NCBI GenBank assembly: GCA_951406725.2 | Contig: OX597825.1 | Location: forward strand, 51,708,001-51,772,000 | Origin: Octopus vulgaris | Taxonomy: Eukaryota | Length of the DNA stretch: 64,000 bases | Reading direction: 5' to 3' | Shown: positions 1 to 64,000 of the stretch, in pieces | How the letters are laid out: each line of letters begins with the position of its first letter | Position numbering within the stretch: the first letter of the stretch is position 1 | Notes under the pieces: model-generated | Database searches by the model: none | What the model was told of the DNA's origin: nothing | The model's input: the letters and a program-made list of their open reading frames with translations, nothing else | Program-made: the position numbers and the translations under genes

Positions 1-188
1 AACAAAAACACCAGGACTTACAAACACATATAACATACAGAAAATTGCACTACTAGGCACTGCACACATCCTACGCAGAACACTTTCCATACAATAACCA
101 TCAGAGCATCACAACAAATCACAGCACATACCCAAGGCACAAGAGCTGCGCTCGGTAGTGAAGTGAAAGCACGCAAAAAATAAAACTA

Positions 189-193
<5 letters not shown>
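1..193 (+). mobile_element. R4/Dong-like RLE non-LTR retrotransposon, 3' end (young family)
   Basis: Positions 2-97 translate to TKTPGLTNTYNIQKIALLGTAHILRRTLSIQ*, the C-terminus of the RLE domain. The 3' UTR ends AACTACTGAA and runs into (TAA)n. Near-identical to 62405-62580. Confidence 0.85.
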
Positions 194-286
<93 letters not shown>

Positions 287-298
287 CAATAATAATAA
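194..298 (+). repeat. (TAA)n microsatellite, tail or target of the Dong-like element
   Basis: About 35 TAA units with a few CAA variants. Confidence 0.95.
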
Positions 299-1810
299 TT
301 GACACAGAAATCAGATAATTAGATCACAACCACCCATATAAATATCTGGGAATAGACGAAACAGCTAAAATACATCACACAAGAATGAAAGAGAAAACTA
401 GAAGAGAATATTACAGAAGAGTTAGACTAGTATTAAACACTGGACTTCAAGCTAAAAATAAGATCATAAACACGCAAGCCATAACAGACATAAATTACAG
501 CTTCCACGTAATAAACTGGAAGATCAGTGAATTGAGAAACTTAGAGAGAAAAACCAGAAAACTATTCGGAGCATACCGAAGTCACCACCCCAAAGCGAAC
601 ACAGACATAATATGTCCAACCCGCTAAGAAGGCGGCCGTGGCCTGATCTAGATAAAGAGCTAATATAAAATAACAACAGTTGGACTAGAAAAAGTATTTA
701 GAAAAAGTGTGGAAGACTGCTACATGCAATACAGCAACACGAGAAAAAGAAATCGCTTTTCTCGATATACGACGAGGCGACAAAATACAAAACAAAACAA
801 ATTAAACTGATACAACGACCGCGAATGACTACGTAGTAGAAATTGTCAAAGAAGCAAAAACAACATGAAAAAAGAATTACAAAACATACTAAAGAAGAAA
901 TGAAGAGAAAAATTACTCCATGGCCAATACCCCGCAAGGATTGACGGAGAAGACGTGAGCTATGTAAAAGCCTACAATGACTCAGAAGCATTGAACTAAA
1001 ATCCGAAACGGAAGGACTTATTCTCGCTGCACAAGACCAATGCCTCGCTGCAAACAATTATAAAGCAAAAGAATGAAGAAAGTGCAAGCAGAACAATGAG
1101 ACAGTTGACCACATCTACTCGGGCCGTCCAGTCCTTGACAAGTCTGATTTTATATACGTACACGACCGAGTGAGTAGTTAGATCCACTGGACAATATGCC
1201 AGCACAACATTAAAACTGACAATAAATGGAATAATCATGTGCTAAAAAACATATAGGATAACGACCATAGGATAATCATCTGGAATATGCCTGTTCAAAC
1301 CGACAAACCAGCTAATCGACCAGACATAATAATCAAGGATTGGAAAAAGACAACTACATGCTGATAGACATTGCAGTCCCTTCTGATCAAAATATTGTCC
1401 ATTTGGATGTGGAGAAATTGTCAAAGTGCAAAAACCTCGATATTGAAGTATTCAAGATGTTGAGCATGAAGATGAAAACAATACCAGTAATAAGTGGAAC
1501 GTTGGGAATGACAAACAAAATACATGAACAAAAACGTAGAAGCTATTTTAGATCCTCAACATTACACACTGTCCAAAGAAAAGTAGCTCGGCTAGGAACA
1601 GCCTACATTCTACGCAAAACACTATCAATTCAATAATAAAAGCTAAACAAAACAATCCACGAACACAAGACAAACTCTATACTGCAAATCTCCAATAAAT
1701 AAAATACTACCAGCAAGCCGAATACACAGCGTATTACACGCACAACACACAATACAGACATTAATACAACAAAAGACTGTACCACACCTCGAAAAAAGAA
1801 AAGGTACTGA
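299..1810 (+). mobile_element. Degenerate, 5'-truncated R4/Dong-like retrotransposon (older subfamily): RT C-terminus, Zn knuckle and RLE
   Basis: Frameshifted motifs in the expected order: YKYLGI, RRVRLVL, HHPK, GGRGL, HGQY, ETEGLxLAAQDQ, ETVDHI, HDRV, PDIII, IDIAVP, EKLSK, PVISGTLG, LGTAYILRKTLSIQ*. ORFs 385-627 and 1340-1636 are pieces of it. Confidence 0.85.
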
Positions 1811-2069
1811 CGCAATATCAAGCTATAACTCGCTTAACCATCATACTGGTAAAAAGAGATAAACATCCCTCTGTTGTATATCCATTAATGTTAGATCGTC
1901 TGAAGAAATGAATCCATGAAGATGATCAACCTGATACCCAAAGATACTATGGACTACGGTGTAGATATCCCAGGAATACGGACTATGAACATAAGAGACA
2001 TGTGGCTTGTGTAAATGCACGTAACAATGCAATAAATGCTTATATATTCCATCCAAGGATTATTGTTAT

Positions 2070-3377
<1,308 letters not shown>

Positions 3378-3478
3378 CATAAAATCTGAATAAGTTTTTA
3401 TCAAGTAGCCAGCTGGCAAAACCAATTAAGGAAAAAATTAATACAAAGTACATAATTTTTTTCCTTGTATATAAAATA

Positions 3479-3721
3479 CATTATTATATCAAGGACTACT
3501 ACTATAAGTAACGGCACACGCTGTAAGAGGACTCTAAAGTGAAACTACTTCAGCAGATATACACCACACACACAGAATTCTAGGGAATGAACATGGGAAT
3601 ATCTCATCCATTCATTCCCTCGAATTAGACGCGTGTGTATTTTTTACAGTAGTTTGACTTTAGACCCCACTTACAGTGTGTGGCGTTACTTATAGTAATA
3701 GCATTTGATATAATTATAATG
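3479..3721. mobile_element. Fold-back / MITE-like element (~240 bp imperfect palindrome)
   Basis: Left arm ATTATATCAA..ACTATAAGTAACG..CTGTAAG..TCTAAAGT.AAACTACT..GAATT..AGGGAATGAA is the reverse complement of the right arm. Centre near 3600. Confidence 0.7.
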
Positions 3722-4000
3722 AAGATGGGCTACATCAAATGTTCTGCTCAGTACCACAGATTTGCTTGTCAGTTGTTTGACCTTAACCAGTTGAGCATGT
3801 CCCTTAGTGGCTGACGATATGTGCATCTCTGATCACGAGCAGAAGTAGTGGGATAGCATCATTGCTATGTGTTGAGAGGAATTCTTTAGGGTTTGAATAA
3901 TTCACCTCTGGAAATATGGGTGTTTCGTTCAACATCCTTAAACAACCCTTATTCAGGGACCCTTTGAGCAGGGTGGGTTACTCGACCAGAAGAAAATTTT
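3722..4000. repeat. Unclassified interspersed repeat fragment
   Basis: GC-richer island that resembles an abundant octopus repeat from memory. No ORF. Family not verified. Confidence 0.3.
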
Positions 4001-4261
4001 ACTCTTTTACTCGTTTCAGTCATGCTGCCGTGGTCATATTTTCTTTTGCATAGATTTGTATATTTTCTTGGATTAAAATGACGCAACTATTGTATCCTTC
4101 GTTTGAATTTAGCCCGTGTAATGTAAGTATGTAATTAAATGCGTATCAACTTATGTATATGTGTATATGAGTATACGTATAAATAGGCTTTTGTGAGCAT
4201 GCATGTATATATGTGCATGTATGTATGTGTGTATATGTATATACATACGTACATATATATA

Positions 4262-4321
<60 letters not shown>

Positions 4322-4650
4322 CATATGCATATATATATGTATGTGTGAGTGTGGGTGTACGTGTGTGTGTGTTTGTATAAATCCCCCCCTTTCCCTTCTA
4401 TAATATGGAAAATGCTCTTCCTTCTTTCAGCCCAACTATCTATATTCCTCCTGATTCCTGACGAATCAAAGTGTAAGATCTGTATTAATTAACTTCTGTA
4501 TATGAGATATTTCTAACAGAAAATTCTTTACATGTCATTCTAATATGTAAATCTCAGTAATTCTTATTAGCACCTGAAACACGTGTAATAAATAAAATCA
4601 AAAAAGTTTCCAACTGCTTGTATCCTTTTATATGTGCGCGTGTGTGCTTC

Positions 4651-4700
<50 letters not shown>

Positions 4701-4726
4701 GGGAGAGTATGCTTGTGTGTATATCT

Positions 4727-5396
4727 TCTGCTTGTTTCAGTTTTTAGGTTACGGCCATGTTGTGGCACCGCTTTAACGGCTTGTAGTTGAACGATACGAC
4801 CACATTTTTTGCTCTGATACTTATTTAATCGGTTCCTTTAGCCGAACCGCTACCCCACCCGGATGTAATGAAACCAACACTGGTTGTCAAAACGATTGGG
4901 CAAGAAACAGAAACGCACATGCACATACAAAACACGCACACACACACACACGCTTACACACACATACAATTATATAACTGAAAATGCATATAGCATATAT
5001 GTGTGTGTGTATATATATACACTATATTATATTATATTATATATTATATATTATATTATATTATGTATTATATTATATTAATATTTGGTTGACCCTTTAG
5101 CAGGGTCAACCAGATATTAAAACTAATGTATATTGTGAAATATGCCATAATCTACTACGTGTACGAGTTTCATTTACATTGAGGTAGCAGAACCACAAAT
5201 CATTGGGGCAGCCTAGTACTTCTGGCAAAGGCTGTATATATATATGACAGGTTTTTTTCAGTTTCCGTCTAGTAAATTCTTTCACAAAGCTGTGAGCGCT
5301 AGTATATGGTACTTGCTCAAGGTGCCATGAAATGCAATTGAATTCTGAACCATGTGATTTGGAGGCGAACTTCTTACCACACAACCACGCCTGAAC
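4727..5396 (-). mobile_element. tRNA-derived SINE family A, degenerate, interrupted by microsatellites and an inserted cassette
   Basis: The 3' half (4727-4930, CTTGTTTCAG..GCCGAACCGCT) and 5' half (5233-5396, TTTCAGTTTCCGTCTA..CTTACCACACAACCAC) match the intact copy at 11879-12282. Confidence 0.7.
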
Positions 5397-6269
5397 TTAT
5401 GCATATGTATGTGTATACATGTATGCACGTACAGACGTATGAACGTATGTATAAATTAACAATATTGGTGACATTTATGCATAAATTCAAGCCAGAATTT
5501 TGGAAGGAAAACAGTGAATCATATCGTTTTAATTTCTGACTGCTTCTAATATATAACACGAAAGAATTAAAGGGACGACAAGAATCGAAGATGTTTCTTC
5601 ACTGAAAATTCTTAGCTGTTTCATAAAATCGATTTTATGGTCGATGTCAAAAATTCTTAAGTAGCTCCCTGTGTTTTTGATAACCTGTTCGTCTTGCATT
5701 TTATAGTAAATTGTTGTGATGTTAAATCTTGTTCCCACTTACATGATAGTAAAAGTAGGATTTGACTTGGAAGTAGTGAAGTAAAAAGGGTTAACTTTTA
5801 CAAGGATAAGTTATGAAATGAAGTTTTATCTTGTTGAAAAGTTAGGTTTCAACTTTTCTTCAGTTTAAAAGTTTTTATTCATCGAACTCTTCTTGAACGC
5901 CTTGTTTCCCTTGAAAGAAACAGTCAAAAGTGTCTGTTAAAGAACCATTAGAACAACATTAACTATCGATCAACTCAATAGCAGCATTTTAGTCACGAAA
6001 TAAACTTTGTAGTTTATAAAGGTTCCCTAGCAGGCGGAACTTTTTCTAGCTGATGAATGTGAATGTTTAATTGTGAATCTACAACAGAAGAGTGGATAAA
6101 TGTCTTGCTTCACCTTGGTCCCTGAATTTTTATGAAATTAAAAAGACGCTTTCGTGACACAAGGAGTGTTTTGAGTAGGCGTTTTACACCCGCTGGATCC
6201 CATCCCTCTTTGGGCCTTGTCACAGAAAGAAAGAAACTTTATGTGAAACAGAACAGATAACAATACAAA

Positions 6270-6405
6270 GCTGTTACTTTATTTATCGACTCGAAATTCG
6301 ATGAAAGGCTAAGTTGACCTTTCCAGGATTTGAACTCAGAATACCAAGAGCCGGAACGATTATGCCATAAGGCATTTTATTGATAATCTGTCAATAGGTC
6401 GCTCT
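6270..6405 (-). mobile_element. tRNA-derived SINE family B, degenerate
   Basis: TTTATCGAC..GATGAAAGGC.AAGTTGACCT..GATTTGAACTCAGAA matches the other family B copies. Confidence 0.6.
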
Positions 6406-7279
6406 AGGAACAAGGTTTGCGTGTCGGCAATGCATACCAATTCGTTATCGTTATAAATTTCTATGAAGCACTTATTCTTTAAGTATTTCTTAATCAATAC
6501 CAAGTTTGTCAATTTAAATCTATCGCATTAAGCTCAACCAGTAATCCATACAAACCAATACAGGCAGTTCTGAAGAATTTAAACCTTTGTCCTTCTCATC
6601 AGGTGAGCAAATGTAATACAATGTGTGATAAGCTTATAATATGACATTTCTATAGTTTATCTCACATGTTAACTAACTGCTCCATGCAACTACAATGATA
6701 ATTCATATCATTACCTAATTATCATTCATTCAGTATCATGTCGCTAATGATGTGTTACAATATTGTACTCAACGAAACGGTCGTAGGTGTTTAACAAATG
6801 ATGCATAAACAGAGAAAAATTCATATTTTTCCTGAACGCCACTACACATACCATTCCTGTGAATGGTATGTATAGTGGTATGTATAATAGTTGAGTGTTA
6901 ATTTATTAAGGATGATTATGAATTAATAGAGTAAGAAAGAATAACGTGTCTAAAATATTAGCAAACAGAATTTTCGCTGTGATTGCATATTTTAGTGGAA
7001 TAAATTCACGAAAATGCTAAGTTTCATTTATGCTGTTATCGTAAAAAATAATTTACATTGTATTTCCATAGTAAACAATTGTCATATATTCACAGCAATA
7101 AGAGAAAAATATGTGTTGTGGTTTTCTTCTCCTGCTCCTTTTAGCACCTCTATTCTTTTCTAACTATCGCTGAAGCAATGTATACATTTTCTTGTACGAT
7201 ACCTTACAAAATATCTTCAACTTGTATCAACATGATCAGAATCTTGTACTAAATCTTGACTTCGTTTTGCATGTTTTGC

Positions 7280-7740
7280 ATATACAAAAGATGCAGAGAC
7301 GGCGGTGGTTTCGGATGCAATTCGACTATTCTGCACACTGAGGTGGTGTCTTCTGTGGCCACAGGTTTACCAAAGCCTTGTCAGTGGATTTAGCAGCAGA
7401 AGGAAAACTAAATGGATTAAAGAATACTGTCGAATATTAATATGTTTGTGTGTGCGCCGGCGTGTATGTGCAGGCGGATATGTGCGTATCTTTGTTTCTA
7501 CTTTATATTTGTTTCTATTTTAACTTCTCCGATAATCACTGAGCGGTGACGTTGTTATCATTTTCCCTGTTAGCAAATCATATGTTTGTTTTGTGTTTTC
7601 GACGGCATTTGCAGTAAGATTTCCCTTACGGAAAAACATTTAGGCGTTAGTGACAGGAATGACAATCGATTATAAAACAACCTCTCAATCATATATCCGT
7701 CTTACTCATACCAGCATGGAAGGAAAACAAAAAGAACTGT
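7280..7740 (+). mobile_element. Old SINE related to family A with a different 3' tail
   Basis: ACCAAAGCCTTGTCAGTGGATTT is shared with family A. It has a central TG-rich tract and a tail GTGACAGGAA..CCAGCATGGAA. Confidence 0.45.
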
Positions 7741-7820
7741 AAAACAATAAATGAATGATAAACAAATGAGAAAACTGTAGAGTCGAATCTAATGCAGAAA
7801 CGTCCGTGGAGACACAAATT

Positions 7821-8012
7821 GGTTTCAGATTTTGGTACAAGGCCAGCAATTTCGCGGAAAGAGGTTAAGTCAATAACTGGTACTTATATCAACCCCAAAA
7901 GGATGAAAGGTAAAGTCGAGCTCAGCTGAATTTGAACTCAGAACGTACAGGTATACGAAATGCCGCTGAACATTTTTATCCGGCGTGCTAACGATTCTGC
8001 CAGCAGGCCGCC
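7821..8012 (-). mobile_element. tRNA-derived SINE family B
   Basis: Minus strand reads GGCGG..CTGGCAGAATCGTTAGCACGCCGG..GTTCTGAGTTCAAATTC (B-box-like)..TTGTACCAAAATCTGAAACC. Confidence 0.8.
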
Positions 8013-8084
8013 CTCGGGTGGACATATATTGGATGATAATTTTTCACGGATACGTTATATTGCAGGGGCAAAGCAGCAGAAGAT

Positions 8085-8576
8085 CTAATTAAAGGGCTTC
8101 CTTTAGCTTTTTCTGACAAGAATTGACCTCTCCTTATGCTATAAGATTTGTATTTGATGTCTTCATGCACTACATTTCTTATTGTTTCTTCAGACACGAA
8201 TTTGTTTTTATAATTGATCTCATTGATTTTCCTAGATTGTCTTCAATGTTTTGCTTAACTTCCTGAATAGATTCAGGTGTCCTGATAGAATCAGAGCGTT
8301 TGGAATTGTTTTTACGTTTTGTTACCGGTAATACGCTTCCATCTTATTTCTTTAACTTACACTAAATCCTGTGGGCAGAAGATCTTGCAACTTTCAGAAA
8401 ACGAGAAATTTCTAAATCACCATGCCTAGCTTCCAAAGCCGCAATCATAGCATACCTTTTCATTTCATTATACTAGGGCATGCCATTGCTATTTTCTGAA
8501 ATAAAAGTTCAATAAAAATTAATGAAATAAAATAATGGCTAAAAATGCACGTACCTCAAATACCATTCGCACCCTC
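8085..8576 (-). mobile_element. Tc1/mariner (maT/DD37D-like) remnant: left TIR plus N-terminal transposase
   Basis: Minus translation gives KRYAMIAALEARHGDLEISRFLKVARS..VSEETIRNVVHEDIKYKSYSIRRGQFLSEKAK (HTH region). Terminus TA|GAGGGTGCG..TATTTGAGG resembles the TIR at 29285. Confidence 0.7.
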
Positions 8577-8632
8577 TATATATATACACAGTGAGAGAGA
8601 GAGAGAGAGAAAAAATGTGTGTGTGGTATCTC

Positions 8633-8669
<37 letters not shown>

Positions 8670-8889
8670 TTCGCTATATATATATAGATATATATATATA
8701 TATGTTGGTTGGTTGGCATCCTTTTTGTCTCGGGAGACAATGGAGTTGCGCATGCTACTGCTGATAGTGATATTGCTGCTGCTACTACAACTGCTGCTGC
8801 TGCTGATGATGATGAATATTAGTAGTTGAAAGTAAACATATAAAATAAACGTAGGAAAAAGAATGAAAAATCTAATAATAATTTAACAT

Positions 8890-8929
<40 letters not shown>

Positions 8930-8945
8930 AGAGAGAGAGAGAGAG

Positions 8946-9000
<55 letters not shown>

Positions 9001-10719
9001 CAGATAGATAGATAGATAGATAAACAGATAGTCAAACAGACAGACAGACAGACAGATAGATAGATAGAGAGAGAGAGATCATTAAGAACTAGTGAAGTGA
9101 TTGTGTTTATGTTTGTATGAATGTATCAATGTATGTATGAATGTATGTATGTATGTATGAATGATTGCATGTATGAATGAATGTAAGCATGTATATATGT
9201 ATCTATGCAAGCATGTATATATGTATATCTATGTATGTAGAGAAAATGTATGATAAAATGTATGTAAAAAGATTGAATGAGAGAATTAAATAGGCTGAGA
9301 CAACAACAAAAAGAGAAAGAAAGCCAACTGTAATTAAGAAGTGGGAGGATGGCATTAAGAGCAGGCATACGTCTAAATGGAGATATTGCATCAGAAAGTA
9401 GTAAAAGGTAAATCAGGGATTGCGGCCAGAGAAAAGAGATGTGTGACATGCAAGGATTAATGGATAACTGAATAGCCTAGCCATGTAAATAAGATGTGAC
9501 AATGAGAATAATGATGACATTAATGTTCGTAGTGGAGGTGGCGATGGTGATGAAGCTGGTGGGGGTTTTGGTGAAATATGTTGATGAAGATACTGACGAC
9601 GATGGCGGATCGATAATAGAAGGTTTGATGCAGATGGAAGATGTTGGGAGGGAATGAGTATAATAATTATGATGACGATGATGATGATTGTGTTGATGTC
9701 CGTTGTGGAGGTTGGGGATATTTTTGGATGTTTATGGGGCTTTTAGTGGTGGATGTGATGCTGATAATAGTTATGATCATCGTCGTGATAGAGGAACAAA
9801 AGATGGGAACGGAGTAATCGTAGTATTTCTGTTGATGTCATGATGACGATAATTGTGATGACAATGAACGTGAGTGTGACTATCAATATGAATTGCTCAA
9901 CAGGGAGAAAAGACTTCAAAGGCATCACTTGACAAAAATAGGCAAAATACACGTGCTACCGCGTGTTTCTGTGGCACTTCCATCTCGACAGGCAACACCG
10001 AACACAACATTTGCTCGTACAACCATTTAATATAAATATCGTCCCAAACGTATCTACATTTCCTGCAAGATAGATTAAGGAAAATATCCCGTACTTTCTT
10101 TACATTGTGTATTTGTTGTTCATTATTTATTTTCGCTTAATCCACAGGAACATAGCTCAACATACATCTACAAATGTAATACTTAGGCTCATAATTAGTG
10201 CTGCATCTGATTTCAGAGAGTGTTTCGGGTCTTAAAGCATGTACACTCAGCCTGGTGACCCGCCCTAGGTTTATCGAGCATAGTCTTGTGTCCAAGCAGC
10301 ATTTTACCTACCGCACCCATCACCTCTTTTCAGCCAAAACTAACTAAACCCTTACAGAGCAGCATCAATATTGTTCTTGATATCTCTTTTTATCATCGAT
10401 CCTGCAGTGCTTAGGGTTCCGTAAACTTTATTCTGAGAACGACCAGTGAACTCTCGGCTTCCATCTTTCACTTTCAGATGGTTCTCCACCTATTCTCGCA
10501 GCAGTATTCCACCAAATCCTGATACTTAGTTTATTTTTCTCTCTATTACCCCATCTCCATTCTCTCCTCACAGTTTTCTCTAACAGAAATCGCTACTTTG
10601 TTACCTTTGAAACCTTGACGGTATTCGATGTCATCAAGTTTGAGCATTGATTGAATTTTGCTTGTTTTTCATTTTCGTTCTCTTTATTTTGTATACTTTC
10701 AATGTTGAAATATTTCGCT

Positions 10720-11035
10720 TTAATGAGCTAAAACTTTTTTCCTCAAATCGCTGTGTTCTTTTTTTTGGTTTGCGAAGACTGATAACGAGGCAGTTAGTCA
10801 CATGACTAAGATCCCAGCAATCAAAGGCATTAATCTCATGACATAGTTATCTGAATTATCTTTAAATTTAATATTAGTCAACATAATCTTAACGTCTCTT
10901 AGTCTATGGATTTTTACTTTTTCTTCTCTTTCTCTGATGATTAGATCTGATTTGTTAGACAAAATTTTACTGAGGTTTTGTCGGGAACTTTCACTAATGT
11001 TCCATGGGAAAGTTGTGACATCGGTCTCGGGAGTA
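10720..11035 (-). mobile_element. Highly decayed R4/Dong-like RLE fragment
   Basis: ORF 10798-11115 contains VTTFPWN..SNKSDLIIREREEK..LRDVKI..NIKFK..MPLIAGILVM. This is collinear with the W..NRPDIVV..IDxSIP..N..KE..PIIVGAL pattern of the other copies. Confidence 0.5.
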
Positions 11036-11140
11036 ATATCAATGGTGATGGTGACGGTGATGTAGTGATGGTCGTATAGTGGTAGAGATGGTGGTCTGGT
11101 AGTGGTAGTCATCACCCACGTGACAGTCTTCTTCTTCTTC

Positions 11141-11175
<35 letters not shown>

Positions 11176-11183
11176 TTTATTAA

Positions 11184-11416
11184 TACTCTTTTTACTCCTT
11201 TACTTGTTTCAGTCATTTGACTGCGGCCATGCTGGAGAACCGCCTTTTAGTCGAGCAAATCGACCCCAGGACTTATTCTTTGTAAGCCTAGTACTTATTC
11301 TATCGGTCTCTTTTGCCGAACCGCTAAGTAACGGGGACGTAAACATACCAGCATCGGTTGTCAAGCGATGTTGAGTCTACAAACACAGACACACAAACAC
11401 ACACACACACATATTT

Positions 11417-11451
<35 letters not shown>

Positions 11452-11615
11452 GTTTAAGTAATTGAGATTCAAGTGAATTCTAATGAATTCACATGAATAT
11501 GGTCCTTAACTAGGATGCACCGGAAATCTATATGGTGTTAACCATATAGCTTATTAAAGATGTCCTCGTACGAAACAATTGTACCGAGATTTTAATCCAT
11601 TCTTGTTGCTTTTTT

Positions 11616-11654
<39 letters not shown>

Positions 11655-11816
11655 GACAGGCTTCTTTCAGTTTCCGTCTACCAAATCCACTCACAAGGCT
11701 TTGGTCGGCCCGAGGCTATAGTAGAAGACACTTTCTCAAGGTGCCACGCAGTGGGACTGAACCCGGAAACGTGTGGTTGGTAAGCAAGCTACTTGCCACA
11801 CAGCCACTCCTGCGCC
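11184..11816 (-). mobile_element. tRNA-derived SINE family A, full length, with a cassette inserted in its internal (TA)n
   Basis: Head GGCGCAGGAGTGGCTGTGTGG..CGGGTTCAGTCCC (A/B-box-like), internal microsatellite and (AAAGAGTA)-type tail. Resembles octopus OK/OR-type SINEs; exact family unverified. Confidence 0.9.
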
Positions 11817-11837
11817 TATTATTATTATTATTATTAT

Positions 11838-11878
<41 letters not shown>

Positions 11879-11879
<1 letters not shown>

Positions 11880-12282
11880 GCGCTGGAGTGGCTGTGTGGT
11901 AAGTAGCTTGCTTACCAACCTCATGGTTCTCGGGTTCAGTCCCACTGCGTAGCACCTTGGGCAAGTGTCTCGTACTATAGCCCCGGGCCGACCAAAGCCT
12001 TGTGAGTGAATTTCGTAGACGGAAACTGAAAGAAGCCCGTCGTATATATGTATATATATATTATGTATGTCTCTGTATATATTTGTGTGTCTGTGTTTGT
12101 AGCCCAACATCGCTTGATAACCGATGCTGGTGTGTTTACGTCCCTGTAACTTAGCGGTTCGGCAAATAAGACCGATAGAATAAGTACTAGTCTTACAAAG
12201 AATAAGTCCTGGGGTCGATTTGCTCGACTAAAGGCGGTGCTCCAGCATGGCCGCAGTCAAATGACTGAAACAAGTAAGGGAG
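11879..12282 (+). mobile_element. tRNA-derived SINE family A, full length
   Basis: GGCGCTGGAGTGGCTGTGTGGTAAG..GGGTTCAGTCCC..GACGGAAACTGAAAGAAGCCCGTCG..GCAGTCAAATGACTGAAACAAGTAA. Confidence 0.9.
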
Positions 12283-12283
12283 C

Positions 12284-12337
<54 letters not shown>

Positions 12338-13068
12338 TGTAGTGTAGTAGTAGTAGTTGCTGTAGCAGTGTTGTGTCGATAATATGTGTAGGGTTGTTTG
12401 TGGTGGGGTGCCCGTTGCGCAGGCGCTATTACTTGTAGTAGTGTGGCCTTGATCGTAGTGATTGTTGTGATTGATGGTTCAGATTTTAATGGGTTAAGTG
12501 TGAATGGCGTTTGGTGGTTGGATTGGTGATGGTGTTATATGAGGTGGTAATATGATGATGGCAGTGAAGGCGGCGGTGGTGTTAGTATTCACTTTGGTTG
12601 TTGTAATAGGTGTGGTGGCAGTAGAAACGTCTTGATTATGACAGTACAGCGCCTCAAACTGCGTGTTGTGTTCTTTATAACCTCACCAACAACTTGATGG
12701 ATATTCCATTGTGATCGATCATTTTGCCATTATACACATATATAATCGTTTTTGTATGTGTACGCACATATCTATCTACGTACGTATAAATGAACATACG
12801 TAAATAAATATGTGCGTGTATATGCAAGTATGTGCTTGCGTATATGTGTTTGTGTATGTATGTATGTATGTATGTATGTATGTATGTGCATAAGCATGTA
12901 TGACATACTTGAGTGTATGTGAATATATCACTTATATGTATACGTCTGCATATGTGTATGTGCTTGTGTATTTATGTGTTTGCATTTGGATGTATGTCCG
13001 TATATATGTGAATGTGTGTACATATATACACATATGTGAGTGTGTGTGTGAGCAAGTGTGAGAATATG

Positions 13069-13102
<34 letters not shown>

Positions 13103-13620
13103 TATTCATAAAGGTATTTATGCGTGTGTGTGTGTGCGGGCGAGTGATAGAAAGACAGAGACAAAAGAGAGAGAGAGAGAGAAATAGAGGAACAATGTGC
13201 GTGTGTATACATACACGCTGATATAACAGTTGAGTGACTATTTTTTCTGCCACACATAAAGGAACTACCTTGGTGATGCTACTGGTCCTGGAAGAAACTG
13301 CAGATACTAGCCAAAGAACCATTGAATCTTTGTGTGTTGTGTTGGCAAGAAAAAATCTGTAATTACGACTACATACATATGCAGTCTACATATTAAACAA
13401 CACCTCACTAAATCTATTCTTTCTTTGGATAGATATTCAATAAATTTCGGGGTGGGGTTATTTCTATCGCAAATGCAAAAACTGGAATGTAAAAAAATAT
13501 AAAATAGGAAAATGGAACGAAAATGGATAAAAAAATATACAGAGAAGGACGGGAATGAATTTTCTAAAGAATTTTACTGACATTTCTAGATATAGCTATA
13601 ATTAACATACGATATCAATG

Positions 13621-13660
<40 letters not shown>

Positions 13661-14054
13661 CTATGAAAATAGTCCGGCAGTGACGTTAGAAAGATCGAAA
13701 AGACCCACCAACAGTTGCTATAGAAAATGAGAATACGCGGAATTAAACGGTAACTACTTGACGGTGTTTCCTCCATATAGAGTGTGGCTGTTGTTATTTT
13801 ATGGAGAGGGAAATGTTATATCTTATATTTTATTTTGTTTATTTCAATATTTTGAAGTTGAATGTGGAATCCTCGTAATGTTTCGATTAAATACACATTA
13901 GCGAGAAGTATGTATGTTAATGAATTCTTGAAATAAAGATAATATAAACATTATGCCAGGATATCAAACGACGAGGATTGGGAAAATATCAGTTCATGGA
14001 TATATGAGAAAGTTGAATACAATGTGCTATTTTTAACGTTTGTTCAGTTATCGT

Positions 14055-14093
<39 letters not shown>

Positions 14094-14410
14094 ATGTATA
14101 TAGTTATACATTTATATATACACAGAGAAATTTTTCAGCTTTGCTTTTCTCCCGTTTTTCTTTTTTTCCATTTCAAACGAATAGCTTGGATAGAATAGAT
14201 TTTCACTCGAAAAATATATTCGGCTCGTGCTAGAGTTAGAAAGATACCTAGTGTTAGAAGGATACCTGTAGCCGAAGTAAAAGCATAAAACACATTTTTG
14301 GTGGGAACATAAAAGTGCCAATAAGGTTTTCTAACTTTTGCAAATGACACCACCTTTATAAGGGAGAGGCATAGTGGACTGATAATCTCCAATACGTTAC
14401 TCGTCCTACA

Positions 14411-14622
14411 AGGCACCGAGCTGGCAGAATCGTTACTACGCCGGGCAAAACACTTAGCTGCGTGTTGGCCATATTTACGCTCTGCGCTCAACGTTTGCTG
14501 GGGTCGACTTTATCTTTCACCCTTTTGGGATCGATAAAATAAGTGCCAGTAGAACATTAGAGTTGATGCAATCGACTTGCCTCTCCCCCGAAATTGCTGG
14601 CCAAGTGCCAACATTTGAAACC
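14411..14622 (+). mobile_element. tRNA-derived SINE family B
   Basis: AGGC..GAGCTGGCAGAATCGTTA..GGTCGACTTT..GATAAAATAAGT..GAAATTGCTGGCC..TTTGAAACC. Confidence 0.8.
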
Positions 14623-14980
14623 GAAGGAAGAAATGTTAAATGAGTCTCAGTAGGATTTGGACCTCGAATGTAAATATATTAGATTATGTCGCTGTACTAT
14701 TTATTTGTATCCACCAGATTCAAGAGTAAGATCTTTTAGATAGAGTTAGTCTCAGTAATGTTTGAATCAATGATTTTAAAACAATTGAGTTATGGCTTTC
14801 TAATTTCAATTCTAATTTCGGTCCCTTACTCCTAAAGTATAGAAAATGTTTCTTTCTTTTCTTTTTTATTTAGATATATTCATAAATAATGTTTGTGCGA
14901 ATCAAGAGAAGCAACTAGGTTCCAAATCAGCCATATCAGATTCCGAGGTAGATCGACAGACAAGGAAAAATATTCTTTTC

Positions 14981-15585
14981 TACTTTAAGCACGAGGCCCG
15001 AAATTTTGGTGGAGGGGGCCAGTCGATTAGGTCAAACCCAGTACGCAACTGCTACTTAATTTATCAATCCCGAAATGATGAAAGGCAAAGTCGACCTCGG
15101 CGGGATTTGAAATTAGAAATTAAAGGCAGACGAAATACCGCTAAGCATTCGCCCGGCATGCTAACGTTTCTTATTTCTTTACAGCCCACAAGGGGCCACA
15201 CGCAGAGGGGACAAAGAAGAACACACACACGGATTAAGTCGATTATATCGAACCCAGTGCGTAACTGGTACTTATATAATCGACCCCGAAAGGATGAAAG
15301 CAAAGTCGACCTCGGCGGAATTTGAACTCAGAACGTAGCGGCAGACGAAATACCTATTTCTTTACTACCCACGAGGGGCTAAACACATAGGGAACAAACA
15401 AGGACACACACACGGATTAAGCCGATTATATCGACCCCAGTGCGTAACTGGTACTTATATAATCGACCCCGAAAGGATGAAAGCAAAGTCGACCTCGGCG
15501 GAATATGAACTCAGAACGTAACGGCAGACGAAATCCGACTACGCATTTCGCCCGACGTGCTAACGTTTCTGCCAGCTCGCCGCCT
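14981..15585 (-). mobile_element. Three tandem or nested SINE family B units
   Basis: GATGAAAG(G)CAAAGTCGACCTCGGCGG occurs three times. Units span about 14981-15170, 15171-15353 and 15354-15585. Only the last has a complete head. Confidence 0.85.
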
Positions 15586-16130
15586 TAGACAAGGTGAAAT
15601 ATTACATATCTTTTGATTGATCCCGAAGAATGACTTGAAGCTGTGGTAATGACGGGCTTCTCGTGGTTAGCAAGATGCAGGTGATTAACATTCTGCTTGA
15701 GAAATGAAGAAAAAAATGTGCAGTAAGGAAAATCCAGATGGTGGACGCTCTTAAGATGAAGCTTGGATATAGTTCTTTGTATGTAACCTGAGTTTGTGAA
15801 ACAACATGCGTGGCAGTATGCGGAGTTTTGTGTAGGTCTGCACTGCCTAAATTGGCGTGAAACAACAGCAGGCAGCCCCAAGAGAGAGAAGCATCTCTAG
15901 TAACAGTAGAAATAGCAAAAAGAATGAAACAACGTGTCTGTTGATATTGTTATCATATGTGAGGTGTGAGGTGCTGAAATTGGTGCTGATATAATTAAGA
16001 GTTTAAGTATTCCTGCATTCAGTTGCACTGCGTCCATATATGATTGTTATCATATATGTCGATGTGAGGTGTGTTACTGAGCAGTCGATGTGAGGTGTGT
16101 TACTTTGTGATCAATATTGAATTGTGATTC

Positions 16131-16255
16131 TGCTGAGGTCAGTTTTACCTTTCATCCTTTCGAGGATAAATAAATACCACTTGAGGACTGGGGTCGATGT
16201 AACTGACTTACACCCTACCCCGAAACTGCTGGCCTTGAGTCAAGATTTGAACCCA
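16131..16255 (+). mobile_element. SINE family B, 3' half
   Basis: CTGAGGTC..CCTTTCATCCTTTCG..CTGGGGTCGATGTAA..GAAACTGCTGGCCTTG..TTTGAACCC. Confidence 0.7.
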
Positions 16256-17576
16256 GTATTGAATTGTGTTTCTTGTGTGAGGATTGGGAAGTAAAATTAG
16301 TATGTTTGCAACTGAGATATTTGTCAACACTGTTTTAATTCACTTTTACCTTAATGTTATTTCCTAAATGGAAGATTGTTTTATTGTAAAAGAAACACCA
16401 GAGTATTTCTTTCACTTGCAGCATCTCCTTCATTATATTCTACGAGAGAATCCCATGTACAGAAACCATATAGTAGCAACTTATGAGGTCGAAAGTGTTT
16501 TCAGGTATTTGAATAAACTAAAACATTAATAGCATTCCATTTGCAGTTTTCGAAATATCGAATTCCTCAAGTGATATCACATTACTCTGAAGGTTACAAA
16601 AATGAGAGATAATTAAGCTAACTTAGATAGTTCTCTCAAGGAAAATCTTAATGACTTGCATTTTAAAAATGCTTAGAAAAACTTACACACACACACACAT
16701 GCATACACATACACGCACACACAAACAGATATCAATATATGCATATACATGTACATGTGTTTGTGTGCATGCATATATATGTGTGTATGTGTGCGCGCAT
16801 GCGTGTGTGTATTGAACTTAATATAAAAACAACAATTTGTAACACGATGAAACACCTCTATAAACTGCCGGGTTAACCAACATTCTTGCCCAAGTGTCTT
16901 GGACTTGTTAGAAAATATACTAAATATTTGCAAGAGGAATATTAATGGCAAATGTTTATTAGATAGTGAAGAAACGTTATTTTAGAAAACCGGTGACCGT
17001 TGCAATGTTTGTTTATCGAACATAATGGAGTGAGCTTCATGATCACTTATACACGTGTAGTGATGGCATCATTCTTAGAATCGAAGCAAGCAATAAAATC
17101 AACAAATTGGTGCTGATATAATTAGGAGTTTAAGTATTCCTGCATTCAGTTGCACTGCGTCCAATCTTGAGCACATTTTCTCCCATAGCCTCGGTTTTAC
17201 AAACGCTTTGTAAGTGATGCGGTAGGCGGAATTGTGCTGAAGTATGTTGGATGTTAATTTCCTATTCTTGGGTGGTAGACTTATTCCACATTTCGATTTA
17301 ACAACAGTATATGGAATTTTAACATTTCCTTGCAAATGTTTAGGCTATATTTTCGGTCTGAAGGTAACTTTCTCCATTTGGAATCTTAAGAAAGAGCTAC
17401 ATGCGTCTTCTTTCTTTCGCTAACGGACGTAAAAAAATTAGAATCTGAGACACCGTGGGCTGCTGGAATGCTATTTCCAATTCCATGATATATCAGATCC
17501 CAGAGAATTCAACAAGACATGTAAACATGTGTGTATTCTTCAAAAATTAGAGAAGGGTGGCGATTAAAACCTTGCA

Positions 17577-18058
17577 AATAAAATTAGAGGCCTTCACCAT
17601 ATATTGACTACAGAAAATTGTCTAATATTAGGGCATATTGGAGCCCCCGTAGCGGAAAAAATGGGCATTCGTACGTGTGGGAATCGAAACCATTCATACT
17701 AAAATCCATTTATTCGTTACGGGTCTAATATGCCCTAATATTTGTCTATTTTCTATAGTCAATATACGGTGAAAGCTTATAATTTTATTTTACTCGACAC
17801 TGTTTTATAATTGAAGCAGAATCCTCACATGTTTACATATTTACCGCTATGAAATCATAGTTCCTAAATCTAACGGGAAAAAAAAGGGTGGGTATATTGA
17901 TGTAATCAGTTAGCACACTTATGGCGAAAATGAAAAGTGAAAGTTCGATTCCCACGTGTATTAATGCATCCTTCTTTTCCGTTACTGGGGCTCATATGTC
18001 TTAATATTAGACTATTTTCTATAGTCAAATACATGGTGAAGGCTCATAAATTCTATTT
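17577..18058. mobile_element. MITE / fold-back-like element with ~115 bp inverted arms and an extra internal arm copy
   Basis: 17577-17692 (GCCTTCACCAT.TATTGACTA.AGAAAAT.GTCTAATATTA..GTGGGAATCGAA) is inverted at 17942-18058 and partly again at 17715-17790. Confidence 0.65.
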
Positions 18059-18659
18059 AGCATCTGTTATTTTATGAATGCCAACAAAAAATTAATGTAG
18101 ATATATCTTTGTCTAACTCCTTTCTCTTACATCCTCCCTCTCTCTTCTTTTACGTGTATATATATATTTAAATATTTATATACATATAACACACACATAT
18201 ATATATATGTGTGTGTGTGTGTGTGTAGATACATCTGACCTTTAACATCTCGTACAATAGAAATGCACGTTCGCTCACAATAATACAATGATAAGATGAA
18301 TCCAAATCTCGATATAAAAGACAATGATTGCTGCCCTTAATAAATAAACGATAGTTTGTTTTTTTTTACACTTGCAGGCAGTCTTTACCAAGTAGAGTCT
18401 ATTCCAAATTATTATATATTCCTTAACAATAACATTTATAGAATAGAAACACAATGTGTTGTGTCAAGTTTTTTAGGACGTGGTCGGGGAAAACTTGTAC
18501 GATATTATTTTATGTGTTGTGGTACCTTATAATTGGATATCAATGAAAGTTATCACATGACTTTAAGGCTGAGAAAATAAGATTGTTCGTTATCAGCTGC
18601 TACATTAAATGGTTTAGTGTCAAAATCCGTTTTAATAACATCAAGACCAGCGGTTATGT

Positions 18660-19450
18660 CTTTTATGGCGGAGTTGATGGGGGATGTTGGCGCTGTTAGT
18701 GGTGGTAGATGAGATTGACACTAATTTAGTACTTGGTAGCCATGATGGTGATGGTCATGGTTTTGCCTACGATGATGAGTGTGGTGGTGTTGGGGACAGC
18801 TTATGTTAGATGCACGGTATTCATTTAAAGTAGTAATGCTGGTCATTGTGTTCTTGTATGTATAGAGTGGATGTGGTGGAAGTAGTAGACACGGTGCTGG
18901 TGTTGGTGATGGGGACAGTTGAGATGATTATGTACAGGTGGTGGTTGTGTGCTAGTGATGTTTGTAGTAGTGGTAACATGGTGGTAAATGTGTTGAATGA
19001 TGTGATAGTCTGGTGGTGGTTGTAATAGTAATGGGCGTGGTATTGTTGCTGCGATATAGTGGTTGTGACTGCGGTAGGATTTGCAATAGGGTTGGTAGTT
19101 GTGCTTGATGGTTCTGGTTGCGACTGTGTTGATGGCAGAAGTATTTGATATGGTTGCGGCGGTGAGTGTTGTAAAAGTGTTGGTAGTGGTTGTGGAGGTA
19201 TTAATGATGGGGAGAGGGGTCATGGGGATTTTCTTCGTTACCGTATAATTAAAATTGTGTTCATGATGATGATGATGATGGTCTAGGTCTTAATGGTATT
19301 GGCAAAGTGTTGTTTGATGCCTATATGTTATGCTTGAGACTACAATGTTTGTGGTAATGTTGATGTTGGGAGTGGTGGTGTCGGTGGTTTTGGTGATGGT
19401 AGACCGGTTGCTCTTGTTATTGTTGTTGCTAGTGGTAGTGGTGGTAGGTA
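18660..19450. repeat. Degenerate GGT/GAT/GTT-rich low-complexity tract (similar tracts at 9500-9880 and 12285-12620)
   Basis: Strongly strand-biased, decayed trinucleotide repeats. Confidence 0.75.
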
Positions 19451-19473
19451 ACCACGGACACTTTATGAATAAT

Positions 19474-19685
19474 GGTTTCAAATTTTGGCACAAGGCCAGC
19501 AATTTCTGGGGAAGAGTTAAGTGGATTACATCGTACCCAGTGCTCAGTTGGTACTAATTTTATCGACCCAAAAGGGTGAAAAGCAAAGCAGACCTCGCCG
19601 GAAATCGAACTCAGTGCGTAAAGACAGACAAAAAGCCGCTAACCATTTTGCCAGGTGTGCTAACAATTCTGCCAGCTTACCGCCT
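19474..19685 (-). mobile_element. tRNA-derived SINE family B
   Basis: GGTTTCAAATTTTGGCACAAGGCCAGCAATT..TCGAACTCAG..TTCTGCCAGCTTACCGCCT. Confidence 0.85.
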
Positions 19686-22467
19686 TAAGAAACTTTATAA
19701 ATATTGTGTGAAAACCAATAAATATATTCACTAACAAACTGTACCTCCTGCAACAGTGAAGTCTTCTATGTTATTAGTTGTATTAATTCAATTATCTTCT
19801 TCGATAACGACCAGTATTAAAGGATATTACAGGACATCCAGAAGGGACTAGAAGAGATAATTGTTGTGTTACACAGTAACGTGTTAACAATATAACTACA
19901 TTGAAATAAAGATCGTGCCGCGCCACCTCCACCCTTGTTTGACGACTCGAGTGGTAGAAGCCATTTCCCTAAACAGTTTAGATGAGATTGTCGGTGGACA
20001 AAAGACATTAAACTCAACACTTAATTGTCAGAGATCTCAGACATTTACTTTTCTTTCTACCTTCGTACAGAAACATGATTACTGGGTGGCTAGGTAGAAT
20101 GTTGAGAATGCTTACGTTGGAAGATAGATGGATGGATGAGTGGTTTCTTTGTAAGATTACAAACTTACTAAACTGCTGATTAACCGGTTGGTTACCTAAT
20201 CGTAAAAGTAAATGGTCTGATACATCGATGGATGGATGGAGGGATGGAGGGATGGATGAATAGGTGAATGGGTAGATGGGTGGAGAAACGTTAGGATGCA
20301 CAAGACCTAGAATACATACTAACTCGACCAACCAAGATCATCAGCCCAGTCGCTCCCAAATAGCAAATATATTGTTTTCAAAAGCAGACTCATAGCAGTA
20401 TATAGCCATAATTACACTTTATTTATGAAAAATACTGACTAGTAACAAATGCAGTGTATCTGATCATAGATCTACCGTATCAGTACTCGCCTAGGATTAA
20501 ATAGTATTTCTATGTAGACGGTATTCAACAACATAAAGGAAAAGTAAAGCATACCGAAAGATTTCAAGCGAAAGAAGGAACACATGAGATATTTCCGGTA
20601 TAGAAGGGGACATAATTAGAAGGGAAAGATTATGTTGGTGCTGACAGAAATACAAATAATGGAGATATACATACACACATACATACATACATACATGCAT
20701 ACATATATATATATATATGCATGCATACATACATACATAAATACATACATATATACGTACATACGTTCATACATATTGTTTGCTCCATCTTCTCACACGA
20801 TTGCTGCCTCCTTGAGCTTCCTCTTTGTCATTGGCATACTTGGTGTTTCGTCCACAACCTCTCAGATGATTATTCAGCCCTGCTGCTTTGTAACTGTGCA
20901 CTTCCATATGGATAGGGCTGTGCATGTCACCACTCTTCCATCGCCATGCGACTTTTGGTACAGGGAATGACAAATGAGGTATCTATACGTCATTAGATTA
21001 TTGCCATAAGCGCTTGTAGAACACGAGTATCACTCTCTGAATCTCCGTCATTAGTATCTAGTGAGAGGATGAACTGAAGTGACAACTAATCCCATGGTAC
21101 TTCGTGACAGGCCGAACCGAGATGACAAGTAATCATGTGAAACCGCAAGTTTTACATCGGGATATCCCTTGCCTAGAAAGATGTGACAGCAGCTGGGTGA
21201 TAGCTCACACCTGCTGGTTTTTATTTACATGCTAATTAACACATAATTGGGGTTCTAGCAAGTGCTTCTACGCCCGGTCAGGATAGACCAGGGAAGGGTA
21301 CTCGCTCAGATGTGGTTGCATACATCTCAGAAATCTGGAAATTCTTGACATTTTGAAGCGATCAGGGTTTTATTAGAGGCAGGATAAAGTGGGTGAAGGT
21401 ACAGGTGAAGGTTTTCTGTGACTCAGAAATTGTTCCAAGTTATATATAAAATCCATACTGCGTGAAACAAGAAAAAAAAAACATTGGACGGAAACATTCA
21501 AATTTCTCTATTGAATTAAGTTCTGAGGCTTATGGTTCATTGAAAATATTTTTACCAGTTTCGATGCAGATATGAATAGATTTAATAACGCCTAGACTAG
21601 TTTAGTATTATGGTGCAGGAGAGAGGCTTTAAAGAAAACAAGACAGTAGAGTAGCTAGCAAATGGGAAATAAGTTATATTAAATGTGTACATGTGTAGGT
21701 GTAGTGATTCAACTGATATTGTGGGTTCACTGATACACGGATGAACATGACAATATCAGTAATCCATTGGAAAAAGTTTCTGGAACGGATAGGTTTTGAA
21801 TCTAAAATGCGAGTCTTCACTACATACAGAGTTAATAAAACATTGAAGTGTATTAATACGGGACTGTAGCTTGGTAGCTACTGTATTCCGTTGTTCGAAA
21901 TCAATGGAGGAAATTCGGTATTTTAAGATAACAAAATTAAGAAAATATTATAGGGGAGAAAGATGTCACAACTATGTGGTATGATTGAAATTATTGGGAA
22001 ATATCAGTGTAATATCAGTATAAATATCAGTATGATATCAGTATAGATGTCATAATGTAATATAGAGATATCTATGTAAACCAGTGTCAGAGATACTGTG
22101 TAAATCACTTGTACCCAATCTTCAGTTTAGTAATATCGATAGGAAGAATAAAGTGATTATAAATAGTCGAACAGACAAGCATCTCGAGCCCTAACATTTA
22201 CTTGTCAAACAAAAATTATTACCGTGACGTTAGTGATAAAAATATAAAAATTGGTATATGTTAGTGTGTTATGTCTGTGTTTATACATATATACACATGC
22301 ACACAGACATACAGACACACACACACAAACACACATATATATATATTAAAAACATACATACAAAGATGAATATATATATATATAAATATATATATATACA
22401 TCTGTACACGCGTCTATCTATATGTATATATATATATATATGTATATATTTATATATATATATATAA

Positions 22468-22502
<35 letters not shown>

Positions 22503-22975
22503 CATACGTATGTTTGTCTGTATGAATGTTTATATACAAACACACACACACATACATACTATTTCATAAGGAATGTGCCAGTTAAACTTCTTCGCACACA
22601 CTGAAGTATATAAACGCGAAAGATTTAGAACAAGGAAAGAAAGTTTGATTACCCAAACAGCCACATTCTTCGCTTTCAGTGATCACATAAGCGCATTGTG
22701 TCTATCTGATTCAAGAGTTCGTATAAAATAATTTATAGAAGCTTTTAGGATGCTAGTATGTGAAGAAGTTACAAACATTACGATATGAGTATGTGAGTAT
22801 ATATATTCGTACATATACACATGCATGTATACATGTATACATAGATATATCTGAAAATGGGGAAAAAACCTCGTATAGCAGCGATTAGCACTTACACACT
22901 CACACATAAAGATACATATACATATATACACGCCTACAGGCATATATATATATACATACACACACATACATACAT

Positions 22976-23083
<108 letters not shown>

Positions 23084-23105
23084 GTGTGTGTGTGTATATA
23101 TATAC

Positions 23106-23363
23106 AAATATAAGAGAAATTACCACTAAAGTGGATTCCTAATATACTAAAATCAGACGTCAAATCACCTTACCACAAAGAGTGTGATCTCAAGAAAATT
23201 TCAGCGACCGTTTTTAGCATATTAGAAATCCACTTTGGTGGTCATTCCTCTTATATTTATATGTAATATCATTTTTAATCTTCGGATTTTTAAAATATGC
23301 TAACCCACTGGTTTAAATCGATGTTAATTGTTTAATATCAATTTCTACCCTCATTATTTATTA

Positions 23364-23365
<2 letters not shown>
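23106..23365. mobile_element. Short cassette with a 47 bp inverted repeat, inserted in (TA)n
   Basis: 23106-23152 matches the reverse complement of 23212-23258 at 42/47. Flanked by (TA)n on both sides. Confidence 0.6.
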
Positions 23366-23424
<59 letters not shown>

Positions 23425-23607
23425 AGGTCCCGGGTTGATTCGGGGTTATCCACAGTAAATAAGGTACTCAATACATAGCAGAGTAAAATTAATTTATTAT
23501 ATAGAAGGAGCTTCTACAGGACTAGAACTGTTTCATTCAAGAGAAATCTTCAGGAAGATTTCTCTTGAATGAAACAGTTCTAGTCTTGTAGAAGCTCCTT
23601 CTATATA

Positions 23608-23613
<6 letters not shown>
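23425..23613. mobile_element. Short (TA)n-embedded element ending in a 60 bp near-perfect palindrome that contains an HHR core
   Basis: Arms 23492-23551 and 23554-23613 match at 59/60 with a 2 nt spacer. A sibling copy lies at 30256-30375. Confidence 0.8.
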
Positions 23614-23654
<41 letters not shown>

Positions 23655-23836
23655 CAAGTACTTAAATCCCTCGAAGGGATGTTAAATATCCAAGTCCGCC
23701 GGTTCAATCCAAAGCAAGGAACATATAAAAATTTATATATTCAATATTGCTACAATAAATAATGTATGATGAGGAAAGGAAAAATAGATGTGAAGACGTT
23801 ACTTTGTTCCAAGTTGGTAGATGTATATAATAAGGC

Positions 23837-23925
23837 CTCTACAAGCTGTTTCCAACTCTAATTAATTCAAAACAAAACGAAATATCATACTTTTGACATC
23901 ACAAGTTAGGCTTTTCCTCAGGAAT
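23837..23925 (-). ncRNA. Type I hammerhead ribozyme-like motif with long, degenerate stem II
   Basis: Minus strand: TTC CTGAGGA AAAGCCTAA...TTAGAGTTG GAAAC AGCTT GTA GAG. Confidence 0.5.
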
Positions 23926-23994
23926 TTATAACTGGAATGAATGAGTTCTACCAACAAAATTATAGACATTTACAATACCCCAGAAGAGCATAAA

Positions 23995-24073
<79 letters not shown>

Positions 24074-24426
24074 TGTATGTATGTATGTATGTATGTATGT
24101 ATGTATGTATACATGTATGTGTGTGAATGTGTGTGTATGTGAGTGTGTCTTTCTTTCACACTGTCATGTACTCTTTGAAGGCTTTCCAATCATATCTATC
24201 TCATTTTCTCTTCAAACATAGAACTAATAACTTCTGTCATCGTTTACCATGGATTTTTCTTGATAATTCATCATCTAGCGGATATTATCTTTTATTAAGG
24301 ACTTCCTTAATTCTTCAATCATGGAACTACCAACCAGTATTACCTTTTCAAACTGGACACTCCTTAGTTCTTCAATGAAATGGTAACTACTAATATTCTT
24401 GATTAAGGATATTCTTTATATGTATG

Positions 24427-24459
<33 letters not shown>

Positions 24460-24704
24460 GGCGTTAGTTTATGTGGAAATATTTACTCATTAACATATGT
24501 TTCACATTCTTAGCTATTCTAGAAACATTTTTATTATTCCCTTCCACACGAAGATTACTATATTCACTTGTCCATTGTGACTTGGTACCGATGACGGTGG
24601 TGTCACTCATTGTCCTCATTGCCTTCCGTTTATTATGCTTCTTTCTTCTTCTTCTTCTTCTTCTTCTTCTTCTTCTTCTTCTTCTTCTTCTTCTTCTTCT
24701 TCTT

Positions 24705-24735
<31 letters not shown>

Positions 24736-26539
24736 TTCCTTTTCTTCTGCTGCTGCTACTTCATCTTTTAACCATACATTTATCATATACGGTGCTGACA
24801 TTGCTTTTGCTCCAGTCCTCTTTTCACAATTTCTTTTGATTTCTATCTTTACTATCTACTCTTTTTGTTTCCTCCTAATATTTTCAAGACACAATCTGGC
24901 AGTTACACAGTATAAGAGCGCTCTTTTGATCCAGGTTAGAAGAAGTGCTGCTCTGATGTTTAAATCCGCTAGTATTACGTAAATTTTCACTTGGAATTAT
25001 TGTGTGGACTGGTGTCGTCAGCAGTGTTGGTACAGAAACAACTGTAACTGACCATTAAAGATGTGATAAATCTTTCTAAGCACACACACACACACGCACA
25101 TACACACACATGTATTGCTTAGGTGATCGTAATAATCTAGTCCTTGTACTAGAGCTCAATATACATATGTGATTCCATATAAAGCGTTTGTTGAAATTAA
25201 ATACATGACAAGGAACAAAAAATTATGGAATCAACTTCATTAGCATACGTCTCTTTCTGCTATAAGATGCAGTGCACTCAGAGCTGAGTCCTTGTGCTTC
25301 ACTTTATAGGGTCCTTGAGGTTTCAAAGAGGGAGTTCAAGTGTTTTGGGGAAACCTTTGTAATTTAATTCCACACACACACACACACACACACACGCAAA
25401 CACACACACACACAGGTGTGTTTATGTGCATTATGAAAAGATTTAGGTTTGTATGTTACTATATGTATAGTAAGTATTTGTGCTCCATTGTAGACGAAGG
25501 AAAACCAGACGACATCATTAGCCAGTACTATTGTTCTTGTTGTTGTTGTGCTTAACAACCATCGTCTGTTTTCTTTGATTCTACTAAAACGTTTTAATTT
25601 TCATATTTCTTGGTTTAATGTTGATGTTGAGATTCTTGTGTGCGATAGAAAGTAGAGGTGTGTCTGTACATGCGCGTATACGTATATACGAATATGTATG
25701 CAAGTTGTTGTTTGTCACCTTTTATTCCAGCAACCTATTCCCCAACAACAACTATCACCCGAACAAACACTGAAATTTGAATATGTTGTATTTAATAACA
25801 GCTTAAACAACACTCATATGATTTCCCAATAAGAAATACACGCACACATACACAAATATATAAAAATACACGCACACACGTATACCTATACATACCGTCA
25901 TACACACAAACAAACATAGTCATCCACCGAAATACACTTTAATATAATCAGACATACACACAAACGTTCACGTAAACATGGCCATAAAATGACGCATGAA
26001 TATACACATATGTATTCATATATTATACACAGATAGATCCACATATACATCAATACTTATGCATATTTTTAAAAAATAAGCATAAAAAGTCAAAAACAAA
26101 ATAATGTAAACCATTCGAGAATATTTTTTATTGTGCAACTGAATGCTTTTCAGTTTTCCGCCATTTTCATTTTCAGATTTATACGTATGAGGCCGATTGT
26201 GTGTAGGTGTAAGTGTACATGTGTGTATTTGGGGGGATAAACGTTTGTAAACATGCTCTTGGTGTACGCGTATATATCAAGATCATTGTGTTTATATATT
26301 CACACACACAAACACACACACATATGTATGTACGTGTGTGTGTTTCTATGTGTGTATATGTGTGTGCCTATATACATATATGCATAAATACGTAAGTACA
26401 TTTATATATATGTACGCCTATATATGAATACACCTAAATATACTATATATATTGTGCAGGCGCTTAAATAGAAACTTATATTTATGGTTTTTGACATATA
26501 CATATATATACATATATACATACACACGTATGTGTGTGT

Positions 26540-26595
<56 letters not shown>

Positions 26596-26622
26596 CACAT
26601 ATATAAATATATATATAGATAT

Positions 26623-26681
<59 letters not shown>

Positions 26682-27314
26682 GATAGATACATAGATAGAT
26701 AGATGGATAGATATATATGCATAAACCATAAGACCATACATATATTTTTCTATACAAGTGCACGCACAAAATATATACTATATTTATGTGTATTCGTATA
26801 TATGGAACCGAATATGTGTATGTGTGTTTACATATTAGGTGAAGGCGGGGTGGAGTCCAGTCCAGCGAGACATAACCGGAAACCTAATGGAAAGAGCACC
26901 AAATAACAACCACAACAAACAAAAATTACAAAATCAGAAAATTTAACAGTGAAGATGAGATACAATAAATGAATACTTTATTCAATAGATAACAATTGTT
27001 ATATTTACCAACACAGATGTTTCATAAATTTATCTAATGCCATATTATTTCTTTCCTCATTCATTTTCTTTTGTCTTATTATTATTATCACGATCATCAT
27101 AATCATCATCGTCAGCATCATCATAATCATGATAATCATCATGATAATAATCATCATCGTCATAATCATCATCACCATCATCATCATCGTGGTCGTCGTC
27201 GTCGACGTTGTTGGTTTTGTTTTTCTAATTTGCTTCTTCCACAGTGATGCTCTAATACCATATATATTCATATATACGTACTTGTATACATTTTAATAAA
27301 TATACATACATTTG

Positions 27315-27470
27315 TGAATGTGTGGTAAGAACTTTGTTTCGCAACCACATGCTTCCCAGTTCGGTCCAACGGCGTGACACCTTCATCAGCTGTCTTCTAC
27401 TATAACCTCGGTTCGCCCAAAGCCTTGTGAATGGATTTAGCAGACTGGTACTGACAGAAGATCGTTGTAT
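27315..27470 (+). mobile_element. SINE family A, degenerate 5' half
   Basis: TGTGGTAAG..CAACCACATG..GTTCGGTCC..CCAAAGCCTTGTGAATGGATTT. Confidence 0.65.
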
Positions 27471-27574
27471 GTATATACATATGTATGTATATATATACAT
27501 ATATATATATAAATGTATATGTATATATATATGTATATATATATATATACATACACACACACGCACATATATAT

Positions 27575-28352
27575 ATATATACATACTTGTGTGCGTGTGT
27601 GTATGTATGAGTAAGTACATACACATATATGTTTGTGTGAGTATGTGCATGTACGCATACATGTTTGTGTGTGTACGTAAGACCTCTTGAACGCAGGAGG
27701 TATATATCTATGTATTGTGAAAATATGGATGCGTGTATTTTTATCTGTTTTCTTTTTTGTATATATATATATATATTTACTCTTGTACTCTTTTACTCTT
27801 TTACTTGTTTCAGTCATTTGACTGCGGCCATGCTGGAACACCGCCTTTAGTCGAGCAAATCGACTTATTCTATCGGTCTCTTTTGCCGAACCGCTATGTG
27901 ACGGGGAAGTAAACACACCAGCATCGGTTGTCAAGCAATGCTAGGGGGACAAACAAACATATACACACAGACTTATATATATATACATATATACGACAGG
28001 CTTCTTTCAGTTTCCGTCTACCAAATCCACTCACAAGGCATTGGTCGGCCCGGAACTATAGCAGAAGACATTTGCCCAAGATGCCACGCAGTGGGACTGA
28101 ACCCGGAACCATGTGGTTGGTTGGCAAGCTACTTACCACACAGCCACTCCTGCGCCTATATATATATATATATATACACAAAAAAGAAGACATAAAAATA
28201 CACGCATCCATATTTTCACAATACATAGATATATACCTCCTGCGTTCAAGAGGTCTAACGTCCACACACAAACATGTATGCGTATATGCACATACTCACA
28301 CACACAAACATATATGTGTATGTACGTACATGCACACACGCACACAAGTATG

Positions 28353-28401
<49 letters not shown>

Positions 28402-28406
28402 ATATA

Positions 28407-28444
<38 letters not shown>

Positions 28445-28810
28445 CAAAAAAGAAAACAGATAAAAAATACACGCATCCATATTTTCACAATACATAGATA
28501 TATACCTCCTGCGTTCAAGTGGTCTTACGTACACACACAAATATGTATGCGTATATGCACATACACACAAACATATATGTGTATGTACGTACTCATACAT
28601 ACACACACGCAAACAAGTATGTATATATGTATGTGTGTGTGTATTTGTACGCAACCTCATCCTCATCTACACATATTTGTTTGTGTGCGTGTAAGTACAT
28701 GTACATATACATTTTTGTGAGGGTGTACTTATGTAAATGTTGTGAACGCAGGAGGTTTATGTCGATATATTGTGAGAATATGGTTGCGTGTATTTTTTAA
28801 ATCTTTTTCA
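27575..28810. repeat. Four copies (+,-,-,+) of a ~180 bp local unit
   Basis: TGAACGCAGGAGGTATATATCTATGTATTGTGAAAATATGGATGCGTGTATTTT is forward at ~27688, inverted at ~28195 and ~28465, and forward but diverged at ~28743. Confidence 0.85.
27778..28156 (-). mobile_element. tRNA-derived SINE family A, near full length
   Basis: Very similar to 11184-11816, with a small internal deletion. Inserted in (TA)n. Confidence 0.9.
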
Positions 28811-29084
28811 TTTTTTCTTTTTCTACCTTTAGAGTAACTTCCCTTTTATTTAATGGATTTTCGTAGCGTATGTTGCCATTAATAGCCGACGAGAATGCAT
28901 CGTAGCTCTTCGCTCCGACATTCGAAACTCCAAGTACTATAATGACAACCTTTTACTGTTTGTTCTAAATTATAATAGATATAAATGATCCTCTATTTAT
29001 CTAATATCGTGGTCTCATTCTTTGTTGCTACTCGTTATTATTATATGTGTGTGTGTGTGTGTGGATATATGTATGTGTATGTGT

Positions 29085-29270
29085 GTGTCTGTGTATGTGT
29101 GCGTGTGTGTACTCATATGTTTCTGTTCCCGTAACCTAGTGGTTCGGCAAAAGGACCAGTAAAATAAGTACCAGGCTTTAGAAAAAAGTACTGATGTTGA
29201 TTCGCACGAGTAAATTTTCTTAATGTGATACCCCAGTATGGCCACAGTCTAGTGACTCAAACGAGTAATA
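29085..29270 (+). mobile_element. SINE family A, 3' half
   Basis: CCCGTAACCTAGTGGTTCGGCAAAA..AATAAGTACCAGGCTT..CCAGTATGGCCACAGTC. Confidence 0.65.
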
Positions 29271-29284
29271 TATATGTATATATA

Positions 29285-29720
29285 CAGGATGCGTAAGATG
29301 TTTGAGGACAGATTTATGTTTATAAAAAAACATATATATAACAACAGATAATAACTTTATCAAAATCTGATATGAGGATGAAAATAAACCTTCCTTTCTA
29401 TAATGTTATTCAAAAAAGCCATGTTCAGCTTCAACAACTGCTTCTATATTAGACCTAAATCATCTCGTCTCAAGTGGTCCTGGTTCATTTTGGACATTAC
29501 TCTGATTGCGGCAGCTATCAAAGAATCTTTGGTGTTATAGGCGTGTTCATTGACCCCTCTCACAACAACGCTCCACATGTAATAGACCAATCGATTGAAT
29601 TAGGAGGCCAGATGTTAGGGGTTATGCGAACATGAAAATGTTCAGCCATCCTGTGTTGCTAGAGCGATGTGTGATAGTGCAGTATCTTACTGAAACACAT
29701 ATGGCCTATTTTTATCAATG
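29285..29720 (-). mobile_element. Tc1/mariner (maT/DD37D-like) remnant: C-terminal transposase plus TIR
   Basis: Minus strand: NIWPPNS..YYMWSVV..VNEHAYNTKDSLIAAIR..RFRSNIEAVVEAEHGFFE*. Terminus TA|CAGGATGCG..TTTGAGG. Confidence 0.75.
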
Positions 29721-29983
29721 GCCAGCATATCAAAAAATACCTTTAAAGGTTAAATTTATAAATAACATATATTTGTAAATAATAACATATAGTTGTAAAT
29801 TTAATAGTGTTCACTTCCGGATTCTCTCACTTTGTGAAAGTTTCTAGTTTGAATCACACGTGTCTTGAGATGCGCCGAAGATTTTCTATTTTGGATATAT
29901 TTGGGGTACTTAGGTCTGCTCAGGACTTAGTGCTTGCTTTTTCCATGGGTATGAGTAAGTATTTCATTTATGTCTTACGTATT

Positions 29984-30037
29984 TATCGCTGAGGAGGGGA
30001 AAATTCTTATGAATTAACCCCGAAATTGGGATCGATA
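29984..30037 (+). ncRNA. Type I hammerhead ribozyme-like motif
   Basis: TATCG CTGAGGA GGGG(AAAATTCTTATGAATTAA)CCCC GAAA TTGGGAT CGATA. Stem I is 5 bp, both core strands are intact and stem II is GGGG/CCCC plus AATTC/GAATT. The cleavage triplet is one nucleotide off canonical. Confidence 0.65.
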
Positions 30038-30163
30038 CGGTAATAACGGATTTTTTAGAAATTTCTATCGGCTTGTTTCGAGACGCTTCAATTATAATGG
30101 TTATTGACAATTTTGTCTTTTTCGGCATATTTGGCATAAAAATTTTACTTTTGCCCTTATTTT

Positions 30164-30255
<92 letters not shown>

Positions 30256-30256
<1 letters not shown>

Positions 30257-30370
30257 GGTCCCGGGTTGAGTCGGGGTTAACCACAGTAAATAAGGTACTC
30301 AATACATAGCAGAGTAAATTAATTTATTTTATAGAAGGAGCTTCTATTTTATAGAAGGAGCTTCCTATAA

Positions 30371-30375
<5 letters not shown>
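30256..30375. mobile_element. Second copy of the 23425 cassette, without the palindrome
   Basis: AGGTCCCGGGTTGA.TCGGGGTTA.CCACAGTAAATAAGGTACTCAATACATAGCAGAGTAAA. Ends in a 20 bp direct duplication. Flanked by (TA)n. Confidence 0.8.
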
Positions 30376-30412
<37 letters not shown>

Positions 30413-30644
30413 CTACAGTGGTATTCGTTAATTGCATCACAGCCAATTACTCTTACCGAATATTTTCATATCAAAGTGTCTTCCAAATGTGGAAATGTAA
30501 ACTAACAATCATTGGACGTGGATGAATGGAAAAGTATATCTATATACACATATATATATATGTGTGTGTGTGTGTGTGTATGTGTGTGTGTATGTATTTG
30601 TGAATGTATGCATGTATGTATGTATGTATGTATGCATGTATGTA

Positions 30645-30930
30645 AGGCGTAGCTGTGTTGTAAGAATGTTGCTTTCCAACCACATGGTTTCGTTTCGGTC
30701 AAACTGTCTGCAACTTGGCAAAGTTTCATCTTGCATTGCCCGAAGACGACAAACACTATTTTAGTCGATTTGCTGGACGGAAACTGAAAGAAGACAGTCA
30801 CGCGCGCTCGCGTGTGTATATGTGTGTATATTTACGTGTATGCGCATGCGTCTACTTGTCTTTCTCTATGTGTTGGTTCCTCACCACCATTAACAATCTG
30901 CGTTGGTTTGTTTCCATCCCAGTAACCTAA
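30645..30930 (+). mobile_element. SINE family A, degenerate
   Basis: CCAACCACATGGTT..GACGGAAACTGAAAGAAG..CCAGTAACCTA. A minus-strand 3' fragment lies at about 31340-31425. Confidence 0.65.
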
Positions 30931-31003
30931 AAGTCCAACCCTCCTGCGTTTTGTTTAACCCAATGACAGGAACTCTTCAGCACTTCTTCTATCTATCTAT
31001 CTG

Positions 31004-31045
<42 letters not shown>

Positions 31046-31140
31046 CTTCTATCTCTCTCTCTTTCTCTCGATATATATATATATGTATATATGTATGCAT
31101 ATATATATACATATATATATATAAGCATATATGTATATAC

Positions 31141-31205
<65 letters not shown>

Positions 31206-31566
31206 TATATAATGACGTATATTTGCCATTTCAATATGGCTAACCCCTAAGGGTGGATGCTACTGTAGTTTTTAGCCCCAGGAGGACACACTCCTCCAGC
31301 TGGCCATAGACACACCTTCTGTGCCCTGTCAGTATTTGTACGCTTTTGCTGAACTGCTAAGTTACAGGGATGTAAAAACACCGACATAGGTTGTCAAGTG
31401 ATGGTGGGGAGACAAACACAAACACAAGGGAAGTCACGATGTGTTACCGCTACTGTATATAACTCACTTTGATATTTATCATCATCATATATATATAGAC
31501 TTTCTATATATAAATATTGTAATATCTACACTTACCTCATTACGCAAAAATTTATAAATATATATG

Positions 31567-32614
31567 CAGGGTGTGATGAGAAAATTGCTACCATTTTATA
31601 ATTCTAATTTCGTGTATGCACATTGTTTTTGATTTTGTCGACCACACAGTATAGTAGGGTCAGAAAAACAGCACCGTGACGCAATTCACTCAGCCAAAAG
31701 TTTGGCTATTAAGAAGGTACAGCAGCCCACAAAACTCACTCTGATTGTTCTGATATGAAAGAACTCCTGAATTTGTTCGTAAGATCCAGGCCATGATTGA
31801 CAACAAGCCCTCCAAACCAATGATCCACTGCCAGAGACATAGGAGTGTCTGGGTTTCTTATCAGGCAGGTAATGCATTCGATATTCCACGTAGAAGAAGA
31901 GAAAGGGCCAAATTGTAAACCAAGGTCGAGAGGAAAGACCGCGCTGCGAAGTTTTTGAACAAACTGAAGCATCTCCTCGAACCGAACATAAACATTCTGA
32001 CAGGATTAGATAGTGAACACACAGAAGAACCGTTGGTTTGCATTGTCCCCAAAATATGTATCGAGAGTGATAAACATTTAAACCGCCATTCATCTTCCCA
32101 CACAGTCTCAGACTCAACACGGAGGCCTACATCAAGTGCTTGCGGGAGGTAGTGCTGCCTTGGGTCAAGAGGGTCGCTGCTGGAACAGGACTCTGCACCA
32201 TGCTACACAAGCAGGAGAACCCAGTCATGGCTGTCAGACAATTTCTGCAGCCACACGTCCCCTAACATCTGGCCAACTAACTCCCCAGACTGCAACCTCC
32301 TTCTTTATTATGTGTGGTGTGTAGTTGAGCGAGAGGCCAACAAAACTCCTTGTAACACCAAATATGAACTGAAGGAAAGGATTATTGCGGCATTCAATAA
32401 CATCAACAAGGAGACCGCCCAGAAAAATTGTAGGAGATTCCGAATTCGTCTGGAGGCCATGGTTGAAGCCAATGTTGCTTTTATTGAATAAATTTATTCT
32501 TTAGTATTTCAAGATATTTTTATGTAATTTTGGTAAATATGTCTGTTAAAATAAGAATACATTGTTATTTTCATTTTTGCGTAATTTAGATGACAATTTA
32601 TTCACTGCATCTTG
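31567..32614 (+). mobile_element. Tc1/mariner maT (DD37D)-like transposon, internally deleted, both degenerate TIRs present
   Basis: Frameshifted motifs RTPEFVRKIQAMID, LRLNTEAYIKCLREVVLPWVKR, QDSAPCYTSRRTQSWLS, NIWPTNSPDCN.LYYVW and RRFRIRLEAMVEANVAFIE*. Reconstructed spacing from the second to the third catalytic position is ~37 aa. Ends CAGGGTG..AAATTG and ACAATTTA..CATCTTG|TA. Confidence 0.85.
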
Positions 32615-33464
32615 TACGTACGTACGTATATACATACATACATACATACATAAATACATACATACATATAAGCGCGTACATACACATGTGTGTGTGCATG
32701 CATGTATATAACTATTTTTATATATGCCTCCTTAAACATAAGAAGCTCGTTTACTATTTTAAACATGTTTATAGCTTGATATTTTTTTTATTTTACATCG
32801 CCAATGTCTGCCACCTTGGCTATGTTTTATTTATTGAGGTATATATATTTTTTTATTATTGCTTGTATATGTATTCTTCTCAAACCTCGTCTGATTATTT
32901 TATGAAATAGTTTTGCTATATTTATTATTCTTATTATCGTTTTCCTCCTGTTTTTGATAGGTACTGTTGTTGCGACTATCTCATATCTTTTTACGGTCGT
33001 TATTCATCATCTTTTTACGCCGGCTTCTTTGCTAATCTCTTCGCTGCTACCTTTCTGTTTCAAAGCATGGATATTTTTTTCCTAAATGAATGGTATTTCA
33101 TTTCATTGAACTTAACATATATTTATGCCGAATCTTCTTGTCACAATTGGTAGCCAAAAGATATACAAAGCAATTTTATTAATTCCATTGCAAACTCGGC
33201 AGAGCGCAGGTTGGATGACGGCAAATATATGTTTGAGCAAACAAGAAGCATATTGGCATAAATGGGGTGAACGAAAGGATGTGAGGGAGGGTTTTGTAGC
33301 TTAGTGGAGGGAAAAAGAATGCAAGTGTTGAGTGAGAAATTTTGAAGGTAATGTTTTAGAAAATGTAAAGACGGACGGCGGAAGATAAAGCGTAAATCAA
33401 CCAGTGAATATGAGAATGTGTTTGTCGAGATTTGTACATATATACATGTAGATATTTATTTAGA

Positions 33465-33521
<57 letters not shown>

Positions 33522-33612
33522 ATATGTGTATATGATACACTGAAAGATTAGGTATATTAATATATGTGAGGGCTGACTACAGGAAGTCAGTGTAATGTGG
33601 TATAGATTAGAG

Positions 33613-33854
33613 CAGTAGTTTGCAACCGGGGTCCATATGACTAATGGGGTTGCATATAAGATTTTCTTGTTTAAATTTATGTACAATAAATTGCTTATGC
33701 TTCTACAATACACATATCAATTTTTCTTATATAATTCCATATAATATTTAATTATAGAAATAATGAAGTTTATACAGGGAATACCTGTGGAGGTCCATTC
33801 GAGTAAAATAGGAATCAAAAAAGTTCATGGATAAAAAGTGATTGAGAACCACTG
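33613..33854. mobile_element. hAT (Charlie-like) MITE
   Basis: Termini CAGTAGTTTGCAAC and ATTGAGAACCACTG fit the CAGTGGTTCTCAA hAT TIR. Flanking 8-mers GATTAGAG and AAAAAGAG look like a decayed TSD. Confidence 0.7.
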
Positions 33855-34474
33855 AAAAAGAGCAAAGAGCTTATGAATGTCACATAAAATGGGAGAGAGA
33901 GATAGAAGTTTAATTGTGAGACTGTTGAGGGAAATACGATATATTGGAGGCAAGAACAAGGAAAATAACGAAAAATGTTGCGTACTTGAATGAGAGAGCT
34001 ATGGGATAAAACATGCGAGTGGTTGATTATACCGTAAAGCATCTTAGTGACAGCTTAACATAAAAAGATAGTGAGGTATAAAGCTTTTAATGTGTTGTGA
34101 TGTGGCAGCAATTGTGCCTGCATTTACGAGTGACCTTGCAGCATTGTGAAGGCATGTGGCCAAAGTGGTTATATAACATACGAATACTTACATATACGAA
34201 CGTATACATACATATATATGCACGAATGCAAAGTCAGAAATCCGGGATCTGGAATTATCCAGCAACTTTTTTTGCTAGTTAGTCTGTCTTCTCTCCTGGT
34301 GCTGTATGAACTTTTAATGTGGCTTTCGAGTCAAGTTTTGGCTGCTATTTCAAGCGTGGTGGTATCTCTTAGATACCCTAAATTATAATTTTAATAATAA
34401 TTATTACCTTTGAAGGTTTTTATTCCCATGCTGGCCACTTGATAAGTTCGATATTTAAATAATGATCTTATCCT

Positions 34475-34528
<54 letters not shown>

Positions 34529-34849
34529 CATGTATGTATGTATGTATGTGTGTATGTATGTATGTATGTGTGTATGTATGTATGTATGCATGTATGTATG
34601 TATAACCTAGCGTTCGTGTGTGTTTGTGTGGCTTGCGTCCATGTATGTGTTGCATTTGTTTAATATATCTTCTTCAGATATATGATATGCACTTCATTTG
34701 GATAGGTAAATGATAAAGGAAGAAATGGTGGGGAGACGGATAAATGACTATAGAGGAAGAATACAGCGACAGAACGGAGGAAATTGTTGTAAATATAATG
34801 TGATGATGGTGATAATAATGACGCTGATGGTGGCGATGTTGTAGTTCTT

Positions 34850-34880
<31 letters not shown>

Positions 34881-35989
34881 GGGAAGGGTAACGGTGGTGG
34901 TGGTGGTGGAAGCACCGGCGGCGTTTGTGGCGGCAGGGTGGCAGTAGGGATGATGGCACAAGAAGAAAAAAGAGTAGCATCGAATGAGGGAATAGATTAA
35001 GTCAGTAGTATAAACATCTCAGCTTCTCCTGAGTCTATTGAAAACAATTCTGTTGACAAAGCTAATTCTTTTTTGTGTTGTTATTGCTGTTAACTCGAGA
35101 TGGCCAACAACATTGATAAATAAATGTATGAAATGCAGGTAAAACACTCAACAGAATAGAATTATTTTGTATTTGTATCTAATACTCAACCTACGCATTT
35201 TCTCTCTGCCTTTTCACGATCTGTTTTCTGTTTTCTTAACTTCTTTATAAAATAAAGGCATTTTGGAGTTGGTGGATCTCGTCATATAACTTTGCGTCTT
35301 ACGGAGCTGATATAGACTTTTCCTAAAGTGTCATAGTTTCGTATTCATACTGCATGTGCTACGTCATATTCCCTGATATATCATTTTATATTTACGCAAA
35401 CGACAGAGAATTTACGCACTGGATCTACATCTGTGAATTAGCATTTCCACTAACTTCAGATAATAGGTAAGATACAAGCCAAGCAGAGTAGAATGTTCGC
35501 TTCTTTACCGTGTACCCTAAACAGAATAACGTATTATGCCTTTTTTGTGAGCAATGTCTCGTCTGTAGAATATGGCAGACGGTAACTGCATGGAAGCCCC
35601 ATCGGATATGTACGTTTACCCCTCTACACAGTCATATATACTTCAATTGTATGGGTAAACTTCTAGTAAATGAACCGAACGCATTTTCGTTCAACAGATG
35701 AACGAGACTTTTAGAAAAGTGAAATGAATCAGATATAAAATGTAATAAAATATACAAGGCTTCAAAAAATGTACAGCTGTGAGGAAACAGCTGCACATTT
35801 GGAAATGAACATCAGCTCACGTATAGAAATACACATACAATATATTTCGCCGCTGTACAGGTTTTTTTTACCGGTAGTTTATATAACACTCTACTTTGTT
35901 GAATCCTCCTCCGATAGAACAGCAAAAGTGAGTGAATGGCGAGATCAGTTGCATATATATATAGATACACACACATACATATAAACACA

Positions 35990-36055
<66 letters not shown>

Positions 36056-36112
36056 AGTGTATGTATATATATGTGTGTGTGTATATATATTGTGTATATG
36101 TATATGTATATG

Positions 36113-36145
<33 letters not shown>

Positions 36146-36149
36146 GTAA

Positions 36150-36223
<74 letters not shown>

Positions 36224-36369
36224 TGGCCTGCTCGCTTAGCCAGCGGGGTGGCGTCATTCGATGGCGAAAACAATGCGAACGCATTGCGACCAGCGATGTG
36301 TAACAACATCTGATGGTCTGGTCGGTCACGTGATCACGTGATATATATATATATACACACACACACACA

Positions 36370-36458
<89 letters not shown>

Positions 36459-36499
36459 GTACATACATATATGTATGTGTGCGTATGTATGTGTACGTA

Positions 36500-39135
36500 G
36501 GTGGTTGTGTCCCAGTGGCATGAACAAGGGACGCTGCCCTTCTTCCATCCTAAACAGTGCCAAAATTCTGTCACAAAGGATGTGCCTGAACCTAGAAGGC
36601 AACTAGCACCATTTGAAGGACACAAAACGAACGAAAAATAAAAGTAGAGGCATGCAACTACAACAACAAAACAAAATACAACTACATTTTACCTCGTAAA
36701 ACCAAATAACGAAGATAGGACTTTGGGAAAATCATAAGACCAAATAACATAAACATGAAGAATGTATCATCGGACCAAGTGGCAAACTAAAGAGTTAACT
36801 CTTATTTACTAACTTATCTAGAAAATATGAAGGCTGAACTAAACGAGGAGATTCAACGAGCTATCAGCAGCCGTATAGTCAAAACACAAGGAACATACGC
36901 CCACCATCAACTAGAACATCACCCCACACACAGAGCTCCATACAAAACCTACCCTCACTGCTACCTCTGAACAACATGACATATAAGACTAAGCACTTAG
37001 AACAATACTAACATGAAACTACCCTTGTGTTGACATTCCTACCAAATGAACGTGACATCAACCCATCACTCACAGCCCCAAAATGAAAAATTCGATAAAT
37101 AGTCAGTTGTCTTGCCGAAACGGCAAATAGTATCCCTTTATTTATCCTCACTGAAACTCACCTAAAAAGCACTCACATGGATGCCGAGGTGAAAATAAAG
37201 ATTTCACCCTCTTCCGTGCAGATCGCACAGACCGAAATAGAAGCGGAACAGTCATTTTTCTCCATATCTCCTTTGCAATTGATGCCAGGGACATATTTTC
37301 CAATGGCTACTGTGAATCCATATCATTATTCATCAAGCCCTACGACATAATCATTATTGATCTCCCAAGCTCCTCTAAAGTGCTTTGAAGAATGCCTCAA
37401 CAAAATCAAGTCCTTCCTTCAAAAATACAAATCTAGAAACTTACTGGTGATGTGTGATTTTAACCTCCCTTATGAAAAGTGGCCCACAAATACTCTGAAG
37501 TTAGGCAACTGCACTACACTAGATAAAGCAGCAGGAATACTCTTTAATATAGTGGAGGAATTTTTCCTGGCATATTTAGTGTTCAAACAAATCAGGCAGA
37601 ATAAAATGATTTCGGATCTGATATTAACAAACCACTTTAGCTCCATTGACAGCATTTCAGTTGAAAAAGACTCTCTCTCAGACCACGACATGATAATCTG
37701 CAACTTTAATTTTCGGCATATCAAAACCAAACCAGTAAATCCCACTCTACTGCACTTATTTGACAACATAGACTTCCACAAAGCGGACTGTGGCGCAATC
37801 AGAAAGGATCTGTCTTTCATCGACTGGTCTTCCATTTTCAGTTCCACTGACATTGAAACCACATGGCAGCGCTTTGAGAACATTGTCACCTATACAAGCT
37901 CAAAACACGCTCCTACGAAATTCACTAGCACAAACAGAATCTTCACTTCAATAAAGTGTTCGACAGAGTCGACCACAATATCCTACTGTCAAAATTGTCA
38001 AATGTTGGAATCCATGGAAAACTATTACACAGGGTTGAGTATTTCCTGGCGAACAGAACACAACATGTTTTGATCGGTGGAATCTACTCAAGCCCAGCAA
38101 AAGTCACCGGTAGTGTCCTACAGAGGATTGTCATGGGCCCGCTTCTTTTTATAGTCTACATAAATGATGCTTCCAGTGTCAAGAAACACAGCTAATGACT
38201 CTATACTCCAGATAATTATCAATGGAGAAAAATACCGAACTGAACTCCACACTGATCTACATGTTGTGAGTCAATTGGCATTCAAAAACAAAATGCAATT
38301 AAACGAGAGAAAATTTGAGCTCATGCATTGTGGAAGAAAGACTATGCTAAAACTGCCACACTCTTTTCATTCAGGGTAACAACTCACAAAATCTAATAAT
38401 ATCAGAGATTTAGGAGTAGTTGTTGACAATAGTTTCAGCTAGAGAGCCCACGTCAACAATAAGGTCGACATAGCTCGTAGGATGAACTCCTGGATCCTAA
38501 GAATCTTCGGTCCAGAGAACAAGGTGTTGTCATTCCTCTTTTCCCCTCCATTTTGCGGCCACATTTCGAATATTCCTGCCCCTTGTGACCTCTTCATGCA
38601 AAACAAAAGATTTCACAAGCTGAATCATCCAAGATGACATTCACTAAAAAAATTAAGGGCATGACTGATCTCGATTATTGGGACCGCCTTAAAGCATTGA
38701 AACTATTCTCCCCAGCACCGCCGTGAGCGATACATAATTTGCACGATGTGGAGAATATACGACCAGCATTACCCAAATAACCTCAAAATTCTTCCAAGGT
38801 TAAGACCACGGGACGTACGTCCTCTATTCAATTATTCAATTCAAAATCACAACACATAAATACACTGCAACACGATTTTCTTTTCCTCAACTGGCCCTTC
38901 TCTATTTAACATAGTCCCGAAACAGACCAAAGAGGAAAAGGATCCCATCACCTTTAAACGGAATCTGGACTAATTTCTACAAGGAATACTAGATAAGCCT
39001 CTTATACCGGAATACAACTCACTCTACAAAACTTAATGTGGAAAAAAATTTAGCTAATCCTAAGAGGTGGTCCTATTAAGTTAGACATGGCCTGGACTAA
39101 TCTTTCGTCGAAACATAGCTAAGTTATCTAAGTTA
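36500..39135 (+). mobile_element. CR1-group LINE, decayed: ORF1 remnant, APE endonuclease, RT with internal deletion, 3' tandem tail
   Basis: Cys/His-rich ORF1 remnant ([14 protein letters not shown]) at ~36500-36625. APE motifs ILTETHL, LFRADR, CDFNLP, DLILTN, SDHDMI. RT motifs FNKVFDRVDHNILLSKL, GPLLFIVYIND, IRDLGVVVD, RPHFEY, YWDRLKALKL. Tail (CTAAGTTAT)x2. Confidence 0.9.
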
Positions 39136-40687
39136 TATATATATACGTGTGTGAAATTAACATTGCGAATTGAAAACAAAACTTCAGATTAACCTAAAGC
39201 AACGAGCTATTATAGCAATCATTGGAATAAAGATTGTTAGAACTAGAATGTTGGTTTGGGCTATTCGAACACTCTCAAAATGTTATTTACACATTAATTT
39301 GCATGTGTGTGTGCGCGCGCGCGCATGTATGCATGTGCGTGTGTGTGTGTGTGTGTAGTCTTCAAGATTCAGTTATTTTCATACATCGCTGTTTTCCGTT
39401 CTGACATTATCTTCGGAAAATAATTATAGCGTTCTATGTGCATCTTGCCGTCGAGAAATACAGTATGCTTGGAGAAGGACTTTATTGTAATACGTGTTTT
39501 TCGATTAATAGCTGAGAATCAGGATACATTTATTTCTCTTTTTACTTTAACTGAAGAAATTACCAAAGAGTCGCGACTTGAACGCTTTAGGAGATAGCTG
39601 TGAACGAATAAAGCTAATTTAGAGCTACAGAAGATCAACATCACTGAATACTCCAAGATTGTCTCACGGGAAAGTAAAGCAGAGAAGGAAATAAAACTAT
39701 AGGTACTCTGGTAATGCTACAGAATCGTACTTAATTCAATAAGGAAAGAATGCGCGCGCACGCACACACTCACTCATAAATACTCACATATACACACACA
39801 CACACACACATTGCTTCTACATGGAAAAATCTGGTAACTCTCATTAGTAACATTTCTGCATAGGAAGTACATGTGTATATATGCAGTCAATTTTCTGTTA
39901 TATATGGTATATTAATAGCAAGATGCTTCGTCAGTATCTTACAACTAATAGTTTCACCACAACATGTTTTTCCCGTTAACCTTGGGTAACTTTATTATTC
40001 TACCTTTTCTCTTCTTTCTAAATTTTCAATTCAACTAATATTTTTAGCTGCAATTAACAGAACATGGAGTGAGATCAATCTAATAGTTTATAGCTATAAC
40101 CTTACATTTCCCTAAATAATTAAATATACCGTAATTCTAATATTTGGATAATACTTCCTTTAAAACGGTCTATTTTTTTTTTTTTTTTTTACAAAAACGT
40201 ACGAAGGAAATACTTTTAATTTTCTTTGTATTTTCTACAGTCACACAGAAGTGACAATTGTCAATTCAACAGACACTAACAAGCGCTTACAAACATATGG
40301 TGTAACAGACAAATACATCAAATCGCTTATACGAACACACAGACATAATTCTACAAATACAATCGTCAGTGAATACATAAGTGTTACATACACAGGGATT
40401 TTTCTATGCAATTCACAAATCAATATATATGTACCACATAAGCACTTGTCATTAAATGACGAGCAATTTTATGGTGACAGTAATAGTTTGAATGCAAAAA
40501 CGGATTTTCTCCTTCACGTGCACGCAGTTCTCCACTCCCCCCCCTAAAAAAAAAACACACACCACATACACACATTATGTTGTCAACTCGATTTCCATTA
40601 TAACCACTGTTTCATTGAACACATATTCCTTTAGCAGTTTTCTCAGCATAGCTAACGCGGGCCCCCAGCGGGTTAAACTTTCTCCGA

Positions 40688-40726
<39 letters not shown>

Positions 40727-40739
40727 ACAATATTTCTAA

Positions 40740-41270
40740 TAAGGATTACAACGAAGTTGCATTACATTACATTGAGATCTTTTAAAATATATACAGCTTT
40801 ACATAGACCAACACGTTTCAACCGCACCAGTTTGTAACCTTTGCAATTGCAACCTACTATAATACCGGGGCAGTTTCTTCAATATCTTTACTAAATATAT
40901 TTTTCTTAACTGTTTAAAGTTTTTCGTTTTTCTACTCTGCATTGTATGATATAGAGTTGTCCGTTAAGTTAGACGCGAAAATCTTCATTTCAAGTTTTAA
41001 TTCGATAATCATTTATAGTCTGTTTTTTCAAACCGTTCTGTTGTTTAAATGTTTATCATTCATTTATACTTGGCAAATGGGAATTTCGTCATGTACAAGC
41101 ATCTCAAAGCTTGTTCCTGTCTAGAATTTATTAGATTACACTTAGATGTAAAAATCTGGTAAAATTCTTCTAAACAGCGGTCACATGTTTTAGTTCCGGG
41201 TCTGTATGGTTTTGCAGTGCAAATTAATTCCCAATTGATAGTATAGTCTTTGTTTCTGCCTTCAATCGAG
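40740..41270 (-). mobile_element. Penelope-like element 3' end: GIY-YIG C-terminus plus 3' UTR/pseudo-LTR, flanked by (TA)n
   Basis: Minus 41265-41080 translates to EGRNKDYTINWELICTAKPYRPGTKTCDRCLEEFYQIFTSKCNLINSRQEQALRCLYMTKF. This fits the PLE C-terminal pattern W.I...KPY....CxLCxxE...LN.R.E...CxH. An HHR lies downstream. Confidence 0.8.
40802..40886 (-). ncRNA. Type I hammerhead ribozyme-like motif in the PLE 3' UTR
   Basis: Minus strand: GATA TTGAAGA AACTGCCCCGGT...ACTGGTGCGGTT GAAAC GTGTTG GTC TATG. Stem II pairs at 11 of 12 positions (with G-U). GUC triplet. C3 is changed to U. Confidence 0.7.
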
Positions 41271-41622
41271 TGGATTAATCTACTAAGACCTGTTTGGAAT
41301 CTTTAATTTTTTATCTCTAAATGAACTCAAATAATTTGTCAGGTTCTTCTTCAAAATTAATGGTGTCGTACCGATGTAAAAGTATTCATTACACTCAGAT
41401 GTAACTTTACGTCTATATATTATATTTTTAGTCTTACACGTATTCTTCACATAACAGGGATCCCGTTCAGAACAATTACAAAGATAATTTTTTATATTTC
41501 ACCTTGATTTAGATTTAATTTCTTCGTTCATGGTAGAATGAAATTCATTTCTTTCAAGTTCATTAGTATTATTTACACATTTAGAAAAATTTATCTTTGT
41601 TCTAATTCCAGGTGAACGTTTA

Positions 41623-41689
<67 letters not shown>

Positions 41690-42684
41690 GATCACCTATA
41701 AACACACACACATATGTATGTATACGCGCACACACATACACACATGTGTATTATACGCACACACACATACATACACACATATATATTTATATATCATCCG
41801 TGACATCATCATCGTCATCTTAAAGATTTTCAAGTCTGCCTAAATTCATGCCATTTTAGGGTCAGATTGAGATTGACAAAATATGACAGATATAGACAGA
41901 AACTTTGAGCTGCTCTTTGTTATCTTGTCTGCTCTAGACTATCATTTTATTGTCTTTTTTCAAAATGTTCCAAATGTTGAAGATCCTACTGAGACACATT
42001 CTTTGTGACACCTTTCAGTTCATTTGGTACTATTCAGAAGACTAACAGAAACTGTGAAGGGTTCTACTTCGGAGTGATCCAGTGTGCTCAGTTCCATGCC
42101 AACTGGTTGGCTTTTGCACTTTATTTCCATGCGTTATGCACCTTATTATCATACGTTATGTGCCTGTGTTCGTCGTTGGTCCACTGCCGGCTTGTTTCGA
42201 CGTCCACGTAGGTTTATGAGGAACTACTACTCTCCTCATTTTCGTATTTGTGGAATTTCGTGAAAAACACGGTAAGATTCGATGGACATTCAATACTCCT
42301 TGATTCTCTCCCATTTTATATTGGATACAAGACTAATATTTCATTTGCTTTGGATTGTGTGTGTGAGTGCTTCCGTGTGTAGGTAGTAATGAGCATGAGA
42401 AGAGTGCTGATTGTGTGGTAAGGATTCCTGTCATTATATATGCTGGATGGATGGTTTAAAATTTAAAACAGTACAATTTTAGGTCTACAAGTAAATGTAA
42501 CAGTTAGACTTCAGAATTTTCTAACTCTTCTGCTTCACATTTTCTGACCAGAAAATTATAAACTCCTACAGTGCAACTGTAGCTAAAACGCGCTTAATTA
42601 TTTCAAAAGGTAAATCACAAGCTGCATTCCAAAATATTGAACAAAAAACGTGTCCTGCACTACAGCTTTATACACTATATATAT

Positions 42685-42738
<54 letters not shown>

Positions 42739-42780
42739 ACACATACATAGAGAGAGAGAGAGACAGACAGATAGCTAGCT

Positions 42781-42918
<138 letters not shown>

Positions 42919-43668
42919 TCTATGTATACTTGTTGATGGATGGATGTATATGCTTGATAGATTCATGAAAGAAAGAAGTGTACATATCTTGGAAAATAGG
43001 CGCCAGAGATTTTTACGGAAGAATATAATTGTCACGCGATAAAAGCAAAGTATTCTAAAGTGTTACGGTGCCAGGTTCTAAATGAAATAATTCCTGATAG
43101 ACGAAAGAATTAAAGAAGCCGGAGATGTGTGGGGGATCACGATGGTGAAACATTCGATTTCATTGCTTTTCCGCATCTCTCTCTATCTCTCTTTCTCTGT
43201 TACTCTCCCTCCTTCACTCTTTCTTCTCTCTCTCTCCCTCTCTCTCTCCGTACTTAAAGCTATTTTGAAATATTGAACTATTGCATGCATGAAACCAAGA
43301 TGTAGACAGTTCACAATCTAATGAACTTGACTATTTTAAGAATAAGTAATTTCAAATTATCAAGAAGAATACAGATAAAGTTTGAATTATCATTATTAGT
43401 CATATTAATTATATTAATTATACACACTTCCATATTGTGATGTAAGCCTACATATATAAAACAATTATTATTAAAGGGCGTAAAAATACATAATAAATTG
43501 GGTATTGATGTAAGCTGTTCTAGAACATATAAAAGTAGGTTAGAATTTATATATATATAGGGAGAGAGAGAGAGAGAGAAAGAGAGAGTCAGATGAATAT
43601 GGTACCAGAATTTAGTACGGTATTACCCGCACAATTTCAAAATAAGCAACAAGGATATCCAGAGGTAA

Positions 43669-43870
43669 TTCAGTACGATCGTTTCAAGCAACTCCATTTA
43701 ATCCAACAATGCAATCATTACATCAATTTAAATACAGAGCAATACTCAGCTGCATAAAGACATAGAATTAAATTTAATTAAAACAGATGGACACATTAGT
43801 ATAATTTTACCTAAAACCTCCAAGAAGGTAAGGAGATAGATAAAGAACATGCTGTCTTCACTTCAGCTTA
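43669..43870 (-). ncRNA. Degenerate HHR-like motif with ~180 nt inserted in stem II
   Basis: Minus strand: TAAG CTGAAGT ... GAAAC GATC GTA CTGA, with palindromic stem III ACGATCGT. Confidence 0.35.
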
Positions 43871-44569
43871 GAAGCTACTAAGGTATCAGGAAGAAAAACT
43901 TGTTACACATTTTGCTTGTCACTGTTTTATGGGGTCAGTTTTAATTTATAGACTAGTTTTATCAAATCTTTGTATATCTGAGCCCGAGAGAAGAAGAAGC
44001 AGTGTCTGTTAGGAATGGGGCTGAGGGCGTTGACAGAAATCATTGTGGGTATACTCATAAAACTATCAAGATTTATTAGAAGCAATATCATGAGATTTGG
44101 TAAAGGAAAAGTTAAATCAAGATGTTAGCTGACAATTAAGGGGGCCGGCCACTAGCAGACCATTGATAATGAAACAGGGGACATCTTATCATGTAGTACT
44201 TTAGGTAAATATTTTAAACAATATTGCCATATTGTATAAAGTTAAAGTTTAGGGTTTATTCAGAAGATTATTAAGAAGAATATTATAACTTTATACAATA
44301 TGGCAATATTGTTTGAAATGATCTTTAGAAAGTACTTGATTTATCCCTTTCTTAAAGTGATCTACCCTCCTTATCTTTGTATTTATAAAGTCCTTTATAT
44401 AAGTAGCCCTTATAATTATGTACTCCGAAGAAACTATAAATATCATGTATCGGGTAACAATAATAACTTCCCAAACCTATAATATAACCCTTAGTTTTAA
44501 AAATTAGTATAAAATTAGAATGTCCTATAACATTGATATTCCTTTAGTTAATACCAGGTATCAGTCTTT

Positions 44570-45850
44570 ATTGATACTAGTTAAATAAGTAAATATATAA
44601 TTTTTAGTTTAGTATACTTTAAATGGACTCTAAATGAGCAAACAAAAATAGACTAGAAAAACAAAAACATATTAGTGACAGAATTTAGGATGTACCACCC
44701 CAAATCTGACATAGAAAGGTTATATATTCAACAAAATGATGGTGATAGAGACCTTATATAAATAGCAAGCTACTGCAAAATAACCAGCATAGGACTACAG
44801 AAATACCTAATTCAGAAGCAAAGAAAACTGATACAAATAGCCTCAAAACACGAGCCAAAACAGAAAACCGTTTTCTATCTTTGAGGAAGCTGAAACAAAT
44901 ACAAGAATGAAGTCATAGTACCTGCTAGCTATAAATAAAAAGAGGAAACAGCGAAAGCCGTAAAACAACTAAAATCCAAACTAAAACTGGAGCAACAATG
45001 TCTCACGATAAAACGATGGCAAGAAAAGCCCTTACGTGGTAAATATTGGGATGAGTTGAACAGAAAATATATCGATACAGTAAAATCCCAACAATGGCTG
45101 AAAAGCTGGGTACTCAAAGCAGAGACTGATGATCTTTTTCTTTGCAGCAGAAAATCAAAGACTCCCAACCAAAAAATCACCAGAAACGCATAATGAAGAA
45201 ATACAAGTAACTGCAGAATATGTGGTATTGGGGAAGAAACAAGAAATCATATCATCTCTTGCTTCCCAGTCCTACCTAAGGAGAAATTTATCCACAGACA
45301 TGACAGAGTTAGGATCTATATATGCTGGAAATTATGCCAACACTATGGAATGTCAACAGAAGAAAGATGGTACTGTCACACACCAGAAAAGGTCTCAGAA
45401 AATGACAAAGCAACCGTATTCTGGGATATGCCAATATACACAGATAGAGAAATCAAGGATAATAGACCGGATGTAGTTGTTAGACATCAGTAAGACAAAT
45501 ATATTTTTTAATTGATGTATCATTACCAACAGATGACTATGTATCTTTAAAAGAAAAGGAGCAACTCTCAAAATATAAAGATCTGAAAATAGAAGTAACC
45601 TGAATGTGGAGCCTAAAAGTATTTAAAAATCATTGACAAATACATAACCAAAATATCAGGACTTACGAATGTATATAACATACAGAAAATAGCACTACTA
45701 GGCACCGCACACATCCTACGTAAAAGAATACAATGAAAATAAGAACACCACAACAAACCCCATCATATATACAAAGCACACAGAGCCGTGCTCGGTAGTG
45801 CAGTGAAAGTACCTGATAAAAGTAAAACAACTGAACAGTAATAGTAATAA
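44570..45850 (+). mobile_element. R4/Dong-like retrotransposon, 5'-truncated, intermediate age
   Basis: Motifs KWTLNE, YHPKSDIERLY, KPLRGKYW, SQQWL, RHDRV, FWDMPIYTDREIKDNRPDVVV, IDVSLP, SKYKDL and IQKIALLGTAHILRK. The 3' UTR is homologous to 98-193. Decayed TAA tail. Confidence 0.9.
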
Positions 45851-46025
45851 AAATGAACCCAGCGGTTGTGTCACAACAAAACCTACCACATACACATCAC
45901 ATTAGATTCAACACAAACCAAACAGAGTAAACAATACAAAACTGACGGTCATACAAAATTTATAGATCCTTCCATCAGAGGGTTTTATTTATTACGGAAA
46001 CCAGTCTATAAGACACAAGAGAGTA

Positions 46026-46396
46026 TCTCTCTATATATAAACGGCAGTTTGTCTGTGCGTGTTTCTGTGTGTCTGTTTGCTTGTACCCTCACCCTGACCA
46101 CGGCTTTCAACCGATTCTGATGAAACTTGACACACACATAGCCCAATGTCATAATTCAAAACTAACGCAGCGAAAATTTTGAAAAGTTCCCCCAGTTCTG
46201 AAAAAAATCGATAAAATCGACATGGGGTCGAGAATCAGAAACAAACCACAGACTGTCTAGGGGACGCAACTCAACCTTTTTTAAATAAAAAAAAAATTTA
46301 CCATCATTTTTTTGCTATTTTTTGGCTATAACTCTCTAAAAATGCTTTATAGTTATTTCCCTTACAAACCTGAGCAACGCCGGGCGATACTGCTAG
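46026..46396 (+). mobile_element. Non-autonomous Helitron
   Basis: Inserted between A (46025) and T (46397). 5' end TC..TATATATAA. Internal CAACCGATTCTGATGAAACTTG. 3' GC-rich hairpin CCTGAGCAACGCCGGG followed by a CTAG terminus. Confidence 0.8.
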
Positions 46397-46399
46397 TAG

Positions 46400-47400
46400 C
46401 GAATAAAATCAATACCAAAGTATTGATATCCAGTATGATGGAAATGACACCCCTAAATCATTAACCAAGGCACAGTCACGTATGTAAGTCATGTAACTAA
46501 TTCGGTAAATAAAAATGACTCGACAACAATCTTTCGAGATATGCTGGATGGTAAAAATTGGAGAAGCGACCAGTGCAAATTGCCGATTGTCCAATTTGGT
46601 GCCAAAGATGTGTGTGTGATTACGCATTTTCATGATGAGTTCACATCGTTTTTCAGATTCTGATTCAGACCCTTCCTTTTAATGGTATCTGTAAGTCTCA
46701 ACATGGTACAGCCACGTTCCAAAATATCAAAGAGGATGACACACTTATCCCCCTCCAAATCGATCCCTAATATGATCTGTGCCGATCACTGGCTTTTGAA
46801 ACTGGAGAAACATGACGCCATTTCATGCACTGAGCTTACGTTTCCCGATCATAAACAAGCGTCCACGTTTCATTGCCTGCAAAAATATGTCTTCGGTAGC
46901 TTCTAAGCCTTCCAGCAGACTTCTACCCTTCTCTCATTCAAATCAGGTGTCAGCTGTCGAAGTATCCACTTTGCACACACACATTCCTATTCTTAGTTTT
47001 CCACCGCTCTCTTTAATGCATTGACACCACAGTCAAACTGTGTAGCAAGCTCACGGATTGTGACACCACTGACCGAGCGAAAAATTTTGTACATTAGTTA
47101 GGAATGCATGTCAGCGATCATAGTTGAAGTTCTCTCATGGTGTAGCTCGTATTCAATGCCGGTTTCCAATCCTGTAAACTTCTTGCACATTGTTTGTATG
47201 AATGGTGCCGTCTTTTTTAAACAGGATGTCGCTTTCTGTAGATCTCGGCGTGTTTGCTTCTCTACTTAGTCAAGAACACAATGACTACTAGTTAGAACTT
47301 ACTACCTACAATGAAGAAGAAAAAATTAAGAAGTATAACTATAGAACAAGAGTTACTCTGCCAAAATGTCCAACTTAAACGATTTGTGTCAGTAAAAAAG
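46400..47400 (-). mobile_element. mariner (DD34D-type) transposase remnant
   Basis: Minus strand: VCAKWILRQLTPDLNERRVEVC (WVPxxL motif), GNETWTLVYDRET..MKWRH (TGDETW), HHENA*SHT (HDNARPHT), HPAYL (HPPYSPDL). Confidence 0.8.
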
Positions 47401-47469
47401 TTATAATTTCTTTTGCATTAATTTCTGTATGTTAATATCAGTATCCGTGTCATTACACACACACAAACT

Positions 47470-47528
<59 letters not shown>

Positions 47529-47968
47529 ACATGTATACATATTTACATAATGAGACTTATTACATTTTGACCTTTATCTCTCTTAGGTGTTCAACGAAAA
47601 TAGCTCGAGCATAAACAGTTTGCTCATTACACCCACCCACCTACAAAGAGAGTGTGAGAGAGAGAGGGGGAGACAGACAGACAGACAGAGATGAAGAGAG
47701 TGAGAGAAAGAGAGAGAGAGAGAGAGAGACAAACAGAGAGAGACAGAAACTGTGAGAGGGACAGAACTGTTTATATATTTAAGAAGAAATATCAGCGAGA
47801 ATAGATTAGAATTATTTCAGCCTCCCGCTGTTAACAGAATGGTCATTCTGATAATGATTCCATCAATCATTTGAGAAATGGTAATTGCACAACTTTATCT
47901 GTGTCATAGTTTGAAAATAAGTTCCCAGAGACCTAAAGAATTAATTGTATTGACCATATATTTGTATG

Positions 47969-48000
<32 letters not shown>

Positions 48001-50944
48001 TGTATGTATGTATGTATGTATGAATGAATGTATGTATGCATGTATGTATGTATGAATGAATGTATGCATGTATGTATGCCTGCATGTATGGTGAAAATAA
48101 ACGCGTTCTAGTACGTTCAATTCTTAGACGTGTGGATATACTTACCAATGTGTTTCACATGGCTGAATAATAATTTCTTTAAATAATCTAACTTTCTTTC
48201 GACTAAATGGAATCTCAGTTGATCTATTCTCACGGGTGTTCGCAGCTTTTTTTTTTAAAGATTAGGAAAAATATTAGAGAAATTTCGTGTTTTAGTCTGG
48301 TCAGTGAGAAAGAGATCCATCTAGCCAGGATGAAGGCCACACAATTTAACAGACGAATGTTTTCTCAGATAGGAAACTAATAAGGATGAAGTGGACTTGA
48401 TGCTATTGGAAGTCTTTTATCTTCAAGCTTGATTAACAATATTTCTTAACTGGTGTTATCAAATTAACTGAAGCAATAGGTATCACACCACTGTACTTCC
48501 GTTAGGCAATATTGTTTCAGAAATAAAATATATCAGAAGCAACCATGTCACAGTCATTTTAAAGAAGTTTTGTGAATGGCAAAATCAATGATAGGTTTTA
48601 TCGCAGAAGTTACACATGCAAATGTCGCAAAAGGGGCATAAACATTCCCTCCTAGTTTCGAATATCAACAAGTCTTCGAAATGAGTCTTTATTTCCTATA
48701 TTTAATGCGAGAATATGTCGAGCTATGAAATTATGCTATTTGTATTCTAAGTTAGAACTGTTTATATTATTATTCTCAATGGGAATTACTTATTGTTCAC
48801 AGCGCTCCCCTAACTACGCTATCGTGCGCGCAGTCTGAGTCCCTCTTGTGTACTACAACAAAAGAGTTTGCTAGTTTAGCTTAAGCAATATCTACTAACA
48901 GTTATTTATTTTTAACTAGATGGATTATTGTTTCTCAAGTTGTTTTTCTCTAGTCTTTATATTTTCCATCTACTTCATCTGTTGTTACTATAACAGCCCC
49001 TGTTCATATGAATCAGCTAATCATCTATAAACCGATCTAAATTTATTCAGTTCACTTTGTGTCTCTGCTCTAATAACAATTGTGCTTCACTGTCAAACCC
49101 TCAACACAACAAATCCTGACTGTTCTTACTCAAAAGCTACGCAATCTCACCCTCACAACTGAGATCATGTCCACCTTTTTCCCTGCAGACACCGACCATC
49201 AGCATTTAATTTCCAAATTTGTGGGGTATATGTTAAGACTTGAGTTATCACCTCATATTTCTATTGGTAACACCGTTAAACTGAGTTATTTGCTGTCATA
49301 GCTATACGCTTCACACAACACAGTACTAAAGATGATTGGTTATATATTGATTCATCAATCTGTAAGGAAAAAGCTAAAGATTCATCTAAGGTTACCTCAA
49401 AGAACACGCTATTTTAAAGATGATTCCACCACAGGACAAAGCTATTTAAATGTTTATGTATGAACAAATACAAACATGTCGCACTAAAGAATATGTGTGG
49501 AAGGTATTGAAATTGAGAATTGTATGGTATGGAACCCATATCTATTTGTTACCACCTTGCAGAAATTACTATAATATGACATCTAACCAAACCTATAATA
49601 TACACTTATTGTAATGTATTTACACCAGCACATGTCCATCTTCAGGATCATTTCAATCTCAGAACAGTATTTGAATTGCCTGTACTCATTTTGATGAACT
49701 TATTTACTCTACAACCGCAATGTTTCTTTGGTTTGATGAACGCATTTGTATATTTCAAATTTGAAAGTACAAATTAGACAGAGCGAGAGAGAGAAAGTCG
49801 GTGTATGAGAGAGAGAGAGAGAAAGAAAGAAAGAGAGGTGGGAAGAGAGCAATAGAAAGAGAGTAAATGTTTTTGTTAGGAAGAGTTGTATAAGGGTACT
49901 GTGTGTGTCAAGAAGAGTGCGCATGTGAAAAGTGTGTGTATGTGAGAGCAATATGTCTGCTTATGTGTATATATGTGAGACAGGCAAAACATATATATGA
50001 GGTGAAGATTGCGGATGTGAGAAAGATAGTGCGTATGTGTATGTGCATGTGTGAGACAGAGAGAGAGATTATTTTGTGAGAGAGAAAAAATGTGTGTTCA
50101 TTTGCGCGCATGTGTGTATAATAGTATGCCTGAGTAAGAGGTATGTATGTATATGTAAGAGAATGTGTGTGAGAGAGGTATATCTGCTTATGTGAACTCA
50201 TGTGTGTATGTGGCTTCAACACAATTGGTCGATCGGCAACGTGTGCGTCTTGAAATGTTTACTAATAAACAGGAGAAATTAAAGTCAATTCGGACTATTA
50301 AGAAACTCAAGGCTGTTCACTTAAAACTATTCTGCACAATCTAAAGTACGATACCCTATTCAGCACATCATCAGTAGTTACTGAAGCAAAACAAAGGATT
50401 TGTCTCGTCTCTGCACGTTTTATTTCTATAATACTTCCAATCTAAATCTGAAGGACGTTTCCACAACCTCTTCACCCCATGTGACTTTTAAACAGTAAAA
50501 TTCCAAAAATTAGTATAAAAGAAATCAATTGATTCACTACCCTGACATTGCTTTACGATAATTCATATCTTCTGCTTAAACACAATGACACAATTCTTAA
50601 GAGAGTGGATATCCTTTATTTAATCAACACTATTATATCATCAATATTTACTAATTCCTATAGATTTGAAAAGCAACGTTGAACATGGTGGATTTAAACA
50701 GCTGAACAAATATAAAACACTTCGAGCACACACTGCCCTTAAATTTTTCTATAAACAATATGTTATTTCATTAGCCGAAGATCAAAGAGTCACCTTCTTC
50801 TAGGATATGAATATAAAAAAATCACGTCCCTAATTTTTCTAGAAATAGTGTTATTAGTGAAGTAATATAAGAGCAATCGGAAGCAAAACTTTATTCTTTA
50901 GTCAACACTATAATGTTCACCCTTCATATAAACTACAACAGTGT

Positions 50945-51258
50945 GCAAGCACTTGGCTTAGTGATTAGAGTCACGATCGTAGAGTCATGAATTCGAAATC
51001 CGGCAGCGAGTTTTGTCGTTAAGCAAGACACTTAATTTCTCTTTGATCTAATATACTCAACTGACAAAAATAAGTTGCACCTGTGATTCGAAGGGGCTGC
51101 GTTGATATATTATGTGTCACGCTGAATCATACTGAGAACTACGTTAAGTGTACACGTGTCTATGAAGCGCTCAGCCACTTAAAAGTTACTTGACAAGCTG
51201 GTTGTTCGGCTGACCAAATCAGCTGGAACACTCGTCATTGTAACAGATGGAGAGCCAG
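50945..51258 (+). mobile_element. tRNA-derived SINE family C (CORE-like), degenerate
   Basis: A box TGGCTTAGTGATTAGAG, B box GAATTCGAAATCC, then TTAAGCAAGACACTTAA, which resembles the CORE CTTGGGCAAGTCACTT motif. Confidence 0.6.
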
Positions 51259-52501
51259 GCCAATACTATCATTTCAATAATCTTACTAAAAACGCATCGA
51301 ATTATTAAAGAGAGAAGTAGAATGGAATGCTGTAGTGTTAGTATTTCTGCAGGCATTATATGAGAAAGTGCAAAGAAATAACGTTAACCAGGAATCAAGA
51401 TTGTGTGTCCAGTTTGGTACGGTACACTAGATGCAAGCAAAACGATGTGATCAGTACCTGTAGAAGAGGTGAAGCATTATATACATACCGAATACTGGGT
51501 TTTCGTTTGTATCTTCACAATATTTCAATAATTGTGAAAAAAGTAGTGTCACCGTCCCAGTGAAAGAAATAGATAGGTGTGAGACAAGGAAAATTTTCCA
51601 AGCAAAAGCGAAACCGAATCTCAAACTCAGCTTTCGGGAAGCTTACCCTAACCTACAATTAGATGCTGCCATTAATATAAACCATATAAATTTAACATAT
51701 TCAAATGGATCGATCAATGTTTGATCATTTTCATCAGCAACTAAATTTTAGGAAAAGCTGAATATTGCCAAACTTATATGAGTAAGCCACATCTCACCTA
51801 ACATCATAAATGAAACACTCACATATTACAGATTGGCACCAAAGCGGTGCCTGAAATCAGATAACTACAATTTATTAGGAGACCAATAAGAAAGATTGAT
51901 TTTTTTTCTTCAGCATCAAGAACATTAGTTGAAGAACTCAGAATGTGTCAAATGATTGGAAACATTCTTCAAAAGAAACTAATACCCATATAAGGTCAAC
52001 TAAGGTTTATCTGTTATCTAAGGTTCGTCCATTAAATACTGTTTATACTTTTCCCTTGCGATGTCGTATGTTCTCACAGGCCATTGTCTTGGTTATTTCT
52101 TTCTCATGTTGAAATAATTTAACCAAATAATGGTTTCCAGCTTAGTTTATTGGCCTTGCTGAGAATTAAGTAGTTCCGGTTATGCCAGAGTAGAATTTGA
52201 GATCAATTTCGAGTGATACCCATTTAGTCCTCATTTACAGCTTCAGTACAAAAAAGTTATTATTTCATGTGAGAAAAAATGCATTTCCAGCAGACTGAAT
52301 CGGGTGTATTTAACAGACGAAAATAGGAAAGCAAATATCTAGTGAAATGGATAAAGGAAAGTTTTTTTCATAGCCAGTAATATCATAACAGTTAAATGGA
52401 TTGTTCTTTAATCTTCGGCTACATTCGAGTACAAATGCACAGCAATTTGTGCTTGTTTGTGTAAACATGTATGAATATTTACAAGCATACATGCCTTCAT
52501 G

Positions 52502-52552
<51 letters not shown>

Positions 52553-52789
52553 TACTGTTCCGTGATGGTAATAGTTTCTCAGAGATGAATATTATTTGAT
52601 AAACACAATATATGCTTTTATGTACTACTTTTAGTTTCATGTGCTGAAAATATGCCAAACCGTGTTTTATGCATGTGGGCAGTGTCTGATGATTGTACTG
52701 GGACACCAGACGTGTTATAAAACAACGGTTTGCATGTTCTCAGAACATGAAACTAATAGTAGTATATAAAATCCTATATTGAGTTTATT

Positions 52790-52827
<38 letters not shown>

Positions 52828-55526
52828 GAATGCAACTGCTTGGAAGATAAACCTTAATTAGGCATTCATAGTTTGTAATATATTGTCAAAATTTACGTTG
52901 CTCGAAACGTAAAACATCAGTTATAAAAGTTGATAAAATTAAAGGGAAACAATTGATAAAATATTGATAAAAATACATTAAAATTGCCAGAAAATTAATA
53001 ATACAAGCAAGATTAATATAACAAATTGAGTTAAATTATGTAAGTCTGCACAAACGCTCTTTTGAATAGCGGTACCATGTATAATGTTGCATGTGTTGTT
53101 AGACTTATTTATATATTAATTCTTGTGTGTCACTGTCACCTTTCGTTTGCTTTGAACAACCTTAGACTATCGTATCTAGCAGATATTTTCATTTCCTCTA
53201 TCAATATGGAGTCGACTTTATTTTTCGGTTTTGGTAACGTTTTATGTTCCAGACCCCTTTCCTTGTAACTGTAAGGACTTTGAAAGCACTCACTATGCCA
53301 AATTTACGATTTAATAGTGAGGGTTCTAAAATTTTGAATCAAATTTCCAGTGCCTCAGCCTTCCCTTAATATTGCCTTTGCAACACAACAGTAGTCTCCT
53401 TCATTACGTGCCCCGTAACAGCACGTTTGCGCACGCAACAAGAAGATTTTCATGATACACTTTTCAAGAACGTTCCCGTGTGGTGGTTTATTATACCATG
53501 AAATGTTACGTATTGGCCGTCGAGTAAGTAAATCCTAGTACTGTGTCCACATTTCACATTGTTACAATGATGAATCTGGATCTTCACTTTAAGTGAAAAA
53601 TGATATCTTCCGAAGTAATACTGTAATAAATCTTCTTCCAAAAGTTATGCTGAGTTCCAAATGGTGACTACTGAAAGAAGTGCGGACTTCTAGAATTAGT
53701 ACTGATTCTTTAAAGAATTCTTGCCTGCCAAGAGAAATGCTAGCTAAATTGTGAACTAGTAGAGAATTGCAAGAATTTCAGTATTTTTCTTCGATCAATT
53801 TGAAACTTTTTTTTGTTTGAATGTATTTATTTTTCTTTTGTTAAACATAAGTAGCAGCGATGTAATATTGACGATAACAGAAGTCATATACCAAACCTTA
53901 AAACCCATTTTATTTTCATAAAACCATTAATATATTTAAAAAATATTAAATCATATGTCTTTATACCAGAATACTGAATATTCTATGTTATGGCTTCGAA
54001 ATTTCTTTACTCAAACCCGTTGTTTTTGGTGTTTGTTTACTGGCTTTAACTCTACAACTAATATAAATCAGATATTATTTTAATACATAGAAACTGATAA
54101 TAAAATAAATCCTGAGAAATTGCCTACTTGAAATTTTGCAATAAATATCTTATTTGGAAAATAGCATTGCCCGGAGCATAATCAAGGCTGAATATAAACA
54201 ATTAGTTGTCTAATTAATCTGATCAACAATCACAGTTAGACAACTAATTAACCTCACTTGAAAAAAGAATCAAGAAACTCAATTAGCTAAGGTCAGCTAA
54301 AGTTAACCTGTTTTAATATAGAGAGAATACATAATTGGAATTGCTTGGAATATCTCGCTAATTTAGATGTAGGTCATTATACGTTGTTGAACATACCTAC
54401 CATTACTTCTTTAGAATACAGTGGAATATCTGCATAAATATGTTGGATTAGCAAATGTGTTGCTTCCCTCTTCTTGGATTCTTTGGTGGTTGTTTCGTTT
54501 GTTTTCTCAAAAATTGTGTAACTAATTACCAGAAATGTTTTAGTAACATTGAGCAACACGTGACTGAAGCTTATTGATAAGAGAAACCAGTGTAACCAAA
54601 TAGTGCCAGGTGACATAACTTGAGATCAACCTTTTCAAACATATCACCGTTGACACTCTATAATAGCCATGGCCTAACATTTAATTGATAATTAGCTCCG
54701 TTCATCTGGATAAACATTTATATTGTAAGTTACAAACAATAGTTCGAAGATACAGCAGCAGTATTACATATTTTGTTGGTTTGTTATGCTGTGTTCAACA
54801 AATTTTGTGATCAGTGTACCTTCGAAAAATGACCTTTGCGACGTTGTCTTTCTCTTCATGATGACTTAGTTATATTCTTGGTATAATTCTTACCATGATT
54901 CTTAATGATTCTTAATGATTTTACTAAATTGCTGAAAGTATGGGAGTCTAAATGATGTCATATTCGCTTTTTCCTGTAATTTGAAGGATATCTAAATAAA
55001 TGTAAACTTCTTACAAAATAAAGTTTGGTTTTTATTCTCTGGTTAAACATTATTGTTACTGTTGTATTTCGAGATAGTCATTTTATTTATTAATTATTTA
55101 TTGCTAAATAAACGCACGCACTATATATATTTTTCTTCACTCGTTTATTATTGTTCATATTTTATTATTTTAATTCATGTCCATTGTCTGTGTGTGTTTA
55201 TGTGTGTGCATAGGTTCGCTTGGTATGGATCCATGCCCTTTATATAGTTTTATTTATATATTTTATCTATCTTTGTTTTACATTTATCATAGGTATGCGG
55301 CAGATATATTTATGTTTATTTATGTTTATTTATCTATTTACTTATTTACTTTTGTTTATACATCTATCTCTATTTCTCATAAGTGCCACAGGCATGTGCA
55401 TATATATCTATTGTGTGTGTATTATCTTGTATGTTTCTGTGTATTATTTACGGGTTTTCACTTCTTTTCCCCTTTTCCCTCTCGCTTTACATTCCTACTT
55501 TCTTTGGTCAGGTGGTGTTGTGTTTT

Positions 55527-55792
55527 CCATTCATGTTTTCTATTGAGGCTCGGTTTGTCGACTGTTATGTAGTCTAAGTGTCGATAGTACTTTAGCCTCT
55601 ATACTGTTAATCGATCCGCCATGTTCTGCCTGAGCATGTTGGTAGAGCACTGACGTGCTTTTCCCTTCTTTGAGGACTCGCCAATGGTCTCCTATGCTGC
55701 GCGCAGTCTCTCCTATGTAGGTAGTTCTCCTGTTTCTGCACCGTCCCTCAGAACATCTTAAGCTGTTCACTATATTTCTAACCTTACAGTTA
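55527..55792 (-). mobile_element. Penelope-like GIY-YIG endonuclease fragment
   Basis: CKVRNIVNSLRCSEGRCRNRRTTYIGETARSIGDHWRVLKEGKSTSVLYQHAQAEH, then after a frameshift DYITVDKPSLNRKHEW. Confidence 0.85.
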
Positions 55793-57949
55793 ATTTGTGG
55801 GTTAATAAAATAATAAAATAGGAAAATAAGAACAGTAATAAGCAATAGAAGAAAAAATATACAGTGCATGTGTTTATTTGGAAAAATAAGTACAATGACC
55901 GTCCCGAAATACAACAATATCTGCTTCAACACACGATTTCGAATCAGGAATCTTGCAAAAGTGATTTGATAAACGTATTATTGTTACATTTTTGTATATT
56001 TAAGGAGGTGTAATCCTGTACAGAAGTACATTTGGTCGTGTTTGTTTTACTGGTGTTTTCTAATTCTAATGTGTGTCCTGACCGATAATATTGCCATTGC
56101 TGTTGTTTAGTTCCTATGTAGACAGAATTAGAGAATATTGTAGCTACTTTTGTTGTCTGGTTCCTATGAAGGCTCTGATAGAAATACCTCAAAATTCAAA
56201 GATGTTCTAACTATAACCATCTCCTCTTTCCATGCTTAATGTATCTACGCTCGTTTATAACAGTGTAGTAATAAACGCTGTAATATAGTACTTAGGTTTT
56301 GCAGTCGGTGCAACATCGAATCTCCCTCGTTGATTCAAATGCATTACCTATAATTGATTCCAAGATGCATAGTAACTTATTTTATGATTTCCAAATAAAA
56401 GCTAAAGCATAGAACCAGCAAGTTTTGAACTGAGATTGTGAAGACAAAGACCTAAATGCACTAAATTGGTTTAGTTCTATGCTTGGCTGTTTCTAGCTGT
56501 GCACCACCTCACCGCTTCCTTTTATATTGCTGGGCTTATTATTCTGCATCGTTTTCATTTCAATAAAGATAACCTTGCATCAGTTTGCTGGCAAAATCTG
56601 TGTGCTGTGCACTCAAATTAAACTGGCGATATTTTTCTATGAAATATTTTGGCCTCGAACTGAACTAAATGTATGTAAAGGATGTGATAAGAAGAATGGT
56701 AGACAATGGAAGCATAAAGAATGTTGATTCGCCGAACTTCAGGAAGTGAATCAGTATTTCGCTTATGCAAATACTGTATTGACAATGTAACTAAAATATA
56801 GAACAGCTAACCTACAGCGATATGATATTGTAATCTGATTATATAAATTTGATTAGTCAGTTGGGGAGAGTAACTCAGCCCTTGGGAATTAGATGCTACA
56901 ATATGTTTGCGTTGATGGTGGAATGTTGGTTCAGTAAGTAATATTCCTTAATGATGTGGTTTTGTGGAGAAAATAATAGAGTAATTAGATGAGAAGAGCG
57001 TCTAATAAATTTGCGAAAAATAACGACTGCAGATTGTTTGCCAACTATCATATAAGAAAAATCATTCCTTACAATGTTTTCATTATGTTGAACTTAGCAA
57101 CTATGAAGTCTTTCGGTAACACGTCTGGAATTTTTAACACGTTTTCACCTTTTGATCTGCCGATAGTCTATAGTTTTATATCACTTGGGTCTAGTTGCAC
57201 ATGAATAGAAATGATAAAGTTAGTATTATATAGGTAATTCTCATATTTTCTCTGTCCTTCTTTCTCTCTCTCTCCCTCTACAAACATTCATGTGATACTA
57301 CACTCACAACTGCATTCCTTTAAACGTCGTCAATATTTGCTTTTTGCTTGACCAAATCAGATGGCTGATAGACATAAACTTTTCAGTTCTTCTTCGTGCA
57401 GCAAAGACAAGAAGTTATTCTTTGGGGACAGACTTCTTCCGAATGATTGCAATAAAGCAAAGCCCATTTGCGACACCAAAAGAGTGTGATGGAATTGACA
57501 GTTTATGTGTTCTTCCCAAAATAGAAGTGTTTTTTTTTCTGACTGCCTTTTAGAAAGACCTTCCTATTCCATTCCAAACAATCTGCGCTTACTACTGTTA
57601 CCTCAATATATTACGTCGGTCATTTCTATAACACTGCAACATTTACTATCCCATTGTTTTCACCACTATACCACCGCAGAGGCTACCATCCAAACGTCTT
57701 CTATATTTGTGTAAAGCAACCAATTCAATTACGCTTCATTTAGGTTACTACAAGGTTACTAATCGTTACTGACAATTTCATACATGTAAATTCTGAGCAC
57801 CACCATTTTATTTAGTGTAAGTATATAGGTTACTACTGGTTCCCGACATATGATACACATAATCATCGGTTACAAACAAACCCTTTATATGACAAATAAA
57901 TACCAACAAGCATAAGTATAAACCCTGCTTACTAATATTTAATAGCTAT

Positions 57950-58162
57950 AGGTGGCGAGCAGGCAGAATCATTAGCATTCTGTAGGAAACACTTAGTGGC
58001 ATTTCGTCAGTTTTTAGGATTTGAGTGCAAATGTAGCCGGAGTTGACCTAATCTTTCATCCTTTGGGAGTCGATAAAATAAGTAACAACTGAGTACTGGA
58101 GTCGATCGAATCGACTTAGCCCCACCCTAAAAATTGCTGGCCTTGTGCCAAAATTTGAAACC
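57950..58162 (+). mobile_element. tRNA-derived SINE family B
   Basis: AGGTGGCGAGCAGGCAGAATCATTAGCA..CTTTCATCCTTT..AATTGCTGGCCTTGTGCCAAAATTTGAAACC. Confidence 0.85.
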
Positions 58163-59270
58163 AATATTTCATGGCAGTGCTTTTGGTTTATCAACTCTTA
58201 TAGTTATCACCACTGGCTGATAGCATTTCATAGATATCACTACTTGATTACAACCCTCTCATTATGTAAGCACCAACTGCCAACGGTGTCTAAATATTAT
58301 CATGAGTTATCAGTCCTCCATGCATCTAATCTCAGCTTACAAGCACTTCACACAGATAACCACCGGTTATGAATATTTCCTGCAGGTAACTATAGTTAAA
58401 TAAAATAACATTTTATTGCAATTTGTGAACAAAAACGTTGTTACTTTAAAGTTTAGAGTGTTAGCCACAGTATTCTTTCTGATCAATCAATTTCTTGCGG
58501 TGAACTTGACAAGAGTGTGTCCTTAACTCAGTCAAAGCAAATATTGCAAGTCAGTTTATTTCTAAAGTACTGGTTTTCCAGTTTATCCAACCGATATTCT
58601 GTATCTTTCATACATGTAGCTGGTGGGTATCAACACTGCTGACAACATCTTGTACTAAATGGAATGGGTATTATAAAACTGTAAATCCGTGTTTCTTGCA
58701 CGGATGACTCTTCATGCATTATTTTGTGGTGGGACAAGTTACGCTGTTGGACGATAGCAGGACACGAAATTACTTTACTTTGCCATCTATCGTTATACAC
58801 TCAATTTAAAGGTCGTCGTACAAATACTATTACTGCAGCCGTTACCACCATCACTATAACACCCACCACCACCACCACCACCACCACCACTACTACTACT
58901 ACTACAGCACAACTCTACATTACTCATGGCACCACATTTCGCAAGAAATTATGCTGACCTCAAGGCGGTTCTCTTGTTATATCAAAAAACAACTATTTAT
59001 CTTGGAGCGAGATATATATTTAACTTGTTTTACCTAATAGACAACTATGTGCTGTGTAGTTTATTCTGTGTTCTTTCAATGAGCCCAAAGAGAAATTTTT
59101 TTTCTAGCAAAATATTTGAATATAGAAGTTTATCATAAAAATGCCTGCTTCTAAACGTATGCAAATTTGTTTGATACGTTATATGTATACATGTGCGCGT
59201 CTGTATATGTTTGCGTGAAAGTCTGTATATCTATCTATTTCCCATCTCTAAAACACACGTATATATGCAT

Positions 59271-59272
<2 letters not shown>

Positions 59273-59364
<92 letters not shown>
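59273..59364. repeat. (GT)n microsatellite
   Basis: About 45 perfect GT units. Confidence 0.95.
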
Positions 59365-59366
<2 letters not shown>

Positions 59367-60704
59367 ATATACGCAACAACAATCAGTTGTGAAGCATATT
59401 GTTCTGCAATTTTCCAGTACCTTTCGATACGTGACCCTTTAGTTTACTGACGGGATAAGACAGGTATGGAAAGGTTTTAATTCCCTTGATCTGATGGATG
59501 CACTATAGATTCTGAAAGAACTGACGTTTGTAAATATCAATGGTTAAAATCATGGAAAAGCTTATATACCTTTTTATATACTAATGATTTGTAGAGGCAA
59601 AATACAATAGCACCTCACTCCAAATATTAGGGTATTAAAAATTCTGGATCTGACCATATAACGCAATTACCTTCCCCACTCACCTTCACTATCAACATAA
59701 GGACATCCTAATGTCCAAATACTTGGTGACAAAGAAAGAATGTACAATAACTATTCCAACATAATGACACATAATGTTTTTTAAACCATACTAAAAACTC
59801 AGTATAAATGCAAACACGATGTAACGAGCTTTCAGAAGGTAAATAAAAGGCCGAGTACATTACCCCACACCCCACATGCTAAAATATCCTGTAGCAATTT
59901 TTAAAAATCGCTAGGCTAATTTCTATCCAAACTTAAATGTAAATTAAGCAAACACTTTAAATGTGATTTCGAAGTATATCGCAAACACATTCTCGACACA
60001 GTTGTACTTTGAAATAGAAGGAATGGAACTGCAGTGCAGACATTTAATCAGATATTTCTACTCTCCCTCACCTACTGAGAATCTTACTGGACCCCAGGAG
60101 AAGATTTATCGCAATTAACAAACCATGACAGGTTCATAATGCATACTAGGGCGATTCCTATTGGGTCAAAATGAGTGTGTTTCCTTATATCTATACGGAC
60201 TATAACGGAACTGAAGAATTCAGTCTCGGAAGAAAGTTCATCACTGATAACCTTAGAATGCGTACTACTCCTCATAGCTCTGCCTGTATTCTTTGATTGG
60301 ATATAGAGAGGGTTGATATCTTTGCTGAATCATACAACATGAATGACCAAGCGTCTCACAGACATTATAGAAAAGAATTAATATTTATACTCAAGATATT
60401 TCTTTTATATATATCCACTAGCACCACATTGATAATATATAGCATTTTACATAAAACATTAGATTTAAACACAAGTAAACATTGCGGTTGCAGACGATAG
60501 TGTTTGCAAAAGCAGCAAGTAAGGGTGATGGCAACTACGATATTATCTGATCCAGAGTTTTGTAAAATTAATACAATGGGGATAGGAGATCTTATCGTTG
60601 TAGCCACATAATGAAGCCATCAAAAGAAAGGCTCAGAACTTGACAACTCTGTTGCCATTTTGAAGCGCAGCGTACATGGATATCATATTGTTATAATCTG
60701 TTAG

Positions 60705-60851
60705 TATTTACATTATTTACATTTGACGGATATTTGTCCTTATCTTCTTTGTTGTTAAAACAACGTTTCGGCTGATGTACCCTCCAGCCTTCGTCAGGTG
60801 TCTTGGGAAATTTCAAACCTGGGTTCTCATCCCTAAGGTATTTTTCGATGC

Positions 60852-60852
<1 letters not shown>
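60705..60852 (-). mobile_element. HHR-containing 3' arm of a tRNA-headed element (left copy)
   Basis: Reverse complement of 62741-62885. Confidence 0.8.
60757..60802 (-). ncRNA. Minimal type I hammerhead ribozyme
   Basis: Minus strand: GACAC CTGACGA A GGCTG GAGGGTACAT CAGCC GAAAC GTT GTTTT. The core is intact, stem II is a perfect 5 bp, stem III is palindromic ACGT and stem I pairs at 4/5. Confidence 0.75.
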
Positions 60853-60930
<78 letters not shown>

Positions 60931-60955
60931 ATTATTATTATTATAGTTATTATTA

Positions 60956-62198
60956 TTCAGTAGTTTTAGTTTTATTTTTATAGCGTGCTTTCATTTCACT
61001 ACCGAGTGCAGATCTGTGTGCCTTGGGTATGTGTTGTGTTTTGCTGTGATGTTCTTATGGTTACTGTGTTGAAAGTGTTTTGCGTAGGATGTGTGCAGTA
61101 CCTAGTAGTGCAATTTTCTGAATGTTATATATATTTGTAAGTTCTGGTGTTTTTGTTATGTATTTGTCTGAATATTTTTTTATCATACTTAATGCGCCTA
61201 CTATGATAGGAATTGTTTCTGTTTTTAGATTCCACATTCGAGTTACCTCTATTTCCAGGTCTTTGTATTTTGAAAGTTTCTCCATTTCTTTTAGAGACAC
61301 GTTGTCAGATGCTGGTATTGATTGATACATAAATTAGAAAGCTTTTTCCTCTTGATGAACTCTGACAACTATATCTGGCCTATTGGCCGTAATTTCTCTA
61401 TCTCTGTGTATTGGCATATCCCAGAGTATGGTTGCTTTCTCGTTTTCTGTGACCTTTTATGGCCTGTGCCTATACCATCACTTTTCTGTTGTTATTCCAT
61501 AGTGTTGGCATAGATTCCTGTGTATGTAGGTCCCAACTCTGTCGTGTCTGTGAATATATTCCTTTTTAGCCATGGCTGGGCAGCCAGAGATGATATGAAT
61601 TATTGATTGTTGTCCATCCACATATTCTGCAGTTACTTGTTATGTTTGTTTTCATTACATGTTTTTGGTAATTTCTGGTGAGTAGGCTTTGCTCTTGTGC
61701 TGCAATTAAAAATCCTTCAGCCTCTGCTTTGAATCCTGAGCTTCTCCACCATTGCTGGGATTTTTCTGTCTATTTCGTTTGCATTTAGTTTAGCCCGGTA
61801 ATTGCCATGAAGGGGCTTTTCTTGCCTTCGTTTTATCATGGTCCGTTGCTAATCTAGTTTTAGTTTGGATTTCATTTGTTTTATAGCTTTTGTTGTGTTT
61901 TCTTCTTCTTCTTCTTCTTCTTCTTCTTCTTCTTCTTCTTCTTCTTCTTCTTCTTCTTCTTCATATTTGTTATGTAGTATGATTTCTTGTTCGTATTTGT
62001 CAGCTTCCTTAAATACTGAGAGCAAATTTTTGTTTTGCTCGTGTTTTGTGGCTATTTATATTAGTTTTCCTTGCTTCTGAAATAGGTATTTTTGCAGTCC
62101 TATGGTAGTTGATTTATAATAGTTTTCCAGCTGTATAAGGCCTCTACCACCTCCTATACGTTGTATATATAGCCTTTCTATGTCAGATTTTGGGTGGT

Positions 62199-62199
<1 letters not shown>
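60956..62199 (-). mobile_element. R4/Dong-like retrotransposon, 5'-truncated, with (TAA)n on both sides
   Basis: Minus strand: HHPKSDIERLYIQRIGGGRGL, KPLHG, AEGFLIAAQEQ, CRICG, HIISGCP, RHDRVG, RPDIVV, then ORF 61061-61330 EKLSKYKDLEIEVTRMWNLKTETIPIIVGAL..LGTAHILRKTLSTQ*. Confidence 0.92.
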
Positions 62200-62232
<33 letters not shown>

Positions 62233-62255
62233 CATTATTATTATTATTATTATTT

Positions 62256-62319
62256 TTCAGGTCACTGCCTGGAATCGAACTCGGAATCAAGGGTTAGTAC
62301 CCCGCTCTCTTGACCTGAA
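62256..62319 (-). mobile_element. tRNA-like head fragment at the centre of the inverted pair
   Basis: Minus strand: AAGAGAGCG GGG TACTAA CCC TTGATTCC GAGTTCGATTCC AGGCAG TGACCTGAA (anticodon-like arm plus B box). Bounded by inverted TTCAGGTCA and TGACCTGAA. Confidence 0.65.
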
Positions 62320-62342
62320 TGATAATAGTAATAATAATAATG

Positions 62343-62404
<62 letters not shown>

Positions 62405-62408
<4 letters not shown>

Positions 62409-62575
62409 CACATATAACATACAGAAAATTGCACTACTAGGCACTGCACACATCCTACGCAGAACACTTTCCATACAATAACCATCAGAGCATCACAACA
62501 AATCACAGCACATACCCAAGGCACACAGAGCTGCGCTCGGTAGTGAAGTGAAAGCACGCTATAAAAATAAAACTA

Positions 62576-62580
<5 letters not shown>
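62405..62580 (+). mobile_element. R4/Dong-like retrotransposon, extreme 5' truncation (176 bp), inside (TAA)n
   Basis: Differs from 22-193 by only about two small indels. Confidence 0.9.
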
Positions 62581-62645
<65 letters not shown>

Positions 62646-62646
62646 A

Positions 62647-62733
<87 letters not shown>

Positions 62734-62740
62734 TAATAAT

Positions 62741-62920
62741 AGCATCGAAAACTAACTTCGGAATGAGAACCCAGGTTCGAAATTTCCCAAGACACCTGAC
62801 AAAGTCTGGAGGGTATATCAGCCAAAACGTGTTAACAACAAACAAGATGAGGACAAATATCCGTCAAATGTCAACAATGTAAAAACTGTACATAATTCCT
62901 CATCTCTTCAATATAGAACT
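62741..62920 (+). mobile_element. HHR-containing 3' arm of a tRNA-headed element (right copy, core mutated)
   Basis: AGCATCGAAA..GAGAACCCAGGTTCGAAATTTCCCAA GACAC CTGACAA AGTCTG GAGGGTATAT CAGCC AAAAC GTGTT AACAACAAAC..ACAAATATCCGTCAAATGT. Confidence 0.8.
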
Positions 62921-63895
62921 GTGTTAGGATTTGTTTCGATACAAATTTGGCTCCCATGTATAGTACAAGGTTCAAGGACTGCTGAGAGGCTTCTTTGATT
63001 ACTGGTAATTACGATTTCGTTATCAGTTCCATTGTGAAGGTTGTCTTTGAACGTTATGGAGGGAGGTGATTCGGAAGGATGTTTACTGTGGATACTTCTG
63101 ATAACCAAAATAATTTCCTAAAGACGTTACAATTCTCAAAACTTCACTACAAACAAAAGGAGAGAAAATATATATCCGATACAGTTCTCTATGATCTCTG
63201 CCACAACAAAATAGGAGCCGTCAGGGATTCCAAAAATGGTAAATATAGATTGTCTGTTAATTTATGCAGGAAAACTTTTTTCAGTATTTAGTTTAATTGT
63301 ATTCTATGTCTATAGAGTCTTAAAATAATAGTTCTTGATTTCTAAAGATGCAAAATTATGTAAATTTCAGCACTTTGCGAATTTTACATTTTGGTGTAGA
63401 ATTACAGCTAATAAGACCCCGTGATACATGAAAAAATGATTCTAAAATTGTTCTTATATTGCTCATTTTAAAAGTATTTTGTGTGGCAAATCTTTTGTCT
63501 GCTCTCGGTTTCTTTGAATGTTTAATTTTGACGAAGAATGTTAACGAGAAAGCTAATTTACATCAATTAGAAAGCTGCTTGCTTTATTGAATAGGAAAAA
63601 GATAATGATAATTGAGTACTGTTAAGTCAACTGGTGGTTTAGAAATAAACAAAGATAAAGAATAATTACAAGTAATAATAATATATAAAATCTCTGACGA
63701 CAATTTCACTTAAATTACATTGTTTTATCTGAAGTCTATCTTGTAGAAGCTCTCTTCTGAAAGTGTTTTACTTTAAAACTGAATCATCTCACAATTTATT
63801 TTAGGAAATATGTGGAAATATGTATATCTATTACTGGATATTGCAAAACATTTAAAGTAAATTTATTTCAGTTATAATATAATATTGAGTGTATA

Positions 63896-63964
<69 letters not shown>

Positions 63965-64000
63965 TTCTCATTGTATATATGCGTATATATTTATAGTTTA

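Follow-up and report, generated by a model that had tools for sequence, protein, structure and literature searches.

Near one end of the analysed window, a 64,000-nt stretch of the Octopus vulgaris genome (assembly GCA_951406725.2, contig OX597825.1, positions 51,708,001 to 51,772,000), two inverted arms are joined head to head (Table 1). Each arm leads from a tRNA-like head, of which the plus arm keeps only the last 9 bases, through a (TAA)n tract into a tail with a hammerhead motif, and each tract is interrupted by a Dong-like LINE fragment. The initial annotation of this DNA had described a symmetric inverted structure that emerges once the two insertions are removed; both arms and both insertions were located, and all parts lie at or within a few bases of where it had placed them. 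The two tails, which it had called the same, are 88% alike (pairwise alignment, E 4e-50). The end that it gave for the plus-arm tail was set too early; this tail exceeds its counterpart by about 35 bp. The tRNA-like head with its B box was likewise recovered, although in the window it is 5'-truncated, begins at family position +17 and has lost the A box (family alignment). A 6-bp direct repeat brackets the whole pair; when flanks are mismatched, 17% of the combinations also share a match of 6 bp. Neither tail nor head is a product of chance: the genome contains 3758 exact copies of a 30-mer from the tail and 793 of one from the head, but none of the reversed control sequences. The locus is likely a single insertion of two 5'-truncated pseudo-LTR arms to which the Dong-like LINEs were added later. 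Elsewhere in the window, 15172-15534 and 28157-28642 are tandem repeats of 183 and 269 bp, with two copies each.

Table 1. Features of the inverted pair and its flanks; positions are those of the window.
Feature	Position	Strand	Basis or remark
Candidate target-site duplication, left copy, 6 bp	60699..60704	+	flank comparison
Pseudo-LTR tail, short end, at the earlier of the two end points seen in the family	60705..60850	-	tail-versus-tail alignment, family 30-mers
Minimal type I hammerhead motif, core intact, one stem I mismatch	60757..60802	-	predicted cut between 60762 and 60761
Candidate start codon inside minus-arm tail	60830	-	family comparison
(TAA)n, downstream part, minus arm	60852..60957	-	repeat search
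5'-truncated Dong-like LINE in (TAA)n, 1242 bp, not part of the PLE	60958..62199	-	alignment
(TAA)n, upstream part, minus arm	62200..62255	-	
tRNA-like head, family positions +17 to +77, A box lost	62256..62315	-	family alignment, similarity to own tRNAs
B box	62271..62282	-	motif match
5-bp overlap, arms joined head to head	62311..62315	.	sequence inspection
Last 9 bases of head, start of plus arm	62311..62319	+	
(TAA)n, upstream part, plus arm	62318..62406	+	
Dong-like LINE 3' end, 172 bp, inserted in (TAA)n	62407..62578	+	alignment
(TAA)n, downstream part, plus arm	62579..62741	+	
Pseudo-LTR tail, long end, with ~35-bp optional extension (about 62887-62921)	62743..62921	+	alignment
Decayed hammerhead motif: two core substitutions, 3-bp deletion, stem I intact	62791..62833	+	family comparison
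Candidate target-site duplication, right copy, 6 bp	62922..62927	+	flank comparison

Copies elsewhere in the genome reveal the element to which the arms belong. One of the first 30 tail loci has coding sequence immediately upstream of the head, which was used as the next query. In 29 of 30 loci picked by DNA (the query locus counted) the end of the ORF is followed, after a 38-nt spacer, by the head, and the same succession is found in all 20 loci picked with a piece of a lizard Penelope-like element (PLE) protein (20 of 150 matches), the shortest of which reaches 8 nt into the head. The tail directly precedes the ORF start in 24 of 30 loci. The order is ORF (RT, then a putative endonuclease-like C-terminus), 38-nt spacer, tRNA-like head, (TAA)n, and tail with hammerhead. 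On these counts the head-(TAA)n-tail composite is almost certainly the pseudo-LTR of an autonomous PLE. From domain order and homology, the element is provisionally placed with the EN+ (Penelope/Poseidon-type) PLEs. A search for an autonomous PLE sharing the tail, suggested in the initial annotation, was thus successful. Its view of the composite as a separate non-autonomous element is not supported: the composite is the pseudo-LTR, the tail is in frame with the ORF, and sequence variants, including both head variants, are common to short and ORF-linked copies, in small numbers.

The single ORF contains an RT domain (RVT_1, E 1.2e-9), and 148 homologs have the same Pfam set. Towards its end it aligns over 266 aa with the C-terminus of an Anolis PLE-type protein (29% identity, E 3e-27), which may not be PAc. 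The Pfam GIY-YIG model found no match on the element's own copy and in homolog P0008 one of E 0.23 only, and a PDB sequence search returned weak RT matches only. An ATG in the tail opens a frame that crosses the ribozyme and continues into the ORF, P0008 aligns along the same stretch, and the in-frame length is found in 32 of 42 copies with a readable C-run. A small intron (GT...AG, last ~45 nt of the tail, in frame from a second ATG) was considered and set aside as less likely: the alignment of P0008 stays in frame across the region, the length of its repeat unit differs by 9 nt between copies, and among the RNA read joints listed (all but 8) none skips it. A second PLE family was sought in the same genome as a host-matched control, and all 20 matches examined belong to the present one. 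Several ORF-start copies (L194, L201, L205, L206, L211 and L219; about 1880-2100) break ~400-450 nt in and resume in the pseudo-LTR, and these breaks resemble recurrent internal deletions or template jumps. The near-identical pairs L306/L307 and L053/L054, each on one contig and with common rearrangements, are probably segmental duplicates.

We take the window insertions, by eye and from their motifs, to be Dong-like; a family profile search of them gave no match. TAA lies on both sides of either insertion. The 172-bp insertion is 98% identical to window 23-191 and 91% to the 1242-bp one, and two further Dong-like copies, a young one (1-191, 98% to the 172-bp insertion) and an old one (44694-45833, 71%), lie in the window. 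The 3' end of the Dong-like insertion (62570-62579) and the end of the head (62256-62264) both close in CTGAA right before (TAA)n. According to the sections of PMC7998251 available, Dong LINEs target (TAA)n. Dong-like insertions lie in or beside the (TAA)n of the family at loci L002, L034, L038, L127 and L267. As they recur there, the PLE carries target sites for another retrotransposon.

The integration signature can be read from the inverted pairs. An inverted arm within reach was found at 97 distinct loci among 190, and the initial annotation's question of how often copies are inverted is answered by 52 of 90 head-selected loci (within 400 nt) and 47 of 70 tail-selected ones. In 84 of the 97 pairs one end is long and the other short, while 11 have two short ends and 2 have two long ones (Fisher p 2e-14). 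Flanks share a word of at least 8 bp in 52 of 99 pairs, compared with 1.7% of crossed pairs, and anchored target duplications, with a mode of 12 bp, are present in 66 of 96 pairs and absent from 30. Owing to these duplications and the asymmetry of the ends, each inverted pair is likely the result of one event in which a cDNA was primed on each strand. A test of whether both arms derive from the same template gave 6/7, 6/6 and 9/15 concordant cases and was not significant. The optional 30-40 bp tail at one end and the inverted 5'-truncated arm, as in EN+ PLEs, are both present, and the predominance of pairs with unequal ends is in line with the PLE-type integration proposed earlier for the window. 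In PLEs, a tail at one end only and an inverted arm have been described in qualitative terms (excerpts of PMC8557442); comparable counts of end asymmetry or duplications in PLEs were not found in the literature listing that we scanned. Inverted or single copies dominate the mapped loci and direct repeats are occasional, by impression rather than by formal count.

The hammerhead motif follows a pattern known from PLEs, whose anatomy and minimal hammerheads are described in the available text of PMC4209133. The majority sequence has the minimal type I features listed there: the core CUGANGA/GAAA/UH, an extra base before stem II, a G-C closing pair and a palindromic stem III. The core is intact in 35 of 60 copies, and the losses are concentrated at CpG, as neutral decay would give. 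Among relatives (70 of 80 related PLE loci on metagenome contigs, 10 short or duplicate ones being left out), 26 similar minimal hammerheads occur in 25 of the 70 loci, with stem II different yet paired. The conserved minimal type I hammerhead postulated for the family is thus borne out by majority sequence and copies. In the window itself (60802-60757) the core is as intact as had been claimed, but stem I departs from the family majority by one C.U mismatch; the plus-arm motif was correctly described as mutated in its core with stem I kept. The Rfam hammerhead model, proposed as a check, did not match the motif, which rests on inspection and family comparison. Folding of the monomer could not be distinguished from that of shuffles (z -1.2), and cofolding of two motifs did not yield the catalytic dimer; neither is a measure of activity. 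The sequence of the copies continues for 55-90 nt beyond the predicted cut, which means that the template RNAs had not been cleaved there. The hammerhead is an ordinary PLE minimal motif and is predicted to be weak and to depend on a dimer or on protein. Ribozyme-driven cap-independent translation has been reported for RNA viruses (PMC13725137, in part); by analogy it may offer a lead for the present PLE, and no more.

What sets the family apart is its head. A full head measures about 75 nt; its A and B boxes agree with the consensus and are spaced as in a tRNA, but the stems of the cloverleaf are disrupted. Compared with 27 of the genome's own tRNA sequences, which cover 6 amino acids, it comes nearest to tRNA-Arg, closely followed by tRNA-Ala. 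ARAGORN (default and relaxed) and Rfam do not call it a tRNA, and its identification rests on motifs and family comparison. The linkage of head and tail supposed from the window is found in 76 of 90 head-selected loci, with the tail within 1.4 kb. In 45 related PLE loci with enough downstream sequence, A plus B boxes after the ORF were sought and not found. Possibly the PLE acquired head and (TAA)n together, in the form of a tRNA retrocopy mobilised by Dong. The head as a free Dong-mobilised SINE was rejected, as the 14 of 90 heads without a tail in 1.4 kb show, by eye, no (TAA)n upstream.

The 5' ends of the copies pile up at the start of this head. In the head-selected set (90 loci taken by position, from 91 of the first 100 listed among 793 exact matches), 69 ends lie within -10..+8 of the head start and the other 21 are spread further upstream, which corresponds to densities of 0.03-0.06 per nt at the head start and 0.002-0.01 upstream. 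The tail-selected set (70 loci drawn from 100 listed of 3758 matches; two arm pairs share a locus) contains 19 copies that end in the tail, 12 that end in (TAA)n or without a detectable head, and 39 that reach the head; 17 of 23 copies reaching +8 stop by -10 (0.041 per nt versus 0.002-0.011 elsewhere). The pile persists where an inverted arm is missing (24/29). The Pol III-driven element of the initial annotation finds agreement here, in that both sets of ends lie at a position fitting a Pol III start. Ends of this kind could also arise if the head were cut like a pre-tRNA, by RNase P, inside a longer PLE transcript, which would leave RNA 5' ends at +1. Exactly there lie 10 of 90 ends, but the largest class (14/90) lies 7 nt upstream, the acceptor and T stems are unpaired, and neither ARAGORN nor Rfam recognises the head; we regard such processing as very improbable.

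A further explanation sees in the short copies ordinary 5'-truncated PLE debris, transcribed by Pol II, with the head an inert old SINE or tRNA insertion at which cDNAs stop through palindrome fold-back or a chance Pol II start. A 12-bp palindrome is indeed centred 1-2 nt before the head, several copies carry its centre in the opposite orientation, nothing unusual is seen in the RNA reads, and PLE promoters described so far lie in the pseudo-LTR and are treated as LINE-like (excerpts of PMC2377424 and PMC8557442). Yet eleven comparable palindromes occur along the element, and the 21 ends that lie further upstream than -10 are scattered. Part of the pile, at +1..+8, falls beyond the edge of the palindrome; the A and B boxes match the consensus although the cloverleaf is disrupted, and T4 is depleted against relatives. 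Weighing these points, we consider debris of this kind unlikely. The 2-nt centre is inverted in L080, L089, L113, L117, L121, L125 and L131, in some without a longer inverted arm; the inverted centres suggest a short fold-back of the cDNA end.

The sense strand of the element is depleted of T runs. TTTT is absent from the 2725 nt of the sense-strand majority sequence and occurs at 0-1.25 per kb (median 0.55) in 11 single copies, as against 0.43-6.7 per kb (median 3.2) in 31 T-matched relatives, which are neither host-matched nor independent. Shuffles lack it with P0 0.0035 (mononucleotide), 0.06 (dinucleotide) and 0.033 (codon), and taken alone against the latter two the absence is weak evidence. 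GGGG is likewise absent from the majority sequence, and a few head-less relatives are T4-poor too. RNA reads of a related organism (three runs, about 6% of each, and the contigs of one further run) cover both strands at equal depth, with the ORF below about 25 and the tail at about 3000; a pile of read starts or ends, including at the hammerhead site, was not found in its fragmented libraries. This pattern is compatible with passive read-through transcription and is silent on Pol III and on cleavage.

A Pol III start at the head is favoured by the pile of 5' ends, by A and B boxes that are absent in relatives and by the scarcity of TTTT. It is disfavoured because the RNA reads lack a start pile and show low ORF depth, because the pile coincides with the 12-bp palindrome, so that fold-back could contribute, and because only 2 of 7 upstream pseudo-LTRs clearly begin at the head start. 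On balance, and judging from sequence, we lean towards the tRNA-derived head as a captured Pol III promoter in the pseudo-LTR and towards the short copies as by-products of internal RT initiation.

Under this preferred mechanism, Pol III would start about 7 to 0 nt before the head of the upstream pseudo-LTR and would read on into the ORF strand, which is almost TTTT-free; such an RNA would need cap-independent translation. The PLE protein, probably a dimer, would cut the two DNA strands about 12 bp apart, and one cDNA would be primed per strand, each from one of two internal start sites ~35 nt apart and placed near the pseudo-LTR/ORF junction. Internal RT initiation has been demonstrated in vitro for the anole element (excerpts of PMC11167929). 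A cDNA from the 5' junction would copy only tail, (TAA)n and head before the RNA ends, and the first ~300 nt of the RNA would become short SINE-like copies ending at the start site, while ORF-bearing copies would require tandem or longer templates. Such templates exist, as several upstream pseudo-LTRs extend past the head (at least 3 of the 7 in which a head was found). The two cDNA ends would join by a few bases of microhomology into a head-to-head pair, whose (TAA)n Dong-like LINEs would enter later.

Copy numbers bear on the fate of the short copies. Exact 30-mers of the spacer (558) and of an RT segment (128) are fewer than those of tail and head. Corrected by sample match rates, of which the head rate rests on 8/135, the counts translate, with wide error, into ~33,000 tails, 13,000 heads, 1,800 spacers and 300 RT segments. 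On the best reading, SINE-like by-product copies number roughly ten thousand. Alternatively, the short head-(TAA)n-tail copies might propagate themselves and form a lineage of their own, with Pol III producing their RNA and the PLE protein copying it in trans. This alternative is compatible with the preferred reading and differs from it in the loci that serve as sources. Their 5' ends at the head start, the roughly sevenfold excess of heads over spacer-bearing copies, the retention of both boxes in full heads and the precedent of Sm-alpha, a Pol III SINE-like repeat with a hammerhead (PMC6765202 and PMC2770079, as far as their available sections go), would suit such a lineage. It is at odds with the whole composite being the pseudo-LTR of the autonomous element and with both head variants occurring in short and ORF-linked copies alike (small numbers). 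Moreover, short copies stop at the RT start sites, while the anole protein requires a template that extends to position +172 of the ORF (PMC11167929, in part); by analogy, solo short copies may be dead on arrival. We judge a self-propagating lineage to be quite unlikely. All structural tests that were applied identify the family as a PLE; it behaves like a SINE, but the comparison of variants did not set its short copies apart as a separate lineage. More tentative than the captured promoter, and on the whole doubtful, is the full extension of the preferred reading: an autonomous PLE that Pol III transcribes over its full length from the tRNA promoter it has captured, with T-run terminators eliminated from a 2.7-kb coding strand that is translated uncapped, and that sheds SINE-like copies and stands between PLEs and Sm-alpha-like ribozyme SINEs.

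Comparisons with known systems are drawn here from the available sections of the papers cited. With Penelope/Poseidon-type PLEs, such as anole PAc (PMC11167929) and Drosophila virilis Penelope (PMC2377424), the octopus element has in common a single ORF with an RT and a putative endonuclease-like C-terminus, a pseudo-LTR, a minimal hammerhead overlapping the ORF start and inverted 5'-truncated arms. In the anole element the ribozyme likewise overlaps the ORF start, and two internal RT start sites define the optional tail (PMC11167929). These sites are ~35 nt apart in PAc and here, where they follow the candidate start codon at distances of about 121 and 156 nt; the first is at 111-118 in PAc. 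Unlike in PAc and Penelope, the octopus pseudo-LTR contains an A/B-box unit and (TAA)n, which those sections of PMC11167929 and PMC2377424 do not mention; most octopus copies begin at the tRNA-derived unit and the sense strand is nearly TTTT-free.

Sm-alpha and Sj-alpha resemble the octopus family as very abundant short repeats in which a tRNA-related unit, in their case a Pol III promoter, is followed by a type I hammerhead (PMC6765202, PMC2770079). Sm-alpha, however, is described as tandem, SINE-like and without an ORF, whereas the octopus copies are scattered, for the most part singly or in inverted pairs, and the unit belongs to an autonomous element. Non-LTR retrozymes are also short hammerhead repeats from PLE pseudo-LTRs (PMC7229834, bioRxiv 10.64898/2026.07.22.740005), but are described as tandem units with a ribozyme in each, while inverted pairs dominate here; a term search of the available text of both papers for a tRNA-derived promoter gave none. 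The TRIMp3 elements (Cassandra, Helenus, Ajax) have a small-RNA-derived Pol III promoter in the terminal repeat, with a proposed origin by SINE insertion. They are non-autonomous LTR elements whose autonomous partners are expected to rely on Pol II (PMC10886601), in contrast to the octopus unit, which resides in an autonomous non-LTR-type element. The octopus SINEs OR1, OR2 and OK, by their description, likewise have tRNA-derived heads, and OR1 and OR2 are listed as CORE-SINEs (PMC4824008, PMC4758252). Neither a tRNA-derived or Pol III promoter in any PLE nor the present family in octopus was found in searches of the open-access literature, mostly of listings. The 2026 octopus repeat annotation gives class totals only in its available text (PMC13282606), and a prior annotation of the family in Dfam, Repbase or the Zenodo library of PMC13282606 is possible.

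Little is known about the promoters of PLEs and about how these elements integrate. Whatever the promoter, the family provides an in vivo signature of two-ended integration, with a stagger of ~12 bp and, in 84 of 97 pairs, a different RT start site on either strand; in the existing in vitro PLE system the strands showed no start-site difference. Tens of thousands of copies are prone to be mislabelled as SINEs, and their (TAA)n tracts serve as landing sites for Dong-like LINEs. If the head is a working Pol III promoter, a retrotransposon would have swapped its polymerase by capturing a tRNA-derived piece, which would open a route from PLEs to ribozyme-bearing SINE-like repeats such as Sm-alpha.
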